A DNA stretch of 61,334 nucleotides, counting the filler. It is 14 parts of 14 records of this genome, joined end to end, with 100 filler letters (N's around TTAATTAATTAA, not from the genome) between each part and the next. Parts side by side here need not be neighbours in the genome. Positions count along the whole stretch, not along the records: positions 44,337 to 50,229 come from SRR15195285_6721; 13 more parts are not named here. One strand, given 5' to 3'. A program made the translations under genes and the position numbers. Below the pieces are notes generated by a model. It did not search any database, was not told the origin of the DNA, and saw only the letters and a list, made by a program, of their open reading frames with translations. Positions 1 to 61,334 of the stretch are shown here, piece after piece; the first letter of the stretch is position 1, and the number at the start of each line of letters is the position of its first letter.

Positions 1-751
1 ACTCCACAAGAATCCAACCCAGCCTGCGACTGCGCACTGCGGCGGTATTCACGCCGTATCGGTATCCCATGTATCATATCGCACTGTTCCAGCTACCGAG
101 GTACGGTAGAACGACCCGCGGCGCCGCCATGCACGCATGCAGCGCTAGCAGCGAAGGGCGCGAACGAACGCAAGAAATTGCCATCCCGTTCGTTACGTAG
201 CTACCCGACCGATGCAGCAGTTGGCGCTGATGGCGCTGGCCACGACGGCAGCGGTGGGCCAGGTGCGTTCGCCGCTGCCCTCGTGTCCAGCCGGCTTCAA
301 AGTCAACCCTTCAGCCCGGGGTACTTGGAGCACGCCCGCTCCGGATCCGCCGGTCGCATGCAATGCTACTGCTGTGCCAACGGCATGAACGTGTGAGTGC
401 TTTATCAACATCAGTAGCTACGGTCTGCCGGGTGATCCATATTGAGTATCAAACAATCATATGCAATAGCGCTCATTTTGCGCAAAATCACGACGCTAAT
501 TTGTTAGCGAAAAGACTTGTTTTGATATCTGCATCGTCTTGTGTAGTTGTTTGCAGTTGGCACTTTAATCATGGTGCAGGAGGTCCAGGCTTTGCTTTCT
601 GTGCAATCGATCTTCCAAAAGCTCTTTCGGAGCTTCGAAAGATCGGCGACTTCATAAGGGCATAATGCCTAGCTGCATTAGGTTACCAAGTTATACATAC
701 CATATACTGCAGTATATATACAGTAGGTCAGAAATAAGACGGTGCCTTGTG

Positions 752-2847
752 TCACCGCCCGGCCCCCTTTCCACCTCGTGATGGTCCTTTCCCTGCCATC
801 ACACCACTTTTTGGCCACGCCCCGCGCCCTCGAGCGCGCCCGGACCCTTCACCGCGGCCGCGACTGCCGCCGCGACTACCACCTCTCCCTCTGCCTCTCC
901 CTCCACCTCCACCTCGTCCGCCTGGCTTGCTACCACGATTGCCACCTGTTGCAGGTGCAACCTTCGAGGCAACGCGAACATTGATAGCTCTCTTCGCTCC
1001 ATCGGAGGCTGCTGTGATCTCAGACTGATGCATTGCTACAGCCTTGGTGCATTCGTCGACCGTCTTGAAATCAATGAACGCAATGCCTTTTGACTGCTTA
1101 GTTGTCTTGTCCTGTTATCAAAAACCAACCAGCAGCGTGGCAATACACGTGTGAGAGAGTAGATATTAGGCACACGGGCTGCAGGCGATGTAGAGACAGC
1201 TTCCGTAGTGCGTACCATCACAATACGGACAGCCATGTCCGAGCTAGACCCAGACTCGCAGCAGGTTGTGAAATGCGCTGCGATGTCTGCTGCCGTCACA
1301 GAAAAAGGCAGACCCTTCAACATGACCGTCTTCGATGCCTCTTCTGTTTCGGCGTCACTTCGCCCTTCCTGTTCGTTCCTCGCCATGCCATCGCCGTCGC
1401 TCTGAGTCTCCTCAGCATATTTGGCTTTCTTGGCAGCTTTCTCCGCAAAATGCGGAAGGGTAAGGTCTTCGTTCACGAAGCCTGCATCGCGCTGTTTGAT
1501 GAGTCCCATGAAGAAAGACGAACGATTCTTCACGTTGTCCAAGCCTTCGTTCGCATCGAGCTCGCAAAAGTCTGCAATCGATTGCTTGACTACCTCCATC
1601 GGCAAGACTTTCAGGTAGTTCAGAACCTGCTCGTCGCAGTCCTCCTCTTTCATACCCGACTTAGCCACGGCAGCGGTCACCAAGGCCTTGATCTCGTTTT
1701 CCTTCTCAGTACCGCGTCCAGCAATTTCCGACAATTTGCTCGGCGCCACAGCCTGTTCGATGCGATGCAATCACGCAACAGCGCCGCCTAAGCGCACGCA
1801 AGGCAAGAGGCGGGAGAGCGGACATGCCAAAGAATAGGTCCCTGCATTATCTAAGGTGATTTTTGGGCCGTGCATGCTGTTGCTTACAGGCCGGACGTTG
1901 ATCTGGCGCTTAGAGCCATCCTCTGCCTTAAAGGTCGACTGATGAAGAGCACAGGCGGCATTCATCGCATCGGTGTCCGGCATATCTATAAAGGCGACGC
2001 CCTTCGAGCGTCGTGTAGCTTTGTCGAAAACAATTCGGACAGCCATATCCTCGACATTGCAGCAGTCCTTAAAGTGCGCGACGATGTTTTGCTTCGTGGC
2101 TGTGTACGGCAGACCGTTGATGAAGATGGAGCAGGACTGGTCTGTACGCGCTGCGAATCCGGAGGCGTAGACCTTAGGGCCTGTGGCAGCAGCGGGCTCT
2201 GACGCCGCGCGCTTTGCGCCACGCTTGCGTGGATCTGCCTTCCCCTCGCTCAGCAGGTACGCGGCGCTGTCCTTGAGTAGACCGGCCATGCCACCAGGAT
2301 GAGGTGCCGAGCACTTGTAGCACGATGTTCGCGAGGCGTAGCAGTGAGCGCTGCAGCGCGCACACACCCAATCGCCAGGCTTGCCGCCCTCCGGCACCTG
2401 CACCGGATCGGATCCCGCGGAGTCCTTCTCATCGCCGTTGTCCGCTGCCGTAGCTGCTCCGGCGGGGTCACTGCTGGCGTCTGACGTGCCTTCATCGTCG
2501 GGCTCTTGCTTCCGCTTCCGCTTTGCTGCGCTGCTCTCGGTCTCGCCGTCCTCACCACCTGAATCGCTCTCGTCGCCTGCAGCCCACACCCCACCCTCCT
2601 CTTCGTCCGAAAAGTCCGATATCTCGCCGTCCGCACAGCCTGCAGCGTGTTCGGCCTCGAGCATCTGCATGGCGTCATCATCTCCTAGCGACTCCAGCTG
2701 CTCCTGCTCGCTCGCGAGCAGCGCCTGCAGCTCCGCCTCCAGCCCCGAGGGCACGGGCGGCGCGGGAACTGGCGCGGTCTCGGACTTGCTCTTCTTGTTC
2801 TTCTTGCTCTTCTTCGCCTTCTTCGCCTTCTTCTCCACCTCACCCAT
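752..2847 (-). CDS. Nucleolin-like RNA-binding protein (K-rich/acidic N-term, RanBP2 Zn finger, RRM, hnRNP-Q acidic/NURR-like domain, RRM, RGG tail); 3 exons
   Basis: GT-AG introns 1753-1887 (NVRP|AVAP) and 1112-1215 (RIVM|DKTT) join three ORFs in frame. Motifs: GDWVCARCSAHCYASRTSCYKC; RNP1-like SKGVAFID and SKGIAFID; C-terminal GGRGGGGGRGRGRGG. Confidence 0.88.
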
Positions 2848-3575
2848 CTCGAGAACCCCCCCAAATCACCTCCCCAATCCCCGCCAAAGCAGTGCAATCA
2901 ACCCAAGCTGTCGGAAAATGCGCCGCCGTTGGGCGGTGGCACCGCGTTGGATTCCGCATGCCGCCGGCGCCGCGCGCGCCGACCAGCAGGGCCAGGGGGT
3001 TGCAGAATTGCACCCCAGCAGAATTGCACCCCTTCCATGACCCCTTCCATGAATATGACCCTTCGGGAGACCATGCGAGAGACCCATTGAGAGAGCAGCA
3101 CTCTGAGGGAGATGAAATGACATCATGAAGACCGGCCGACTCGTCACTGCAAATTTGTCTAAATCAACTGTGATTTACTACAGTTAATTGAATTCACCGT
3201 TGTTTTAGCCAAACCTCAAGTTTTCCCGCTGTGACAGAATTCTGGATGCAATTCTGCAAATCCGGTCAAAACAACTGTGAGTATATGAACATGTGTGACT
3301 ATGACCCATATCCACCGTTGTTTTGGCTAAACTCGCAGTGATTTGCGCACTGACAGCCAGAATCTGGACTAGTCCGGACCGTCGCGCTGAGCTCCTGCAC
3401 AGCTGGCACGATGGCCCTCCGCGCTGCACGCCCGGTACGATGGCGGCCTTCCCCTCTGTTTTGCGCACCCCAGGCCGCCATAGATCAGGGGGTTGTAGAG
3501 GCGTGGGAGAGGGAGAGCGGTGGGAGGGTGAACGATGGTGCCGCTGTTTTGACAGCACCCCCCCCCCCCCCCCCC

Positions 3576-3675
3576 NNNNNNNNNNNNNNNNNNNNNNNNN
3601 NNNNNNNNNNNNNNNNNNNTTAATTAATTAANNNNNNNNNNNNNNNNNNNNNNNNNNNNNNNNNNNNNNNNNNNN
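3576..3675. other. Artificial contig spacer (first of 13)
   Basis: N44-TTAATTAATTAA-N44. The others start at 8768, 12340, 18141, 22840, 26746, 31831, 36049, 39348, 44237, 50230, 54392 and 57505. Confidence 0.98.
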
Positions 3676-3692
3676 CGCTTGAAGAGGTTTTT

Positions 3693-6600
3693 ATGTCGAT
3701 TGTGCGCAGCCAGAGAGCACAGTCATCTGTTTCGACAGGAAGTACTGGATATGCAGCATCGGAGCTTGAGACCACCAACTCCGCATCTGCTTTACAGATG
3801 GAACGTGGCTTTATCTCTCTGGAGCAGAGCAAACAGCGAGCCCTTCGCCTTGCTGCACCCGATGCCGATTTAGAGAGAACGAACTCTTCTGTTGCCCTTG
3901 CCAAGCGCACCGGCGGAACAAAATCGCAGGTGTCTGCGCTCGTGCTCAAGAACATCAGCTTCCAGAAACGGCAGCGCTGCACCAACTGTTGCCAAATCAT
4001 CATTCCAGCGATTCTTCTGTTCGTAGTCGTTATTATTCAGATGATTGTGGACACCACGTTCGAGGCCAAGTCCAAATGGGAGGTCAAGCGCAACCTTCCT
4101 AAGGAAGTAGATGTGGAGAATTTGATCCCAGCTATGGTTCGTGAGCTGGAGCTCGATCAAACCGAGCAGTATCTGAATGACATCGGGCAGTACTGCTACA
4201 GCGGTCAGCGCAACGATATTGTGGAGCTCTACTGTCCGACAGGCAACATCACCGATATCGTGTTTGCATCATATGGACATCCGATAGGAAGCTGTGGTGC
4301 CTTTGACTTGACACCTGGCTGCCATGCTGACAGCACAGAGACGGTCATCAGGACCCTTTGCATCGGACAGGAAAAATGCTATGTCAAAGCAGCGGAGGCA
4401 ACGTTTGGGGAATGGTCGCCAGCACAATGTAAGCCCAAGTGGGACGACGACGGGCCGGAAGACTCACTGGAGTTGCATGTCCAGATCGCGTGTGGGGGAC
4501 AGGTTGACCCCTTGGGCGGAGACACCACGGGCTTTGGTCCAGCTGACGCATCCCTCCGTGCCGCAATCGACTTGGCCGTGCAGAATACTGAGGCAGGAGA
4601 AGAGCTGCAGCAGCTGGTTTCTGTCGGTGTCTCAGAATTGGCTGTTACTGCGATCTCATTGCTTGACGCTCTGATAACCAACGACGCGCTCACTACCGAA
4701 CAGGTCGACGTAGTCGACTTTGGCTTCGTCAACGTCGACACGCTGTTCGAGACAGTAGGCGTAGATTTAAATCAGCAGGTCGGTGATGCACTGGCCAATC
4801 AACTGCGGGCTCTGAATCAGACTGTAGACATAAATATCGCCAGCTTGCTTGGCCGAGATAATCTTACATTTTCTTCATCGCAGCTGCTAAGAGGCGGAGC
4901 CGCTGCACCAGAGCTGAACACAACGCAGCTGGACTTGCTGGAGCAGGCTGGTTTGGCCTCGTTAGCGACGGGAGCGTTGGCTGACATACCCATTGACGTG
5001 GGTAGTGCTGTTGGTTTAAGAGACGGAACTACGGTCTCTGTCACCAGCGATCAGGTCGGTCAAGCTCTCGATGCAGCAAACATCACTCTAGGCGATCTTC
5101 TCGGGCTCGGACCTGGCAATGCCTCGCAAGTGGACCTGGCGTTGGAGATCATCCGGAACGCGAACGGAACACAGTTTTTCTTCGACATCGAAGGTGATCA
5201 GATCTCGACCCAGTTAGACATCACTCGGCAAATTCTCGGCACGCTGCCTGTATTATTCGGAGGAAGTTACGGGGATCAATTTGACGCGGACACTATCTCA
5301 AGCCAACTGATCGACCAGCTAGACGGAGCAGGCATTTCTTCGGCAGAAGTCATCATCGAAAACTCAGTTGAGTCTGTCATCGCAAATTTCTTCCAGTTTG
5401 GAAACACAGCCCCACTGACGCCACCAGTGATGATGTGGAGTACCCCGAAGGTGTTTAGCGTGTCGCCTGGCGCAGATTCTATCGGCGGTGGAGTCTGCAG
5501 GGACGTGCAAGGATGGCTCGACCAGATTGATAAGGAGGTTGCTGCGTCGAAGCACCACATCTACGACACCCTGGACGAAAACAAGTACAACCATCGCATG
5601 AGCAAGGATGAATTTGCTGAGACTGGGGCATACCTGTTGACTGAGCTTCCTTTCGCTGCTTTCATCTTTGATCCGAACAACAACGCAAGCACGGGCTCCG
5701 GTGGACACTTCAATTACACCGTGCAGGTTGAAACAGAGCAGATCTACATGTCCTGGTGGCTTCCGGTACAGTTATTTTATGGTGTTGACCCACGGAACGT
5801 GCTACTGAATTTCGTGGACAGTAGCATTGCGTACGGCCTAGACGGCAGAACCCGCATTGACACCGAGATTCAGGCCATGGACTACATGTTCAACCAGGCC
5901 AGGGCTCTTGCGGTTGCCGATCAGCTAGCGTACATTCTTTTCCCATTCGCGCTTACCTTCCTGCTGCCGGTGTTCGTGAACCTGATAGTGTATGAAAAAG
6001 AAGCCAAGCTCACAGAGTTGATGAAGATGAGTGGGATGCACATGAAGTACTACTGGCTAGTCAATTACGGCTACAATTATGCCATGTATGTCGTCGTTGT
6101 GGTCGCCTTCTCGATCTCTTGCTATAGTGTGCAAATCCGCCTGTGGACACAGACTAGCCCAGTCGTTTTATTCGCGCTCTTGTTCTTGTGGGGTCATGCA
6201 TTGGTGTCTCTAAGCTTTCTGATCAGCACATTGCTTGATCGAGACCTCACCAGCAGCCTGACTGGATACGTCATCGTTGTTGCTGGAGTGCTGGCTTCGC
6301 TAGTTTTCAATGCGACAGTATTTTACCGGGACGAACCACCGATGCTCTACATGATGTACGCCCCGCTCGCGTTTTATCGAGCCATCTTCATCATGACCAC
6401 ATCATGTAGTAGGTATGCTTGCATAACCGTGGCTGATATAGGACCGGAGATGCTCAGGATCTACTTCTATCTTATCTTCGACGCTGTGCTCTACTTGTTG
6501 AGCTCATTGTATTTGGATAAGGTACTGCCGAGCAAATACGGAGTACCGGAGCACCCACTCTATTTTCTGAAACCTTTGATTGCACGATTCAAGCGACGAA

Positions 6601-7775
6601 GTGCATCTGCGAAAGCTGAGCCACGCCCTGTCGTTGACGGTGACAACCCCAGCGCCGGTCGCGGTGACGCAGACCCGATGATGCAGTCTGGCGCGAGTGC
6701 AGCAGAAGCAGAGATGGAGCGCCGCCGAGGGCGGGGGCTGCCCACCGACGAAAGTGCAGATAGCCGCAAAGAGCGAGAAAAGATGTTGGGGCGCAACTCT
6801 GACGAGTTCGCCGTACAGATGCTTGGGCTCCACCATGAGTACGACCGCAGTGTCTTTGCAGACAAGGAGAAGGCCCGCGTGGCGCTCGTTGATTTGTTCT
6901 TGTCCATCGGTGCAAACGAGTCGCTTGCTCTGCTCGGGCCCAATGGCGCAGGCAAGTCCACCTTGATCTCTATCCTGACTGGGCTCTTCATGCCCACCAG
7001 TGGCACCGCCAGCGTGTGCGGTCTGGACATTCGCACGTCAATGCGGGACATTCACAAAATTATCGGTATCTGCCCTCAGTTCTCTATCCTGTGGGACACG
7101 TTGACCTGCGCAGAGCATCTGCTTTTCTTCGCTCGTTTGAAGGGTGTTCCCGCTGGTGAGCAAGATGGGTATGTTCGGCGTACGCTGGACCAGGTCGGGC
7201 TTGGGCTGGCTGCCGACCGGCTCGCAAAGAATCTCTCCGGAGGGATGAAGCGGCGGCTGAGCATCGCCATGGCGCTAGTTGGTGATCCGTTATTTCTTGT
7301 GATGGACGAGCCGACGACTGGTCTTGATCCGGAGACAAGGGAAGAGCTCTGGCGAACGTTGCTCCAGATCCGAGGCAGCGGTCCTGCTATCCTGTTGGCC
7401 ACACACGCGATGGACGAGGCCGAGCTGCTGTGCGGCAGAATCTCGATACTCTCGCGCGGTACGCTCAAATGTGTAGACGATCCCCACACACTTCGAGAGC
7501 GATTTTGCCCGAGCTACACCCTCAACGTCAATTTCGCACAGGGTTTCAACAAGGAAGTGGTGCTAGAGCTGCTTCCTGACTGTGAGGTAGTGTCCGAGTT
7601 TGAGTCATCGGCAAGTTTCGAAATTCAGCCGGCGGAAGCTAGGCACATGAGCACGATCTTCAGGAGCATGGAGGCGGCAATTGAGGGGGGCAAGGTGGCG
7701 GACTGGGGTTTGGTCCGCGGAGGGCTAGAGGGTGTATTTCTTGATGTTGTGCAGGACGAAATCATTTCGCACTAA
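3693..7775 (+). CDS. ABCA-subfamily half transporter with a SUEL-type lectin domain in the exocytoplasmic region (may be 5'-partial)
   Basis: 1360-aa ORF. N-terminal TM after KNISFQKR; IVYEKEAKLTELMKMSGM; Walker A GPNGAGKST, signature LSGGMKRRLS, Walker B MDEPTTGLDP, H-loop THAMDEAE. Confidence 0.93.
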   Translation: MSIVRSQRAQSSVSTGSTGYAASELETTNSASALQMERGFISLEQSKQRALRLAAPDADLERTNSSVALAKRTGGTKSQVSALVLKNISFQKRQRCTNCCQIIIPAILLFVVVIIQMIVDTTFEAKSKWEVKRNLPKEVDVENLIPAMVRELELDQTEQYLNDIGQYCYSGQRNDIVELYCPTGNITDIVFASYGHPIGSCGAFDLTPGCHADSTETVIRTLCIGQEKCYVKAAEATFGEWSPAQCKPKWDDDGPEDSLELHVQIACGGQVDPLGGDTTGFGPADASLRAAIDLAVQNTEAGEELQQLVSVGVSELAVTAISLLDALITNDALTTEQVDVVDFGFVNVDTLFETVGVDLNQQVGDALANQLRALNQTVDINIASLLGRDNLTFSSSQLLRGGAAAPELNTTQLDLLEQAGLASLATGALADIPIDVGSAVGLRDGTTVSVTSDQVGQALDAANITLGDLLGLGPGNASQVDLALEIIRNANGTQFFFDIEGDQISTQLDITRQILGTLPVLFGGSYGDQFDADTISSQLIDQLDGAGISSAEVIIENSVESVIANFFQFGNTAPLTPPVMMWSTPKVFSVSPGADSIGGGVCRDVQGWLDQIDKEVAASKHHIYDTLDENKYNHRMSKDEFAETGAYLLTELPFAAFIFDPNNNASTGSGGHFNYTVQVETEQIYMSWWLPVQLFYGVDPRNVLLNFVDSSIAYGLDGRTRIDTEIQAMDYMFNQARALAVADQLAYILFPFALTFLLPVFVNLIVYEKEAKLTELMKMSGMHMKYYWLVNYGYNYAMYVVVVVAFSISCYSVQIRLWTQTSPVVLFALLFLWGHALVSLSFLISTLLDRDLTSSLTGYVIVVAGVLASLVFNATVFYRDEPPMLYMMYAPLAFYRAIFIMTTSCSRYACITVADIGPEMLRIYFYLIFDAVLYLLSSLYLDKVLPSKYGVPEHPLYFLKPLIARFKRRSASAKAEPRPVVDGDNPSAGRGDADPMMQSGASAAEAEMERRRGRGLPTDESADSRKEREKMLGRNSDEFAVQMLGLHHEYDRSVFADKEKARVALVDLFLSIGANESLALLGPNGAGKSTLISILTGLFMPTSGTASVCGLDIRTSMRDIHKIIGICPQFSILWDTLTCAEHLLFFARLKGVPAGEQDGYVRRTLDQVGLGLAADRLAKNLSGGMKRRLSIAMALVGDPLFLVMDEPTTGLDPETREELWRTLLQIRGSGPAILLATHAMDEAELLCGRISILSRGTLKCVDDPHTLRERFCPSYTLNVNFAQGFNKEVVLELLPDCEVVSEFESSASFEIQPAEARHMSTIFRSMEAAIEGGKVADWGLVRGGLEGVFLDVVQDEIISH

Positions 7776-7823
7776 TACACCCAATCGAACACTTCATGGA
7801 AACGCTTCGGCACACGTCACTTC

Positions 7824-8767
7824 TCAGTGCGCCGCCGTCGCCGCCGTCCGTGGTTTCTCAGAATCATGCAACGCCGACATGATCTTCATTCTCGCACCCA
7901 ATGGTATATCCATCTCTGCTAAATGCTTCTCTTCCAGGTGTAGGAGTACGTCGAAGTCGATTGCGTGCGCCGAGAAGACCCCAGCAAACTGCTCAAGACC
8001 GCGTGCGGAGAGCCATTCGTAGAAGGGGAAATCGGTGCACTTCTGCTCCAGCAACGCGGCGACCTGGCGCGTTGCGAGATCGGCCGCAGTTTTACCGTTG
8101 CTTGCCACAATATCCTGCTCAGCCCCCGCCGTAAGTAGTACCATGGCCACCCCCACGTGCGAAGCCTCGGCCGCAACGTGCAATGGCGTCCTGCCGGAGC
8201 TGTCGCGTGCGTTCGGGTCGGCGTCCGCGTCGAGCAGTAGTTCGGCCACTTCGTTCGCGCCGTACTCAGCACACCAGTGCAACGGCGTTGCGCCAAAAGC
8301 ATTCACCTGCTGGACGTTGGCACTGCACTCCAGGAGGAGCTTGGCGATCTGTGTGTGGCCCCACAGCGACGCGAAATGCAGACACGTCTGCCCCTCGACC
8401 GTTTGCGAGTTGACACTGGCACCAGCAGCCAGAAGCAGGCGCAGCGACGCGGGGTCGGGGTTGATCGCGGCGTAGTGCACCGGCATCCATCCCTCCGCGT
8501 TGGTGGTCGCGAGCGCCTCCTCGATCGCTGCGCCGAGCTGAGCGATCGCTTGCTCTACTTTCCTCGCGTCGCCGGTCGCTGCGGCATCGTGCAGCGGTTC
8601 GATCCCCGACCCGATCCCCGTCCCCTCGAAAGGCTCGCCAAGCTCTCTCGAAGAACTCGCCGCATCCACAATCGGTGAGGCCGCCTCGTCTGCACTAGGC
8701 GAGCGAGCCGGCTCCGCGGGCGGTTCCTGCTCCAGCCCCGGCTCGGGCTCGGGCTCGGGCTCGGGCT
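7824..8767 (-). CDS. Ankyrin-repeat protein with C-terminal SAM domain (5'-truncated, EP repeat at contig end)
   Basis: Repeats GWMPVHYAA, GQTCLHFAS, GATPLHWCA, GRTPLHVAA; SAM-like WLSARGLEQFAGVFSAHAIDFDVLLHLEEKHLAEMDIPLGARMKI. Confidence 0.9.
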
Positions 8768-9102
8768 NNNNNNNNNNNNNNNNNNNNNNNNNNNNNNNNN
8801 NNNNNNNNNNNTTAATTAATTAANNNNNNNNNNNNNNNNNNNNNNNNNNNNNNNNNNNNNNNNNNNNAAAACCAGCGGCTCAGGGCGGTCCGCGGAGTCC
8901 CCCGCGGGTGCAATGAGGGTGCATTCGGGATCCCGGTGCCGGATCCCGGTGAGTTCTATATAGAATGTGTACTATTTACTCCACAAAGATCATCGATTTT
9001 TGGTTCCCCGCGGTGCTGGCGCTGTGGGGGCTGCTGCTGCTGTGCTGGCTGCTGCTGTGCTGGCTGCTGGTGCTGGTGGCTGCTGCAGTTGGCGGTTAGA
9101 TC

Positions 9103-12013
9103 ATGTCGCGGCGTGGCGGGTACCAGAAGGTGAGCATGGACGACTCGGACCGGCTGGAGGAGGAGAATGAGACGGAGTCGTTGCTGGGTGCGGCTGCTGC
9201 CGGCGGCGGCGGCGGCAGCGGCGGCTCGCAGGCGGAGAGGGCGAAGCGGAGCACCTCGCACTACTACGACGAGTCGCACCTCACCGAGAACTTCACGGAG
9301 ACGGAGCTCAACTCAGAGTACGACCGCTGGGGCTTCAGCGAGATGGCGCAGGCTGCAGCCACCGCGGCAGGGAACGTCACCCCCGAGCAGATGGCGGGCA
9401 GCATCAAGACCGCGTGCTTTTTCTTGCGCTGGCTGCCCACCTACGACCGCAAAAACCTCATGGCGGACGTGTCAGCCGGTGTGACTGTCGGCGTCGTGCT
9501 CGTGGCGCAGGGCGTCGCCTACGGCTTGCTCACGGGCCTGCCGGCGTACTACGGCCTGTACGCCTCGATCCCGCCGGCGTTCATGTACGCGCTGCTCGGG
9601 ACGAGCCGCCAGATGCACATCGGCCCGTTCGCGCTGGTGTCCCTGCTCGTGGCGGAGGGATGTGTCAACGGTGGTTACGATCCGGAGGTCGACCTGCGCG
9701 CGTACACCGATGCTGTGATGACGATGTCGCTCGTGTGCTCGTTCATTTACCTCGCGATGTGGGTGCTGCGGCTCGGCTTCCTGGTTGAGATCCTCTCGGA
9801 CCCGACCATGTCGGCGATGACGACGGCCTCTGCGTTTCTGATATGCACCTCGCAGATGCGCCACTTCTTCGGGCTGAACGGCATACCTCGGGCGTCGTTC
9901 CTCGAGACCTGGGCCGCCATCATCTCCAAGCTGCCAGAGACGAACTGGATCTGCGTCTTCATCGCAGTGGCCAGCTTGGCGATGCAGTTCGGCATCGCGA
10001 AGCTCAACAAGAAGCTCAAGCTCAAGGTCCCGATCCCTGAGCAGCTGGTCGTGGTCATCGTCAGCACCTGGTTCGTCTGGCAGTTCTCACTTGATACCGC
10101 GTGCTTCGAGCGTGCCGATATTCCGCTTCCGGACGTCGACTTGCCTGAGTGCTCCAGCTACTACACCAACGGCGCGCCTGCTGGCAATGAGACGACAATC
10201 ATCCCGGCGGACACCGACTGCCCCGCAGACCGCTGCTACTGGGACGATACGCAGAACGTCCGAACGCTCGGTTACGTGCCGTCGGGGCTGCCGAGCCTTT
10301 ACGTCCCAGACGTTTCCTCGGCGGGAGACACACTGGAGGGATCGATCGTGGTCGCAGTGGTCTCCATCGCCCTATGCATTGCGACTGCCAAGACGTTTGC
10401 AGACAAGAACGGCTACGAGATCGACACAAATCAAGAACTGCTGGCCCTCGGTGTCGCAAACCTTGTCGGCGGTGTCTTTCAGTGCTACCCGGCTGCGTCC
10501 TCGCTATCGCGCTCAGCACTCGCGCAAGCTGTCGGTGCGAAGACCCAGCTTTGGAACGTGTTCTGCTGCGCAATCATTGTGCTGGTGCTGCTGTTTTTGG
10601 TGGATTTGCTCCGCACGCTTCCAAACGCTGCCTTGGCCGCTATCATCCTGATCGCGTTCAAGTCAATCCTCAACCAGCTCTCTGAAGTCAAGCGCCTCTG
10701 GGCGCTGTCGAAGCCAGACTGCTTCGTGTGGGTCACCACCTTCGTCACCTGCCTGGCCTTCGGCGTCAAGATTGGCATCGGCTGCGGCATTGTCGCATCG
10801 ATCGGCGCCACACTCAAAACAAGCCTGCGCCCGTACCACGCCCTTCTGGGACGACTGCCGAAGACGGAAATTTACCGAGATGTGCGGCGCTACCCGGATG
10901 CAGTGCAGGACCCGGGCGTAGTCATCTTCAGATTCGACGGCCCGATTGTGTTTGCCAACCGTGACTTCCTCAAGCAGACGCTTGCAGGCATCATCGCGGA
11001 CAAACAGGCTCGTGGTGCTTCGCGTGACGCCAGTTCGCATGACGACAACGACCCCATAGATCTTATCGATGAGCAGACAGCAGCCGAGGAGGTGTGACTT
11101 GTGTCCTCTACTTTCTCTGCCGCGCCGCTGCCGCTGCCTGCTGCCACCGCCAGAACACCTCGCTACCAGATGACGAATCTTGCTCCCCCTTTCACAACAG
11201 CTGCTGCGAGTCCTGAACGCAACGGCGTCTTGTCATCTGCAAGCTGACCTGAAGCGTCTGTTTGTCTTGTTTGTCTGATCTCACCCGCAGGCTGCAAAGC
11301 TGACGGCTGAAGATTCGAAGCCAATCGACAAGCTGTTTGTCTCCATGCACGCAGCTGTTGAGTACTCTCACCGCCGTGGGCGCGTTCGGCACGCGTTGTC
11401 CGACGGTCGCGCGTCACAAATTCACACGGTGATTCTTCAGTTCACCTCCGTGAACATGATTGACTCATCCGGCCTCTCCACCTTGCGAAAACTCTTCAAC
11501 GAGATGAAATCCGGCGCATTGGACGGCCCGCCGCAGGAGTCGCATACCGTCGAGGGTACGATGTCGAGGTCGATGCGCAACCTTGAAGAAACCGTGGCCA
11601 AGCCAGTGGGCAGAGGTGGAGCGCCCCAGCCACTGCCTGAGTTTTGCACGGGTATGGCAGTCGTGCTGGTCGGATGCACAGGAACGGTGAGGGATACTCT
11701 ATATGCTGCTGATATGGCGGCGAGGACGAAGCCTGCCTTGACCCCTCTGAATGTGGCAACTGCCGCCACGCACTGGCATCGTTCCTCGTCTGTGGGTCGT
11801 CTCCAGCTCGCAGGCAGTGATATTGGACCCTCAGAGACTGCGCTCTCACCTGCTGTCTCCGCCGGTGACACCATGGGGTCACCGAATGCATCGCCGCGGC
11901 TCAACGACGAGCATGAGTACGAGCAGCGTCCACCAATTTCACCAGAAGACGGCGGGAAGAGTGGGAGCAACAGCGGAGAGGAGTTCCAAGCTGACTTTGG
12001 CGAAAAGAAGTGA
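9103..12013 (+). CDS. SLC26/SulP anion (sulfate) transporter with STAS domain; 2 exons
   Basis: ADVSAGVTVGVVLVAQGVAYGLL, YGLYAS, GTSRQMHIGP, NQELLALG, SLSRS. Intron 11092-11290 joins in frame to STAS VILQFTSVNMIDSSGL. The 3' end is uncertain. Confidence 0.93.
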
Positions 12014-12584
12014 TTCGCGAAGACAAAATGATTACCGTTTTTTTCGAAGTTAAAGGCGGCGACGTTGCCTTCATCGTGGCACAATAGAAGGAGCAGCAGC
12101 CGGCACAATGTTGCCAGCTAGGCTTCGCCACTGTCTAGTGGCCTCCACTAATCGACCAAAAAGGGTCTGTGAGAGGCCACAGCCGAGGGACAACGCAGAA
12201 CGTCCCGCTGAACCTTGTCATCGGCACATGGCTGATTTCGTAAACACGACTGAAACTCAAGTTGCTCCCGTCCTACACCGCTGCGCGCTGTCACCATCAC
12301 TCTGCCGACGTGCTGTCTTGCCTAGGACACTGCACTACGNNNNNNNNNNNNNNNNNNNNNNNNNNNNNNNNNNNNNNNNNNNNTTAATTAATTAANNNNN
12401 NNNNNNNNNNNNNNNNNNNNNNNNNNNNNNNNNNNNNNNGGGGGGGGGGGGGGGGGGGGGGGGGAAGTGATCACTTGAACACGGACGGTGGTGTGGTGGC
12501 CAGCAGCTGTAGCAGCGTGTACACACGGCTGGCCACCTGGCTGGCTACGGAGGAGAGGGGAGGGGAGGGGAGGGGAGGGGGGCG

Positions 12585-15303
12585 ATGTCTGACATCGCCC
12601 CTGCGGAAGAGCTCCCGGCGGCCCCTGCTCCTGCGGCGGCGGCGGACGAGGGCGCGGCGGGAGGGAAGGGCAGCGCGGGGCAGCCGCAGCCGCAGCCGGA
12701 GGGCGAGGAGGGCGGCGCTGCCGGGAGGAAGGGGGTGCGGCTGCCGAGGTGGTCGGCCGAGGAGGAGAGGAGGCTGCGGCTGCTCGTGACCGCCGAGGGG
12801 GCGAACAGCTGGGCGAGCAAAGCGCAGCGCCTCGGCACGGGCTGGGTGCGCTCCGCCAACGCGGTCCAGCAGTACTACATGACGATGGTCCGGAAGGACG
12901 AGCAGGAGGCGGCCACCGGCTCGCGCATCATCGCGCGGGGCGCCCAAGGCCAAGGGACCAAGCGCCGCCGCTCGTCGGACGAGGCGGACGAGCGGCCGCG
13001 CGCTGCTCCGAACGTCGCCGCGGCGCCCAGCGTCCCAGGGCGGGCCACCCCCGACGACTGCCGCGCGTACTTGGCGGCGATGGGGCGCTGCACCGACGGC
13101 AGCGCCCGCGAGCTGGTGCTGCGCACGCAGGAGGTGCAGCGCTGGTCGCAGGCCGTGCACCGGGCGCGGGCGCGGGCGCGGGCGGCGGACAGTCGCGAGC
13201 ATCGCCCCCTGGTCACGGTGACCGGAGCGGGCGGCTACTTGGCCGGGCACGTCATCGAGCAGCTGCTCGCGCAGAACTATCGCGTGCGCGGCACCGTCCG
13301 CTCGCTTGAGACGCTGCGCGACGACGAGGCGGCACGGCGCCTCAAGGAGATCCGCACGCTGTTCCCGACGGTGGAGCTGTTCCCTTGCGATCTGCTGGAC
13401 GGTGCGGCGAACTTCGCGGCGGCGTTTGACGGGGTGTCGTACGTCATCCACACCGCGTGCCCAAACGAGACACGCGCGAGCAACCCGACCACCGAGCTCT
13501 TCCGCCCAGCTGTTGAGGGCGTCAAGGCGGTCATCGCAGCCGCGCGCGCCGCAGGGGTGAGGCGAGTAGTCATGACCTCTTCCTGCGGCGCCGTGCAGAG
13601 CAACCGTGTGCCCACCCCGCGCGACCACCGGTGGTCGGAAAAGGACTGGAACGATGACAGCTCGCGGCGAATTGCTCCCTACCGCTACGCCAAAGCCTAC
13701 GCAGAGCGCACGGCTTGGAAGCTTGCAGAAGGCAACACTGGCAGTGCAGGCAGTGATCTGGCCCCGGTGGACATGGTGAGCATCTGCCCGGCGATGATGC
13801 TGGGGCCCCCTATCTATCGTGCGAGGAGAACACAAGGACTTTCGGTTAGATACCTCACTGCTATCTTGGAAGGAAAATTTCGCACGGGTGTGCCGGGCGG
13901 GCCGTGCTTCGGCATCGTCGATGTGCGGGACGTTGCGGCGGCGCACATCAAGGCGATGGTCGGAGATGACGCGCGCGTGAAAGAGGAGGGCCGAGACGAG
14001 TCCAGGCCAGAGGCGCAGGCGGCTGGGGCTGCAGTAGCCGAAGCAGAGGCAGCGGCAGAGGCAGCCCCAGGCGCGGCTGAGACTGCAGGTGCAGATGAGC
14101 CACTGACTGCCACGCTAACGGCTGAAGAGGGCTCTGTCGAGTCTACGGGCGACACCGACTCGGCGAGCGCAGGCAGCGGACGTGCCGGCGGCACGGACCG
14201 CAAGCGCTATGTGCTTTCCTCGGCGGAAGGTGTGACTGCGATGGAAATCGTAGACTGCCTCAGCAACTCCGAAAATTTCATCGAGAAGCACAGCTGGGCT
14301 TGTGGATTACTGCCAGACTCGTCCCTCATCGAAACGTCTTACAGACCAAGATACAACGTGATCACGGCGGCCGCAGAGCTAGGCGCCACCTTCCGGCCGT
14401 TGAAAGAGACCATCGTGGAGATGGCCGATGCGATCGTGGAGCTAGGTATTGTGCGCCCGCCTCTTTCGGCTCGCATGCAGAACGCGAAATCGGACGCATC
14501 GCAGGAAGTTTGGGGCTCGCCGACGTCTTCGCAGCAACGCTCCAACGCGAAAACAGTGTTTTCTGCAGGCGACATGTCCATTCTCAAAGTTGAAAGCGCC
14601 GACGGGAGCGCCGCCGGTTCTGCGCGGGCTGCTGGTTCCGGAGCCGGCAGGGCGGCTGCAAGCAAATCAGGCGCAGGCGCAGGCGTAGGCGCAGGCGCAG
14701 GCAAGGCGGGCGAAGGTAGCGGAGGCGGTCGAGTCACTTACTTCTGGACGCAGGAAGAAATGGACAAGCTGGTCAGGATTGTGCAGGACGAAGGGTTAGG
14801 AGACTGGAATCGAAAGGCGTGGCTACTTGGAACCAATCGCTCTGCTGGATCCGTAGAACAGTAAGCGACCCTTTGGTGCACCTTTCATTATTTTTTGCAT
14901 TTCTTCCTTGCAATCATCTCGCTGCCGTGTGCCGTGCTTATGGTGCTGCTTTGTGCTGTGAAGGAAATACTATGTCATCACTCGTGCTGACGGGACGCGT
15001 CCGTCTAGGCCCACAGGGCTGGGCAACGAGTTGCCTGGTGGGCTTGGAATGGGGAGCGGGCCTGGCGCGAAGCTGGGCAAATGGACGGACAGCGAGATGT
15101 CTGCATTGGTATCGATCGTCCGTGAGCAGGGGCTTGGTGACTGGGACCAGAAGGCCATTGCTCTTGGCACCGGCAGGAGCGCCGGTGCGGTGGAACAGAA
15201 ATACTACGTCATCACAAGGGAGGTAGCACACACGCGACCCGCTGGAGGCGGCGGCGCGACCAAGTTCGGCCAGGGCCTCTATGCCGGTGAGAGGCCTTTA
15301 TGA
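12585..15303 (+). CDS. Fusion of Myb/SANT-like repeats (1 N-terminal, 2 C-terminal) with an extended SDR (dihydroflavonol/cinnamoyl-CoA reductase-like)
   Basis: RWSAEEERRL..WASKAQRLG; VTGAGGYLAG, TSS, YRYAK; FWTQEEMDKL..; intron 14861-14963 gives SVEQ|KYYVITR; KWTDSEMSAL..GAVEQKYY. Confidence 0.85.
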
Positions 15304-15485
15304 TACGCAAGATCAAAATAATGCAGCTGGCGTTACCTTCCCAAAACAAATAGAGCCGCAGTTGAGTCCAGTCAGATCAGTCTCCCACGTGAGACACACC
15401 CCTCACCGGTATGTTGCGGTGCAAGGACACTGTGTTGTGTCAAGACGGTGGGCAGAATCTAATGGTTGTAGCTATAGTATGTATC

Positions 15486-17488
15486 TTAAACACAACATTC
15501 AACCCCTGCGCCCTCGAGAGCCGTCACAAGTAGTGGGTCGGGAATTGCCGCAGATGTGTGCCCACGCAAATCCAATTGCCGAAGCGTCAGGTCACTGGTG
15601 GCCAACAACTTCTGCGCGAAAGCCACCATGCCGATAGGGGTGCATGTAACTTCTCTTACTCGAACCGAGCGCAGTGGAAGCGTGCTCCTGACCCGGGATA
15701 AACTACCCACTTGCGATGGATCCATGGGCGCAGTCAGCGTCTGCGCTAGCCATATCATTCCTGGGTCGTGTAGCGGATTGAAGGAAAGATCTAAGATCTC
15801 GAGACTTGGTGGAAAAGATGCCGCCGTAACCTGCTGCGGTTGTTGCAGTAGCTGGTGGCCATGCAAGGCATTCTCGCTTAGATCCAGCCGCTTCAGCACA
15901 CCTGTTTCGCTAGTTGTAGATCCATCACAGGGCCCTTCGGCCAACGAAATGGCTGCCAGAAGCACCTTAAGATCAGCGACTGTCAGCCCACAGCCTCGAA
16001 ATGAGATGTATCGAGGCAGATCTTCGCGTGGTCTCGCCTGCGAGAGACGAACAGTACCAGTAAGTTCACCTCCTAAGCGAGTGGTGTATATTCGTGAGCA
16101 GCCGATAGTTGCTGTGCAAGCGACAGTGCTGTATGGGTGGCTGGAAGTAGCTAGCTGGAGTTCACCTGTAATGTAGCGCCCAGTGCCCCCGCAACGGGAG
16201 GACCTAGATATGTCACACTATCCATGCACTCTGACGTGAACATCCGTTGCGAGCCATGCCAGCTCAAGTCCAATAGCTTGGGCGAGTCGGAGACGGTTGT
16301 ACCAGGAGATCCTACTGAAGCAACAGCGCTGGGCCCGTATATGGATAAGTTTAGTGCTGTGCTAAGATGATAAACCCTTCGGCCGCAGCTCCGGAGACGC
16401 TTGCCTGTTGTGCTTCCAGCAATTTCAGCAAGCCTGTACATGTGAAAATTTCGGTATAGCATAAAGTGATTCCTGGTTGGATGTCTTAAGGATACCATTC
16501 CATGAGTCTTTTCGACACACAGTGTGTCAGCCTGCTCCAGCCGAGATCTGGGCCGCGAGCTCAGTATTGCACTGCTGGCCGAAGTCTCCCCCAATAGTCC
16601 AACGTCGCCCCCCACCTGATGCATGTGCTCCATTGCTTGGGGACCACCTTGGAGACTCCATACGTCTGTCCCAATTCTACGCCTTTGCGACCCGTGGGTT
16701 TCGACGAAGATCGAGCCAAGCATGTCATCGCCCAGCTCGCACAGAAACGCCGGGCGTCGCCCAGCAGCGCAAAAGGCATCATCACTCTCGTCTGCATGCA
16801 ACAACAGAGCTTCCACCAGCTCATAGGGTAGATCGTCGCCCCAGCGCTTGGGGATGGGCATAGTAGTGCGTCTTCGTAAACCCTCGCTCAACCCTCTGAG
16901 CAGTCGTCCACGCATATTGTAGCAGGAGCTACCCAGGGCTGCACTGCTACCCACCTCCAACGAGTTGTCAGCGCAGTCGCAAGAAACGGAGTCTTCGTCT
17001 CCATTCACAAAAGACATCGGCTCCCAGCTCCACAGCACTTGCTGGTCCTGCATTGGCTCCCAGCTCAATGACACTTGGTCATTCTGTGCTGGTGATGGAC
17101 TGTAGGCGGTCCGCGAACTCGTTGCTTGGCTGTCTCCTGCAGCGGGGTGGCTGGCCGCGAACTCGTCAAGTTGTTCCGAGCTGGTCTCCAGTGCACCGAG
17201 CATGTACGCTGGAGAGCGCAGAGCGATAGCGCGCCATGGCCGGCACACCCGAGCACACCGTGAGACGTGCAAGACAAGGTCTTCATGCGTGGTCGCGGTG
17301 AGAAGTATGTGCTGGAGCACGGAGCTGGGGAGATCAAGCATGTAGGCGCTGCTGCGTGAAACCATGATCATCTGAGTCATCATCATCCCGCCGTCGCCGC
17401 CGCCGCCGCAGGTACATGTACTAGTATCTGCTAGGGGGTCATCAGCCCCAGCCAAACGGGTTTCCCTGTGACCCAGCAAACCAGGCAT
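15486..17488 (-). CDS. F-box-like / leucine-rich repeat protein; 2 exons
   Basis: LDLPSSVLQHIL..CARVCRPWRAIA; intron 16038-16165; LRRs LKRLDLSENAL, LEILDLSFNPL, LRQLDLRG. Confidence 0.7.
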
Positions 17489-18383
17489 TTCCGATCTCGC
17501 CCCGTCTAACAGATGCCACTACTACTGGCAAACGATAGACGGGGCGAGATTAGGATGGCCGGCCAGCGGCTGTTGTACGGCTCTGTTGGGCGTTCCGAGG
17601 GGCGCGATCGAGTCCCAACACGCATAGCTCGGATCTCTGAGCGGCGCGGGGGCGCCGGAGCAGCCGCTGACAAGCTGTCGCTGGGCAAAGACGGAGCCGC
17701 GCGCCCGGAAAATCGCTAAACCGGCGGCGGAAACTGCAGCGGAATCGCGCCGCGCTCGCTGCCGCGGCTGCCTCGCCCCGCGCCGCCCCGCCGCGCTTCG
17801 GAGCCGCAGCCGGCACCCTCAGCGCCGCTTTCCACCGCGCGGCAGCCCCCGCTCAGCCCCCGGGGCGCCCCGCCAGCAGCGCCGCCTTCGCGGGCGTCGC
17901 CACCATCTCGGCGGCCTTCGTTGTCTTCACGGACCGCTGACGTTGGGGAATCCACCAGAAATCGAAGAAATGCAAATGTGGATTCCAATTGATTGTAGAT
18001 GTGCATTCCCGCGCCGCCGCCAGTACGCTTGTTAGGCCTCTGGTCTTACGTTGGAGAAAGTGGCAGTCCGAGAGCGGCCCCGCTATTAGTTCTCCCTCGA
18101 GTCGACTTCACCTACGAAGTCGATTCGCATTCCTCTCAATNNNNNNNNNNNNNNNNNNNNNNNNNNNNNNNNNNNNNNNNNNNNTTAATTAATTAANNNN
18201 NNNNNNNNNNNNNNNNNNNNNNNNNNNNNNNNNNNNNNNNAAATCATGTCCACCCTTTGTAACTGGTTGCGCGGCAGACTTGACAGGCGGGCAGGCTGCT
18301 CTCGCTGCTAGCTAATCTTGTTTCTCTAAGCTCCATATCGCGGTATCGCTACACGCTCCGGCGCCACGTGACGCGCAGCGACG

Positions 18384-20392
18384 ATGATGGCGTCCGTGCT
18401 GCTGCTTTGCGCCAACGCTGCTGGCGCTCCGACACCCACGCCGGCTCCCACCGCCTACCCGGAAATGGCCGCCAGCGCTGCCCGCTCGCTGCAGCAGCAC
18501 TGGTACATGGCGGGCGCCAACGGCTCGTGGATCGGGCGCGGCCCGGGGGCTGGGCTAGGGCAGTACGATCTGTGCCTCGCCGACAAGCCCGAACAAAGCT
18601 GCAAATGCAACGTGCGCTGTGCCTTGCCGCCTGAGCCCGCAGCAGAGCACACAGCTTTGTCCAATGAATGATCGCACGCGGTGTTGCCTCATGCACCCAG
18701 GGTTATCAGGGCAACTGGGTGCGCGCCAATACGATCGAAGCGCTATGCAATTACCAGATCATCAGTGGCTCCCACGAGTATGACGACGCCATCGCTGCCG
18801 CCTTCCCGCACAAGAGCTTCGAGATCAACGCAGCCGCTCCCTACAAATGTGACCCGGACGCCCCGGGTGATGGCCAGGCGATGCCTCACAGCGACCCCGG
18901 CTGGCCCTACTACGACGACATCCTGTGGTGGGCCCTAGCTGCGCTCCGCGCTGCTGATATGTACACGCTCCGCGGCGAGTCCGAGCTTGCGACGAAGATG
19001 ACATCACGAAGCAACGAAATTTTCGAACACGTCGCAGCGCGAGCATGGAACGAGACCGAGGCTGCGTGCGGCGGTGGAATCTGGTGGAGCACAAGTCGAG
19101 GGTACAAGAACGCGATCGCCAACGAGCTTTTCTTTGCGACTGCTTCTAAGCTCAAGAAGACGGACTGGGCAACGAAGGCTTGGAAGTGGTTCAAGAACTC
19201 AGGCATGATAAACAACATGTCGCTGGTAAACGATGGCTTGGACAAAGATTGCAGCAACAACGGGCGCACCACGTTCACCTACAATCAGGGCGTGTTGCTT
19301 GGTGGTCTATCGCATCTGCACGCGCTCACAGGCGATGTCGACCTTCTGAACCAGGCTTCGAAAGTCATCAACGCGGTTCTTCAGCACTTGACAGATGGCA
19401 ATGGGGTCCTGGCTGAGGTTGACTGCGGTGACGGTGGGCTCTTCAAGGGCATCTTCGTGCGATACCTGCGCTACTTTATCGACGCAAACAAGGCAACTAT
19501 CCGGAGCGCAGACTTGGCCAACTGGAGTCAGTTCCTGATTGCGAACGCCGAGTCGCTCTGGAAGTCCCAAGACGCCGAGGGAAAGTTTCCTGTGTATTGG
19601 GGAGGTGCTGCGCCGATGATGTTTCCGTCAGGGACCGTGAACTTGCAAACCGCTGCCATTGATGCGTTTGCTGCGGCAGCGGCGGCGCCGGCTCCGGGCA
19701 TAGACGCTAGCAAGAATGTATCGTTCGGGGAGGGTAGCGCCGCAGGTTGGTGCAACAGTGCAGGCAGGCGTGTGAGTCTGCATCAAACGGACGGGTCCTG
19801 GGAGCACCGGTGCGTGTGCAACCTTCGCTTCACCGGTGCCGAGTGCCAGCGGGAGATCGATTGGCTGGCGTACTATGGCAGCCAGGGGCGCAAGGTTTTG
19901 GTCATGACAGCGCATGGTCGTTTCATCTCTTCGAAGGCAGACCGCCATCCGAATCCATGCATGGCACACACCTCAACGGAGGAGTATTGGAGTGTGCAAA
20001 GGTGTGGCAGTGGGGTCGCGCTCGTGGGCAGTGCGGGGCTGTTCCTTGCGATTGACGACGATCCAGATGCCAGCACGGATACAAAGTCCGACGCACTCAT
20101 CGCCGAGATCGTGATGCTAAATGCCACCGACGTAGATTGCAATGATCTACACTCTCCGGCGTCTTGGCACGTTAACATCACGGCGGGTGGAGAGACGGGA
20201 GAAACACTGGTGCTCACGTCCGCGAGCAGACCAGCGATGCCCAACACGGCTTGGTACTTGACCACGGACACGGATCCCATCGGTGCCGAGGGTTTGATTG
20301 CCGTGGCTGCCACGCCTGCGCAGGCAACATCAGCTGAGGGCGGGCTGCTACACCTTCGTGTGCGTGCACAGCAGTTTTGCCAGTCTTTGTGA
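18384..20392 (+). CDS. Secreted GH76 (alpha-1,6-mannanase-like) with C-terminal EGF-like and putative beta-trefoil domains
   Basis: Signal peptide; intron 18612-18700; YYDDILWW catalytic motif, GGIWW, YKNAIANELF, TYNQGV, FKGIFVRYL; CVCNLRFTGAEC. Confidence 0.9.
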
Positions 20393-20553
20393 CCTGCCGT
20401 ATTGGCTGGTGAACTGTACATCCAAGTTCGGTAGCTTCTCGTGGCAGTCAGCATGCGCTGCAGACCTGTCACAACCTACGGGAACCGCAGCAGCTCAAGG
20501 AGTTTTCAAGTTCAGAAGTACTCAATCCAAGAGACATGTTATCAGGCCGCTCA

Positions 20554-22723
20554 TCACAACGACATCTTCCATGCCTTCACTGTTTCAAAGCGCGCTGCCG
20601 TGTCGTTAATCGCTGCTAGCCCCACCTTACCCTTGGCTACTGGGTAATTTCCATAGGTCATTGTCTGCACAAGCATTAGTGGCTCTCCGACGTAAAGCTC
20701 AAACGTTCCGTGCCGTAAGTACCTATGCGAATGCAACGACTGGTTACTTACATTGGCACACACGCAACGCTACTAGCAGAGTGCGACGGGCAGAGATAAC
20801 AATGAGACTGACTGACTGGGGTACGTACGCGAGGAAGGGATGGGATCCAACGCTGACGCCTGTCGTTGTCGCGGGGAGACAAGTCACCGATTTCTTCTGC
20901 TTCGGGTCGCCACACTCAAATGGTCCAGCCGTGTCGCGCACCTTAGGAGGCACTGAACCACCGACAGCAAAGTCGCGCACACGTGTCGATCGTGTGAGGT
21001 CTGTGTTGGGCTTGATCTCCATGAGCATACTCGTGACTGTCTCAGCAGATGTTGCGTTCTTCGCCGGGTGGCTGCTATTGCGCAACGACCGTGATGGCAA
21101 GCCAGTATATGCTGGCGGCGAAGGCTTTATCACGGTTGGCACTGGACTCTTGAGGGTGCAGTAGCGAGACGTCAGTGGCTTGCCATGCTGGCACGGCAGT
21201 ACTAGCTTCTCTTGTGCATCCTGACTGACATCGATTGTAGTCCACGCCATGCAGTGCGCATCCGCCTCACAGGCAGCCGCGCAGTCAGCTGGCGTGAAGC
21301 TTGCATTCACTGCGAAGCAGTTGTAATCGTTCCCTGGCCTATCGAAGCCTTTATCAGGCCCCGGGTCATCCGCGTGTGGGATGGGCGGCGGAGGAGGCGC
21401 TATCGTCTGCACCGCAAAGCCTATCTGAGCTGCTTCAGTCCCCGCAAGTAGGACGCCCGATATTACCACACCGATCGCGTGATCCCACTGGTCTGAGCCT
21501 GCAAACCATGCCACATCAATCTCGTCGCCGCCTGGAACTGAAGCACCAGCCCCAAGAGTAGGTGGCAGGCTGATAGGGTCACCTCGGAGCGCGTCATTGC
21601 CACTCCAGTGGCCAAGGCGAAGGTGGCCATCTGCGTCCACTCTCGGCTGGCGCAGTGGCAACAGCCACACATGACCGCCACCAGCGAGCGACTTCTGCGC
21701 TCCGCAGTCTTCAGTGTGTGGCATCACCATGTACTGCGAAATTAGGGCGCCCTTTGGATAGGTGTCGTAGTTGCGGCTCCACGCAGCGAGAGCCTGGCCG
21801 AAGTTGGCCGTGGCCCCACGATCCTGCCCAGAGAGCCTGTAGGCTTGCGAGTCGGGTGCATAGGGACCAGCAACTTCGCTGCCGTTTGAGCGTAGCGTCC
21901 ACATGCTGTAGGAGTTCGCAGCCTGCGGCGGACCGCTGCCACCACCGATCATATAATATCGATCGTTCTCCATCTTCTCGACGCCGCCAATCTCGAAGGA
22001 GGTCGGCACAACGTCTCCGAAGCTGACCACTGTGGGTGCCTCGACCGTCCAGTTGAGACCATCCTTCGAGCGGAGCTGTCCAGGTGCAGGGTTGCCGATT
22101 GGCGTTGCTACCGGAAACGCAATGAACCCTCCGGTGGGACCGGTGTCCTCCTGAATGTACGCGTGGTCCCATCTGCCTTTGGACACGCCATCGGTGTTCC
22201 TGTACCACTTTGGGTCCGGATGCAACGTGTACATATACTCCCAGTGCAGGGCGTCGGTGCTCTTCAGGAACCGCAGACACTGGCTTGTTCCTGCCGGGCA
22301 GCCGCGGTCGTTCGACAGCTGCTTGGTGGGGTCGTCTGGACCCGTCACCGGACCGGAGGTTCCATGGTCCATTACAAACATGGGCTTTCCTTCGACGTCC
22401 GTCACCTTGTGGATCATACATTTGAACCAGCCGACGTTGCCAGCCTCAGCGTTGAACGCCGAGTGCGTCTTGAAGTGGACACCGTCCGGAGCAACTGCGA
22501 CTAGACCGTGACCGTAGTGGGTCTCGTTCGACGTGCACCCCGGCGTGCCCGTGCCGCACACGTACATGAAGTAGCAGTAAGTCTTGCCTTCCCAGGTCAT
22601 GCAGGACGGGTCCCACGTCAAGCCCGTAGCAGGGCGATACATGAACGCCATGACAGCCGTGGGCGATGCGCCCAGGAGTGCGAGCAGCAGCACGCTCAAT
22701 GTGGCCGCACCTGGCCGCACCAT
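20554..22723 (-). CDS. Secreted five-bladed beta-propeller glycoside hydrolase (GH32/clan J-like) with inserted PAN/Apple module
   Basis: Signal peptide; WDPS, RWDH and FE putative catalytic motifs; GFDRPGNDY..C..AC..D..C.AWT..CTLK; intron 20723-20828 (FLA|YLRHG). Confidence 0.7.
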
Positions 22724-23096
22724 GTGGGCTCACGACGGGATCCGGGCGATCGCGCGCGCGCGCCGGCGCGACCCCTGCTAGCTGACGCGACGCGCCGCGC
22801 GCGGCGGCGGCGGCGGCCGGCGCCGAGGGCAAAACGCTCNNNNNNNNNNNNNNNNNNNNNNNNNNNNNNNNNNNNNNNNNNNNTTAATTAATTAANNNNN
22901 NNNNNNNNNNNNNNNNNNNNNNNNNNNNNNNNNNNNNNNTCTCTCTCTCTCTCTCTCTCTCTGCGTGTGCGTGTGTGCCTGTGTCTCTCTCTCCCTCTGT
23001 CTCTCTTTATACGAGCTCGTGCAGGGGCTCGTCTCTGTGCTGCTTCATGCACCCAAGGCCAGCACCTGACCCGACGCACCCGCGCACACGGGCGCA

Positions 23097-24779
23097 GTGC
23101 TGGCTGTTCTCCTGGTAGCTGTGGGCTTAGGCATGGTGGCCGTGGGCTCCGCTGCCATCTACGCGCTGAAACAGAGCAACACGCAGATCCTCCGTGTTGT
23201 GTGGTGCATCGACGTGGTGTTCTTCTGGGTGCTCCTGAGTGTTAGCGTGGTGGGGGTGCTGCTCGGGCTCGACGCCCGCGACCCCGTGCGCCGGGCCGTC
23301 AACGAGGTGTGGGGATCGCACTCCACAACTGCCACCGAGCCTATCACGGCTGAGCAGACCAACTACCGCCTAGGTGTGTGGGACTCTGGCTACTGCGTGG
23401 ACAGCCAAGTTTTCGGGGGACGCAAGCAGTCTTGCGAGGCTGTGTTTGTGGACCAGGTGAAGCAAGTGATGAGCTCCGCCGCAGCTAACTTCACCGGCGG
23501 CACAGGCGTTCGTGACATCTTTTCGGACTGCAGACACGCCAGTCGTGGCGTGGTGTGCGTGCCCGCGTCCACAGGCGCAGCCGAGGTGGGGTATTGCAAC
23601 ACCGGATCCACGGCCGACGCTTGTGCAGAACTGGAGGATGGCCGGTGCTTCTGGGAAACCAACCGGCCCCCACCAAACCGGGCCGAGGCCTGTGTTCCAG
23701 CGCCGGACTGCAGCACTGCGATTGCTCTTGCAACCGCCTGCGATGACTGCAATCAGAAGTGCAAGGAGGATGTCATCGCCGACTTGAAGACGAACCTGCA
23801 CCCCGCAAGCATCGTGGTTATCATGTGCTTGGTGTTCTGCGTTGTTTCAGCATTGCTGAACGACGCAATGGTAACGGCCGACGAGTTCGATGGGACTCGC
23901 GGCTACATCGGCTATGTCCTCAACGGTCTCGTCTCTTTCACTGGCTTCTTGCTCACCATTGCAGCCGGGGTCGGGTGGTCCAAACTGTCTAATCAGTGCC
24001 CAGAGGGCGTGGACTGTTCAAACTCCGCGGTGGCGATCGCTGTTGGCATGGTGAGCTTGCAGTTTGCTAGCGAAAAATACCAGCCGCAGAGCTCACACCG
24101 CGCAATTTGCTTTGCAGGGGCTAGTTTTAATCACAGTCGGATGTGCGGGCGTGTACGGCATCCGCAAGAATTCAAAGTGGCCTAGCTTGGTAGGCCGGAA
24201 GCTGATCTACATCGTGAATGTCGTGCTCCTTTGCTGCGCGCTGGTACTGTCGGTAACTGCCGTCGTCCTGTCCATTATAGGCGGTACGCTCCGCCACCCG
24301 AGTTTCCGCGTGTGCATCTACTGCCACTGGCTCCCATCACTTTTAAATAACTGACGGGCGCAGGCGGGATGGATGACATCAACAGCCAGGCAGACAGTAA
24401 CTTTCCTGAGTTGCGGCAACAAATGGAAGATCACGATCCCGATATTTGCGAAAAACAGGTGCTTCACGAATCAGGATTTGGCACTCACGCGATCCCGATG
24501 ACTGATGAGGAATGCAGAGCAAAGATTACCGCCGACGTTGAACAGCAGGTTCTGGTGGCTGGAGTCATTGCATCTGTCGTTTGCATCGTTATCGCCGTCG
24601 TGATTGTGCTTACATGGCGACGCATCAACGCGCTACGGGCTAACAGACCAAACGACGATGACATCGAGTTCGAAAATCCGGTCGAAAACACTCTTGAGGA
24701 AATAGCGAGTACGGCTGCGGCAACGTCATTCGACAACGAGAGCGGGAGTCGACCGAAGTCAAAGGGCTTCAAGTTCTAG
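23097..24779 (+). CDS. Multi-pass membrane protein with tandem tetraspanin-like topology and Cys-rich loops (5'-partial)
   Basis: About 7 hydrophobic segments and large Cys-containing loops; introns ~24051-24117 and ~24284-24363 join three ORFs. Confidence 0.65.
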
Positions 24780-24960
24780 AAATGGGATTAGCACAAACGG
24801 TGACCGCGACCGACGGTCGAACGCCAGTGCGAGACGTCGATCGAAGGAAGAAGCAGCTTCCACGGCTATGAGCAACAGACAGCAGATTGGTAGTTTCATA
24901 TCGATATATTGCACCACGTCGACTGACTGCACCCACGGCTTCCCTTAGCACACGACGTTC

Positions 24961-26538
24961 TCAGTAAACGACGTGCAGCACGTCCTGCCGACGGAACGCG
25001 AAATGATTCGTCCCAGTTGTGGAGATGACGCCGTTTTCTTCCTGTCGGAATTGGACTGCTTGGTCCCCCCACTCCGGCACTTTTGCAGTGCAAGACAGCT
25101 CGACGGCATACCACATCTCATCACGCAGCACACCCACATCACCCTGCCAGTGCAACCCGGACAGGCACGCACAATCATGAGTCTGGCCAGCGCGAAAGGC
25201 ACAACCAGACAACAAAATATTGCCGTATAGTCAACACAGGTCACATGCAGGTACCTTGACTGGGACAGGCTGGTTGTTCATGTCGGCCAGACCGATTGTT
25301 GGCCCTGCCGCATGTCCGTGATCGCCAATCGCGTGGGAGTACATCTTGCCGTCAATTCCCTCTGCCTTCATTCTGACATCAAACTCAGCCAGAACTTCGT
25401 TCCCAGTGCGCCCGACCTGCATCTCTTCAAGGATGGTGTCCTGCATCCAGTTCGTCTGTTTCAGGCCGTCCATCAGGCCCTACAGGTCCGCACATGGCGT
25501 GGGCAGCAACAAGCGGTAACGCAGCAATCAGTACCACGCTTCATGTCTGAAAATGATGGGAGCGAGTAAGCGAGTATGCCGGTTGTCTGCCCAATTCAGA
25601 ACAGTCTACCCGCTCACCTGTGGCGGTCCGCTCTCGCCCAGATGGCACACGTAACCCATGTGTTGTTGGTCCGTCATCATGCCAGCGTAATCAATGCCAT
25701 AGTCCGTCCACAGAAAGTCTCCGCGCTGAATGACTGTGTCATCCGCCAGGGTGCCTTGCGTACCAGCACGCTGGACTCCGAAGCTCGGCTGGAACCAGCA
25801 CTCGAAGCCGAGGTCAATCGAACGCTGCCACATCCACCACGAGACGTCGGCACAAGTCGTCTCGCCGGGCACAATGACGCGGTTCGACATGGCCTCGCAC
25901 ATCACCGAGTGTGAGAGCTCGCAGGCGTCGCGATACCGGGGCAGCATGGAGGGTGCGCGGATCATCAAAAAGTAGATAGGCAGCAGCTCTGGGTGCTTGA
26001 CCCGCTGCATCACCTCCTCGCCGACGCCCTCTTCGAACGCCATGAATTCGCCACTCGCCATCCCGTCGGCGAAGGCGAATGCCTTGCTGCGGTTGACGGC
26101 GATATCCCCACCGTCGCCGCTGCAAAGGTACTCCTTGACCTCCCCCCACGTGTCCTCCCAGAAGCCGACGAAAATCTGCTGCTCCACCCCGGAGCTGGTG
26201 CGCTTGAACACGATCACAGAGCGACGGCGCGCGGCCTGCTGCGTAGCGGGGGTGACCGCTCGCCAGACTACGTCCTCGTCGTACTCTTTCTGTGACAAGA
26301 TCCAGAACTCAACTCCCGACTCGTCCATCAGCCCGGGCAGGATGCCGCTGACGCGCTCCTCGATCCACCCCTTCCTCCATTCGGCCTGCAGCCGGCGGCT
26401 CGGGATCTCAAATTCCTTGTAAATGAGCTCCACATCCGGGTCCACCGGGTACTCCGCCTCCGTGCTGATCTCCGAGCCAATGGCAGCGGCGCCCACGGAG
26501 GAGACAATGTGCTGCGCGACCCGACCCACCCGCAACAT
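24961..26538 (-). CDS. M24-family metallopeptidase (Xaa-Pro aminopeptidase-like); 3 exons; alternative start at 26643
   Basis: GDFLWTDYG..MTDQQH, YSHAIGDHGH, WYAVEL and QEEN supply D,D,H,E,E metal ligands; GT-AG introns near 25481-25617 and 25144-25254. Confidence 0.82.
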
Positions 26539-26970
26539 ACCCGCGTCTGGCGCTGGGGTCGACAACTCCCCCCTTCCGTCCGCCGGCGCCTGCGCTGCCG
26601 CGGCTGCGTGGCCGGCCGCCACCTGACCAAACGATGACCTCATGCAGCGTCCAGCGAGCGCCGGAGAGCGCGCGTGGTGACGATATGATATTTGATAAAT
26701 GATAAATGCAAAATGGGAAAAGTGCCAATTTCGCCACAAAATTTCNNNNNNNNNNNNNNNNNNNNNNNNNNNNNNNNNNNNNNNNNNNNTTAATTAATTA
26801 ANNNNNNNNNNNNNNNNNNNNNNNNNNNNNNNNNNNNNNNNNNNNTGCTGCTGCTGCTGCTGCTGCTGCTGTCATCCTTCGTCTGCAGATATGCTGCGTA
26901 AAGCTTCAGCATAATCCCTACGTCTGTGTAAACCACATGCAGTGAGCGGCGTGGCTCCTACAGCACGCTC

Positions 26971-27450
26971 ATGGTGACGTCATCGGGCATACTTATTCCG
27001 CCTTCTCCAACCACTTCAAATGGCAGCTCCCGCCCTGGTTCTCAGAACGTTTCACCTGCAAAGCAACGCTCGCTTGCCGGGCCACCAGGATCGCGCTCAA
27101 GCAGTGTTGCAGGACGCTCGGAATCAACTTCGCCGCAGGAGCTGGGTTCTGGCATCCCGCCAAGTAGTTTAGACACCGGCATGCGCGGGGGCATGCATGG
27201 TGCGCCCATGCCGACGATTCCTGGAGGCGACACACCGCTGGCTTCACTGACGGCGGAAGATGCTGCTGCGTTCATGGCTTTGTCCGCCGCGCAGCGAGAG
27301 CGCGCGGGCGCGCTCTCACAGCAGGAGCTCGACGCGTCCATTCAGCGCGCGCTGCAAAAAGGCGAATTTGACGATCGTTTAATGGCTGGCGAAGGCAGTG
27401 TTGCTGCAGCTCCTCCTGACGTAGAGAAGGGAAAGAATGGCCAGCCCTAG
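26971..27450 (+). CDS. C-terminal fragment of an unknown low-complexity protein
   Basis: 159-aa Ser/Pro/Gly-rich ORF near the contig start; no family recognised. Confidence 0.45.
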   Translation: MVTSSGILIPPSPTTSNGSSRPGSQNVSPAKQRSLAGPPGSRSSSVAGRSESTSPQELGSGIPPSSLDTGMRGGMHGAPMPTIPGGDTPLASLTAEDAAAFMALSAAQRERAGALSQQELDASIQRALQKGEFDDRLMAGEGSVAAAPPDVEKGKNGQP

Positions 27451-27844
27451 GATATGCTGCCGAATGGTCTTCTACAGTTGTTTTGTAACGGCCTCAGAAA
27501 CTGGAGACAGGCAGGATGAAATTGAAATTTTGAGACCGGCGCATGTTGCAACTATTCGAATGTATACACAAGCCTACCATTTACCCGCGCAGTTGCACCA
27601 GCGGTCCGATTGAAGTGTCTCAGTTGGCTCGGTATCTCATGGCTAATGATCCGCGAGTGGCTTGCGCGCTTCCTCGAGCTCAGCCTCAGTCAGCCGCTCC
27701 ATTTCGTTCGCATTCAAGCGGTCAATGCTAAATGCAACCACAACACACAGTCGATGGCAACAGAGCACGAGTCTCAGGCTCAGGCATACAAACCCGTCAG
27801 ACGTGCAACCCACTGCTTGGGGAATTTGAGTGATACAGAAAGTC

Positions 27845-29419
27845 TTACAGTCGGCCGCCATCCTTCTGTGTGACTCGCCAACGATCGTACGATTCTTGAA
27901 ACCAGCTCGTAGGCAGGGCCTCTCGAACTGCGGGGTGTAGCTTCCATCGCTGCCGTCGATCGATTGTCGCTGGGTCCCCAGAAAAGGGGGCTGAGGGCAC
28001 AACAAGAGGCGCAGTGCATAATCCGTTAGCTTCAGCATAGAGACGCTCATGCACCTACGGCCGTATCATCCATCTCAGTGGATATGCATTACTGCCAAGT
28101 TTGTTCCACGCCGTCTTCAGCAGTGAGCTCATGCACTGCGCTCCAAAGTGCAGAAACACTCACCAGAACTCCCTTTGCTCCAACCCCACGACAGAGTCAG
28201 CCGTTCTTGGCTCGCTTTTGTCCGGCCACGATGGATTGTGACGCCGTCCCGTACCAGTGCTTGGCCCGGTCTCAGGCGAATGGGAACGGCGTCTTCCATT
28301 GGTGCATGGCCCGATTTGCCATCAAGCTTTCGCAGCCGTTGATACTGAGAGTCCTTGCGCCATTCGCGGTGAGACCGTGGGACAAGCTCGTGGCACCCGT
28401 CGTCCTCCACAAGCGCCATGAACATTGATACTCCACCAGCGCCCAGTCCACGCCCGAGCCGAGCTTGGAACTGCGCTTGAAGCTCTGCCCAGCGCGCCCT
28501 TTCTGCCTCTGGCGACCAGTCTGGTGGCGTCGCGGCTTTGTCTTGCTGATTGCTGTCTTCGCCACCGTGCCAGCGCGTATCTCGATGCCATCCTTCCGAA
28601 AAGTCCGCCTCGCGTGGGTTCACGAAGAGTGTCGCGTCGGACATGGCCAGCGGAGACTGTGGAGCGAGCCCTGTCCAATGTTTCACGAAATCAAGTGTTT
28701 CCGGCGACGACAGGAACTCGGCAAATACAGGCTGATCAACGACAAACTCCCGCCAGTCAGGATGCAGCAAGCCTCGAATGGCCCAAGCCTCCTCACCGCG
28801 GAACGTGTGCTGTGTGCCAGTCCACTGCTCGCCCCTGGATTCGCCACGTTGCTCAGAGACGCGGTGGACGTAGGTCCGACTAGTGTCCAGGCTGAGTGGA
28901 ATCTTGGCGTTGCAGAGAGCGTGGACGGAGCGGCTAGCCTGTTCGAGGCGTGGAAGAAGCGGGTGTGACTCGAAGTCGTCGATGATAACGAACCCATATT
29001 CCGCAAGGCATCGCAGCCGACGTTCGAGCAGTTCTTCCGGACTGTGTGCAGAGTGTACCGACAGTTCCGGGTCCATCTCCGCGAAGCCGTCCGTACCGAG
29101 ATGCAGTGGCGCCACCACCTCTCCAGCCACATCGCCGTCCTGCACCTGCTTCGAGCACCAATAAGCCTCGTGATCAAGCATTGATCTCGAGGGGTGTGCA
29201 AGATGACCAGCTATGCAAGAAGCTACGGTAGCGCTCAGCCTGCCACGAAGGCGTCTATCCTGTACAAATGCGCTGGATCGATCAACGCTATCATTCGGAC
29301 GTGTAGATATAGGTACGTACCACCAGCGTGTCTGTAGACTGCTGTTGTTCGCTGGAAGACTCATCACCCGTACTGCTCGCAAGAACGTGCGAAGCAACCG
29401 TCGCGATGCGCCGCGACAT
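27845..29419 (-). CDS. PhyH-like 2OG-Fe(II) dioxygenase (phytanoyl-CoA dioxygenase family), spliced
   Basis: LAEYGFVIIDD, GWHRD, LVPRSH, LRPGQALV..TIHRG; intron 29260-29320; the last exon boundary is approximate. Confidence 0.8.
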
Positions 29420-29815
29420 TTCGATCAGGTCCTCAGCGCCACGCTGGACGGAGCCGGCGTTCCACGCGTGCGCACGCGCACTCGCCACTCGCGCCTTCTT
29501 CCCCTCGCTCTCGCCGGCTCTGCTGCGCTAATATGTTGTACATTATATATATCTAGGATACCCGCCGTACGTACCGCGCGCGCGCGCGCGGACGGCATCG
29601 ATATGTATCTCTAGCGAGGGTTTTTCTATAGGATATCCGATAGGAAGCGCTTTGCAGTTAGTCGCGAGCCTCGTCGCTCGTGCGGATACGACGTCCGCGC
29701 GAGTCAGCCTGCACGGCTACAGTATCCGTGACGCTATTATACGTCGCACCCTCCGGAACAGCAGTGCCAGTAGACCTGCGCGTGAGGGCGAGCGAGCTCG
29801 AGCCGTGAAGTTGCT
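29420..29815. promoter_or_regulatory. Probable bidirectional promoter with (CG)n tract
   Basis: About 400 bp between the divergent PhyH-like and nucleoside hydrolase starts; CGCGCGCGCGCG next to ATATAT/GTAC/ATCGAT/CTAG motifs. Confidence 0.5.
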
Positions 29816-30930
29816 ATGATTCGCACCATGGGCGGCCTTATGACTGCCGCCTGTGCGATTTTCAACCAGTTGGTAGGGATCTCTGGTGCTGCCAGTGCCA
29901 CCAAGCTGATCATTGACACCGACATGTCCACGGACTGCGACGACGTCGGGGCACTGTGCATCGCCCACGCCCTCGAGCAACGAGGCGAGGCGGAGCTGCT
30001 GGCTGTGGTGCATGACACAGGCGTCTCGAGTGGCGTCGGAGCTGTGAGTTCAATCAACCACTGGTACGGGCGGGATGATCTGTTGATCGGTGGCTACAAG
30101 GGCGATTATGACAAGAACGTCCATGGCTCCTACATCGATGACCTAGTTGCAAAGTTTCCAGCGGCTGTCACAAATCTCTCTCAGGTGCCAGATGCGGTCG
30201 AGGTCTATCGGCGGGCGCTTGCTGCCGCCCCTGACAGCTCCGTCTGGATCTCGTCCATCGGGTTCACGACGAACATCGAGATGCTGCTGAAGAGTGAGGC
30301 TGATGGCATCTCCCCGCTGAACGGCACCGAACTGGTCAAAGCGAAAGTCCAAGGAATCGCCTGGATGGGGGGCGCTTATCCCGCTTCCGTGAAACCGAAT
30401 CCAAACCCAGAGCACAACTTTGGTTACCACCAGATCGGGCCCTCCACTGCGTTTTCCGTCAACAATTGGCCTCGTTCCGTACCGATCGTATTCTTGGGCT
30501 GGGAGGTCGGCAACAAAATTCAGACTGGTGGGGTTATGACAAAGGGCACGCCACCCAATAACCCGTGCAGACAGGCGTACATTGATCATAGTGGCGCGGG
30601 CAACGATCGCTCTAGCTGGGTGAGTTCGAACCGCCTACGCACGATGGCATACACCACGGGAGTTGGAGGGTATCTCAGTCTGACTCTGGTGCTGATGTTG
30701 GTGCCTCGAATTAGGATCCTGCGACTACGCTGTTCGCAGTTCGGGGCGCGGGTAATTTTTATAGCTTGCATGGCTCCGGACACAACCTGGTGAACGCCAC
30801 GACAGGAGCAAATGAGTGGACCGAGGAGGGCGAAGGGTGGCACCAGAGCTACATCATACAACAGAGCTCTACAGATGCAGTAAGGAAGGCTATCAACGAG
30901 CTGCTGCTTGACCCTCCCAAGCGGGACTAG
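29816..30930 (+). CDS. Secreted nucleoside hydrolase-like protein (inosine/uridine-preferring family)
   Basis: LIIDTDMSTDCDDVGAL, SIGFTTNI, WMGG, EHNF; intron ~30620-30714 gives RSSW|DPATTLFAVRG. Confidence 0.88.
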
Positions 30931-31063
30931 CTCCCAGCTCAGTTGTGTATCAGAGTGCGCGAGACGAGGTAGCGTGTCAGCTGCTGAGAATGATAAGTTG
31001 CCATTCTTCTGTCGTTGCCTGTGGAAATGAACGGTCTATGGGAGTGGACGATCTCAACTGCCT

Positions 31064-31507
31064 TCAACACAGCCTACATGGCCACGCGTGCACGTTGCAG
31101 CAAGGCTTCAACGGTACCGGTCTCGGTGGCGCTGTCTCACACACGTCACCGCTGTAGCCTCCAGCACATTTACAGCTGCCAGCCGCGCAGGCGCCGTGTG
31201 CCCCACAGTTAATCCCCCAGCACGCATCCGTCTCGTCCGCTTGGCAAGCAATCACAAGACGCTCGAACGCATCGGCGGCTTTGCCTAAGACACTCGCGCA
31301 ATCGTTGAAAAACGGGAGCGCAACCTGCGCGCACTCCACGGTGCAAACACCAGGTACCCCAGTCCTGCATTGGGGATCGTCGCAGCACGCTGCATCGACG
31401 ACAACGGTTCTCTCCTGCAGGTTGTTCCCCGTACACGTTTCGCCAGCCACTCGCGAGAGCAGCAGCGCATGTGACAGGGTGGCTAGCCACCACAACAAGA
31501 GGCGCAT
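31064..31507 (-). CDS. Small secreted Cys-rich protein with EGF-like domain
   Basis: MRLLLWWLATL signal; CC..C..GVP..C..ECA..PFFNDC module; CWGINCGAHGACAAGSCKCAGGYSGDVC. Confidence 0.7.
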   Translation of the reverse strand: MRLLLWWLATLSHALLLSRVAGETCTGNNLQERTVVVDAACCDDPQCRTGVPGVCTVECAQVALPFFNDCASVLGKAADAFERLVIACQADETDACWGINCGAHGACAAGSCKCAGGYSGDVCETAPPRPVPLKPCCNVHAWPCRLC

Positions 31508-31930
31508 CGGTATCCCGCTTTTCTTCCGCTGGCACGGCTCAGAGAAGGAGCCAACGCGCGGTCTCAACGGTCCCGCGGCCGCCGACGTTCCAGCGCAGTA
31601 GTCCAGAGGGTCTCCCGAACGCAATGAGATGCAGGATGCAACACCCAGTCCACGCCCTCCCGCGCACGTCCTGACTGGCAGCGCTGACTTCACACGGACA
31701 GGCAGCAGCGTCGGTTCTATACGTACGTCTCGCTCCTGAAGTGGCTACTGAAGCTCCGGGCGTCCGGCGGGGGCGTCGTCGCGCGTGTACACACATGCAT
31801 ACCCAGTGATTTTTAGCGATGCATGAGCGANNNNNNNNNNNNNNNNNNNNNNNNNNNNNNNNNNNNNNNNNNNNTTAATTAATTAANNNNNNNNNNNNNN
31901 NNNNNNNNNNNNNNNNNNNNNNNNNNNNNN

Positions 31931-34900
31931 CTCGACGTTTCTGACAAACAGCAACCTGGGTCCGGGCGCTGGTGTTCTCTATGCCCTCACTGGATCATCA
32001 ATCGAGGTGTCACACTCACACTTCAAGAGCAACAGCGCCACATACCACGTGGCGCAGCCAGGCACACGCGTCAAGAGTGCTTCGGTCGTGGTGCTTGAAG
32101 ACTCAGTGATGACTGTTGAAGGCTCACAGTTTGAAGATAATGATGGTCCAAATGTCATCGTATCGACTTCATCTACTCTGGACATAGCCAACACAGCCTT
32201 TGACAGGAACACATACTCACAGATGGTCGCGGCACAAGGCAGTCGGCGACGACTCTCGGAGGCTGAGATTCCCACCATGCAAAGTGCTACCATATCTCTG
32301 TGGTCGGATTCCGTGGCCACACTGGCCCACTCTCGATTCACAGACAACATCTGCTGGAGTGCTGGGGCGCTGTTTATCGCCAACGCAGGCACATCCGTCA
32401 ACTTCGATCACGTGACCTTCTCTGGCAACCAGGCTTCCTCACCCGACTCCGCGGCCGGCGCGCTACACATCAGCGATGGGGCCTCTGCTGTAGGCACACA
32501 CGTGGCGTTCTCTGACAACGCCGCAGCGTCGCAGTGGGCAGCTGGCGCTGTTTATGCCAGCTTGGCCAGTGTCACTCTGTCCGACGCTGTCTTCAACTCC
32601 AACCAGGCTGAGCCTCACTCAACCGCAGGCACACGCGCCGGCAGCGGCGTGCTCTATGCGGACAGATGTGCGGTACGCATCAGCCGAACCACCATGGAAG
32701 ATAATGGTGCCAGCGGCGCTACTGCGCTCACCGCAGCTAACTACGCGGACGCGCTCAACGTGCTGATGCCAACGCATGTCGAGTTGACGGACACAGCTAT
32801 CAGGCCGATGCTGTATGAAAAGACTGTGGCAATCTCGCCAGGCTCACTTGCAGGTGTGATTCAGGGAGGCTGCGACCAGCACCCTTGTGCGCTGGGTTCC
32901 TCTTGCAGATACGCGAACTACTCGACGACCTGTACTCCCTGTACTGGTATGTCCTACAGCTCCGATGGCATCACGTGCCAAGCTTGTCCACCCGGCCTCG
33001 GTCCGAACGAGGACCAGACCAATTGCCAGCCATGTATCGGCAACAATCACAGCACATTCGGTGTATGCCTGCCTTGCCCGAATGCTCAGATTGTAGTAGC
33101 CGGCAAAACCCGATGCGCCACGTGCCCGTTGCGCCAGACTGCTGTTGCTGCAGCATCTAGCGATGTTGCTCGCAAGTGCGGCTGTGCGAATGGCTTTCAC
33201 AACGCATCCCAGCAGCTGTCCGCCTGCTTCGACGGTGGATATGACGCAGGAGAATATCAGGCAGCCCTTGCCGAGCACGATACGGAGATCAACGGAGGAC
33301 AGCTTTGCGAGCACTGTCCCACTGATGCACTGGGTCAGGCATGCTTTGAGTGTGCGACGGATACGGGGACGACCATCGCCGCAGGCTATACCATACCACA
33401 GCTAATCAGCACTGATTCTCGGCGCTCTCTGCAGCAGACCGAGAGTCCGATTCAGCTTGCATTTCGATGCCACAATGATTTCGATCTCGCGATCATCCGC
33501 TGCCCGGCTGACCCACCCACTCCAGGAGAGTGCAGTCTCGGCTATCAGGGCTATCTGTGCCAGACCTGTGCTGAGGACTATGGAATGATGCCATCACGGC
33601 TTTGCGAGCCTTGCGCGGGGACTGGATTCACAACGAAGTCGATGCTCATGCTTGCAGCTATCATTGCTGGACTGATTCTGGTAATCGGCATCGGAATCAA
33701 GTACTGGAACAAGTTCCCTTACAAGCTGGCGGTTCGATGTGCGTTCCAGCCCATGCGGATTGTCATCACTTATGCTCAGGTGACGTCTCAGCTCGGTGAA
33801 GTTCTCTCCTTTCAGTATCCACCTGCGTTTGACGCCGTCATCGATGCCATTCGTCCGATTATGGACGTGTGGGGCTTGTTGTTTCGAGCACTCGGGAGCA
33901 GCGAGTGTTTCGGCCTCATCGGCTTTACCAGCAAGTGGACACTGCGAGTTGTTGTGCTGCCAGTGATTCTTGCGTTGATCGTCGCAGTAGTCTACTGCAT
34001 CGAAAAAGGGAGCAAACCAGACAAGGCCGGGAGCCACGCGAAGGGCAACATGTTCTTCGCCATTTTCTTCGTGAGTGTTCCCAGTCGTTTTCATGCTGTT
34101 CGTGCTTCTGCATAATTTTCGTCTGACCTGGTTTCGTTGCGTCGACAGTGCTACCCAACGATCTGCACGGTAGCGTTCGCCGCGTTCCTGTGTCGGTCCC
34201 TGACACCCACCGCCAGCGTCCTTGAGTCCGATGACAGGATCTTGTGTGAGGACTCGGGTCACACAGTCATTCGGGCCCTCTCCTATATCGTTGTCGTCCT
34301 GTTTGCATGTGGCCTACCGCTTGCGTTCGGTTCCATCCTGATACGTAAAGCCAGAGTCTACCAACGAGATACCGAAGGCTCAAACGTGGCGCTGGCGAAG
34401 CAGGTTGCCAAAGACCTGAAGGTAGACGAGAAGCAGGCCTCTTACGTCATCCGGGACATCACGATTGGCGAGGATTATAGTTTTTTAATGGATGCTGTGC
34501 GTGCACACACTTCCATCTGCCCGTTGCTTGTTGTTCACAGACGTTTTCTGACACATTATCTGTGATGTGCGTACAGTACGTGCCCGCGTATCTCTACTGG
34601 GAGGCACTGGACATGCTTCGAAAGCTGGCACTGGTGGGGCTTGTGTTGGTGGTGGGGCGAGGTAGTATCGCTCAGCTGAACTGCGCGCTTCTGCTGTCGT
34701 TCGGTTTCTTCAGCCTCCAGTGTACTGTTCGTCCGTACAAGATTGCGGAAGACAATGCGTTCCGGGCGATCACCGAGTGCCACGTATTCATTGTCATTGC
34801 TTCAGCGCTGACACTGCAGAAGACTGATCTAACCAGGGAGGTGATGACCGCAAGCGCGTACGACTGGACTCTTTTCACGTCGTTCATCGTCATGGTTCCG

Positions 34901-36048
34901 ATTGCATTCGTGGTGACGGTGGTTGCAAAGGTGAGACACGTCCACTACGTGCTGGGCCAGACTGAAAGCCCATCGAGGAATTCATTCGATCGATGCGTCG
35001 TGGGCCTTGAGACAGAAGCAGATGTCGACACACTGAAAGTGTATCTGGAAGCGATGCGGATGGAAGTTGCTAGCGCAGATTTTGCGCAGGTTCTTGATGG
35101 CACGCAATGGGCGACCAAGAACAGAGGCTCAGTGTCAACTCGTAGTGCCGCCTCCAAGGGTTCGGACTCAGATACAGATGATGACGAGACTGCCGCGATG
35201 GCTGGGGTAGAAGAGGCACAGGAAGCAAGGGCACAGGAGCCACTCATCTCTGCTGGATCAAGTGCATCAAGTGTTGACAAGGACTCCGACCAAGGTGTGC
35301 CGGACGACGGCCAGGACGTCTATTACGACAAGTTCACAGGAGGGTTTGACGGCACGTTTGCTGACCTTTCAGACTTTTTTGGTGGTCTGGAGAAGATGAT
35401 CGGCGAATGCCACAAGGATCTAATGGCAGCGATGGAAGACGAGCACTGCGCGGTTGCTGCTGGATACGGCGCGTCTGACGAGACCTTTGTAACATCAAGC
35501 TACCGAGTGACAACCACACCACGGGAGGAATGGCACTTTGTCGTTGCGCCTGCTGTAGTTGGAGAAATGGACGCTGGGACTGACCGTGAGACTGGCAGGA
35601 GCCGCGGCACGAGAGACAAGGTATCAATCGAGAAGCTCTTTGACGAGGCGGCAGAGCTAATCAGCAAATCCTTCATTGATAGAGGCTTCGGCACTATCAT
35701 CACCCGAGACGATGTCCGTGAGATTGGTTTGCGTATTGAGGAGGTGATTGCCCTTCGATTGTACACCGGGCCGATGTTCGAAATCTACAATGGTCTGCTT
35801 CGTGCATATGGCAACCAGGAGTCGAGAGGCATTGTTCCAGCGTACGCATTGGTCGGCGCAGGGCAGGACGTGCGAGGGCGCTTCACCACGACTCTGCACG
35901 TGCTCAACTCGGGTGTGCTGAAGCTCGCGAAACTACAGCCAGCGATCCAGGTCTATCGTGGCATTAGTGGCATGAGGCTTCCCAAGTCCTTCACTGAGAA
36001 GAACAAGCAGAATGTTGCAGGCGGCGTCGAGTACGGTTTCATGTCGAC
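31931..36048 (+). CDS. Receptor-like protein: beta-helix ectodomain, Cys-rich repeats, multi-TM region, C-terminal ADP-ribosyltransferase-like domain (partial at both ends)
   Basis: FxxNxA/AGAL repeats; CxxC repeats; TM block (ITYAQV, YPTIC, YWEALDMLRKL, RPYK); introns 34071-34148 and 34497-34576; ALRLYTGP..YN..LR, VYRG, EYGFMS. Confidence 0.82.
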
Positions 36049-36332
36049 NNNNNNNNNNNNNNNNNNNNNNNNNNNNNNNNNNNNNNNNNNNNTTAATTAA
36101 TTAANNNNNNNNNNNNNNNNNNNNNNNNNNNNNNNNNNNNNNNNNNNNGCGCGCGGGCGGGCGGGCGGCGCGCACGGGTATCGCGATCTTGCCGCGTGGC
36201 ACGCACGCATCGATGGCTACCTTGGCGGAGAGGGCACTTAGCCTCTGTAGCACTGCAGTTTGTACAGTGTGCATCCAGTGACCGATTCAGATTCTCTGTC
36301 AGTGGGCCCTGTGGGCACTGTGCCGCGCAGGG

Positions 36333-39241
36333 ATGCGCGAGAGAGGGCCAGCAGCAGCAGGGCCTGCACCCGACTCGTCGTCGCTCGACTCATCGCTGCA
36401 CGGTTGGGCGCGGCTGCTGCAGACCGCTACGCACAAATTCATCAATGAGGCTGGGTCGGATCGGATTTCGTACGTCTGCTCGTCTGATTGACTAAACAAT
36501 TTTCTCGATCTAGCCAGTCATGTTGTAGGAAGTCATCTGAAAAACGAGCTGGTCGGTCGGAGCAGGTATGTCGACATGGACCGCCTAGCTAAATCGATGA
36601 CGGAGCGCGCGATGCATACAGAGACATCGCTGCTGGATATGGATATGGTTAAAGGCTCTTCCATGCGCAAGCGATGGGTCGAGCGAAGATTAAATTCAAT
36701 CGCGACGCAACGGATAATTCTCATGCCGCTGCACTCACGCTACTGGGCATCGCAGCTAGGTTGGGGTATTGCGGCGCCGCTCGCACTGCTCTGGGTGATG
36801 TACTTTTCGCTGCTGTACTCACGAAGTATCCGGTCAACAATTTGGATACCAGGACGGGCACAGCACCTTGACCTGTGGTCACTCGGCAAGGACGCTGATC
36901 TGGAGCTGTTTTCGTACGTCTGGCTGTTGCCTTGCGCGCTCCCTTGCGGTCTCGCTTGCGAGGGTGCACGCTGACACCTCGTCTGTGGTTTGTCTGGCGG
37001 TCAGACCTGCTGCTATGTTGATCATTCTAGGACTGACATATGGCGCGTACGCGGTCGAGACCCGCGTGGCTACGTTGACAAAGCGTGGCGCTGGTGCCGA
37101 CGCAGCCCAAGGGTGCAAGAGACAAAAGCTGGGCCGCGACAAATCTAGTACTTCGCTGATCAACGAGACTGACACTGACTCGAGCGCGTCTGATTCGAGT
37201 GATGGGTCAGATTCTGACGATGAGATTGCCGAAGGGGCGCCGATCCCGACGGAGGATGCTACTACTATTCGTAAACGAAGTGCAGCCCGGCAAGTTGAAC
37301 CTAGCACAGTCGTCGAAACCGACAGTGGCTGCGCAACTTCGTCGTCAGGCGAGCGGCTGGACACTGAGACGGTAGTGCAAAAGCCATCCGGACGCCAAGG
37401 CGGTTCACCTCCAGGCATGGTGCGCGTTATACACGCCATCGCTTCAAACACTCCCGTCCTGACATTTTGTGGATGGTTGGTACAACAGGGTCGTGCATCC
37501 ATCTCATCTCGTGGGGCCATTCGGGCGACGATTTGGGAGCAGGCGACTGACGAAGAAAGAAATATGCCTTTCGTTGTAGGTGAGCGTGCGGGTTCGAAGC
37601 GCTACATGGACCTTCAAGACATCGGTCGAATTATCTCAACGAGGGTTAGAGAGCAGCGCCTGAACACTCGGTATTTGCGGGCAGCGGCAGCCTGTACTGT
37701 GATCATAGTGCTGGGGCCGCTGCTTCACCGGCTGCAGCCGGAGCTGCAGCAGATCTGGGTACTTGATAGCAGATTAACAGTTCGTTGTTGCTGACCAAAC
37801 TTGATTTTAACAAAATTCTATCTGGCGACCACCGTGCGAAAATATCATTGCTAAACTGCTGTTGAAACAGGGAGAGGTATCCATGCTCGAGCTGGGGTCT
37901 TGGCACACGCAACCAGCAGTCATACTGCGTCAGCAGCTCGGTACGTGATTTCAAAATGTGCGCTTTTCAACTATTGAATGGACGTCAAGTTGTTCCTGAA
38001 CTTGTCGAGATAACGCCATATAAACACAGCTGCTTTGTGTGACAGGTCCAGTGCCAACAAGCACCCTCTGCGCAACTGTCGTGTGTCTAGTGGCGAAAAC
38101 TGTCTGCACCGCAGGTGTGCTTTTGCATTTGGCCGTAATCGAACGGTGTGAAAGTCAGCGCTGCCTTCGGGCCAAATATTTCGCCGCACTCACAAGTCGT
38201 GGCAAGTCCCGGCGTTTTGGGGTGCCACATCTTCGCTTACACACGGTTGAGAACGTTCGAATGTGGCTTGCGCTCCGCTCACACTTACGTCATCATGGCC
38301 CGCAGCGAGCATCGATTGCTATCGTCGGCCGCTGCTGCACAGCCACTCTCGTGCTGACGTTGATCACCACTGTCCGTTTCCTTGAGTGGAGCTCTGCTGT
38401 GAAGATAAAGGGCCACACGCATGATGCATCCACGCCGACGGCAGCAGCTGCCGCTGCAGTTGCAGCGGCAGCAGCAGCTGTCACGGATGAAGATGGGTCG
38501 GAACATAGCCAGGAAATTGTGCAACTGCTGAATTCCTGCATCAAGACGTCATCACATGTCAACGTGCAGAGTGGTATTCGACACTGATCTGCAACTGGTT
38601 TGGACAGAGAAATGTTGCGTTTGCTCAGCTATTCTCGGGGATAGGAACATATCAAACGGCTGCACGGTCCAGGTACACACGAGTTCCTGCAAGGGTCTGC
38701 GTTGAACTTTGATTTGGTGAAGAAGTCCCCTTTACCCACTCACAGCTAGAGGTCGCAGTTCCGAGTCATTATGTTCGTGGGGCCTGAGATACGTTGCTGC
38801 CGTTGACCAGGTGGTCTGGACTTGTGTGCTGGGATTTTTCTCTCTTCGCTTCATCCAGATTTCGCTGTACCTGAACAACAAATACAAGGCGAACATCGCA
38901 TTGCTTCTGTCTGAGCAGATGCACTGCCACATAAGAGCGCAGCACAAGCCGCATAAACGGCCTGAACTACTGTGCACGATCCAAGTGAGAAACAAATGAT
39001 GCGGCCAGCTTGCATTCTGCCTTATGGTCTGAGAGTACGGTGCCACTCGCGTGCATGCTAGGTGCTGAAAGTTGGTACAAAACTACTCAAAGAGCTCGAG
39101 GGGCCTCACAAAATTAGCGGGCTGCCAATGTCGCCGCTGTACAACTCGCTCTTCAAGCTGATTGTCCTCTCCGCCCTTTCGGCAGTCGGGTCGCAAATGC
39201 TAGGTCTCAACCTGAGGCTTTGGAAAATCAACGTACTATGA
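36333..39241 (+). CDS. PHTF: PHTF (putative homeodomain transcription factor)-family membrane protein, multi-exon; start uncertain
   Basis: LLDMDMVKGS; VPHLRLHTVENVRMWLALRSHLRHHGPQR; LLLSEQMH..KPHKRPEL; the last exon VLKVGTKLLKELEGPHKISGL..LGLNLRLWKI closely resembles the animal PHTF1/2 C-terminus. Confidence 0.85.
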
Positions 39242-39323
39242 CCATCGGCAATATTTAGATGTACAAGGCATGGAGAGTCAGCACAGTTCAGAACTAGACA
39301 TTCTAGGGACATCAGCCTTCACA

Positions 39324-39347
39324 CAGGGCATACGGCCGTATGCCCTG
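39324..39347. repeat. Perfect 24-bp palindrome at a contig end
   Basis: CAGGGCATACGGCCGTATGCCCTG equals its own reverse complement. Confidence 0.9.
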
Positions 39348-39679
39348 NNNNNNNNNNNNNNNNNNNNNNNNNNNNNNNNNNNNNNNNNNNNTTAATTAAT
39401 TAANNNNNNNNNNNNNNNNNNNNNNNNNNNNNNNNNNNNNNNNNNNNTCTTGGAGTTCTTGGGTCGACCCATGAGCTTCCTGGGCCGCGGGAGTTCTTGG
39501 GTCGTAACACATGCATCATCAGTTTTCACCACGGACCACGCGGACGACGGACCAATCCGGCGGGCGGATCGGAGTCCGGGGAGTGCCTGCGACGGGCGGC
39601 GCCGGGTCAGCGATTAAATGATGGATGTGCGCGTGCATTGGCCACGGATGATGGGACCCTGAGGCAGGCGGTGGCGGCG

Positions 39680-41644
39680 ATGCCGACTTTGCACGGGCGA
39701 GGCCTGCACGCGGATGTGCTGGTGGGGCTGCAGAGGCAGTACCCGGGACACAGCGTCGCCACGCTCGAGCGTGCCGTGAACTACAACGGTGGGTCGGTCG
39801 AGGCGTCGAGGCGGATGATCAGCGCCGTGGAGGTCGGGGACGAAGACCGCTGCAGGCCTTCGCCGCGCTCGCTGCTCCCGGCGGATGGGTGGAAGACGGA
39901 CTTCGTGCCGGACCCGTTCGTCCTGCCGCCCGACGCTGACCAGATCCAATCGCTCCCCTCGCGCCAGTACCAGCTTGGCACCGAAAAAAACTACTTCGAC
40001 GAGCTGCAGCACTGCCTGGACAAGGCCGTCCTGGCAGCACAGAACAGAAAGAACGCCGCAAAGATGGGGGCGCGACCTCCCCGACCCCGATCGGCGATGA
40101 TAGAGCGACCCTGGCAGCGACGTCCAGCCAAGAATGATGTCCCGCCACCCGAGTGGCACGACACACGCTCGCCCTGCGTGCTGTGCCGCCGCAAGTCGAC
40201 GCACGTGCAGCCGGTGCTCACAACTGTGGCGGAGGGCCTCTGCGCAGCTTGCCACGCGTACTATGTCTCCCTCGGTGCGGGTGACCGGCCGGACCTCAGC
40301 TGGCTGCGGTGGGAGCACGATGGAGTCATCCCTGAGCCAGAGCCCGAAGTGGTCTCCCCGTCGTCTGAGCGGCGGCGCTCATCAGGCATGACGCAGCATG
40401 GCACCCGCGCGACTAAGCCTGGTTTCAAGCCTGGGTTGGTGGCAGGGGCAGCCGCACGGCGGCACCAGGCGGCAATTCAGGAGGCGCGACGGCTACGAGA
40501 GGAGAGCAGCACCTCACCGAGCGGGCGAAACCCCGCAGTTGGAGGCAGGTCCGGGAGGCCAAGGTCGGCGACGTCGTTCTCATCATCCAAGGAGCAAGCG
40601 GCACAAACTAAATCCGAAGTGGCTCGGTTCAGAGCAAAGGCAGCGAGGCAGAAGCGTGAAAAACAGGAGTCCGACGAAGCCGTCAAAGCCCGACGGGCTG
40701 CGATTGGGCGACGATTAGCCGCTGCGACCGTGCCAAGGAATGTTGGCCGTGGAACTGCCGCAGAAAAATCCAGCTCGACGGTGAAGGGGACGACACCAGG
40801 TAGCCCGCGCCTTGCTGCCAAGGGGAAAAGTTTGGAGGTTCGACGCAGTGGTAGACAAGCTCCCAAAACTGCGATGCCAAGAGAGCCAGCGGACACACAC
40901 ACAGCTCGGAGGTCCTCCTCCACTGTGTCGTCGCCTCCTCTGTCGCCTTCGGCCTCCTCCGCGGAGCTCGACAGCAACAGCAGCAGTGAGAAGATCAATA
41001 ACAGCGACCTGGCTGAAGCTGAAGAGCAGATGCGGGCTGCAGAAGAAGCTGCTGCGGCGGCTCATGTAGTTATCACAAACCCGGAGGCTTGGGAGTCTTT
41101 TCGTGCCATCGTCTGCTACCACGAGGGCAGCCCTTCGGCGGCAAAGCCAGCGTCGCGACATGCAGCTGTGTCATTCGAGGCCATTCGAGGATATCTCACG
41201 AGTCTCGGGGAAGTAGAATTTGCAGCATCAAGAGCAGCGGTGGACTGCTTCGCACCGGGAGCATCGCCGACACGTGGAACTCCACGAGGCAGTCACATCG
41301 AAGCCGCGCTGGCAGCGGTGGAGCAGTCAGGTGGTGTCACTTTCAAGCTCTTCCTCAGCGGCTACCAGTCCTGGCAAAACGCTCGAGGGGTGCATCGCAA
41401 CCGAGCGGCTCGATTGGTCCAAGATATGGAAGATCGCTCGGCTGTCCGGAGCAAGGAAAAGCTCGTGAAGCGGATCGATTTGCTTGTCAGGAAAATGGCC
41501 CGAGACGACAGCAGAGCAGACGGCAGAGTGTGTGTGGAGGGTGGATTGCAGCGTATTGTCGGTGCTATATCACAAGCAGCGTTCACAGACGGCCTGGCGT
41601 CAGCACAGGGCTCCCCGCCCCCCCGGCGTGGCTTCTTCTTCTGA
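39680..41644 (+). CDS. Unknown protein with a CUE-like N-terminus and a long basic disordered middle region; may splice on to ~41970
   Basis: Long ORF; LQRQYPGHSVATLERAVNYNGGSVEA resembles CUE; CxxC..CxxC pair. Confidence 0.55.
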   Translation: MPTLHGRGLHADVLVGLQRQYPGHSVATLERAVNYNGGSVEASRRMISAVEVGDEDRCRPSPRSLLPADGWKTDFVPDPFVLPPDADQIQSLPSRQYQLGTEKNYFDELQHCLDKAVLAAQNRKNAAKMGARPPRPRSAMIERPWQRRPAKNDVPPPEWHDTRSPCVLCRRKSTHVQPVLTTVAEGLCAACHAYYVSLGAGDRPDLSWLRWEHDGVIPEPEPEVVSPSSERRRSSGMTQHGTRATKPGFKPGLVAGAAARRHQAAIQEARRLREESSTSPSGRNPAVGGRSGRPRSATSFSSSKEQAAQTKSEVARFRAKAARQKREKQESDEAVKARRAAIGRRLAAATVPRNVGRGTAAEKSSSTVKGTTPGSPRLAAKGKSLEVRRSGRQAPKTAMPREPADTHTARRSSSTVSSPPLSPSASSAELDSNSSSEKINNSDLAEAEEQMRAAEEAAAAAHVVITNPEAWESFRAIVCYHEGSPSAAKPASRHAAVSFEAIRGYLTSLGEVEFAASRAAVDCFAPGASPTRGTPRGSHIEAALAAVEQSGGVTFKLFLSGYQSWQNARGVHRNRAARLVQDMEDRSAVRSKEKLVKRIDLLVRKMARDDSRADGRVCVEGGLQRIVGAISQAAFTDGLASAQGSPPPRRGFFF

Positions 41645-42148
41645 CACGAGCATGGATCCAGCGATGCTCAGCGAGGTCAAGCGTACGTCGAAGAAAATCG
41701 GTGGTGATATCGGCGACGGGGTGTCTGTCACCCACGCTGCCTTGGCTGACATGTTGCTAGACGTATTCGAAGGGGATTTTAAGACTCTTACCAGCGTGGA
41801 GAACATCCTTAGGTAGTTATCTCACACGTAGACGCATGAGCGATCAGGGGCAACTGACAAGGGAAGCTCAGAGGGAGGCAGAGTACCAGCCTACCACGGG
41901 GAGAGAACCCTCGCACCTCAGAACTGCGCAGAGCTGCTCGTCAGGTCCAAGGCTGTGTCCAGGAGATGACGGCCTGAAAGACCATTCTATGCATGTGCGT
42001 GATGCATAGGTAATCTCAGAAAGGAGCAGCTGGTTTACCGAAAAACTTGAAATTGTTTGAATTCTTCCACTATCGACCTGTGCCCTAATAAAAGTTTTGC
42101 ACCACAGCCATCATGCCATTTGCATGTGCTGTCCTGTTCGCCCCAACA

Positions 42149-43855
42149 TCACAGGTCTCTCCCTGATGTTTTCTCCTTCTGTTCAGCTCTCCATTCTTTC
42201 CGTGCTTTCGCCGCTGCCCTAACATCGCTTGGCTCCCGCTTGCCTGCGAGCACTTGGCGCACAAATCGACCGAAGCTTTTCGTGGTGAGCGGCAGATCAC
42301 CAGGCTCCATTACGAATTTCTGGTCTGTGTTCGTGTAATGGATGACGGCGATCGGTGCTTCTTTCGGGCGAAGCTTGAATGCTTTCATCGCGTCTGCGCA
42401 GCTGTTTGTGTTGGCAACGTATGTTTCAATTGGCGGTTCGGCACCAACTTCACCTTTCAGCAAGATCTCGCGCGTGACCGCATTGGCGAGGTTCTCAATC
42501 TTCTTGTGCTGAGTGGCCTCGTCGTTGTAGAAGATGATCGCGACAGGGTGCCTGGAGTTGAAGATCTTATTGATCTGCGACTTGTCCAGCAAGTTCATCT
42601 CGAACACCCCCATGAACGCCATGCCACCACTCCCTGCCTTCCCGTCTGCTGATTTCTGGCCCTTGGTTCCACCGCTCCATTCCGCGAAATAGGTTACCCC
42701 GCTCTCCGGCGCAGCAAGGACGTCTAAATGCGCGACCTCGCCCAGGAACAGCTCAACCCGTCTGCGACTGACTGGACCCTGAGAGAAGCCTCCGAAATCC
42801 ATTGGTGTCGGTATGACTTCCTTCGGCCCGTCCTTTGATAAGCCAGCGAATGTCTTCCAGTCCGCCGACAGCGGAGGCAACACCGAGTGTGCCTTGAGCC
42901 GGTCACCTAGCTCAGCGTCGGGAATAAAATGACAGTTGGGTTCCAGCGGCTTCTCCGTTTCCCAAGACGTAACAATGGTGTGCCGATACGCGCCAGCAGG
43001 CACCGGGACCGCCGCCATATCGTGTGGAGCACCATGGTGTAAATCACCGCGATGGATGCAGTGCTTGTTTCGCTTCGGGTAGACAAGCCAGCCTGATGTG
43101 GGGATTGTCGGCGCATCAACGTTTCCATTGCGTATTGTGGTCTGGTTGAGCACCAGCGTAGGCGCACCCCAATCTTCAAGATGTGTAACCCCAACGAGTG
43201 GCGGAGGCACCATCTTTTGTTGGTCAGATGCCCTGCCTTCATCTTTGTCTGTAAGTAGCAGGCAGCCGTGTTAGGCAGCTAGCCAACCCGTAGCACTGAC
43301 TGACAGGTGGATGTTGCTGAGTGAACCAACCCAGCGGCACATGCGAGCGCTAGCGCGCGTACCGTAATGGAAGTTCACGTTCTCTTCCGTTGTCCGACGC
43401 TGCACCCAGTACTTGCAGCCGACAATCCCGAACCCCTTGGCGCCGCCGAGCTCCTTCGGAAAAGTCAACTGCATCAGCAGTATGAAATGCAGTCAGCACG
43501 GCACAGCCGAACGGTGCCAGTCAGGTCGTACCTCCTCCAGCAGTTTGACAGCCCGCTCGACTGCGCAGCGAGGCTCGCGTTCACGGTCAAGCCAGAATGT
43601 CACGCGCTTGCTGTTGCGAAGCGCCCCGCTCCCTTTCGCGATGGAATCTAGCGGCTCCAGCTCCTTGTACAGTGCCTCCAGCATCTGCTCGTCGAAAATA
43701 TTCTCGAAGTTTCGCACGAGCGATTCTGGAGTGCCCCGTTCAGTCCCAGGCAGCGGCTGGTACTTCTTGAGGTACTCATCCCCGTACCCCGACACTTCCA
43801 CCGCCGCGCACACATGGATCGCTCCCGCCAGCAAGCCCATCCGACTGAGGATCAT
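42149..43855 (-). CDS. Secretory 2OG-Fe(II) oxygenase-like protein with C-terminal thioredoxin-like (PDI b'-like) domain; 3 exons
   Basis: Signal-like MILSRMGLLAGAIHVCAA; spliced YWVQ..FHY|DKDE ... GDLHHG; C-terminal PVAIIFY..AMKAFKL..PIAVIH..FVRQVLAGK; ends GRDL. Confidence 0.65.
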
Positions 43856-44526
43856 CCTCTCACGCACCAAGCCCACACCCGCCCACTTGCCCTCCCACAA
43901 CTGCACCGCCACCGTCAAATCTCTCCCCCCGCTCGCCTCAAACACCCCCCTCCCCAAGCGTGGCGCCCGCAGAGCTCAGACCACAGCGGCTCGGCGCGAG
44001 CACATCATAGTAGGATCCTTTTCACAAACAGGCACAAACTGATTCAGAGACTTATGCACCAGATGAATAGCTAGTATCGGTGCGCACTGACCAGCTGATC
44101 TTGAGCGGGAGCGCGGCCGCCCTGGCCCTCCTCGACGAGCCCGTTGAGAAATCAGAGGCTACTACTTGATCTTGTAGGTCTCTGATTCTCTCCTCAGTGG
44201 GACATCGGACAATCACACCGTTTTTGTTGCAGGCCGNNNNNNNNNNNNNNNNNNNNNNNNNNNNNNNNNNNNNNNNNNNNTTAATTAATTAANNNNNNNN
44301 NNNNNNNNNNNNNNNNNNNNNNNNNNNNNNNNNNNNGTCAAATCACTCATTTCAACCTGGGTACAACAGTACATGTGGGATCCTACAGCCGTCTACGCGC
44401 GGGCGACGACGCCGTCTAGCTACTGCCGCGCGCGGGGCCAGAGGGCGCTCCGCCCGATCCGGCGGCGGCGCCGCCGGATCCGAGCGCTGCGCGCGTGCGT
44501 ATCGGTGCTTCCGGCTGCTTCCGGGG

Positions 44527-47500
44527 ATGCTGCTGTTCGCAAGGACGGTGTTGGTTGCGTTGGCGCTGTTTGCTCCGCATCAAGTCGCTGCCTCTCCGTC
44601 AGAGGAAGCGATCGAAGCCGTCGTCGCCAAAATGCTTGGCAATATGACCATGGCACAGAAGGCCCGGCAGCTCGTGTACGTAATCGCCCTCAATTCGCGC
44701 GACTCCCTCACACATCACCAGCACCATCCCACACGCACGCGCGCCCCTCCATCTCTCGCTTCTAGAGTTCTCGATGGCACCCTAGCCTGCCTGGTGCATC
44801 CACTCAACTACTGTCCGTGCTACTCGCTCTGGTCCTGTGTACACGTGGCTTTCGCTCAGGCTGGAGGACATTGGCACGGTAATGACCAACGGAAACTTCG
44901 ACAGCGCAAAGGCGAAGGCTTACATGAAAGACCTCGGCGTGGGCAAGTTTGACTCCTATGGCCGCAATACGGACTCAATTTTTGGAAATCAAGTTCAGAG
45001 AGCCATCCTCGAGTCCTCCGAAGGTATCGGTGGGATCAAAGGGGGCATCGGTGGGATTCTGAGCGAGGAGTGCCAGCACGGGGTGCAAGGCGACTGGCAT
45101 ACAATATTCCCGTCACCTTACACCATCGCGGCGACGTTCGATCGCCAGCTGCTCGGGCTCATTGGCGAAGTCATTGGCACAGAGGCGCGCGCCGGCGGCA
45201 CGGCGGAATGCTGGTCCCCGGTCTGCGGTCTCGCACGTGAACCACGTTGGTGTGTACATCTCATGCCACTCCTCCGGCGAACCCCTGGCAAACGCGTTCT
45301 GTGACCGGCTGCATCATTTGACCCGCTTTGCGATCCACAGGGGCCGCTCCGAGGAAGAGATGTGAGGATCAGAGGAGATTTGCTCCCCCAGAGGGTCTAA
45401 CCCGCAACGTTTACCTCGATCGCCCAATGTTCGGATGTCTAACCCACAATGTCTCTCTCGTTTGGATCTAGGGGAGAAGATACTTTCCTCGCAGGCGAGC
45501 TGGCCGCCGCTATGGTCGCTGGGATGACTGGCGCCGGCCGCAGCGCCAAGGCCGAGCTATCTGACGACACCACCGTGGCGCCACTCGTCAAGCACTACGC
45601 TGTCTACTCAATCGGCGAGTCAGGGCGAAATGCTGCCCCTGCGCACGCTGGGCGACGTGAGGTGCAGGAAACATTCTTGCCAGTGTTCGAGAAGGCCGCG
45701 AAGGCAGGAGCCCAAGGGCAAGTTTTGCTCTTTTCTCGTTAACAAACGCCGCTATTGCTAGGCTTCGCTTAACTGCAGGGGCCTTTGTGCTTTCTTTCTC
45801 AGAGCGATGAGCTCCTACAACGAGGTGGACGGAGTGCCAACGTCTGGTGACTACTGGCTCTTGACGACCCAGCTTCGGGATGAGTTTAAATTTAAAGGCT
45901 ATGTAACCTCTGACTTTGGTGCGATTTCTGGGCTTGGGACTGTCGAGAACGGTGGGCATCACGGCACCTGTGCAAGCGACGAGGATTGTGTCCAGCAGTT
46001 CATTGAGGCAGGTGGAAGCCAGAACGGCCACGACTTCGGCGATCAGTACGAAGTCCATGTCCAAAACCTTGTAAAGAAGGGGAAGATGTCCATGGCAGCC
46101 CTCGATCGGGCGGCTGGTGCGATCCTCTCAGTGAAAGCGAGGCTCGGGCTCATCCCAGGGGCATTCCCGGAGACTGCAGGTCGGTGGCTATACAGCAGGT
46201 TTTGTAGCGTGTAAGCGTGCGTGCATGCGCGTATGTACGTTGCGTGATCGTGCGTACATTTGCCATGTTGATGGATGCAGGTAAACCTGAGGCAGCACTG
46301 GTTGACGAGAAGCTGGTCCAGACGAATCTGGGTGACAACCCGAAGCATCGTGCTACCGCTGTACGTGCAGCTCAAGAAAGTGTGGTCATGCTAGCAAATG
46401 GAGGTAGCACGCTCCCACTTGACCCGACCAAGATCAAAAAGCTGCTTGTGCTTGGTGAGCAGCAATCCATATGTTTGCTCGAACCGACGCAGTGTCTTGG
46501 CGATTTATTGCGACAGGGTTTTTATTTGCATGCGGCAGGCCCCAATGCCGACGAGGTCCGCACTGGAGATTACTCTGCTGCTGGATGGGCCGGGGGCGCT
46601 CCAAATGGTGGGGGGAATATCGACAATGAAAACATGGTGACGCCGCTCGAGGGTTTGAAACTTGCATTCCCGGAGGCAGACGTTACTTGGTCTGTTGGTA
46701 CAGGCATAACTGGTTACGATGGGTAAGGGCGTCTCGCAGAAAACGCACATAAACCCTTGTAGAACATCTGGATGTGAAAGTGATTCGCGTTGCGCGTGAT
46801 AGGCCAATTCATGGTCCACACACCAGCGTCCAGCAGCAGCGTGATGTAAACCCGGCGAATACAGGGGGGATCGACCCGTTTTGGTGCGCGCAATCGCCCC
46901 GGCTTTGCGTGCGGCTGCCTACTGTTGATGTGACCCCCAAATTTGTCATCCCACGTGCGCTGTGTTTGGCCTCTACAGGACGGTGGTCCAACGACACTCG
47001 TACACTCTTGGAGCTGCATTCTCACCCACCGCACCATCCTCTCCTTACAAAAATAATTCCGCGGTACCAAAGTCACCACTCCCAGCGACGACACAGGGCC
47101 TCAGAGCATACTATTTTGCTGGAACAGACTGCACTGGCACGCCGGTCCTAACTCGTCTCGACTATGCCATCAACTTCCATTTTTTTGCACTGGGCCCCGG
47201 TATACTAGGCCCTGGCAGTTTAGCGATCTAGCTATAAGTCTATCTTGCTGGTTTTCGTGCAACGTATTGATGCCGTCTGGACTCAGACTTGAGTCTATGT
47301 TGCCACAACTTGTGACAGACCCGACACGCTTCCGGAACGGGACTTTCTGTGTACGCTGGGAGGGTACGGTGACACCTGATACTACCGTGCAAGGCGGGCA
47401 GTTTGGAATTGGCCTCGGTGAGCACTAGCGCAAGACTTTTGTTCAGTTGCTTAGTTGCTGCACACGGAGGTGGTTTGCTGGACCCTGAGGTGTTTTGCTA

Positions 47501-49268
47501 CACGCTTATATATTTGGCGGAAGGCAAGTCACGCTTCAACGGCAAGGCCCCGAGCGGTTTGGGCGGACGGCTTTATGTCAATGGTACTGCCTGCATCTTT
47601 CTGCCCATGGCAAGCATGACTTCCTGTCCATTCAGTTCGCCACTACCATCCTCATCCATGCTTGCCCTGGTCTTTCTGCCCAGGTTTGAAATATATCGAT
47701 GCTTGGCAAGAATCTGGCAAGTCAACAGTTGGTCGCGCCTATAACTTCAAGGCGGGACAGCCGATCCAAGTCAAGCTGGAGTATTATCAGGAAAACACGG
47801 ACGGCAATCCATCTATTGCTCTGCTCTGGTCGCTGTTGCCGTCACAGTCCTCCGACTCAATCACACCGGCAATCAACGAGATTGCCACCGCGGATGCAGT
47901 GGTCGTACTCGTGGGTGGTGCCAATAACGACCAGACAGCGACCACGGAGGGTGTGCGACAAAACGTCTCTCATGCTTATCTAGTTTGCTTACCTAAAGAG
48001 CTCTGCTTGTCCCAGGAGAAGGTGTGGACCGTGCGTCGCTGTCGCTCGCGGTGCGCAGCAATTCCAGCCCAGGACCTCGTTGTGTCGTGTTTCGTTGCGT
48101 AGCTTATGAACTCACGGTATCCTTTCCACACACGATAGGGGGAGCAGATGGCTCTCGTAGAGCGTGCTGACAATGCATCACGTGTCCACAACGTTCCTAT
48201 GGTGGTTGTACTCGTCGATGGCAAGCCTACTGCGGAGCCAGGGTTGAAGAATCTTGGTGGTGCGCTACTGGCTGCCTTCCAAGGCGGCCAAGCCGCGGTA
48301 GGCGCAGCAATTTATCCACAGGACTTTGTTGTGTCGTGTTGCGTTGCGCGACGTATTTACCCGTGGTGTCCTTTCCGCACATGATAGGGTGTCGGAATTG
48401 CCGACGTGATCGCTGGCCAGTACAATCCTTCGGGAAAGTTACCTGTCTGCTTCCCAGCATCGGCGGATGTACTGCCGTGCTATTACAACCACAAACCAAG
48501 TGCAGCTCGGAACGGGTGGATCGACGCGACTCTTCCTAGTGAGTCAACCGTCTACCATCATCCTTGTCACCGTTTCTCAACTGTCAGTCTTACTAAGATG
48601 ATGTGCGTGGCAGATGGAGATGGTGTTCTTTGGTCGTTTGGCCGTACGTCTGTCGCTCGGTATCTGGTCCTCGCAGAGACCAAGATGCCCTACAATGCCT
48701 TCCTTAGCGTTGATTCTTTTCTTGCAATAATTGTCCCTGAATGCCTATGCAGATGGTCTGTCCTACAGCAACTTTAACTACAGTCACGCTGTCATTCCGA
48801 AGACGGTCTCAAGCAACGGTACCCTCCAGATTTCGGCCACCGTCACGAACACTGGCCAGATGGACGGTGAAGAAGTGTCGCAATTGTATCTTCGCGATGT
48901 CGTCTCGACCGTCACGACGCCAGTTTTGGTACGCTCCTGACGGACACTGACGTTGCTATGTGGTAGCAGCACTACGAGGATGCACTCGATCTTCTCTAGC
49001 GATGCAGTGGATGCTCTTTGCACTTTTGGTCCTGATTTGGTGTACGTGCCATCTATCTCGTTGTGTCACACAGGCGCTCAAGGACTTTCAGCGCATCCAC
49101 ATCAAAGCCGGTGCCTCGGAGATCGTCAACTTTTCGGTCGACGTGGGCTCGGAGCTAAAGGTTCTTGGCCGTGATTATCGATGGGTGGTAGAGCCTGGCG
49201 AGATAAAGGTTTTCATTGGCGGAAGCTCAGCCAGCGCTCAGTTGTTTGGTTCCTTCGACATTGTTTAA
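44527..49268 (+). CDS. Secreted GH3 beta-glucosidase/xylosidase with PA14 and Fn3-like domains; intron-rich
   Basis: EECQHG, AREPRWGR, GED, KHY, MSSYNEVDGVP, GYVTSDF, GPNAD, PA14 GLRAYYF, NPSGKLP, GLSYSNF, EVSQLYLRD, LKDFQRI, VVEPG. Confidence 0.93.
48051..48387 (+). repeat. Pair of homologous introns (48051-48138 and 48298-48387)
   Basis: Manual alignment gives 68/88 identical positions with one 2-nt gap. Confidence 0.85.
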
Positions 49269-49525
49269 TGGACACGTATTCACCAGCTTCAAGCGTTCGT
49301 AGTTCATTGCATTCATTATGTCATTCGCGGTCAGATCGCATTGGCTTACAGCTTCGCCTGGTGGTGAGCAGGGGCAAATCCTTCGTTGTCTTCCTTTTCC
49401 ACACCTCTCTCAAACGTACCTATTGCCCAGAGACAATCCGAACACCAGGTCAATTAGCTGGACACCCCTCGGAACGACGCATATGCGTTCTAGAAGCAAG
49501 GACGGAGCAACATCGATCATTCTGG

Positions 49526-50229
49526 TCACAATGCGGCTGATGTAGCGTTGTCACGCGAATGACTATTCCTGCTCACACGGTGCAGTACATCACGGAAAGA
49601 TTTGTGAAAGGCACACGACGCACGCAGCATTGCTTCGACAATCGTTGGGCAATTCGCAGCCTCAAGCCCATGGCCCATGTTGTCCAAAAGCATCAACTCG
49701 CTAACCTCCTCTCCAAGCAACTCGTGCAACAGGTGCCCATTCGCTGTCGGCACAAACTCGTCGCCTTTGCCATGGATCACCATACATGGCACACGCGAAC
49801 TATGCTTGACCAAACGCAACTCATCCTGCCGAGACCTTGCCGACAGCACCGCCTCCATCTGGCGCTTTTTGGCTGGGGACATGACGTTCATTGGTGGCTC
49901 GCGAGTCAAGGAGCTCATCGCCCTCGCGCGGGTGTCGCCCTCGTCAAAGAATGAATCCCCGGCGATGTGCAATTTTGTACGTACTCGGGCATCGACACGA
50001 TCCTCCAACGAAGCATCGGAGCCTCCTGGCACTCGGGCTTTGTACGCATACTGCGCGTAAAACGATATTGACGGTAGCTGAGGGCCGTTGCCTGGTCCTG
50101 GGCAGGTCATCAGCAACGTGGCTGACCGCACACGCTCTGGGTACCTAACGAGCAGCAGCTGCGCTATCATACCGCCCATGGACTGGCCGATCAGATGCAC
50201 TCGCGAGATAGACAATCCATCCAGTAGAA
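49526..50229 (-). CDS. Alpha/beta hydrolase (5'-truncated)
   Basis: HLIGQSMGGMIAQ nucleophile elbow, IHGKGD, MGH. Confidence 0.88.
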
Positions 50230-50680
50230 NNNNNNNNNNNNNNNNNNNNNNNNNNNNNNNNNNNNNNNNNNNNTTAATTAATTAANNNNNNNNNNNNNNN
50301 NNNNNNNNNNNNNNNNNNNNNNNNNNNNNAGGAATTGACTGGGTGGTGAAATCCTGAGATGTGAGAATCGATCATTTTTTGGGAATCATTTCGGCGCTCC
50401 ACTCATTTCTGCGAGACGGACAAGAACTCCAATCTCGCCATCCGCATGCATCATCCCCAGCCCCCCCTCCTCCTCCTCCTAGAAACATCCCGAAGTTCCT
50501 TGCTGGTTTAATCGGAGTCCTATTGATAGATCTAATGCGCGAAAAACACTCGAGGCGTCCGCCAGATTTCTCAGTGATTTCTCCGTACTATTGGCCGTAC
50601 TATTGACCGGGGCGAGTGGGCGCCCCTTTTTCACTCCCCCCATACAGGTGACTGCGGTGGGTGAGGAGTGAGGGCTGACG

Positions 50681-52276
50681 ATGCCGCGCCCGAGCAAGAG
50701 CTGGCCGAATGCGCTCACGGATTTCAGCGGCGTGAGCAGGGATTCGTCCGTGGCGGTGGACGTCGTCTCGCCGATGGCAACGCCGGGCAGGCGAGGCGGC
50801 GACGGGCTGGACGACAGCACGGTGGTGCGCGGGATGTTCGGGCGGGTGAACAGTGACGCCTGTCCGACCAGGCTGCCGGGGCCTGAGCAGTGCTGTCGCG
50901 GGCAGAGCGAGTGGAAGCGCGGGCTCGAGCACAGCCCGATCTCGCTGGCGCTGCTCATAGCGATGCGCGTGCTGAGCGTGGGAGCGATCGGCTCAGGAGT
51001 AATCGCGCTCTACCTCAGCGTTCTTTGCGCTGTAGAAGACCTGGGCTTGGGGGGCTGGGCTAAGCTGTTTCTCGTCCTCGGATCCGCCCAAGTTGGTCTC
51101 GGCGCGTTCGGCATCTTCGCGACCTACTTCCACATTTGGCTGCTGTTCTACTTGTTCGCGATGGTGGTGCTGTGGCTCGTTGCGATTTGGCTCGCACTTT
51201 TCCTGCCCGGGTATTATACGGTGCTGTGGACTAATCTGAAGTCAGACGCGATCCACGGCGGGCTGCAGCAGCGCTTCTTCGCTACCGCCGACCCGAGCTC
51301 GCCCGAGATGAGTACGCTATCGACACACGGGTGCATCGATACTCCGTTCGACCAGTGGCACCCGGCCTGCAGAGGGGTGTTGGCGCGCTACGTTGAGCAA
51401 GAGCTCCACTTGAATCTATGGCACTCCCAGTTGATCTGTGGCGTCGTTCTGTTGATCTTCGGCAGCATTTTCTCTTACTTGACTGTCGGCCCTCGTACGG
51501 CTGTCGACGTCGTGCTGGATGGTGCGCGATACATGCAGGGCTCCGTCGCTGTTACCTGGGCCTGCGTCACTCTCTATTGGTACTTCTTCCTAGACTGGGA
51601 CTGGGGAGGGTTCATGGCGCTGATCCTGTTCGGCGTCTCTGTTGCACTTTGTGTCGTTCCCTGCTGCATCTCCTCCGGCAGCAAGGAAGTCCAGCTGAGG
51701 GGCCGCCGCGCGTCACCGCGGGAGCGCCTTAAATGGTACAGACCGCGTTTCTCGGGCCGCTGCGGCGTCCTCACGTACGCGCTGCTCGCCATGCTCTCGA
51801 TAATGGCCGCCAGCTACTGCCTTAGTGGCCAGGAGGATGCTGGGAACCGGATAAGGTTGCACTTCGGACAGTTCTGCGACGAGGACTGCGAAGCCGACTT
51901 GACGTACACACTCAGGGCAGAGTGTGAGAGCCGCCAGGACGCCAACGAGCAGGTTGCTGCTGCCGCAGCGGAGACCATCCAAGCGGCATCAGACGGAGAG
52001 GGAAGGCGGAGGCTCCGACTGTTGGATCAGCTACGGCAGCGACGTCTGGCTGAAGTCACGGATGATGTCTCTGACCCATGCGAGGTCACGACCGAACAGG
52101 TGCGGGAACGATTTGTGGAAGACAAGAAGACGCAGCTGGACCAGGTTGGATGGACGATGGTGTTCGTGGCCGAGGTGGAAGTGCTGCAGTGCGCGTGCTT
52201 ACTCTACAAGAGCTGGGTGGCCCGAATCAGACGGCGTGAACGCGCCGCTGCGCCGTACAGAGAGTCCTCGATCTGA
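50681..52276 (+). CDS. About 8-TM membrane protein with 2x tetraspanin-like topology
   Basis: 531-aa ORF; two blocks, each of 3 TM + Cys-containing loop + 1 TM. Confidence 0.65.
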   Translation: MPRPSKSWPNALTDFSGVSRDSSVAVDVVSPMATPGRRGGDGLDDSTVVRGMFGRVNSDACPTRLPGPEQCCRGQSEWKRGLEHSPISLALLIAMRVLSVGAIGSGVIALYLSVLCAVEDLGLGGWAKLFLVLGSAQVGLGAFGIFATYFHIWLLFYLFAMVVLWLVAIWLALFLPGYYTVLWTNLKSDAIHGGLQQRFFATADPSSPEMSTLSTHGCIDTPFDQWHPACRGVLARYVEQELHLNLWHSQLICGVVLLIFGSIFSYLTVGPRTAVDVVLDGARYMQGSVAVTWACVTLYWYFFLDWDWGGFMALILFGVSVALCVVPCCISSGSKEVQLRGRRASPRERLKWYRPRFSGRCGVLTYALLAMLSIMAASYCLSGQEDAGNRIRLHFGQFCDEDCEADLTYTLRAECESRQDANEQVAAAAAETIQAASDGEGRRRLRLLDQLRQRRLAEVTDDVSDPCEVTTEQVRERFVEDKKTQLDQVGWTMVFVAEVEVLQCACLLYKSWVARIRRRERAAAPYRESSI

Positions 52277-52497
52277 TATCGAGCTGTAACACTGCAACGT
52301 GAGTTGGTTTTATCGTCGCTGCAAGCGCCGGCTGTTTCTTCGATCTAGATTAAGGCTCAGTATCCGAAGACACGGAAATGCGCGCTAGCTGCTGAACTGT
52401 GCCGACGCAGTTGCACAAGAGCAGTTGGCTTTAGAAAAACACAAGCATTATTCCCAACCGCCGATCCGGGCGATTCTCTGAAACTCGCGCAGTACCG

Positions 52498-54391
52498 CTA
52501 CCCTTCACTTTTGCCGCCCGATACGTGGCTTCCCGGTGTCGCAGGCCACTTGCGGCCAGGCGAAGGGTTGGGCGGAGTTCCCCGCGCCGCCATTTCTTGT
52601 TCTCTATCTTGTGCCGCTGCCATCTCTTCCTCCTTCTCTCGGAGATGTTGCTGCAACGCCTGTTGCAATGCATCGCGACACACAGTCACACCAAATCCAC
52701 TCAAGTAGCCAAACAACCCTAGCGCTGCTGGGCAACAAGTAGTGCGGTGAGTGTACCTGCTCCTCTGCAAGCAGAGCCGTCAGTTTCTCCTTCTCTGCCG
52801 AAAGCTCGGCCAGCGCGCCCAGCATGCTCTCGCGCTTTTGTTCCTCTTCCTCCTGCACGTGCCGCGGACATCGTAAGGGATTGAACGGAAGGTGGAGGCT
52901 GTAGACATCAGCGCAGACGAAGAGAAACTAACCAGCATCGATTCCATTTCAGCTGCACTCTCCTCTAGGGCAGCGGCCTGGTCTGCTGCACCGCCGCCTG
53001 AACGATGCTGTTGCAGGCAGATGCACTCCGTGCGGTCAGACAGAAAAGGAAAATCACGATGTCTCACAGATCGCAGCGAAGGGCTTGCAGCATCCCGCAC
53101 CTCAGTTGAGCCATTCATAGTTGCATCAGCATCGTTCTCCATCGCATCCATCCGGGCTCCAAGCGATGCCGAGTCAGCCTTCTGCTGCTCTAGGCGCTCA
53201 TCGAGTTGCCGGCCTAGCACCGCCTTCTCCTTCAGCAGCTCCGACAGCATTTTGAGTGCGTTGAGCTGCTCCTCTTCTGTCTCCTCTACCTCACCCTCTT
53301 CCAGTTCCGGCTCTGGATCTTCAACAGCCCCGTCACCTGCCTCCTCAGCTTCTGCCATGGCTAAGAGTTGCTTCTCTCTTTCTTGCAGTGCCTGCTGCTC
53401 CTGCAACATTTGGGCCAGCTGTCGCTCCTCTGCCATCTTCTCCTGGAGCAGCTGTGCGACCTGCTGCTCCATTTGTTCGGCCTCTTCTTGCTGCTGCGTC
53501 TTTCGCGCAAGCTCCGCCTCGAGCTGCTCGCGCTCTTGCAAAAGCTCCTGCAAGAGGCGCGCCTCTTCTTCATCCTCGGCGACCGCGGCAGCTGTGGCCG
53601 CCGGCCCTGCACCATGCAATGCAGCCGCTGACACTGCCTTGTGCATTTCTTCAGCAGCAGCCTGCTCTAGGGCATCCTTCTGAGCCATCAGCTGTTTCAT
53701 CATCAATAGCAGCTGTTGCTGCTCTTCAGTCTGGTCTCCGGACGCCAAAAGTGCTTCAATGTCGAAATCATCGTCATCGTCACTGTCTTCAGCCGCTCCT
53801 GACGATTCTGCAGCACTGCCGTGTGAAACGTACCCGCTTGTGCTCAAGTCAACCGCTGGTGACTGGCCTACGGACATACCAACGCTGTTACCTGGTGACG
53901 GCATTAGCTCAGCCACCCGCTTTCCCAGCGACTCTGACTCATCTGCTGGCAAATTCATCATTAGCTCCTGCTCTAGCTTCTGCTGGTACGCCTTTAACTG
54001 TTCCATCTGCGCCATCGCTTCCTCTAGTTCCCGGCGCGCCTCCAGCTCCTCAGCCTGCCGCTCAGAAGACCCAGCATCAGCATCATCATCAGCGGCCGCG
54101 GCCAGCTGCTGCTGCAGCTTGAGCATCTCGACCTCTGTCGGGGAGGGTTGCTTCGTAAGTTCCTCCTGCAAGACTGCCTCTGCTGCCGGCGATTCGCGCT
54201 CTTGTGCCTCCAGCTCAAGCTGTCTCTCCAGTTCTTCTTCCAGCTGAGCCTTCTGTGCTTGCAATTCCGCGAGCAACTGGCGCATCTCTTCCGGCATCAT
54301 GTCTTCCGCCTCGTCGTCCTGGTCTTCAGCCTCGTCCGCATGCTCGCTTTGTTCCTTGTCGCTCTCATGCTGCTGCTGCTGCTGCTGCTGC
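52498..54391 (-). CDS. Glu/Gln-rich coiled-coil protein (5'-truncated, spliced near the 3' end)
   Basis: 506-aa ORF with heptad-like E/Q/L runs; small downstream exons continue the same composition. Confidence 0.7.
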
Positions 54392-54710
54392 NNNNNNNNN
54401 NNNNNNNNNNNNNNNNNNNNNNNNNNNNNNNNNNNTTAATTAATTAANNNNNNNNNNNNNNNNNNNNNNNNNNNNNNNNNNNNNNNNNNNNTCCCATTTC
54501 TAACCCGTGTGAGAAAGAATGATCAATCATGTCTCAAGCGCCGGGGAAGGTTTTAGATTCCATCCCACAGGACAACGGCAATGGGCCCTGCCAACGACGT
54601 GCGCGTGATGGGGGCGATGATGGTGATGCCCAGCTGCAGGCGTTGCGAAGCAGGAGTTGCAGGGTAGAGCGGTGGCTGGCTGTGAGGGCGCCCGCCCCCC
54701 TCCGCTCAGG

Positions 54711-56343
54711 ATGGCGAAGCTCAAAATCAAGACGAAGAAGGAGCTGAAACAGCGGAATCTGCAGACGTACACGGAGACCACGAAAGCGGCCCTTGCGGTG
54801 CAGCGCTGGTATCGTGGATACGTTGCACGGAAAGAGGTCAATCGCATCCGGAATGCCACCATCCAGCTGCAGGCGGGAGCTCGTGGCATGCTGTCACGAA
54901 AGCGAATGCAGCACGAGAATGAGCAGGCGGCGAAGATCCAGTGCCTGTACCGCGGGCACCGTGCTCGCCGACGGGTTAATGAAAAGGTATGCTCCGGCGG
55001 GGCTTGCTGGCCATTGGCTCATCCGAACCCTCACGGTTATGTTTGCTTGGCGTTTCTCAGATCCAAGATCAGACGGCGGGCCTCGCTGCAACGATGGTGC
55101 AATCGCGGATGCGCGCGATGATTCAGCGACGGCGGCTGCGACGGACGCTCGGGTGTGCCGTGCAGATTCAGGCGGCGTGGCGAGGGTACTACGTGCGGCG
55201 GCGATTCCGGGAGGAATATGATCGCAAGGCGCAGATCATTATCCAGTCACGGATGTTCGAGTCAAAGAAGGTGCAATGGTACCTTGAGCGCGAGCGGCAG
55301 GTGATGAGGGGCAAGATCGCGGTGTTTCGGGAGTGGGCACACTCAGCGGGCAAGCGAAGGGCGTTGGCTCGGCAGCGGGACGCAGCAGCAGTAGCGGTGC
55401 AGCGGTGTTTTCGCGGCTATCTTGCCCGTCGTGAACGAGCGCGGCTGCACGACGAGAAACAGCGTGGCAAGGAGCTTGGCAAGTTCGTTGAGTTGCTGCG
55501 TTCGCACATGAGCATGGTGATTTTTGAAGAAAAAGAGCGCCATGCCGTCGCGTTTCCAGTTCGCGGCGGCAAGGGTAGGGACGATGGCGCGGCCCCAGTA
55601 CGTCGGAGCCCGAGAGACGCTGTTTCAAACGTAGATCGATCGCAGCCTGGCAGCAGACGTCGTGGGGGCAGTGTGCAACAGGGTGAGCACTCAGTCTCAC
55701 CGCTGTCCCGCTACACGTTACTCCAACTCATGTCTGCAGCGTTGCCAGATAGACACCGTACGAATGTACAGCGATGCAGATCACTAGCACTGGCTGCAAC
55801 GCCTGCGTGTCTAACGTTCGTTGCGTCTCATGCGCATGGGATGAAACCACAGGTGATAGTTGGGATTCCAGAGGCGACAGCAGTAGAGAAGAGTTCAGCG
55901 GCGTTGCCAGTGGTCGACGAAGAGCGGGTCGGCAAGTGCAAAGAGGTGCCAGCAATCCCTCGTTGTCTTCATCTTCGCGCGGTCGTAGCCGAGGTCGATC
56001 CGGTTCCAGGCCTTCCTCTGGTCGCCGCTCGGCACCGCTTAGCCACGGGCAGCCTCGGGCTGCTGGTCGGCGGAGCGTCGAGCCATTGCCAGAAATACTT
56101 CCAGATAGAGGCGGAGGCGGAGCTATCGTGCGGAAGGGCGAGCTAGAAGATGCGTTGGCGTTGGCAGACTTGCTGAATTTGCCTGCTGGTGGCGCCGGGG
56201 GCGCCGGGGGCGCTGGCGGCGCCGGTGGCGCTGGCCGAAGACAGTCGGGCAAAGCGAAAGGGTATGGAGGCGCTCGCCATGGGAGTGGGCGCGGGGGGCG
56301 AGCACCGCAACGCGCTGTGCGCGCCGCTGCCGACGGGTGGTAA
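54711..56343 (+). CDS. IQ calmodulin-binding motif protein; 3 or more exons
   Basis: VQRWYRG, LQAGARG, IQCLYRG, VQSRMRA, IQAAWRG, VQRCFRG; introns 54987-55060 and ~55683-55852. Confidence 0.82.
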
Positions 56344-56448
56344 CTTCAGACTCACTTGAGACTCACTGAGGCGTGGTGAGTGGTATATTGTTTGTCGCAG
56401 AATGGTCGAGCATCAAGATCAATGACAAGCGGTCAAACTGCAGGGAAC

Positions 56449-56476
56449 AGCTGTGACTAGCTGTGACTAGCTGTGA
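56449..56476. repeat. 10-bp tandem repeat (AGCTGTGACT, ~2.8 copies)
   Basis: Read directly in the interval between two convergent genes. Confidence 0.8.
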
Positions 56477-56594
56477 AGTTACTTGGATAATATAATAGGT
56501 GTATGTTTCAACGCGCAAAGCGTGAGGGAAGTGTGGAAAAGCTATCGTACGGTCGTGGACCTGAAACGATGTGCATGGGATGCAGCTAGTCGTG

Positions 56595-57367
56595 TCATTT
56601 ACTCTTCTTCTTCTCGAAGTACTTGTGCCACTTCTTCTGAAACTCCGGTTTCAGCAGGCCGCGCTCCATGCACCACTTCGCGGACATCTCACTCTTGCCG
56701 TTCTCCTTGAAGTTCGTCGTGTGGAAAATCCGGAGCGCTTCGAACGACGCATACTCTGGAGCGGTCTGTGGAGCAGAAAAGGCACGGTGCAGAGGGTGGG
56801 GCAGCCATAACATCGCGGGATGAGTACGAAGCGTCGGCCGAGTTGAACAGCTGAATGCACGTGTGACATGTGAGCTCACATCCACAGGTCGCTCTTTAAT
56901 CTGGCCGGCCAGGTCGAACTTCTTGGCCGGAGTTTTCGTGGCAGACTACAAATGCACAGCATGTAGAGCAGTAGTCTTAGACGCAGAGCAGCACGGCCAA
57001 GACAACGCGACTGCTCTAGCGAAACAGCGTCGGTGAGGACGGCAAAGCGAAGAGGCGCTCGGTATACCGCTTTGCTACCCGTACTCTTCTTCGGTGCAGG
57101 CTTCTTTGCCGGCGTCTTCTTTTTCTTCGCCGCCGCCGATGTCTTGCCGCTCTTCTGCGCGGCACAGGCCGGTCGAGAAGAAGGCGGCCGTCAGCCTGGG
57201 AGCGAGAGCGATTGAAACGGGATGGGGCATGCGAAGCACCTTTTTGGTGTTTTTCGAGTCCTTCTTCTTCGTGATCTTCTTCTTCGGCCCTGACGACTTC
57301 TTCGCCGCCGGCTTCTTCTTCGCCGCCGGCTTCTTCTTCAGAGCTGCCAGCGGCACATCATCCTCTG
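56595..57367 (-). CDS. Lys-rich conserved uncharacterised protein (5'-truncated, multi-exon)
   Basis: EDDVPL..KKPAAKK; KKFDLAGQIKERP; ALRIFH..SEMSAKWCMERGLL resembles a plant/protist family with LPGQK..LRIFY..SEMA..W..E.GLL. Confidence 0.65.
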
Positions 57368-57898
57368 TGCAGACGGCACGGCACACACGCGCAGCACAGC
57401 ACAGCACAGCACAGCACACCAAAGCTGCGCTGAGAGACCGCACTGCTCCAGCACAGCGCACAGGCGCCGCAGCAGCTGGCAGGCAGGCAGGCAGGCAGGC
57501 AGGCNNNNNNNNNNNNNNNNNNNNNNNNNNNNNNNNNNNNNNNNNNNNTTAATTAATTAANNNNNNNNNNNNNNNNNNNNNNNNNNNNNNNNNNNNNNNN
57601 NNNNCTGCAGCAGGGTGCTGAAAACTCGTAGGATAAACGGAGGAGTCAGATTGGAAGCAAATATACAGAGTATGAAAAAGTCAAACATACACGCAGGAAA
57701 CAAGTACAATAGTACTAGTAAGAAAAATGTATTAGAAGTACATGTACGACTTGCTCGCAACGCTCGACGCGACGACGCGACGCGCCGGACGCGACGACGA
57801 CGGACGCGTGCGCGCGCGCGCCGCGAATCGCCGCGCGGCGGCGGGCGCGGCCGCCGACGACGACTCGCGAGGCGCCCGCTTCTCAAAGTCAAACGCGA

Positions 57899-60800
57899 AT
57901 GCCAGCGCTCTTTTGTCTGGCAACGGTGGTGTTGGCTGGTAGCGCCTCTGCAGGGATTGCTGGTACACCAGGAGGGGTCACGCTTGCCACAGACTGCGCC
58001 ATCCGCACAGAGGTCTGGCGTGCTGCAAGCAAAGTTTTGCCTCGTTCGAAAGGGTTCGCAGGCATGTATGACGCGCTGCAGCTGCAACTGTGTGGGGAGA
58101 AAGGCACCGCTGCAAGTCCTGTACGCCCAGCCGCAAATACGGGCTGGCAGCCACACAGTACTAATCGCATTCCTCAGCGTGGTGGCTTTGTTGTGTACGC
58201 AAATGCCGAGCGTGGCAGCGACGACGCTGCGGGGACCATTGCAGCTCCCCTGCGCACTATCGAGGCAGCTGTCAGCGCTGTGCGGAAACATCGCAGTTTG
58301 TCTCAGTTGTACTCTGCAACAGCAGCACCATCATCTGGCACAAACGCGACCATAGTACTCCGAGCAGGTACCTACTATGTAGATCAGCCGATCACGCTGT
58401 CTGCTGCAGATTCGTGGCTCACAATCACGAGCTTTGAACATGAGCGCGTAGAGGTGTCCGGCGGAGTCCCCCTGGGTGATCTTGAGTGGAAACTGCAGAG
58501 GGATGGCGCGGCAGCTGCCGGTGGCACCGCTGGAGCTCCGGTCTGGACGATGCACAACAACACCAACAATGTTTTTGGCGAGGTGCGGCCTGGACGTGAC
58601 GGGAAAGACGGTTGTGTGTATATCGCCACGACGGAGAGCGTAGCTAGTTGCGAGCAAGCACTCGCGGCCTCTCCCAAGCGACCAAAGGGCGGCTGGAAAT
58701 CTTTTACGTGGCAGCCGCTCACCGCAGGACAGTTTGCTGGCCAATGTTATGGCTTAACGACAGACCACTGGGCTCCTCATCATCAGCTGGGTTTTGTATC
58801 CGGTAGGCACAGCGCTGTGCCGCCGCCACCACCGAAGCTACCAATTGCCGTAACCAAGGTGCCGCCGAGCGTGCGGGGGCAGATTACTGGGCTGCGAGTG
58901 AATGGCTCTCGTGCTATCCGGGCTCGATTTCCGAACATCCGGAGCACCGAGTCTCAACCGTATGCTGCTGCAGGTCCACTCACTGGCTATGTCACGGCAA
59001 AGACCGAGTGGAAACCTCCGCACCCAGCTTCACCGCCCACCGACATCGTCGTGACACAGCTGGATTTTCCATCAGTCGAATGGGTGAGGCCACATCACAG
59101 GCTGTCTTGCCCAAACGTTTTGCAGCTCACGAAATGCCTTGTGCGCTGTGGCCTGCTGCCAATGGTTGCAGCCAATGAATGCCAGTGAGGTTGACTCCAC
59201 TGTCCCAGGAGTGCCACCGAGTGAAACTGGCGCAGGTGACCAAGGAGAGTTCGTCATTGGATCAGGTGGTCCATGTGCTGGCGATCTAGTCCCGAGCTAC
59301 GGCTACTCGTGCAGCGTCAACGGTGGTCCACGAGGCGCTGGGCAGCACATGCACCCGTCGGGACTTGCAAATCTGGAGCAGCTGCCACATGCGCCATACA
59401 AAAACGCAAGCGGGGCAGTACTGCATGCGTGGCGCCCATCCCATTGGTTTACGGTGCAATACACGGTATCACAGAAGGTCTCGCTTGATATCGATCGTAG
59501 CGTGGTATTTTCGGGCGACATCGACATCAACGAAGGACGCACGGGCGACGCCGTTGGTAGTCTAGAATTTGAAAGAGGGGGGTTCCAAGGTGCAGAGGGC
59601 TTCAGTTCAAATGCGGAATGGTGGATTGAGGGGGTGGAGGAGGAGCTCGATGCGCAGGTAAGAATCAGTTTGCTAGGATGTTTTGGCATGCGAGGTAGTG
59701 CATTTTGCAGATTGTCGTTCAACTCGGATCGCATGGTTGCGATTGAAGCTGGCCAACCGCTCGGTTGTGGCATGACCGTGCTTATATAGAGTGAGTTCCA
59801 TCACGACGAGGTATCGCAGCAGTTGAAGTACATCACCAACGGCACACAGGCACTACCATCGGGCGACACAGTTTTCGAGGCTACTCGTCATCGGTGTCTC
59901 TTCAACCTCAGTGGCTCGTCTCAGGCTCCAGTGCAAGGGGTGACGCTGCAAGGCTTGGTGATAAAGGACACCAGAGAGAGCTTCTTGGAGGACCACGGCA
60001 CCCCCACTGGTGGAGACTGGTATGCATGGATTGACTCACTCTCGACTCTGCGCTTGACTCACTGCATGTAGTATTGTTCTGACACGGACTGCTGCCACAC
60101 TCAGGGCGTTGCCATACGTTGCAGCCGTTGTATTGGAAGGTGTTGAGAGCGTGCGCATCGCTGACTGCCTGTTCACCCGGCTGGATGGTATTGCCATCGA
60201 GCTACTCGGCTACAGTCGTGGGGTTCAAATTTTGGGCAATGACTTCGAATTCTTGGGAGCGAGTGCAATAGTCCTTTGGGGCAGGAGTTCGACCGCACTC
60301 GACGAGAGTGGTGCGCTGTCATGGTCGACCACCCATTCGATGGATGTTTTGACTCGACAGTTTTGCTGAGACTTGTTGTGGTTGTCCAGGCAAGCGGCAG
60401 CTTCCATCCGTGTTTCACCCACAAGGACCAGACAGCCGTGAGCTTGACGTGCCACTTGATACGGAAATAGAAGGAAATGAAGCACACGACCTCGGTCTCT
60501 GGCAGAAGCAGTCGTCATTGGTGTTCCAGGCGATGGCAGCACGCACGATCATGCGTCGCAACGTGGCTTATAATCTCCCAAGGGCTGCAATCAATCTGAA
60601 TGATGACCACGGTGGTGGCGATGTGATTGAGGCAAACGTCCTCGCGAATGCCGTTCGTGAGAGTGGTGACCATGGTAAGTCTCTCAGCAACTACCGGTAT
60701 ACGTGGTCTATCGATCTAAGAGGCTTCTAAGCAACTGTACATGGTGAACAGGCCCGATTAATTCATGGTCACGGTTGCCTTACATTACCCCAATCCGCAA

Positions 60801-61329
60801 CGGCAGCATGAGCATTCTACCAAAGCCGCGCGTGATTCAGGGAAACGTCATCCTAGGCACGTACAGTAGCCAGGAATGTATTGATAATGATGACGGATCC
60901 GCGTATTACAACACGACAGGCAACGTGTTGATCTACGCGCAGTACGGCATGAAGTCGTCTTTTGGTGGCTGGCAAAACCATCACACACACAATTTGTACG
61001 TGATGGTATGTGCAGCGTATGGAGAAGGAGCGGACGATGTGTTCACGAACAACACCGTAGTGGCACGCGCGCACACAGGATGCCAGTTCTGGCCAACGTA
61101 TGCGTCGGATGCACCAACGCGGTTCGGGCCGGCGGCGGTCAATTTTCGCGTAGGTGGCAACACTATCATGAGTGAGAAGCCTGTAATGGTTGGTGCAACA
61201 CAGAACACGAGCTTGACAGCATGGCAGGCGCTTGGCCACGACCTAGGTACGAGAGAGGGTGCTCTCCCAACGGATGAGGAATTGCAGATGCTCATCCGGA
61301 ACCGGCTCGGGCGCACGTGGCCAGCATAG
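57899..61329 (+). CDS. Secreted right-handed beta-helix CAZyme-like protein (GH141-like) with PAN/Apple-like insert; multi-exon
   Basis: Signal peptide; GSDDAAGTIAAPLRTI, LRAGTYY, RARFPN, WWIEGVEEELD, PRAAINLND, RESGDHG, IDNDDGS. Confidence 0.78.
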
Positions 61330-61334
61330 CAACA

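Follow-up and report, generated by a model that had tools for sequence, protein, structure and literature searches.

A receptor-like membrane protein with a putative cytoplasmic ADP-ribosyltransferase domain in a marine planktonic eukaryote

Closest described systems

Receptor kinases and receptor guanylyl cyclases are receptor enzymes, and the TRPM7 kinase and TRPM2 NUDT9-H are examples of channel-enzymes. In each of these proteins a single chain joins a sensor on the outside, a membrane part and a catalytic domain on the inside. Among mono-ADP-ribosyltransferases (ARTs), the vertebrate ARTCs, including rat ART2.2 (1OG3/1OG4/1GXY; PF01129), are ecto-enzymes of small size that carry disulfide bonds and are either secreted or GPI-anchored. 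The bacterial ARTs HopU1 (3U0J), Vis (4XZJ), Tre1 (6DRE) and ExoS/ExoT (6GNK) are toxins that are released by secretion or injection and exert their effect in a cell other than the producer; ART2.2, HopU1, Vis and Tre1 all belong to the arginine-specific enzymes with an ExE motif. A further point of comparison is S. pombe Pkd2, which is reported to have an N-terminal domain on the outside, nine helices and a tail in the cytoplasm (10.1101/2022.08.11.503631) and a calcium permeability that is activated by membrane stretching (PMC9727806).

The stretch of DNA analysed here (the window) comprises 61,334 nucleotides from 14 unlinked contigs, and the finding is confined to one contig of 4118 bp, positions 31931-36048. 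As this contig is flanked on either side by artificial N..TTAATTAATTAA..N spacers, the neighbouring window sequence is not genomic context. We consider it probable that the contig encodes the central portion of a surface membrane protein of very large size, composed of an ectodomain, a nine-helix membrane block, a cytoplasmic ART and a WD40 propeller. Outside sensor, membrane part and inside catalytic domain would then be found on one chain, as outlined above for receptor enzymes and channel-enzymes. The output would be arginine ADP-ribosylation, and the membrane is crossed by a predicted nine helices rather than one. Homology to these systems is limited to the kinase of a relative, P0179, in which ankyrin repeats and a protein kinase are attached to this same block; the comparison is one of how the proteins work and not of family.

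Gene model and ectodomain

The whole contig (31931..36048; plus strand, as are all features below) holds an interior portion of a single spliced eukaryotic gene, which both contig ends truncate. The gene model consists of three exons and two GT..AG introns (78 and 80 nt) with both ends open, and its 1319 spliced codons contain 0 stops, in agreement with the single spliced frame proposed in a first-pass annotation. Exon 1 (31932..34070; P0001, 713 codons) encodes the ectodomain, TM1, TMa, TM2 and the start of TM3, and is 68% identical to the orthologue P0171 over 656 residues. Exon 2 (34149..34496; P0002, 116 codons) continues with the rest of TM3, a predicted outside hairpin, TM4 and the start of a predicted cytoplasmic loop, and exon 3 (34577..36048; P0003, 490 codons) stays open throughout, from TM5 into the truncated ART domain. 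The three exons correspond to positions 9-121, 122-236 and 237-371 of the membrane-block HMM, without gap or overlap. Intron 1 (34071..34148, 78 nt, GTGAGT..CAG) was placed by sequence, with HMM positions 121/122 adjoining across the junction; its splice joint was not seen in RNA contigs, whose cover there is poor. For intron 2 (34497..34576, 80 nt, GTGCGT..CAG), a metatranscriptome contig (run X16) connects 34496 to 34577, the 80 nt with GT..AG ends being absent, and the intron is retained in a DNA contig of run X1. Across the same junction the relatives P0005 and P0006 read ...LMDA directly followed by YVPAYLYW..., and one RNA contig (X15 record 21) crosses the intron unspliced, with 16 differences.

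The stretch occurs in RNA libraries, albeit with possible DNA carry-over: it is present in six RNA runs among 19 rows from 13 studies, and such an occurrence does not by itself prove transcription. Most of it is covered by RNA contigs, one of which extends 202 nt beyond the contig end; among the RNA contigs compared (2 studies), none connects the membrane block to the ART or spans the whole gene. The host of the gene is a marine planktonic eukaryote. From the orthologue, which gene callers divided into two proteins, P0171 and P0006, of the same assembly node, the complete protein is estimated at roughly 2800 residues.

The part of the ectodomain in the contig includes a right-handed beta-helix (32073..32720), recognised by Pfam Beta_helix (PF13229, E 3e-11, residues 121-263) and by a NosD match in the same region (E 1.1e-4, residues 48-152). 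The beta-helix of the first-pass annotation is thereby retained, but its description as Pmp-like is loose (Chlam_PMP E 0.15). The CxxC repeats that it listed are found as a Cys-rich, Ephrin-receptor-like/TNFR-like region (32883..33617) that has nine CxxC motifs, with 27 Cys counted over residues 300-565 of exon 1. Pfam matches to this region, to DUF7630 and TNFR_ELAPOR1, are weak; in P0171, Ephrin_rec_like is found at E 5.7e-10, and discoidin/galactose-binding and Ephrin-receptor-like modules lie farther upstream. Ectodomains vary among relatives with the common membrane block, comprising a PDC sensor in P0013, FG-GAP in P0175 and P0176, and MAM, LamG and a beta-helix in P0040. At the level of sequence, these differences among relatives that share the block suggest a receptor-like modularity.

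The ADP-ribosyltransferase domain and its relatives

An acidic Ser/Thr-rich linker (35150..35329), likewise described in the first pass, has 60 residues with 17 D+E and 3 K+R (net charge -14) and is the most acidic 60-residue stretch. It leads into the ART domain, of which the contig holds roughly the N-terminal two thirds (35321..36048), from the N-terminal helical part through the Ser motif, with the ExE strand expected past the contig end. All of the reported motifs were located: ALRLYTGP (35750-35773), YNGLLR (35786-35803), VYRG with the catalytic Arg (35951-35962) and the Ser motif GFMS (36035-36046), the contig stopping within the next codon. The truncated fragment itself scores 12.2 bits against Pfam ART, below the cut-off of 22.3. 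The ExE strand and the WD40 part, which the window lacks, were taken from P0004, a 97-98% identical protein and possibly an allele, strain variant or paralogue (98% identity over the last 251 residues, 96.7% over the full 490 of exon 3). Past the end point of the window P0004 reads GFMS-TTT and then ...YPHEREILLPP, i.e. an ExE motif of the form H-E-R-E, which would place the catalytic Glu where it had been expected, beyond the contig break. GFMSTTT and H-E-R-E are also carried by P0005 and P0006.

Both P0004 and P0005 exceed the gathering cut-offs of PF01129 (34.5 and 36.7; cut-off 22.3) and PF03496 (25.5 and 25.1; cut-off 23.4). With the C-terminal 251 residues as query, 1981 cluster representatives were retrieved at E<=1e-3. 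In a 40-row alignment the Arg of YRG is present in 40/40 relatives and the Ser in 36/40, and each Glu of ExE is kept in 23/28 rows that reach that column. An AlphaFold model of the P0004 ART part (pLDDT 93.6, pTM 0.92) matched 134 PDB chains at E<=1e-3 in Foldseek, with HopU1, ExoS, ART2.2, C3 and Tre1 at the top, and 153 chains at Z>=8 in VIA-align. The best structural match is ART2.2 (Z 16.1, rmsd 3.3, 211/223 residues aligned, model residues 11-338), the N-terminal helical part included, at a sequence identity of about 15%; HopU1 and Tre1 follow with Z 14.1 and 13.7. The fold check that the first-pass annotation called for thus returned solved R-S-E ARTs. By sequence profile the bacterial arginine-specific enzymes, with Z scores of 12 to 14 and the YRG, STS/T and ExE motifs in common, are closest, as seen in a profile search of PDB sequences (HopU1 9.9e-7, Vis 5.6e-6, Tre1 5.6e-4).

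Judged from sequence and model, the domain is probably an R-S-ExE mono-ADP-ribosyltransferase of the ARTC/ART2.2 type, the near-identical P0004 having the triad in common with that type and passing the PF01129 threshold; arginine specificity is likewise probable. In contrast to vertebrate ARTCs, it contains 2 Cys over a length of 355 residues, its predicted place is the cytoplasmic tail of a protein with nine helices, and a WD40 propeller comes after it in P0004. Secretion or GPI anchoring and conserved disulfides, which define ARTCs, are thus not found here, the topology being predicted. Unlike the bacterial toxins, the ART is part of an endogenous, intron-containing eukaryotic membrane protein and comes without a secretion or translocation module.

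In P0004 the ART is followed by a helix and then by a WD40 propeller (PF00400 E 3.7e-23; E 9.8e-23 in P0005). WD40 is absent from the other contigs of the window, and the contig of interest stops before the expected position. A single metagenome DNA contig, L004, is collinear over the Cys-rich region, membrane block, linker, ART and start of WD40, its ART reading GFMSTTT and H-E-R-E; a second contig, L001, is 92% identical to P0004 residues 583-1102. Among 23 database matches, a set that includes P0004, WD40 is listed in 14 and the membrane block also in 14. Relatives carry different effectors on the common membrane block, as the first-pass annotation had proposed to look for, the ankyrin and kinase tail of P0179 being one such case. 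Fusions of the ART are seen to LRR in P0021, P0023 and P0024 and to ankyrin in P0025. The first pass had itself overlooked the WD40 part, the putative channel-like character of the membrane block and the other effectors on this block.

Membrane block, topology and competing readings

The multi-TM block is evident from hydropathy and from the membrane-block HMM, in keeping with its earlier description, and an arrangement of nine helices with the N-terminus outside and the C-terminus inside would fit the data. TM1 (33642..33698; hydropathy peak 2.86) is predicted to run from outside to inside and is followed by the basic stretch KYWNKFPYKLAVR. TMa (33750..33812) is a conserved P.RI.ITY.Q...L..VL helix, weakly hydrophobic and under the hydropathy threshold of 1.5; it was assigned, in the inside to outside direction, from model, alignment and loop charges, and corresponds to helix 144-178 in the model of the homologue P0172. 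TM2 (33948..34004) has a hydropathy peak of 2.84, and TM3 (34056..34070 + 34149-34190), also assigned by hydropathy, is split by intron 1, with a consensus FF..F.CYP.IC that spans the exon 1/2 junction in relatives. TM4 (34287-34343) lies in exon 2, and TM5 (34613-34657), TM5b (34667-34720), TM6 (34760-34816) and TM7 (34871-34927) were assigned from hydropathy, model and loop charges. The membrane model was built on P0172, which is about 26-33% identical to this lineage, and shows pLDDT 80-95 across the block.

Several independent signs in sequences and model point to a cytoplasmic tail with the ART. Signal-peptide-like N-termini are seen in P0013, P0175 and P0178 (read by eye), P0016 has a pair of EF-hands in the TM1-TMa interval and P0040 another after TM7, ahead of its ART, and in P0179 the membrane block is followed by ankyrin and a protein kinase where others carry ART-WD40. 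The family-wide net charges are +2.5, +2.4, -0.7, +0.6 and +1.5 for the five predicted inside loops and -0.8, -3.5, +0.9 and -3.2 for the four predicted outside loops; two of these values, from the long TM4-TM5 loop inside (-0.7) and the three-residue TM5-TM5b turn outside (+0.9), run against the predicted topology. Basic residues follow immediately after TM7. The cytoplasmic placement of the ART in the first-pass annotation is supported by the predicted N-outside/C-inside topology and by the WD40, ankyrin, kinase and EF-hand domains in the tails of relatives.

The sequences further suggest that the membrane block is distantly related to PF06011, the fungal Pkd2/TRP-like putative channel family. 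Matches of relatives to PF06011 are all sub-threshold and always fall on the same region of the profile (best score in P0179, E 1.1e-6 and 28.2 bits vs a cut-off of 28.5; P0010, 1.1e-5; P0013, 0.0025; P0174, 0.0081; P0177, 0.031; also P0178), and the nearest ESM Atlas clusters include one with PF06011 on 25% of its members. A tentative alternative to ligand relay is thus a channel-enzyme, in which the nine-helix block would be a Pkd2/TRP-like, Ca2+-permeable and possibly stretch-activated channel, and the ART-WD40 tail would tune this channel or be switched by the entering Ca2+. The EF-hand pairs that adjoin the block in P0016 and P0040 are consistent with this alternative, as are the outside N-domain, nine helices and cytoplasmic C-tail, here by prediction, that would be shared with the reported Pkd2 layout (10.1101/2022.08.11.503631), and the reported activation of the calcium permeability of Pkd2 by stretch (PMC9727806). 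However, no match reaches the PF06011 cut-off, and the three exon pieces of the window give 0 matches at E<=1. Pkd2 also differs in its ectodomain, an Ig/ML-like lipid-binding domain rather than a beta-helix with Cys-rich repeats, and in its tail, a disordered coiled-coil rather than enzymes. The block model matched 0 solved structures, and so no solved channel fold, at E<=1e-3 (Foldseek), and its best VIA score (Z 7.5) does not rise above the noise expected among helical proteins; as the block is without a solved structural match, receptor and channel are not distinguishable on this basis. The big, variable lectin-like and sensor ectodomains suit ligand recognition at least equally well.

A defence or suicide device appears unlikely. 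Here the ectodomain would detect a pathogen, virus or foreign cell surface, and the ART would be a toxic effector acting by NAD+ depletion or by massive modification of an essential protein. The nearest solved relatives after ART2.2 are indeed bacterial toxins and effectors (HopU1, Tre1, ExoS, Vis and C3), the ART family is large with its 1981 representatives, and the ART is fused to repeats of the immune-receptor type, i.e. the LRR and ankyrin proteins listed above and WD40. Moreover, ectodomains vary strongly among relatives, and one report lists ARTs among the effectors of apoptosis and immunity systems (PMC8195603). Against this, the stretch was found in RNA libraries of 2 studies without known infection context, and a search of a viral contig collection gave 0 relatives.

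An outward-facing ART that modifies surface proteins with extracellular NAD+, like the vertebrate ecto-ARTs, is highly improbable. The top structural match is an ecto-enzyme, and a count of membrane-block helices that was off by one would move the tail to the other side; still, the WD40, ankyrin, kinase and EF-hand domains in the same position of relatives, the loop charges and the basic stretch right after TM7 favour the cytoplasm, and the ART region has 2 Cys compared to 27 in the Cys-rich stretch of the ectodomain. Equally hard to credit is a gene-model artefact, with membrane part and ART as separate genes or transcripts, or an inactive scaffold: the orthologue was split by gene callers and no RNA contig spans the whole gene, but TM5-TM7, linker and ART share the single unbroken exon 3, relatives including L004 are collinear, the P0171/P0006 split falls at the intron-bearing region within the membrane block and not between block and ART, and the catalytic R, S and ExE are conserved.

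The initial observation of one gene with receptor-like parts and ART motifs is accordingly confirmed as real, and the gene model, the domain order, the ART fold and the catalytic residues in near-identical and related proteins are documented here. The receptor-ART anatomy of the first-pass annotation is supported; the ligand gating and the role in signalling or defence that it added would be interpretations of this anatomy. The catalytic domain is of a known kind, and our literature search did not find a receptor-enzyme design with a membrane block and an ART-WD40 tail described.

Under the favoured reading, the order from outside to inside would be ectodomain, nine-helix block, acidic linker, R-S-ExE ART, helical connector and WD40 propeller. 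The ectodomain may bind a ligand or glycan. Either the membrane block or the ectodomain would sense an event, namely the binding of a ligand or a stretching of the membrane, and the cytoplasmic ART would change in activity or accessibility as a result. It would then move ADP-ribose from cytosolic NAD+ onto arginine residues, whether on the receptor or on proteins that the WD40 propeller holds, this regulation and these substrates being what we infer. If true, the protein would be a receptor-enzyme that writes ADP-ribose, not phosphate.

Make-up of the contig and gene model

The window of 61,334 bases comprises 14 separate contigs of 3.0–5.9 kb, with artificial spacers consisting of an N run, TTAATTAATTAA and a second N run (3576–3675, 8768–8867, 12340–12439, 18141–18240, 22840–22939, 26746–26845, 31831–31930, 36049–36148, 39348–39447, 44237–44336, 50230–50329, 54392–54491 and 57505–57604). 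As the contigs are unlinked across these spacers, neighbouring genes in the window provide no valid genomic context, and neither a paralogue nor the missing gene ends were found on the other 13 contigs. The unlinked contig that precedes the feature's own in the window has a long open frame (29786–30793, plus strand) with ..IIDTDMSTDCDDVGALC.., which looks like a possible inosine-uridine nucleoside hydrolase motif. A second frame there (31064–31744, minus strand) has 226 codons, is Cys-rich and has a hydrophobic N-terminal stretch; it may encode a small secreted Cys-rich protein.

The feature occupies the whole of its 4118-base contig (31931–36048, plus strand). Three open stretches, exon 1 (31932–34070), exon 2 (34149–34496) and exon 3 (34577–36048), are joined across two short canonical introns of 78 nt (34071–34148, GTGAGT..AG) and 80 nt (34497–34576, GTGCGT..AG) into a single frame, which is 1319 codons long when spliced, stop-free and open at both ends. 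This gene model is supported by three independent checks. The exon 2/3 junction is read straight through in the database proteins P0005 and P0006; the three exons correspond to positions 9–121, 122–236 and 237–371 of an HMM built from the membrane blocks of relatives, with neither gap nor overlap; and in a contig of the metatranscriptome run X16 position 34496 is followed by 34577, the 80 nt left out having GT..AG ends. Splicing of intron 2 is thereby shown, and both introns are retained in a contig of the DNA run X1 (34096–34702). For intron 1, where RNA cover is close to nil (depth 3, 0 and 0 across the three runs in the bin 34002–34139), no RNA joint was seen. One contig of the RNA run X15 (34417–34613) retains intron 2, differing at 16 sites and by 2 gaps; a variant, pre-mRNA or DNA carry-over could account for it, and it is probably a relative or a repeat artefact. 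A further joint in one contig of the RNA run X14 (32927>33060, 132 nt skipped, side 21), with non-canonical ends (AC..TC), lies within the Cys-rich repeats; it was rejected as an intron and is read as probably a relative or a repeat artefact.

All features named in the first-pass annotation were found in the contig. The proposed Pmp-like beta-helix holds as a beta-helix (Pfam Beta_helix, E 3e-11), but the likeness to Pmp is loose, the Chlamydia PMP repeat reaching only E 0.15. The CxxC repeats amount to nine motifs and 27 Cys in 266 residues, hydropathy locates the hydrophobic helices of the multi-TM block, and the acidic linker carries a net charge of −14 over 60 residues. The ADP-ribosyltransferase (ART) motifs ALRLYTGP, YNGLLR, VYRG and GFMS lie at 35750–36046, with GFMS abutting the contig end. 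The ectodomain can be followed further upstream in P0171, a database protein 68% identical to exon 1. It shares an assembly node with P0006, and the two are therefore regarded as one orthologue, split by the gene caller inside the membrane block. Upstream of the beta-helix, P0171 carries Ephrin-receptor-like repeats and a discoidin/NedA-like galactose-binding domain.

The ART domain and the WD40 propeller that follows it in relatives

The cut ART fragment of the contig scores 12.2 bits against PF01129, under the Pfam threshold of 22.3. With the last 251 residues of the contig as query, 23 longer proteins were retrieved, among them P0004 (98% identical over this part and 96.7% over all 490 exon 3 residues), P0005 (94%) and P0006 (82%). 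Beyond the contig end, all three of these relatives read GFMS-TTT and then ...QYPHEREILLPP, the ExE motif that had been predicted to lie past the contig break. P0004 and P0005 both pass the gathering scores of PF01129 and PF03496. With a cut-off of E ≤ 1e-3, an exhaustive search gave an ART family of 1981 cluster representatives, of which 694 also pass E ≤ 1e-10. The catalytic R is present in 40 of 40 alignment rows and the S in 36 of 40; 28 rows extend as far as ExE, and each Glu occurs in 23 of them.

Modelled with AlphaFold, the ART part of P0004 (pLDDT 93.6, pTM 0.92) retrieved 134 solved chains with Foldseek at E ≤ 1e-3, including HopU1, ExoS, ART2.2, C3, Tre1, Vis, VIP2 and SpvB. The top VIA-align match was rat ART2.2 (Z 16.1, rmsd 3.3, 211 of 223 residues aligned), followed by HopU1 (Z 14.1), Tre1 (13.7) and ExoS (12.9). 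As the ART2.2 alignment covers model residues 11–338, the conserved N-terminal region (GGLE..IG....EH....TTP.EW) is taken as part of the ARTC-like domain. Judged by sequence and predicted structure, the ART domain is real, and it is complete in the relatives. When solved proteins are compared by sequence profile, HopU1, Vis and Tre1 come closest. These three and ART2.2 are arginine-specific ExE enzymes, and by analogy arginine is most likely the acceptor.

In P0004 and P0005 the ART domain is followed by a helix and a connector and then by a WD40 propeller (PF00400, E 3.7e-23 and 9.8e-23), and WD40 is listed in 14 of the 23 proteins matched by the last 251 residues. The domain order is also seen on a single piece of DNA: the metagenome contig L004 (54–65% identical) carries the Cys-rich region, membrane block, linker, ART and first WD repeat collinearly, and its ART has STT and H-E-R-E. 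At the 3′ contig end, a contig of the RNA run X14 spans 35446–36048 and extends 202 nt beyond; none of the four loci matched in metagenome contigs provided a near-identical extension across this end.

The membrane block and its predicted sidedness

Hydropathy gave seven clear peaks in the membrane block of the contig. The AlphaFold model of P0172, a 667-residue homologue containing the whole block (pLDDT 80–95 in the block, pTM 0.69), adds two helices, one after TM1 and one by splitting the long fifth segment. From this model, the block is read as nine crossings, with the N-terminus predicted outside and the C-terminus inside. Of the five loops predicted to lie inside, four have a positive family-average net charge (+2.5, +2.4, −0.7, +0.6 and +1.5), and of the four predicted to lie outside, three have a negative one (−0.8, −3.5, +0.9 and −3.2); the long TM4–TM5 loop and a three-residue turn depart from this pattern. 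A cytoplasmic tail is further supported by features of the relatives: the N-termini of P0013, P0175 and P0178 look signal-peptide-like when read by eye; an EF-hand pair lies directly after TM1 and before the next helix in P0016, and another between TM7 and ART in P0040 (4162 residues); and in P0179 the position of ART-WD40 behind the same block is taken by ankyrin repeats together with a Ser/Thr-Tyr protein kinase. An extracellular ART is unlikely.

Foldseek returned no match for the membrane block in the PDB at E ≤ 1e-3. No fold was assigned to it, since the best VIA-align score (Z 7.5 among 48,161 chains, for Flycatcher1 with 102 residues aligned) is within the noise band for helical proteins. 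The PDB matches of exon 3 as a single sequence, to the S6 region of TRPV ‘Inactive’ (E 0.9) and a NavAb chimera (E 2.3), were treated as chance. Sub-threshold matches to Pfam PF06011 ‘TRP’ recurred, all on one stretch of the profile; P0179 came nearest to the cut-off of 28.5 bits, with 28.2. Among the ESM Atlas clusters closest to the block are carriers of PF06011 and Ephrin_rec_like from haptophytes, ciliates and chlorophytes. S. pombe Pkd2 is a PF06011 member. One preprint describes this protein with its N-terminal domain outside, nine helices and a cytoplasmic tail (10.1101/2022.08.11.503631), and another report describes a calcium permeability activated by membrane stretching (PMC9727806).

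The main rival reading starts from this likeness: the block itself would be a Pkd2-like Ca2+ channel, and the ART-WD40 tail would regulate the channel or be regulated by it. The EF-hands of P0040 and P0016 fit this proposal and, by their position beside the block, hint at Ca2+ control. We consider it a possible but rather improbable account of the protein.

A modular, probable receptor family and its meaning

The membrane-block HMM found the block in 14 of the 23 proteins matched by the last 251 residues. Among the best 150 of the 1981 ART representatives it is present in at least 14, a distinct subfamily that falls among the closest relatives; the count is a rough lower bound, since fragments are common in this set and the HMM was built partly from four of its members. 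More distant ART family members do not have the block, and the domains found with their ART are LRR, ankyrin plus EF-hand, or LanC-like. Ectodomains vary among the relatives (PDC sensor, FG-GAP, MAM/LamG/beta-helix or discoidin; MAM, LamG, DUF7495 and beta-helix in P0040), and so do the cytoplasmic effectors: ART-WD40, ankyrin-kinase, or a separate conserved tail after the nine-helix block in P0174, P0177 and P0178 (..HFTDLDSA.LI..S.GIRAS..GQLGGGVS..). The latter has no Pfam match at E ≤ 10 and may be a further effector domain. By its domain content, P0179 is a receptor-kinase version of the family. A membrane core that stays constant while the sensors vary and the effectors are exchanged is the pattern of a receptor family.

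The stretch or a part of it is present in 19 of the 23 public runs listed, from 13 studies, all marine, seawater or estuary metagenomes; six are RNA runs, where presence in the library is by itself no proof of transcription. For the ART part, the ESM Atlas clusters that lie closest are eukaryotic, with haptophytes the most frequent source among the few members of known taxon. In a viral contig collection, none of 39 pattern matches was confirmed as a relative. In prokaryote genomes a single pattern, which is weak evidence of absence, gave only one match: 23 residues on a proteobacterial MAG contig (L005:128–196), 74% identical to the LRLYTGP..YN region, which could be a misbinned eukaryotic contig or a chance match.

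We favour, with moderate confidence, a receptor or receptor-channel at the cell surface. Its cytoplasmic tail would hold an active mono-ART of the arginine type and, beside it, a WD40 propeller serving as docking platform; the ectodomain or the membrane block would control the ART, and WD40 would recruit the substrates. A role of the protein in defence or suicide is improbable, and a pseudoenzyme or gene-model artefact is unlikely.

To our knowledge, R-S-E mono-ARTs are either bacterial toxins or vertebrate ecto-enzymes. Intracellular mono-ADP-ribosylation in eukaryotes is mostly credited to PARP-type enzymes. The catalytic domain is of a known kind; what may be new is the architecture, a predicted intracellular ARTC-type domain on a nine-helix receptor/channel, followed by WD40. 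The literature searched yielded no account of an ART placed in the tail of a membrane receptor, nor of one fused to WD40, although the review by Aravind et al. (2015) may mention it, and the matched database proteins, where named, are called merely ‘WD40 repeat protein’ or ‘hypothetical protein’. The receptor reading adds an ARTC-type domain hard-wired inside a surface receptor/channel, with a predicted WD40 docking module. On this reading, abundant marine protists may use arginine ADP-ribosylation coupled to a receptor for signalling or defence. The ART-WD40 tail is a concrete, clonable object, and with a kinase or other tail on the same block in relatives, the family is a natural experiment in effector swapping.

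More tentatively, receptor kinases and receptor cyclases may be joined in eukaryotic plankton by a third class of transmembrane signalling enzyme made of one chain, in which a Pkd2/TRP-like nine-helix receptor-channel bears a cytoplasmic ARTC-type enzyme that ADP-ribosylates arginine of WD40-docked targets, under EF-hand/Ca2+ control in some paralogues. If so, a widespread marine lineage would use ADP-ribosylation as a primary signal inside the cell, close to the receptor, and the vertebrate ecto-ARTs would be a secreted offshoot of a eukaryotic family that was ancestrally intracellular.

Follow-up and report, generated by a model that had tools for sequence, protein, structure and literature searches.

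A pair of sister introns in a GH3 beta-glucosidase gene of an uncultured marine protist: a probable case of sequence-directed intron copying within one gene

How new spliceosomal introns originate has long been asked, and there are few clear cases in which the donor can be identified. Short repeats flank the new introns of Daphnia, and the primary paper on the DNA-transposon introners of Micromonas and Aureococcus is reportedly that of Huff et al. 2016. The closest described systems are the following. The same-gene duplications (SGD): the text of Collemare et al. 2013 (PMC3609843) available to us describes these for fungal introns, including a non-segmental type, and takes the cases of that type to be possible transpositions of an intron within one transcript. 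The introner families: in the sections of Gozashti et al. 2022 (PMC9860276) drawn on here, families of at least four introns were kept and copy numbers from 5 to >2,000 were reported, the operational criterion being that the likeness starts within 5 exonic or 10 intronic bases of both intron borders. The DNA-transposon introners of Micromonas and Aureococcus: the same sections credit these with TSDs, TIRs or both and with many dispersed copies (PMC9860276). The introns ascribed to repair: new introns of Daphnia are attributed to double-strand-break repair in the portion of a review at hand (PMC3488318). A search of the literature on introns of Picozoa, the group named in the label of one relative described below, gave nothing relevant among the matches listed.

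Here we describe two introns, A and B, of a GH3 gene, which are probably a sequence-directed copy and its donor within one and the same gene, that is, a case of the non-segmental same-gene duplication class. Donor and copy lie side by side, and are accompanied by an exact target, by empty sites in relatives and by proof of splicing for one copy. Because donor, copy, target and empty sites are all preserved, real sequence is available on which to test models of intron transposition, namely reverse splicing into the own transcript versus microhomology-primed DNA copying. Since same-gene duplication and introner-like gain have both been described already, the pair adds a well-documented example but no new principle. 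What is new here is the presence of uninterrupted ORFs of relatives at the sites, the coincidence of a hexamer with the junctions, and the make-up of the window from 14 contigs.

The window, i.e. the whole stretch of DNA that was analysed (61,334 bases), joins 14 contigs of 3.0-5.9 kb each with 100-nt linkers between them, and poly-G, poly-C or microsatellite runs are found at several of the contig ends. The GH3 gene and its intron pair lie on one contig of 5,893 nt (44337-50229), while an ABC transporter gene (ABCA; 3681-7775) lies on a different one. The preliminary description had set the intron-dense GH3 gene against an 'intronless' ABCA; this contrast is not supported, as ABCA sits on another contig and the comparison of intron densities thus crosses an artificial joint.

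The gene encodes a sugar-cleaving enzyme of an uncultured marine protist (Table 1). It was modelled by tblastn with two homologues and by enumeration of GT/GC-AG pairs, along with the Pfam families of the hits. The model runs from an ATG at 44527 to a stop codon at 49266-49268, and its coding sequence of 2,934 nt (977 codons and the stop) is free of internal stops upon spliced translation. The spliced product aligns collinearly with P0048 at 73% identity, and an Aureococcus protein is a homologue at 54% identity. There are 16 introns in the gene, or 17 if the segment 46781-46883 is counted as an exon, a status that is suggested by the sequences of relatives: the exon preceding I8 is coding in P0048 and P0047. 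Intron lengths range from 65 to 256 nt, I4 is of the GC-AG type, and micro-exons of 21, 35 and 30 nt are present.

Table 1. Positions of the GH3 gene, of the parts of it discussed in the text, and of the linkers that bound its contig (window coordinates)
Feature	Position	Strand	Description	Basis or remark
Artificial linker	44237..44336	.	N44-TTAATTAATTAA-N44	left end of GH3 contig
GH3 beta-glucosidase gene	44527..49268	+	with PA14 insert	tblastn with P0001, P0006; junction enumeration
Intron I6	46455..46538	+	5' end GTGAGCAGCAAT	similar to the 5' block shared by A and B; weak hint
Probable intron I8	46884..46978	+	5' end GTGCGCGCAAT	similar to A; weak hint
Intron I11	47584..47683	+	100 nt	missing from P0040, P0041
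Intron I12	47951..48015	+	65 nt; 35 nt upstream of A	retained beside A
Micro-exon E13	48016..48050	+	35 nt; encodes (G)EGVDRASLSLA; 3' end CGCG	
Intron A	48051..48138	+	88 nt; GTGCGC...GATAG; phase 0	splicing inferred
Exon E14	48139..48297	+	159 nt; starts GG, ends CGCG	between both copies
Intron B	48298..48387	+	90 nt; GTAGGC...GATAG; phase 0	spliced in RNA
Exon E15	48388..48538	+	encodes GVGIADVIAGQYNPSGKLP...; starts GG	
Polyadenylation site	49286..49286	+	18 nt past the stop codon	X17 contig end, then 11 A
Artificial linker	50230-50329		right-hand linker of GH3 contig	

Introns 48051-48138 (88 nt) and 48298-48387 (90 nt) had been put forward as copies of each other, alike at 68 of 88 positions and both in phase 0, and in all of this (coordinates, lengths, identity count and phase) the preliminary description was right. 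A MAFFT alignment has 68 identical columns of 88, with a single 2-nt indel near the 5' end, after the GT. A comparison of the window to itself with BLASTN (E <= 1e-4) gave three hits, of which the A-B pair is the sole direct repeat (E = 1e-12, with 77.1% identity over 96 aligned nt) and the remaining two are short palindromes. The local alignment score of the pair is 75, as against 13.9 ± 2.3 with a maximum of 27 in 2000 shuffles, and the remaining 119 intron pairs of the gene score at most 22. A and B descend from one sequence; their homology is far beyond chance. The alignment extends over 48047-48140 and 48294-48389, i.e. CGCG, the intron and GG, so that the likeness stops at CGCG| upstream and at |GG downstream and runs from border to border in the sense of Gozashti et al. 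2022. Beyond these points the flanking exons part company: by tblastn and homologue alignment, E13, E14 and E15 match successive and different parts of the GH3 protein, as had been claimed for the exons on either side of the introns. As these are different, collinear parts, a segmental duplication is rejected.

The differences between the two copies number 20 (12 transitions and 8 transversions) and are spread along the intron, corresponding to a Jukes-Cantor distance of about 0.27 substitutions per site. The gain had been called a recent transposition. Of this the gain within the lineage is borne out by the comparison with relatives below, and the recency has to be toned down, given the distance of ~0.27 substitutions per site and the fact that B is common to diverged alleles; the copying event is moderately old.

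Evidence for the removal of B comes directly from RNA. A 183-nt contig of the oligo-dT RNA set X17 (contig 13) joins 48297|48388, skipping 90 nt with GT..AG ends, and runs for 118 and 65 nt to either side of the junction with 0 mismatches. This is exactly the junction that had been predicted, here seen in poly(A) RNA. From the same set a second contig excises 48929-49073 (I17), and contig 15 stops at 49286, where it is followed by 11 A, marking a poly(A) site. Among the RNA contigs there is no spliced A junction: X17 stops short of A, and X16 covers the 3' end only. In the metatranscriptome X15 four contigs are unspliced from 47843 to 48370, over I12, A and the 5' end of B, and may be DNA or pre-mRNA. 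For this reason the splicing of A rests on frame and homology, by which A is likely to be spliced. Excision of 48051-48138 and 48298-48387 yields DRASLSLA|GEQMALV and FQGGQAA|GVGIADV, collinear with every homologue compared, and only the removal of 48051-48138 restores the frame DRASLSLA|GEQMALV found in the relatives. Both introns end in GATAG and have weak donors (GTGCGC in A and GTAGGC in B); 13 of the 15 other introns of the gene end in CAG. Their GT-AG borders and the restored frame, joined in the case of B by the junction in RNA, mark A and B as ordinary spliceosomal introns of the U2 type.

Public ORF calls served as our proxy for the orthologous loci where they extend into the sites of A and B or span them. 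One of these, P0048, is a single ORF of 967 codons with 73% identity, collinear over all 16 intron sites; the name of its source is that of a 13.7-kb assembly node with the EukProt label Picozoa sp. The A site is crossed by P0036, P0042, P0043, P0044, P0047 and P0048, the first four of which are continuous over both I12 and A, and P0036 is found on 13 contigs, the longest of 14.3 kb. The B site is crossed by P0037, P0038, P0042, P0044, P0047 and P0048. In P0037 and P0038 an in-frame insert of 27-30 residues, with a GTGAGC-like start and a CAG-like end, lies ~10 codons upstream of the B site; the ORF of P0042 breaks after YNPSG, and P0035 breaks at the A site and a second time after TAEPG. Among the 45 proteins P0001-P0045, 23 are collinear over the A site (a count that leaves out P0039, a read-through of intron A) and 25 over the B site, though some of the 45 are annotated or transcript-derived and hence silent on introns. 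A comparison with orthologues had been proposed as a check on the gain, and its outcome is plain: A and B are missing in relatives, whose uninterrupted ORFs read straight across both sites, and therefore both introns are lineage-specific.

Other public sequences carry the introns. Two come from the same species or from near-identical strains: P0058 is identical to the read-through of E14 and B in the window, and P0039, of a near-identical strain, has an ORF with 97% identity that continues through I12, E13 and A. P0033, P0034 and P0059 have an identical E14 protein that is followed at the B site by diverged intron sequence, and at one position where B of the window has C they have F, as does A. 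A residue that A has in common with diverged B alleles fits descent of A and B from one ancestor, with later divergence. Since several lineages have private introns at differing positions and the more distant lineages are without any, the simplest history is a stepwise gain that was heaviest in the lineage of the window. Among uncultured marine picoeukaryotes the intron content of this gene thus differs by 16-17 between close relatives, and on account of this difference the gene is a good place to seek ongoing intron gain.

The sites themselves have a sequence in common. The spliced coding sequence of 2,934 nt contains CGCGGG exactly two times, as against 1.7 expected on composition; one is the junction of A and the other that of B, each split as CGCG|GG. 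The target preference that had been suspected is thus upheld in the sense that the sole two CGCGGG sites of the spliced coding sequence are the two insertion sites. On both strands of the window there are 52 such hexamers, and the other 50 are without the element. In comparison to P0048, P0047 and P0042 there are 0 residues gained or lost at the A and B sites; hence, the hexamer was in place as an Ala-Gly codon pair before the insertion and did not travel with the intron. What the copy entered is the one sequence of the gene that matches the ligated junction of the donor. Most introns of the gene have a G|G context anyway.

In their anatomy A and B lack the marks of a mobile element. They have no TIR (alignment scores 4 and 5, where shuffles average 5.6), and the in-register match at the junctions is only GG for A and GGT for B, i.e. 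a TSD of at most 2-3 nt; the TIR/TSD hallmark of the DNA-transposon (MITE-like) introners of algae is therefore not found in them. Folding z-scores of 0.20 and -1.18 and 0 compensatory pairs indicate no significant RNA structure in either, and an Rfam search returned one chance-level match (E = 3.3; 16.5 bits versus a gathering score of 47). On the strength of this chance-level match the possibility of a snoRNA host intron was rejected. Both introns are ordinary in folding as well as in length, their 88 and 90 nt lying within the 65-256 nt range of the gene. The traits of fungal ILEs (longer introns, stable structure and hundreds of copies) are not seen in A and B, for which two copies are known.

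Further copies were sought at several levels. An nhmmer search of the 61-kb window with an A/B profile found only A and B (E about 1e-27), the next match having E = 15, and neither the profile nor the self-comparison with BLASTN placed a third copy on the other 13 contigs. The DNA run X1 holds 71% of the sampled words of the GH3 contig, with cover absent over 47999-48226. A search of its 25,638,449 contigs at a likeness of at least 80% gave 7 records, of which only the contig of the locus itself (48250-48400) touches an intron. As this search reported unrelated pieces as short as 39-49 nt, fairly similar copies in X1 should have shown; a family as old as the pair itself escapes it, since A and B are only 77% alike and do not cross-match at 80%. 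A scan of a metagenome collection with a 20-base conserved core gave 7 loci, GT-rich low-complexity or unrelated, with 0 flanking intron homology, a negative that says little because the locus itself was absent from the matches. Likewise, a profile of the read-through peptide against 1.84 billion protein representatives gave 2 hits, both unrelated tandem-repeat proteins, and as known read-through ORFs were also missed this negative is of low power. The copies found are two (in 61 kb and one 3.5-Gb metagenome), as against the family threshold of at least four in Gozashti et al. 2022, and in the scope searched, the 13 other contigs of the window and, at 80% likeness or more, the contigs of X1, none was found in an unrelated gene. 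The name introner, in the sense of a dispersed mobile family, is not supported for the pair within this scope: there is no third copy in the window or, at 80% or more, in X1, no TIR, and a TSD of 2-3 nt at most.

Set against the described systems, the locus comes closest to the SGD of fungi in the account of PMC3609843 as available to us. As in these, the introns are doubled within one gene while the flanking exons are not, and intron length and folding energy are ordinary. Unlike in the fungal cases as given there, the host is an uncultured marine protist, the copies are 77% and not near-identical, and a defined target hexamer and the absence from orthologues are documented, whereas the restriction to the same gene is assessed here on just 61 kb. 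With introners, going by the sections of PMC9860276 drawn on, the pair shares the likeness from border to border, the precise and lineage-specific insertion, the location in coding sequence and the aquatic microbial host, and with some of the families described there it also shares having neither TSD nor TIR; it is unlike them in that two copies are known here. By our reading of those sections (PMC9860276), the filter on similar host proteins would discard a same-gene pair such as A and B. The introners of Micromonas and Aureococcus are comparable as short introns arising by insertion in marine picoeukaryotes, yet an Aureococcus example given in the same sections adds 12 nt to the transcript whereas A and B add no codons (PMC9860276). 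A and B also differ from the introners of these two algae in being without TIR and in a TSD of 2-3 nt at most. Daphnia, as far as the portion of PMC3488318 at hand goes, offers a parallel in recent gains clustered in one gene, and the CGCG/GG microhomologies would be compatible with DNA repair; the introns described there have no identifiable source, while the source here is the neighbouring intron.

In the explanation we favour, and regard as probable, one intron would have given rise to a precise copy that kept its orientation and came to lie in another Ala-Gly codon pair (GCG|GG), 159 coding nt off, the target being the only other CGCGGG in the GH3 coding sequence. The copying would have taken place in this lineage after its split from the relatives that have neither intron, and neutral drift since then would have lowered the identity to 77%. 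Two routes can be envisaged. By an RNA route, the classical 'intron transposition', the excised intron would be reverse-spliced into its own mRNA, at a site mimicking the ligated junction, with subsequent reverse transcription and recombination into the gene over a short tract. By a DNA route repair synthesis or template switching would be primed by the CGCG and GG microhomologies, with the donor 249 nt away. The choice between these is a matter of inference: the RNA route is at most slightly favoured and the DNA route is almost as likely. The RNA route explains the exact borders for free, but as I12 and I15 are still in place, at 35 nt from A and at 151 nt from B respectively, it requires a very short conversion tract; the DNA route accounts more readily for the identity of the hexamers, for the closeness of the two sites and for the persistence of I12 and I15. 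By either route the outcome is a same-gene duplication and not the footprint of a high-copy introner.

The principal rival has A and B as independent insertions of a dispersed introner with a preference for CGCG|GG, whose further copies would lie outside the 61 kb. Its appeal is that a likeness reaching both intron borders is the very operational criterion of Gozashti et al. 2022, and that A and B are missing from orthologues in a gene that gained 16-17 introns its relatives lack: an intron-generating process was active here, which makes a mobile source plausible. Introners are moreover commoner in aquatic organisms and present in ocean MAGs, according to the sections of PMC9860276 drawn on, and there are the match of the I11 core to another contig and the weak 5'-block likeness in I6 and I8 (see below). 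Yet a preference for the hexamer sits badly with its occupancy, which is 2/2 in the coding sequence and 0/50 elsewhere in the window, and a dispersed family with the absence of more copies from the other 13 contigs, of copies in X1 at 80% likeness or above besides the locus, and of any other intron among the 17 of the gene from the matches of the A/B profile. Neither TIR nor a clear TSD is seen, and two copies at 159 coding nt from each other would be unlikely for a family of low density. We therefore hold this origin to be possible but doubtful.

A different account would have both introns old, with their likeness due to gene conversion or to a constraint on function that both share, for instance from an embedded RNA or from an element with a regulatory role. 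The alternation of L and F at a homologous position, in A between the window and P0039 and in B between the window with P0034 and P0033, may stem from conversion, but unrelated introns offer no homology from which it could start, the 20 differences (12 transitions, 8 transversions) are scattered over the intron, and by our own rough estimate, which is not a computed value, match runs of 11-13 nt are as expected by chance at 77% identity. A constraint has against it the chance-level nature of the Rfam match and the lack of significant structure or compensatory pairs, and both versions the absence of the two introns from relatives; we regard this account as very unlikely. That the pair arose in assembly or binning, from a chimeric or mis-joined contig, might be suspected of a window that joins short contigs from a bin, several of whose ends are poly-G, poly-C or microsatellite runs. 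However, contigs of X15 extend from I12 across A and E14 as far as B, those of X1 and X17 contain B together with its flanks, and P0039 and P0058 give matching read-through ORFs from other collections; A and B differ at 20 positions, so that neither can be a collapsed or duplicated read. As the arrangement recurs in independent public data (X15, X1 and X17), we reject an artefact, the chance of which is negligible.

Same-gene copying of A and B leaves the remaining introns to be considered. The gene is plainly a hotspot of intron gain, and the preliminary description had offered the pair as a possible reason for its intron density. To this the data lend no support: the A/B profile matches 0/15 of the other introns, and by nhmmer no kinship is detected between A/B and the rest of the 17 introns of the gene. 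The 5' block gives I6 a score of 7, attained by 23 of the 6,904 GT sites in the window, and I8 a score of 6, attained by 57 of them; these are a weak, post hoc hint, which the profile search does not confirm. The similarity of I6 and I10 (z = 4.6, where 4 of 120 pairs have z >= 3) is likewise a post hoc hint only. A kinship of I5 or I9 with B was rejected, as their global-alignment z of ~3 belongs to this background. A nucleosome-like periodicity of the 16 intron sites was also rejected (best R = 0.58 at a period of 200 nt, p = 0.13).

A more far-reaching reading of these data, which we consider speculative and rather improbable, is that the gene seeds itself: cis copying into sequence-matched sites would have built up its 16-17 introns, with the step from A to B as the latest round that is still legible and with I6, I8 and I10 as faded earlier rounds. 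The contrast behind it is that relatives at 73-93% protein identity are without these introns, and that the neighbouring gene and the 13 other contigs have long uninterrupted ORFs. If it were true, the gene would be evidence from nature that transposition of introns within a transcript can suffice to make an intron-dense gene out of an intronless one.

One further intron has a partial match elsewhere. The core of I11 (47617-47665) recurs as a 49-nt match with 5 mismatches (90%) on another X1 contig, which has a similar depth and is unlike the GH3 contig in both flanks; because of this match dispersed intron-related repeats may exist in the organism. At the I11 site the ORFs of P0041 and of P0040, the latter 93% identical in that exon, are continuous, and both break at the site of I12. 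I11 is the youngest datable intron.

The GH3 gene (44527-49268), a beta-glucosidase gene with a PA14 insert, contains 16-17 introns and was compared with the homologous public sequences P0048, P0047, P0042 and P0002. One relative, 73% identical to it, has a single unbroken 967-codon ORF spanning every GH3 intron site, and other relatives in this comparison possess private introns at differing positions. The adjoining gene on the same contig (49526-50229, minus strand) and the remaining contigs of the window show long unbroken ORFs, the longest having 1,383 codons. On these comparisons, the GH3 gene looks like the site of a gene-specific burst of intron gain. Since the 14 contigs are joined by N44-TTAATTAATTAA-N44 linkers (at 3576-3675, 8768-8867, 12340-12439 and 10 more places), comparisons across linkers, such as that of GH3 with the ABC transporter gene ABCA, are between separately assembled and binned pieces. 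Several contig ends bear poly-G, poly-C or microsatellite runs.

The 5′ block common to introns A (48051-48138) and B (48298-48387), which are copies of each other, is resembled by the 5′ starts of I6 (GTGAGCAGCAAT, 46455-46470) and I8 (GTGCGCGCAAT, 46884-46898), while I6 and I10 (47418-47523) form the most similar intron pair after A-B (z = 4.6). These likenesses of I6, I8 and I10 may reflect faded older copies, or chance. Apart from A-B, the only self-BLASTN matches in the window are two short palindromes (table). I11 is missing from relatives 84-93% identical in the exon there, and 49 nt within it (47617-47665) are matched with 5 mismatches by a 618-nt contig of similar depth from the public metagenomic run X1; this contig is unlike the window on both sides of the match. 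Because of this absence and this match, I11 may derive from a dispersed repeat.

Alleles with an identical protein sequence for E14, the exon between A and B (P0033, P0034 and P0059), have clearly differing intron B sequences; in P0033, the first 19 residues of the intron read-through differ from the window at 8 positions. Intron B thus changes rapidly between populations that are very similar in other respects.

Treating I4 as a GC-AG intron is the sole choice that restores AGAQG|AMSSYNEV. The gene model is ambiguous at 46713-46978, where the second of two options (table) is favoured, because P0048 and P0047 both encode the peptide of its exon (..PIHGPH..GGIDPFW). The poly(A) addition site lies at 49286, just 18 nt past the GH3 stop codon, and the convergent alpha/beta-hydrolase-like ORF ends beyond it, at 49526.

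Gene-model features of the GH3 gene and short palindromes in the window
Feature	Position	Description	Source
Intron I4	45718-45802	GC-AG type, GCAAGT...CTCAG	
GH3 model option 1	46723-46978	one 256-nt intron	
GH3 model option 2	46713-46978	weak 68-nt intron (46713-46780), 103-nt exon, 95-nt intron	
Short palindrome	17494-17550	57 nt, 81% self-complementary	window self-BLASTN
Short palindrome	38437-38482	46 nt, 83% self-complementary	window self-BLASTN
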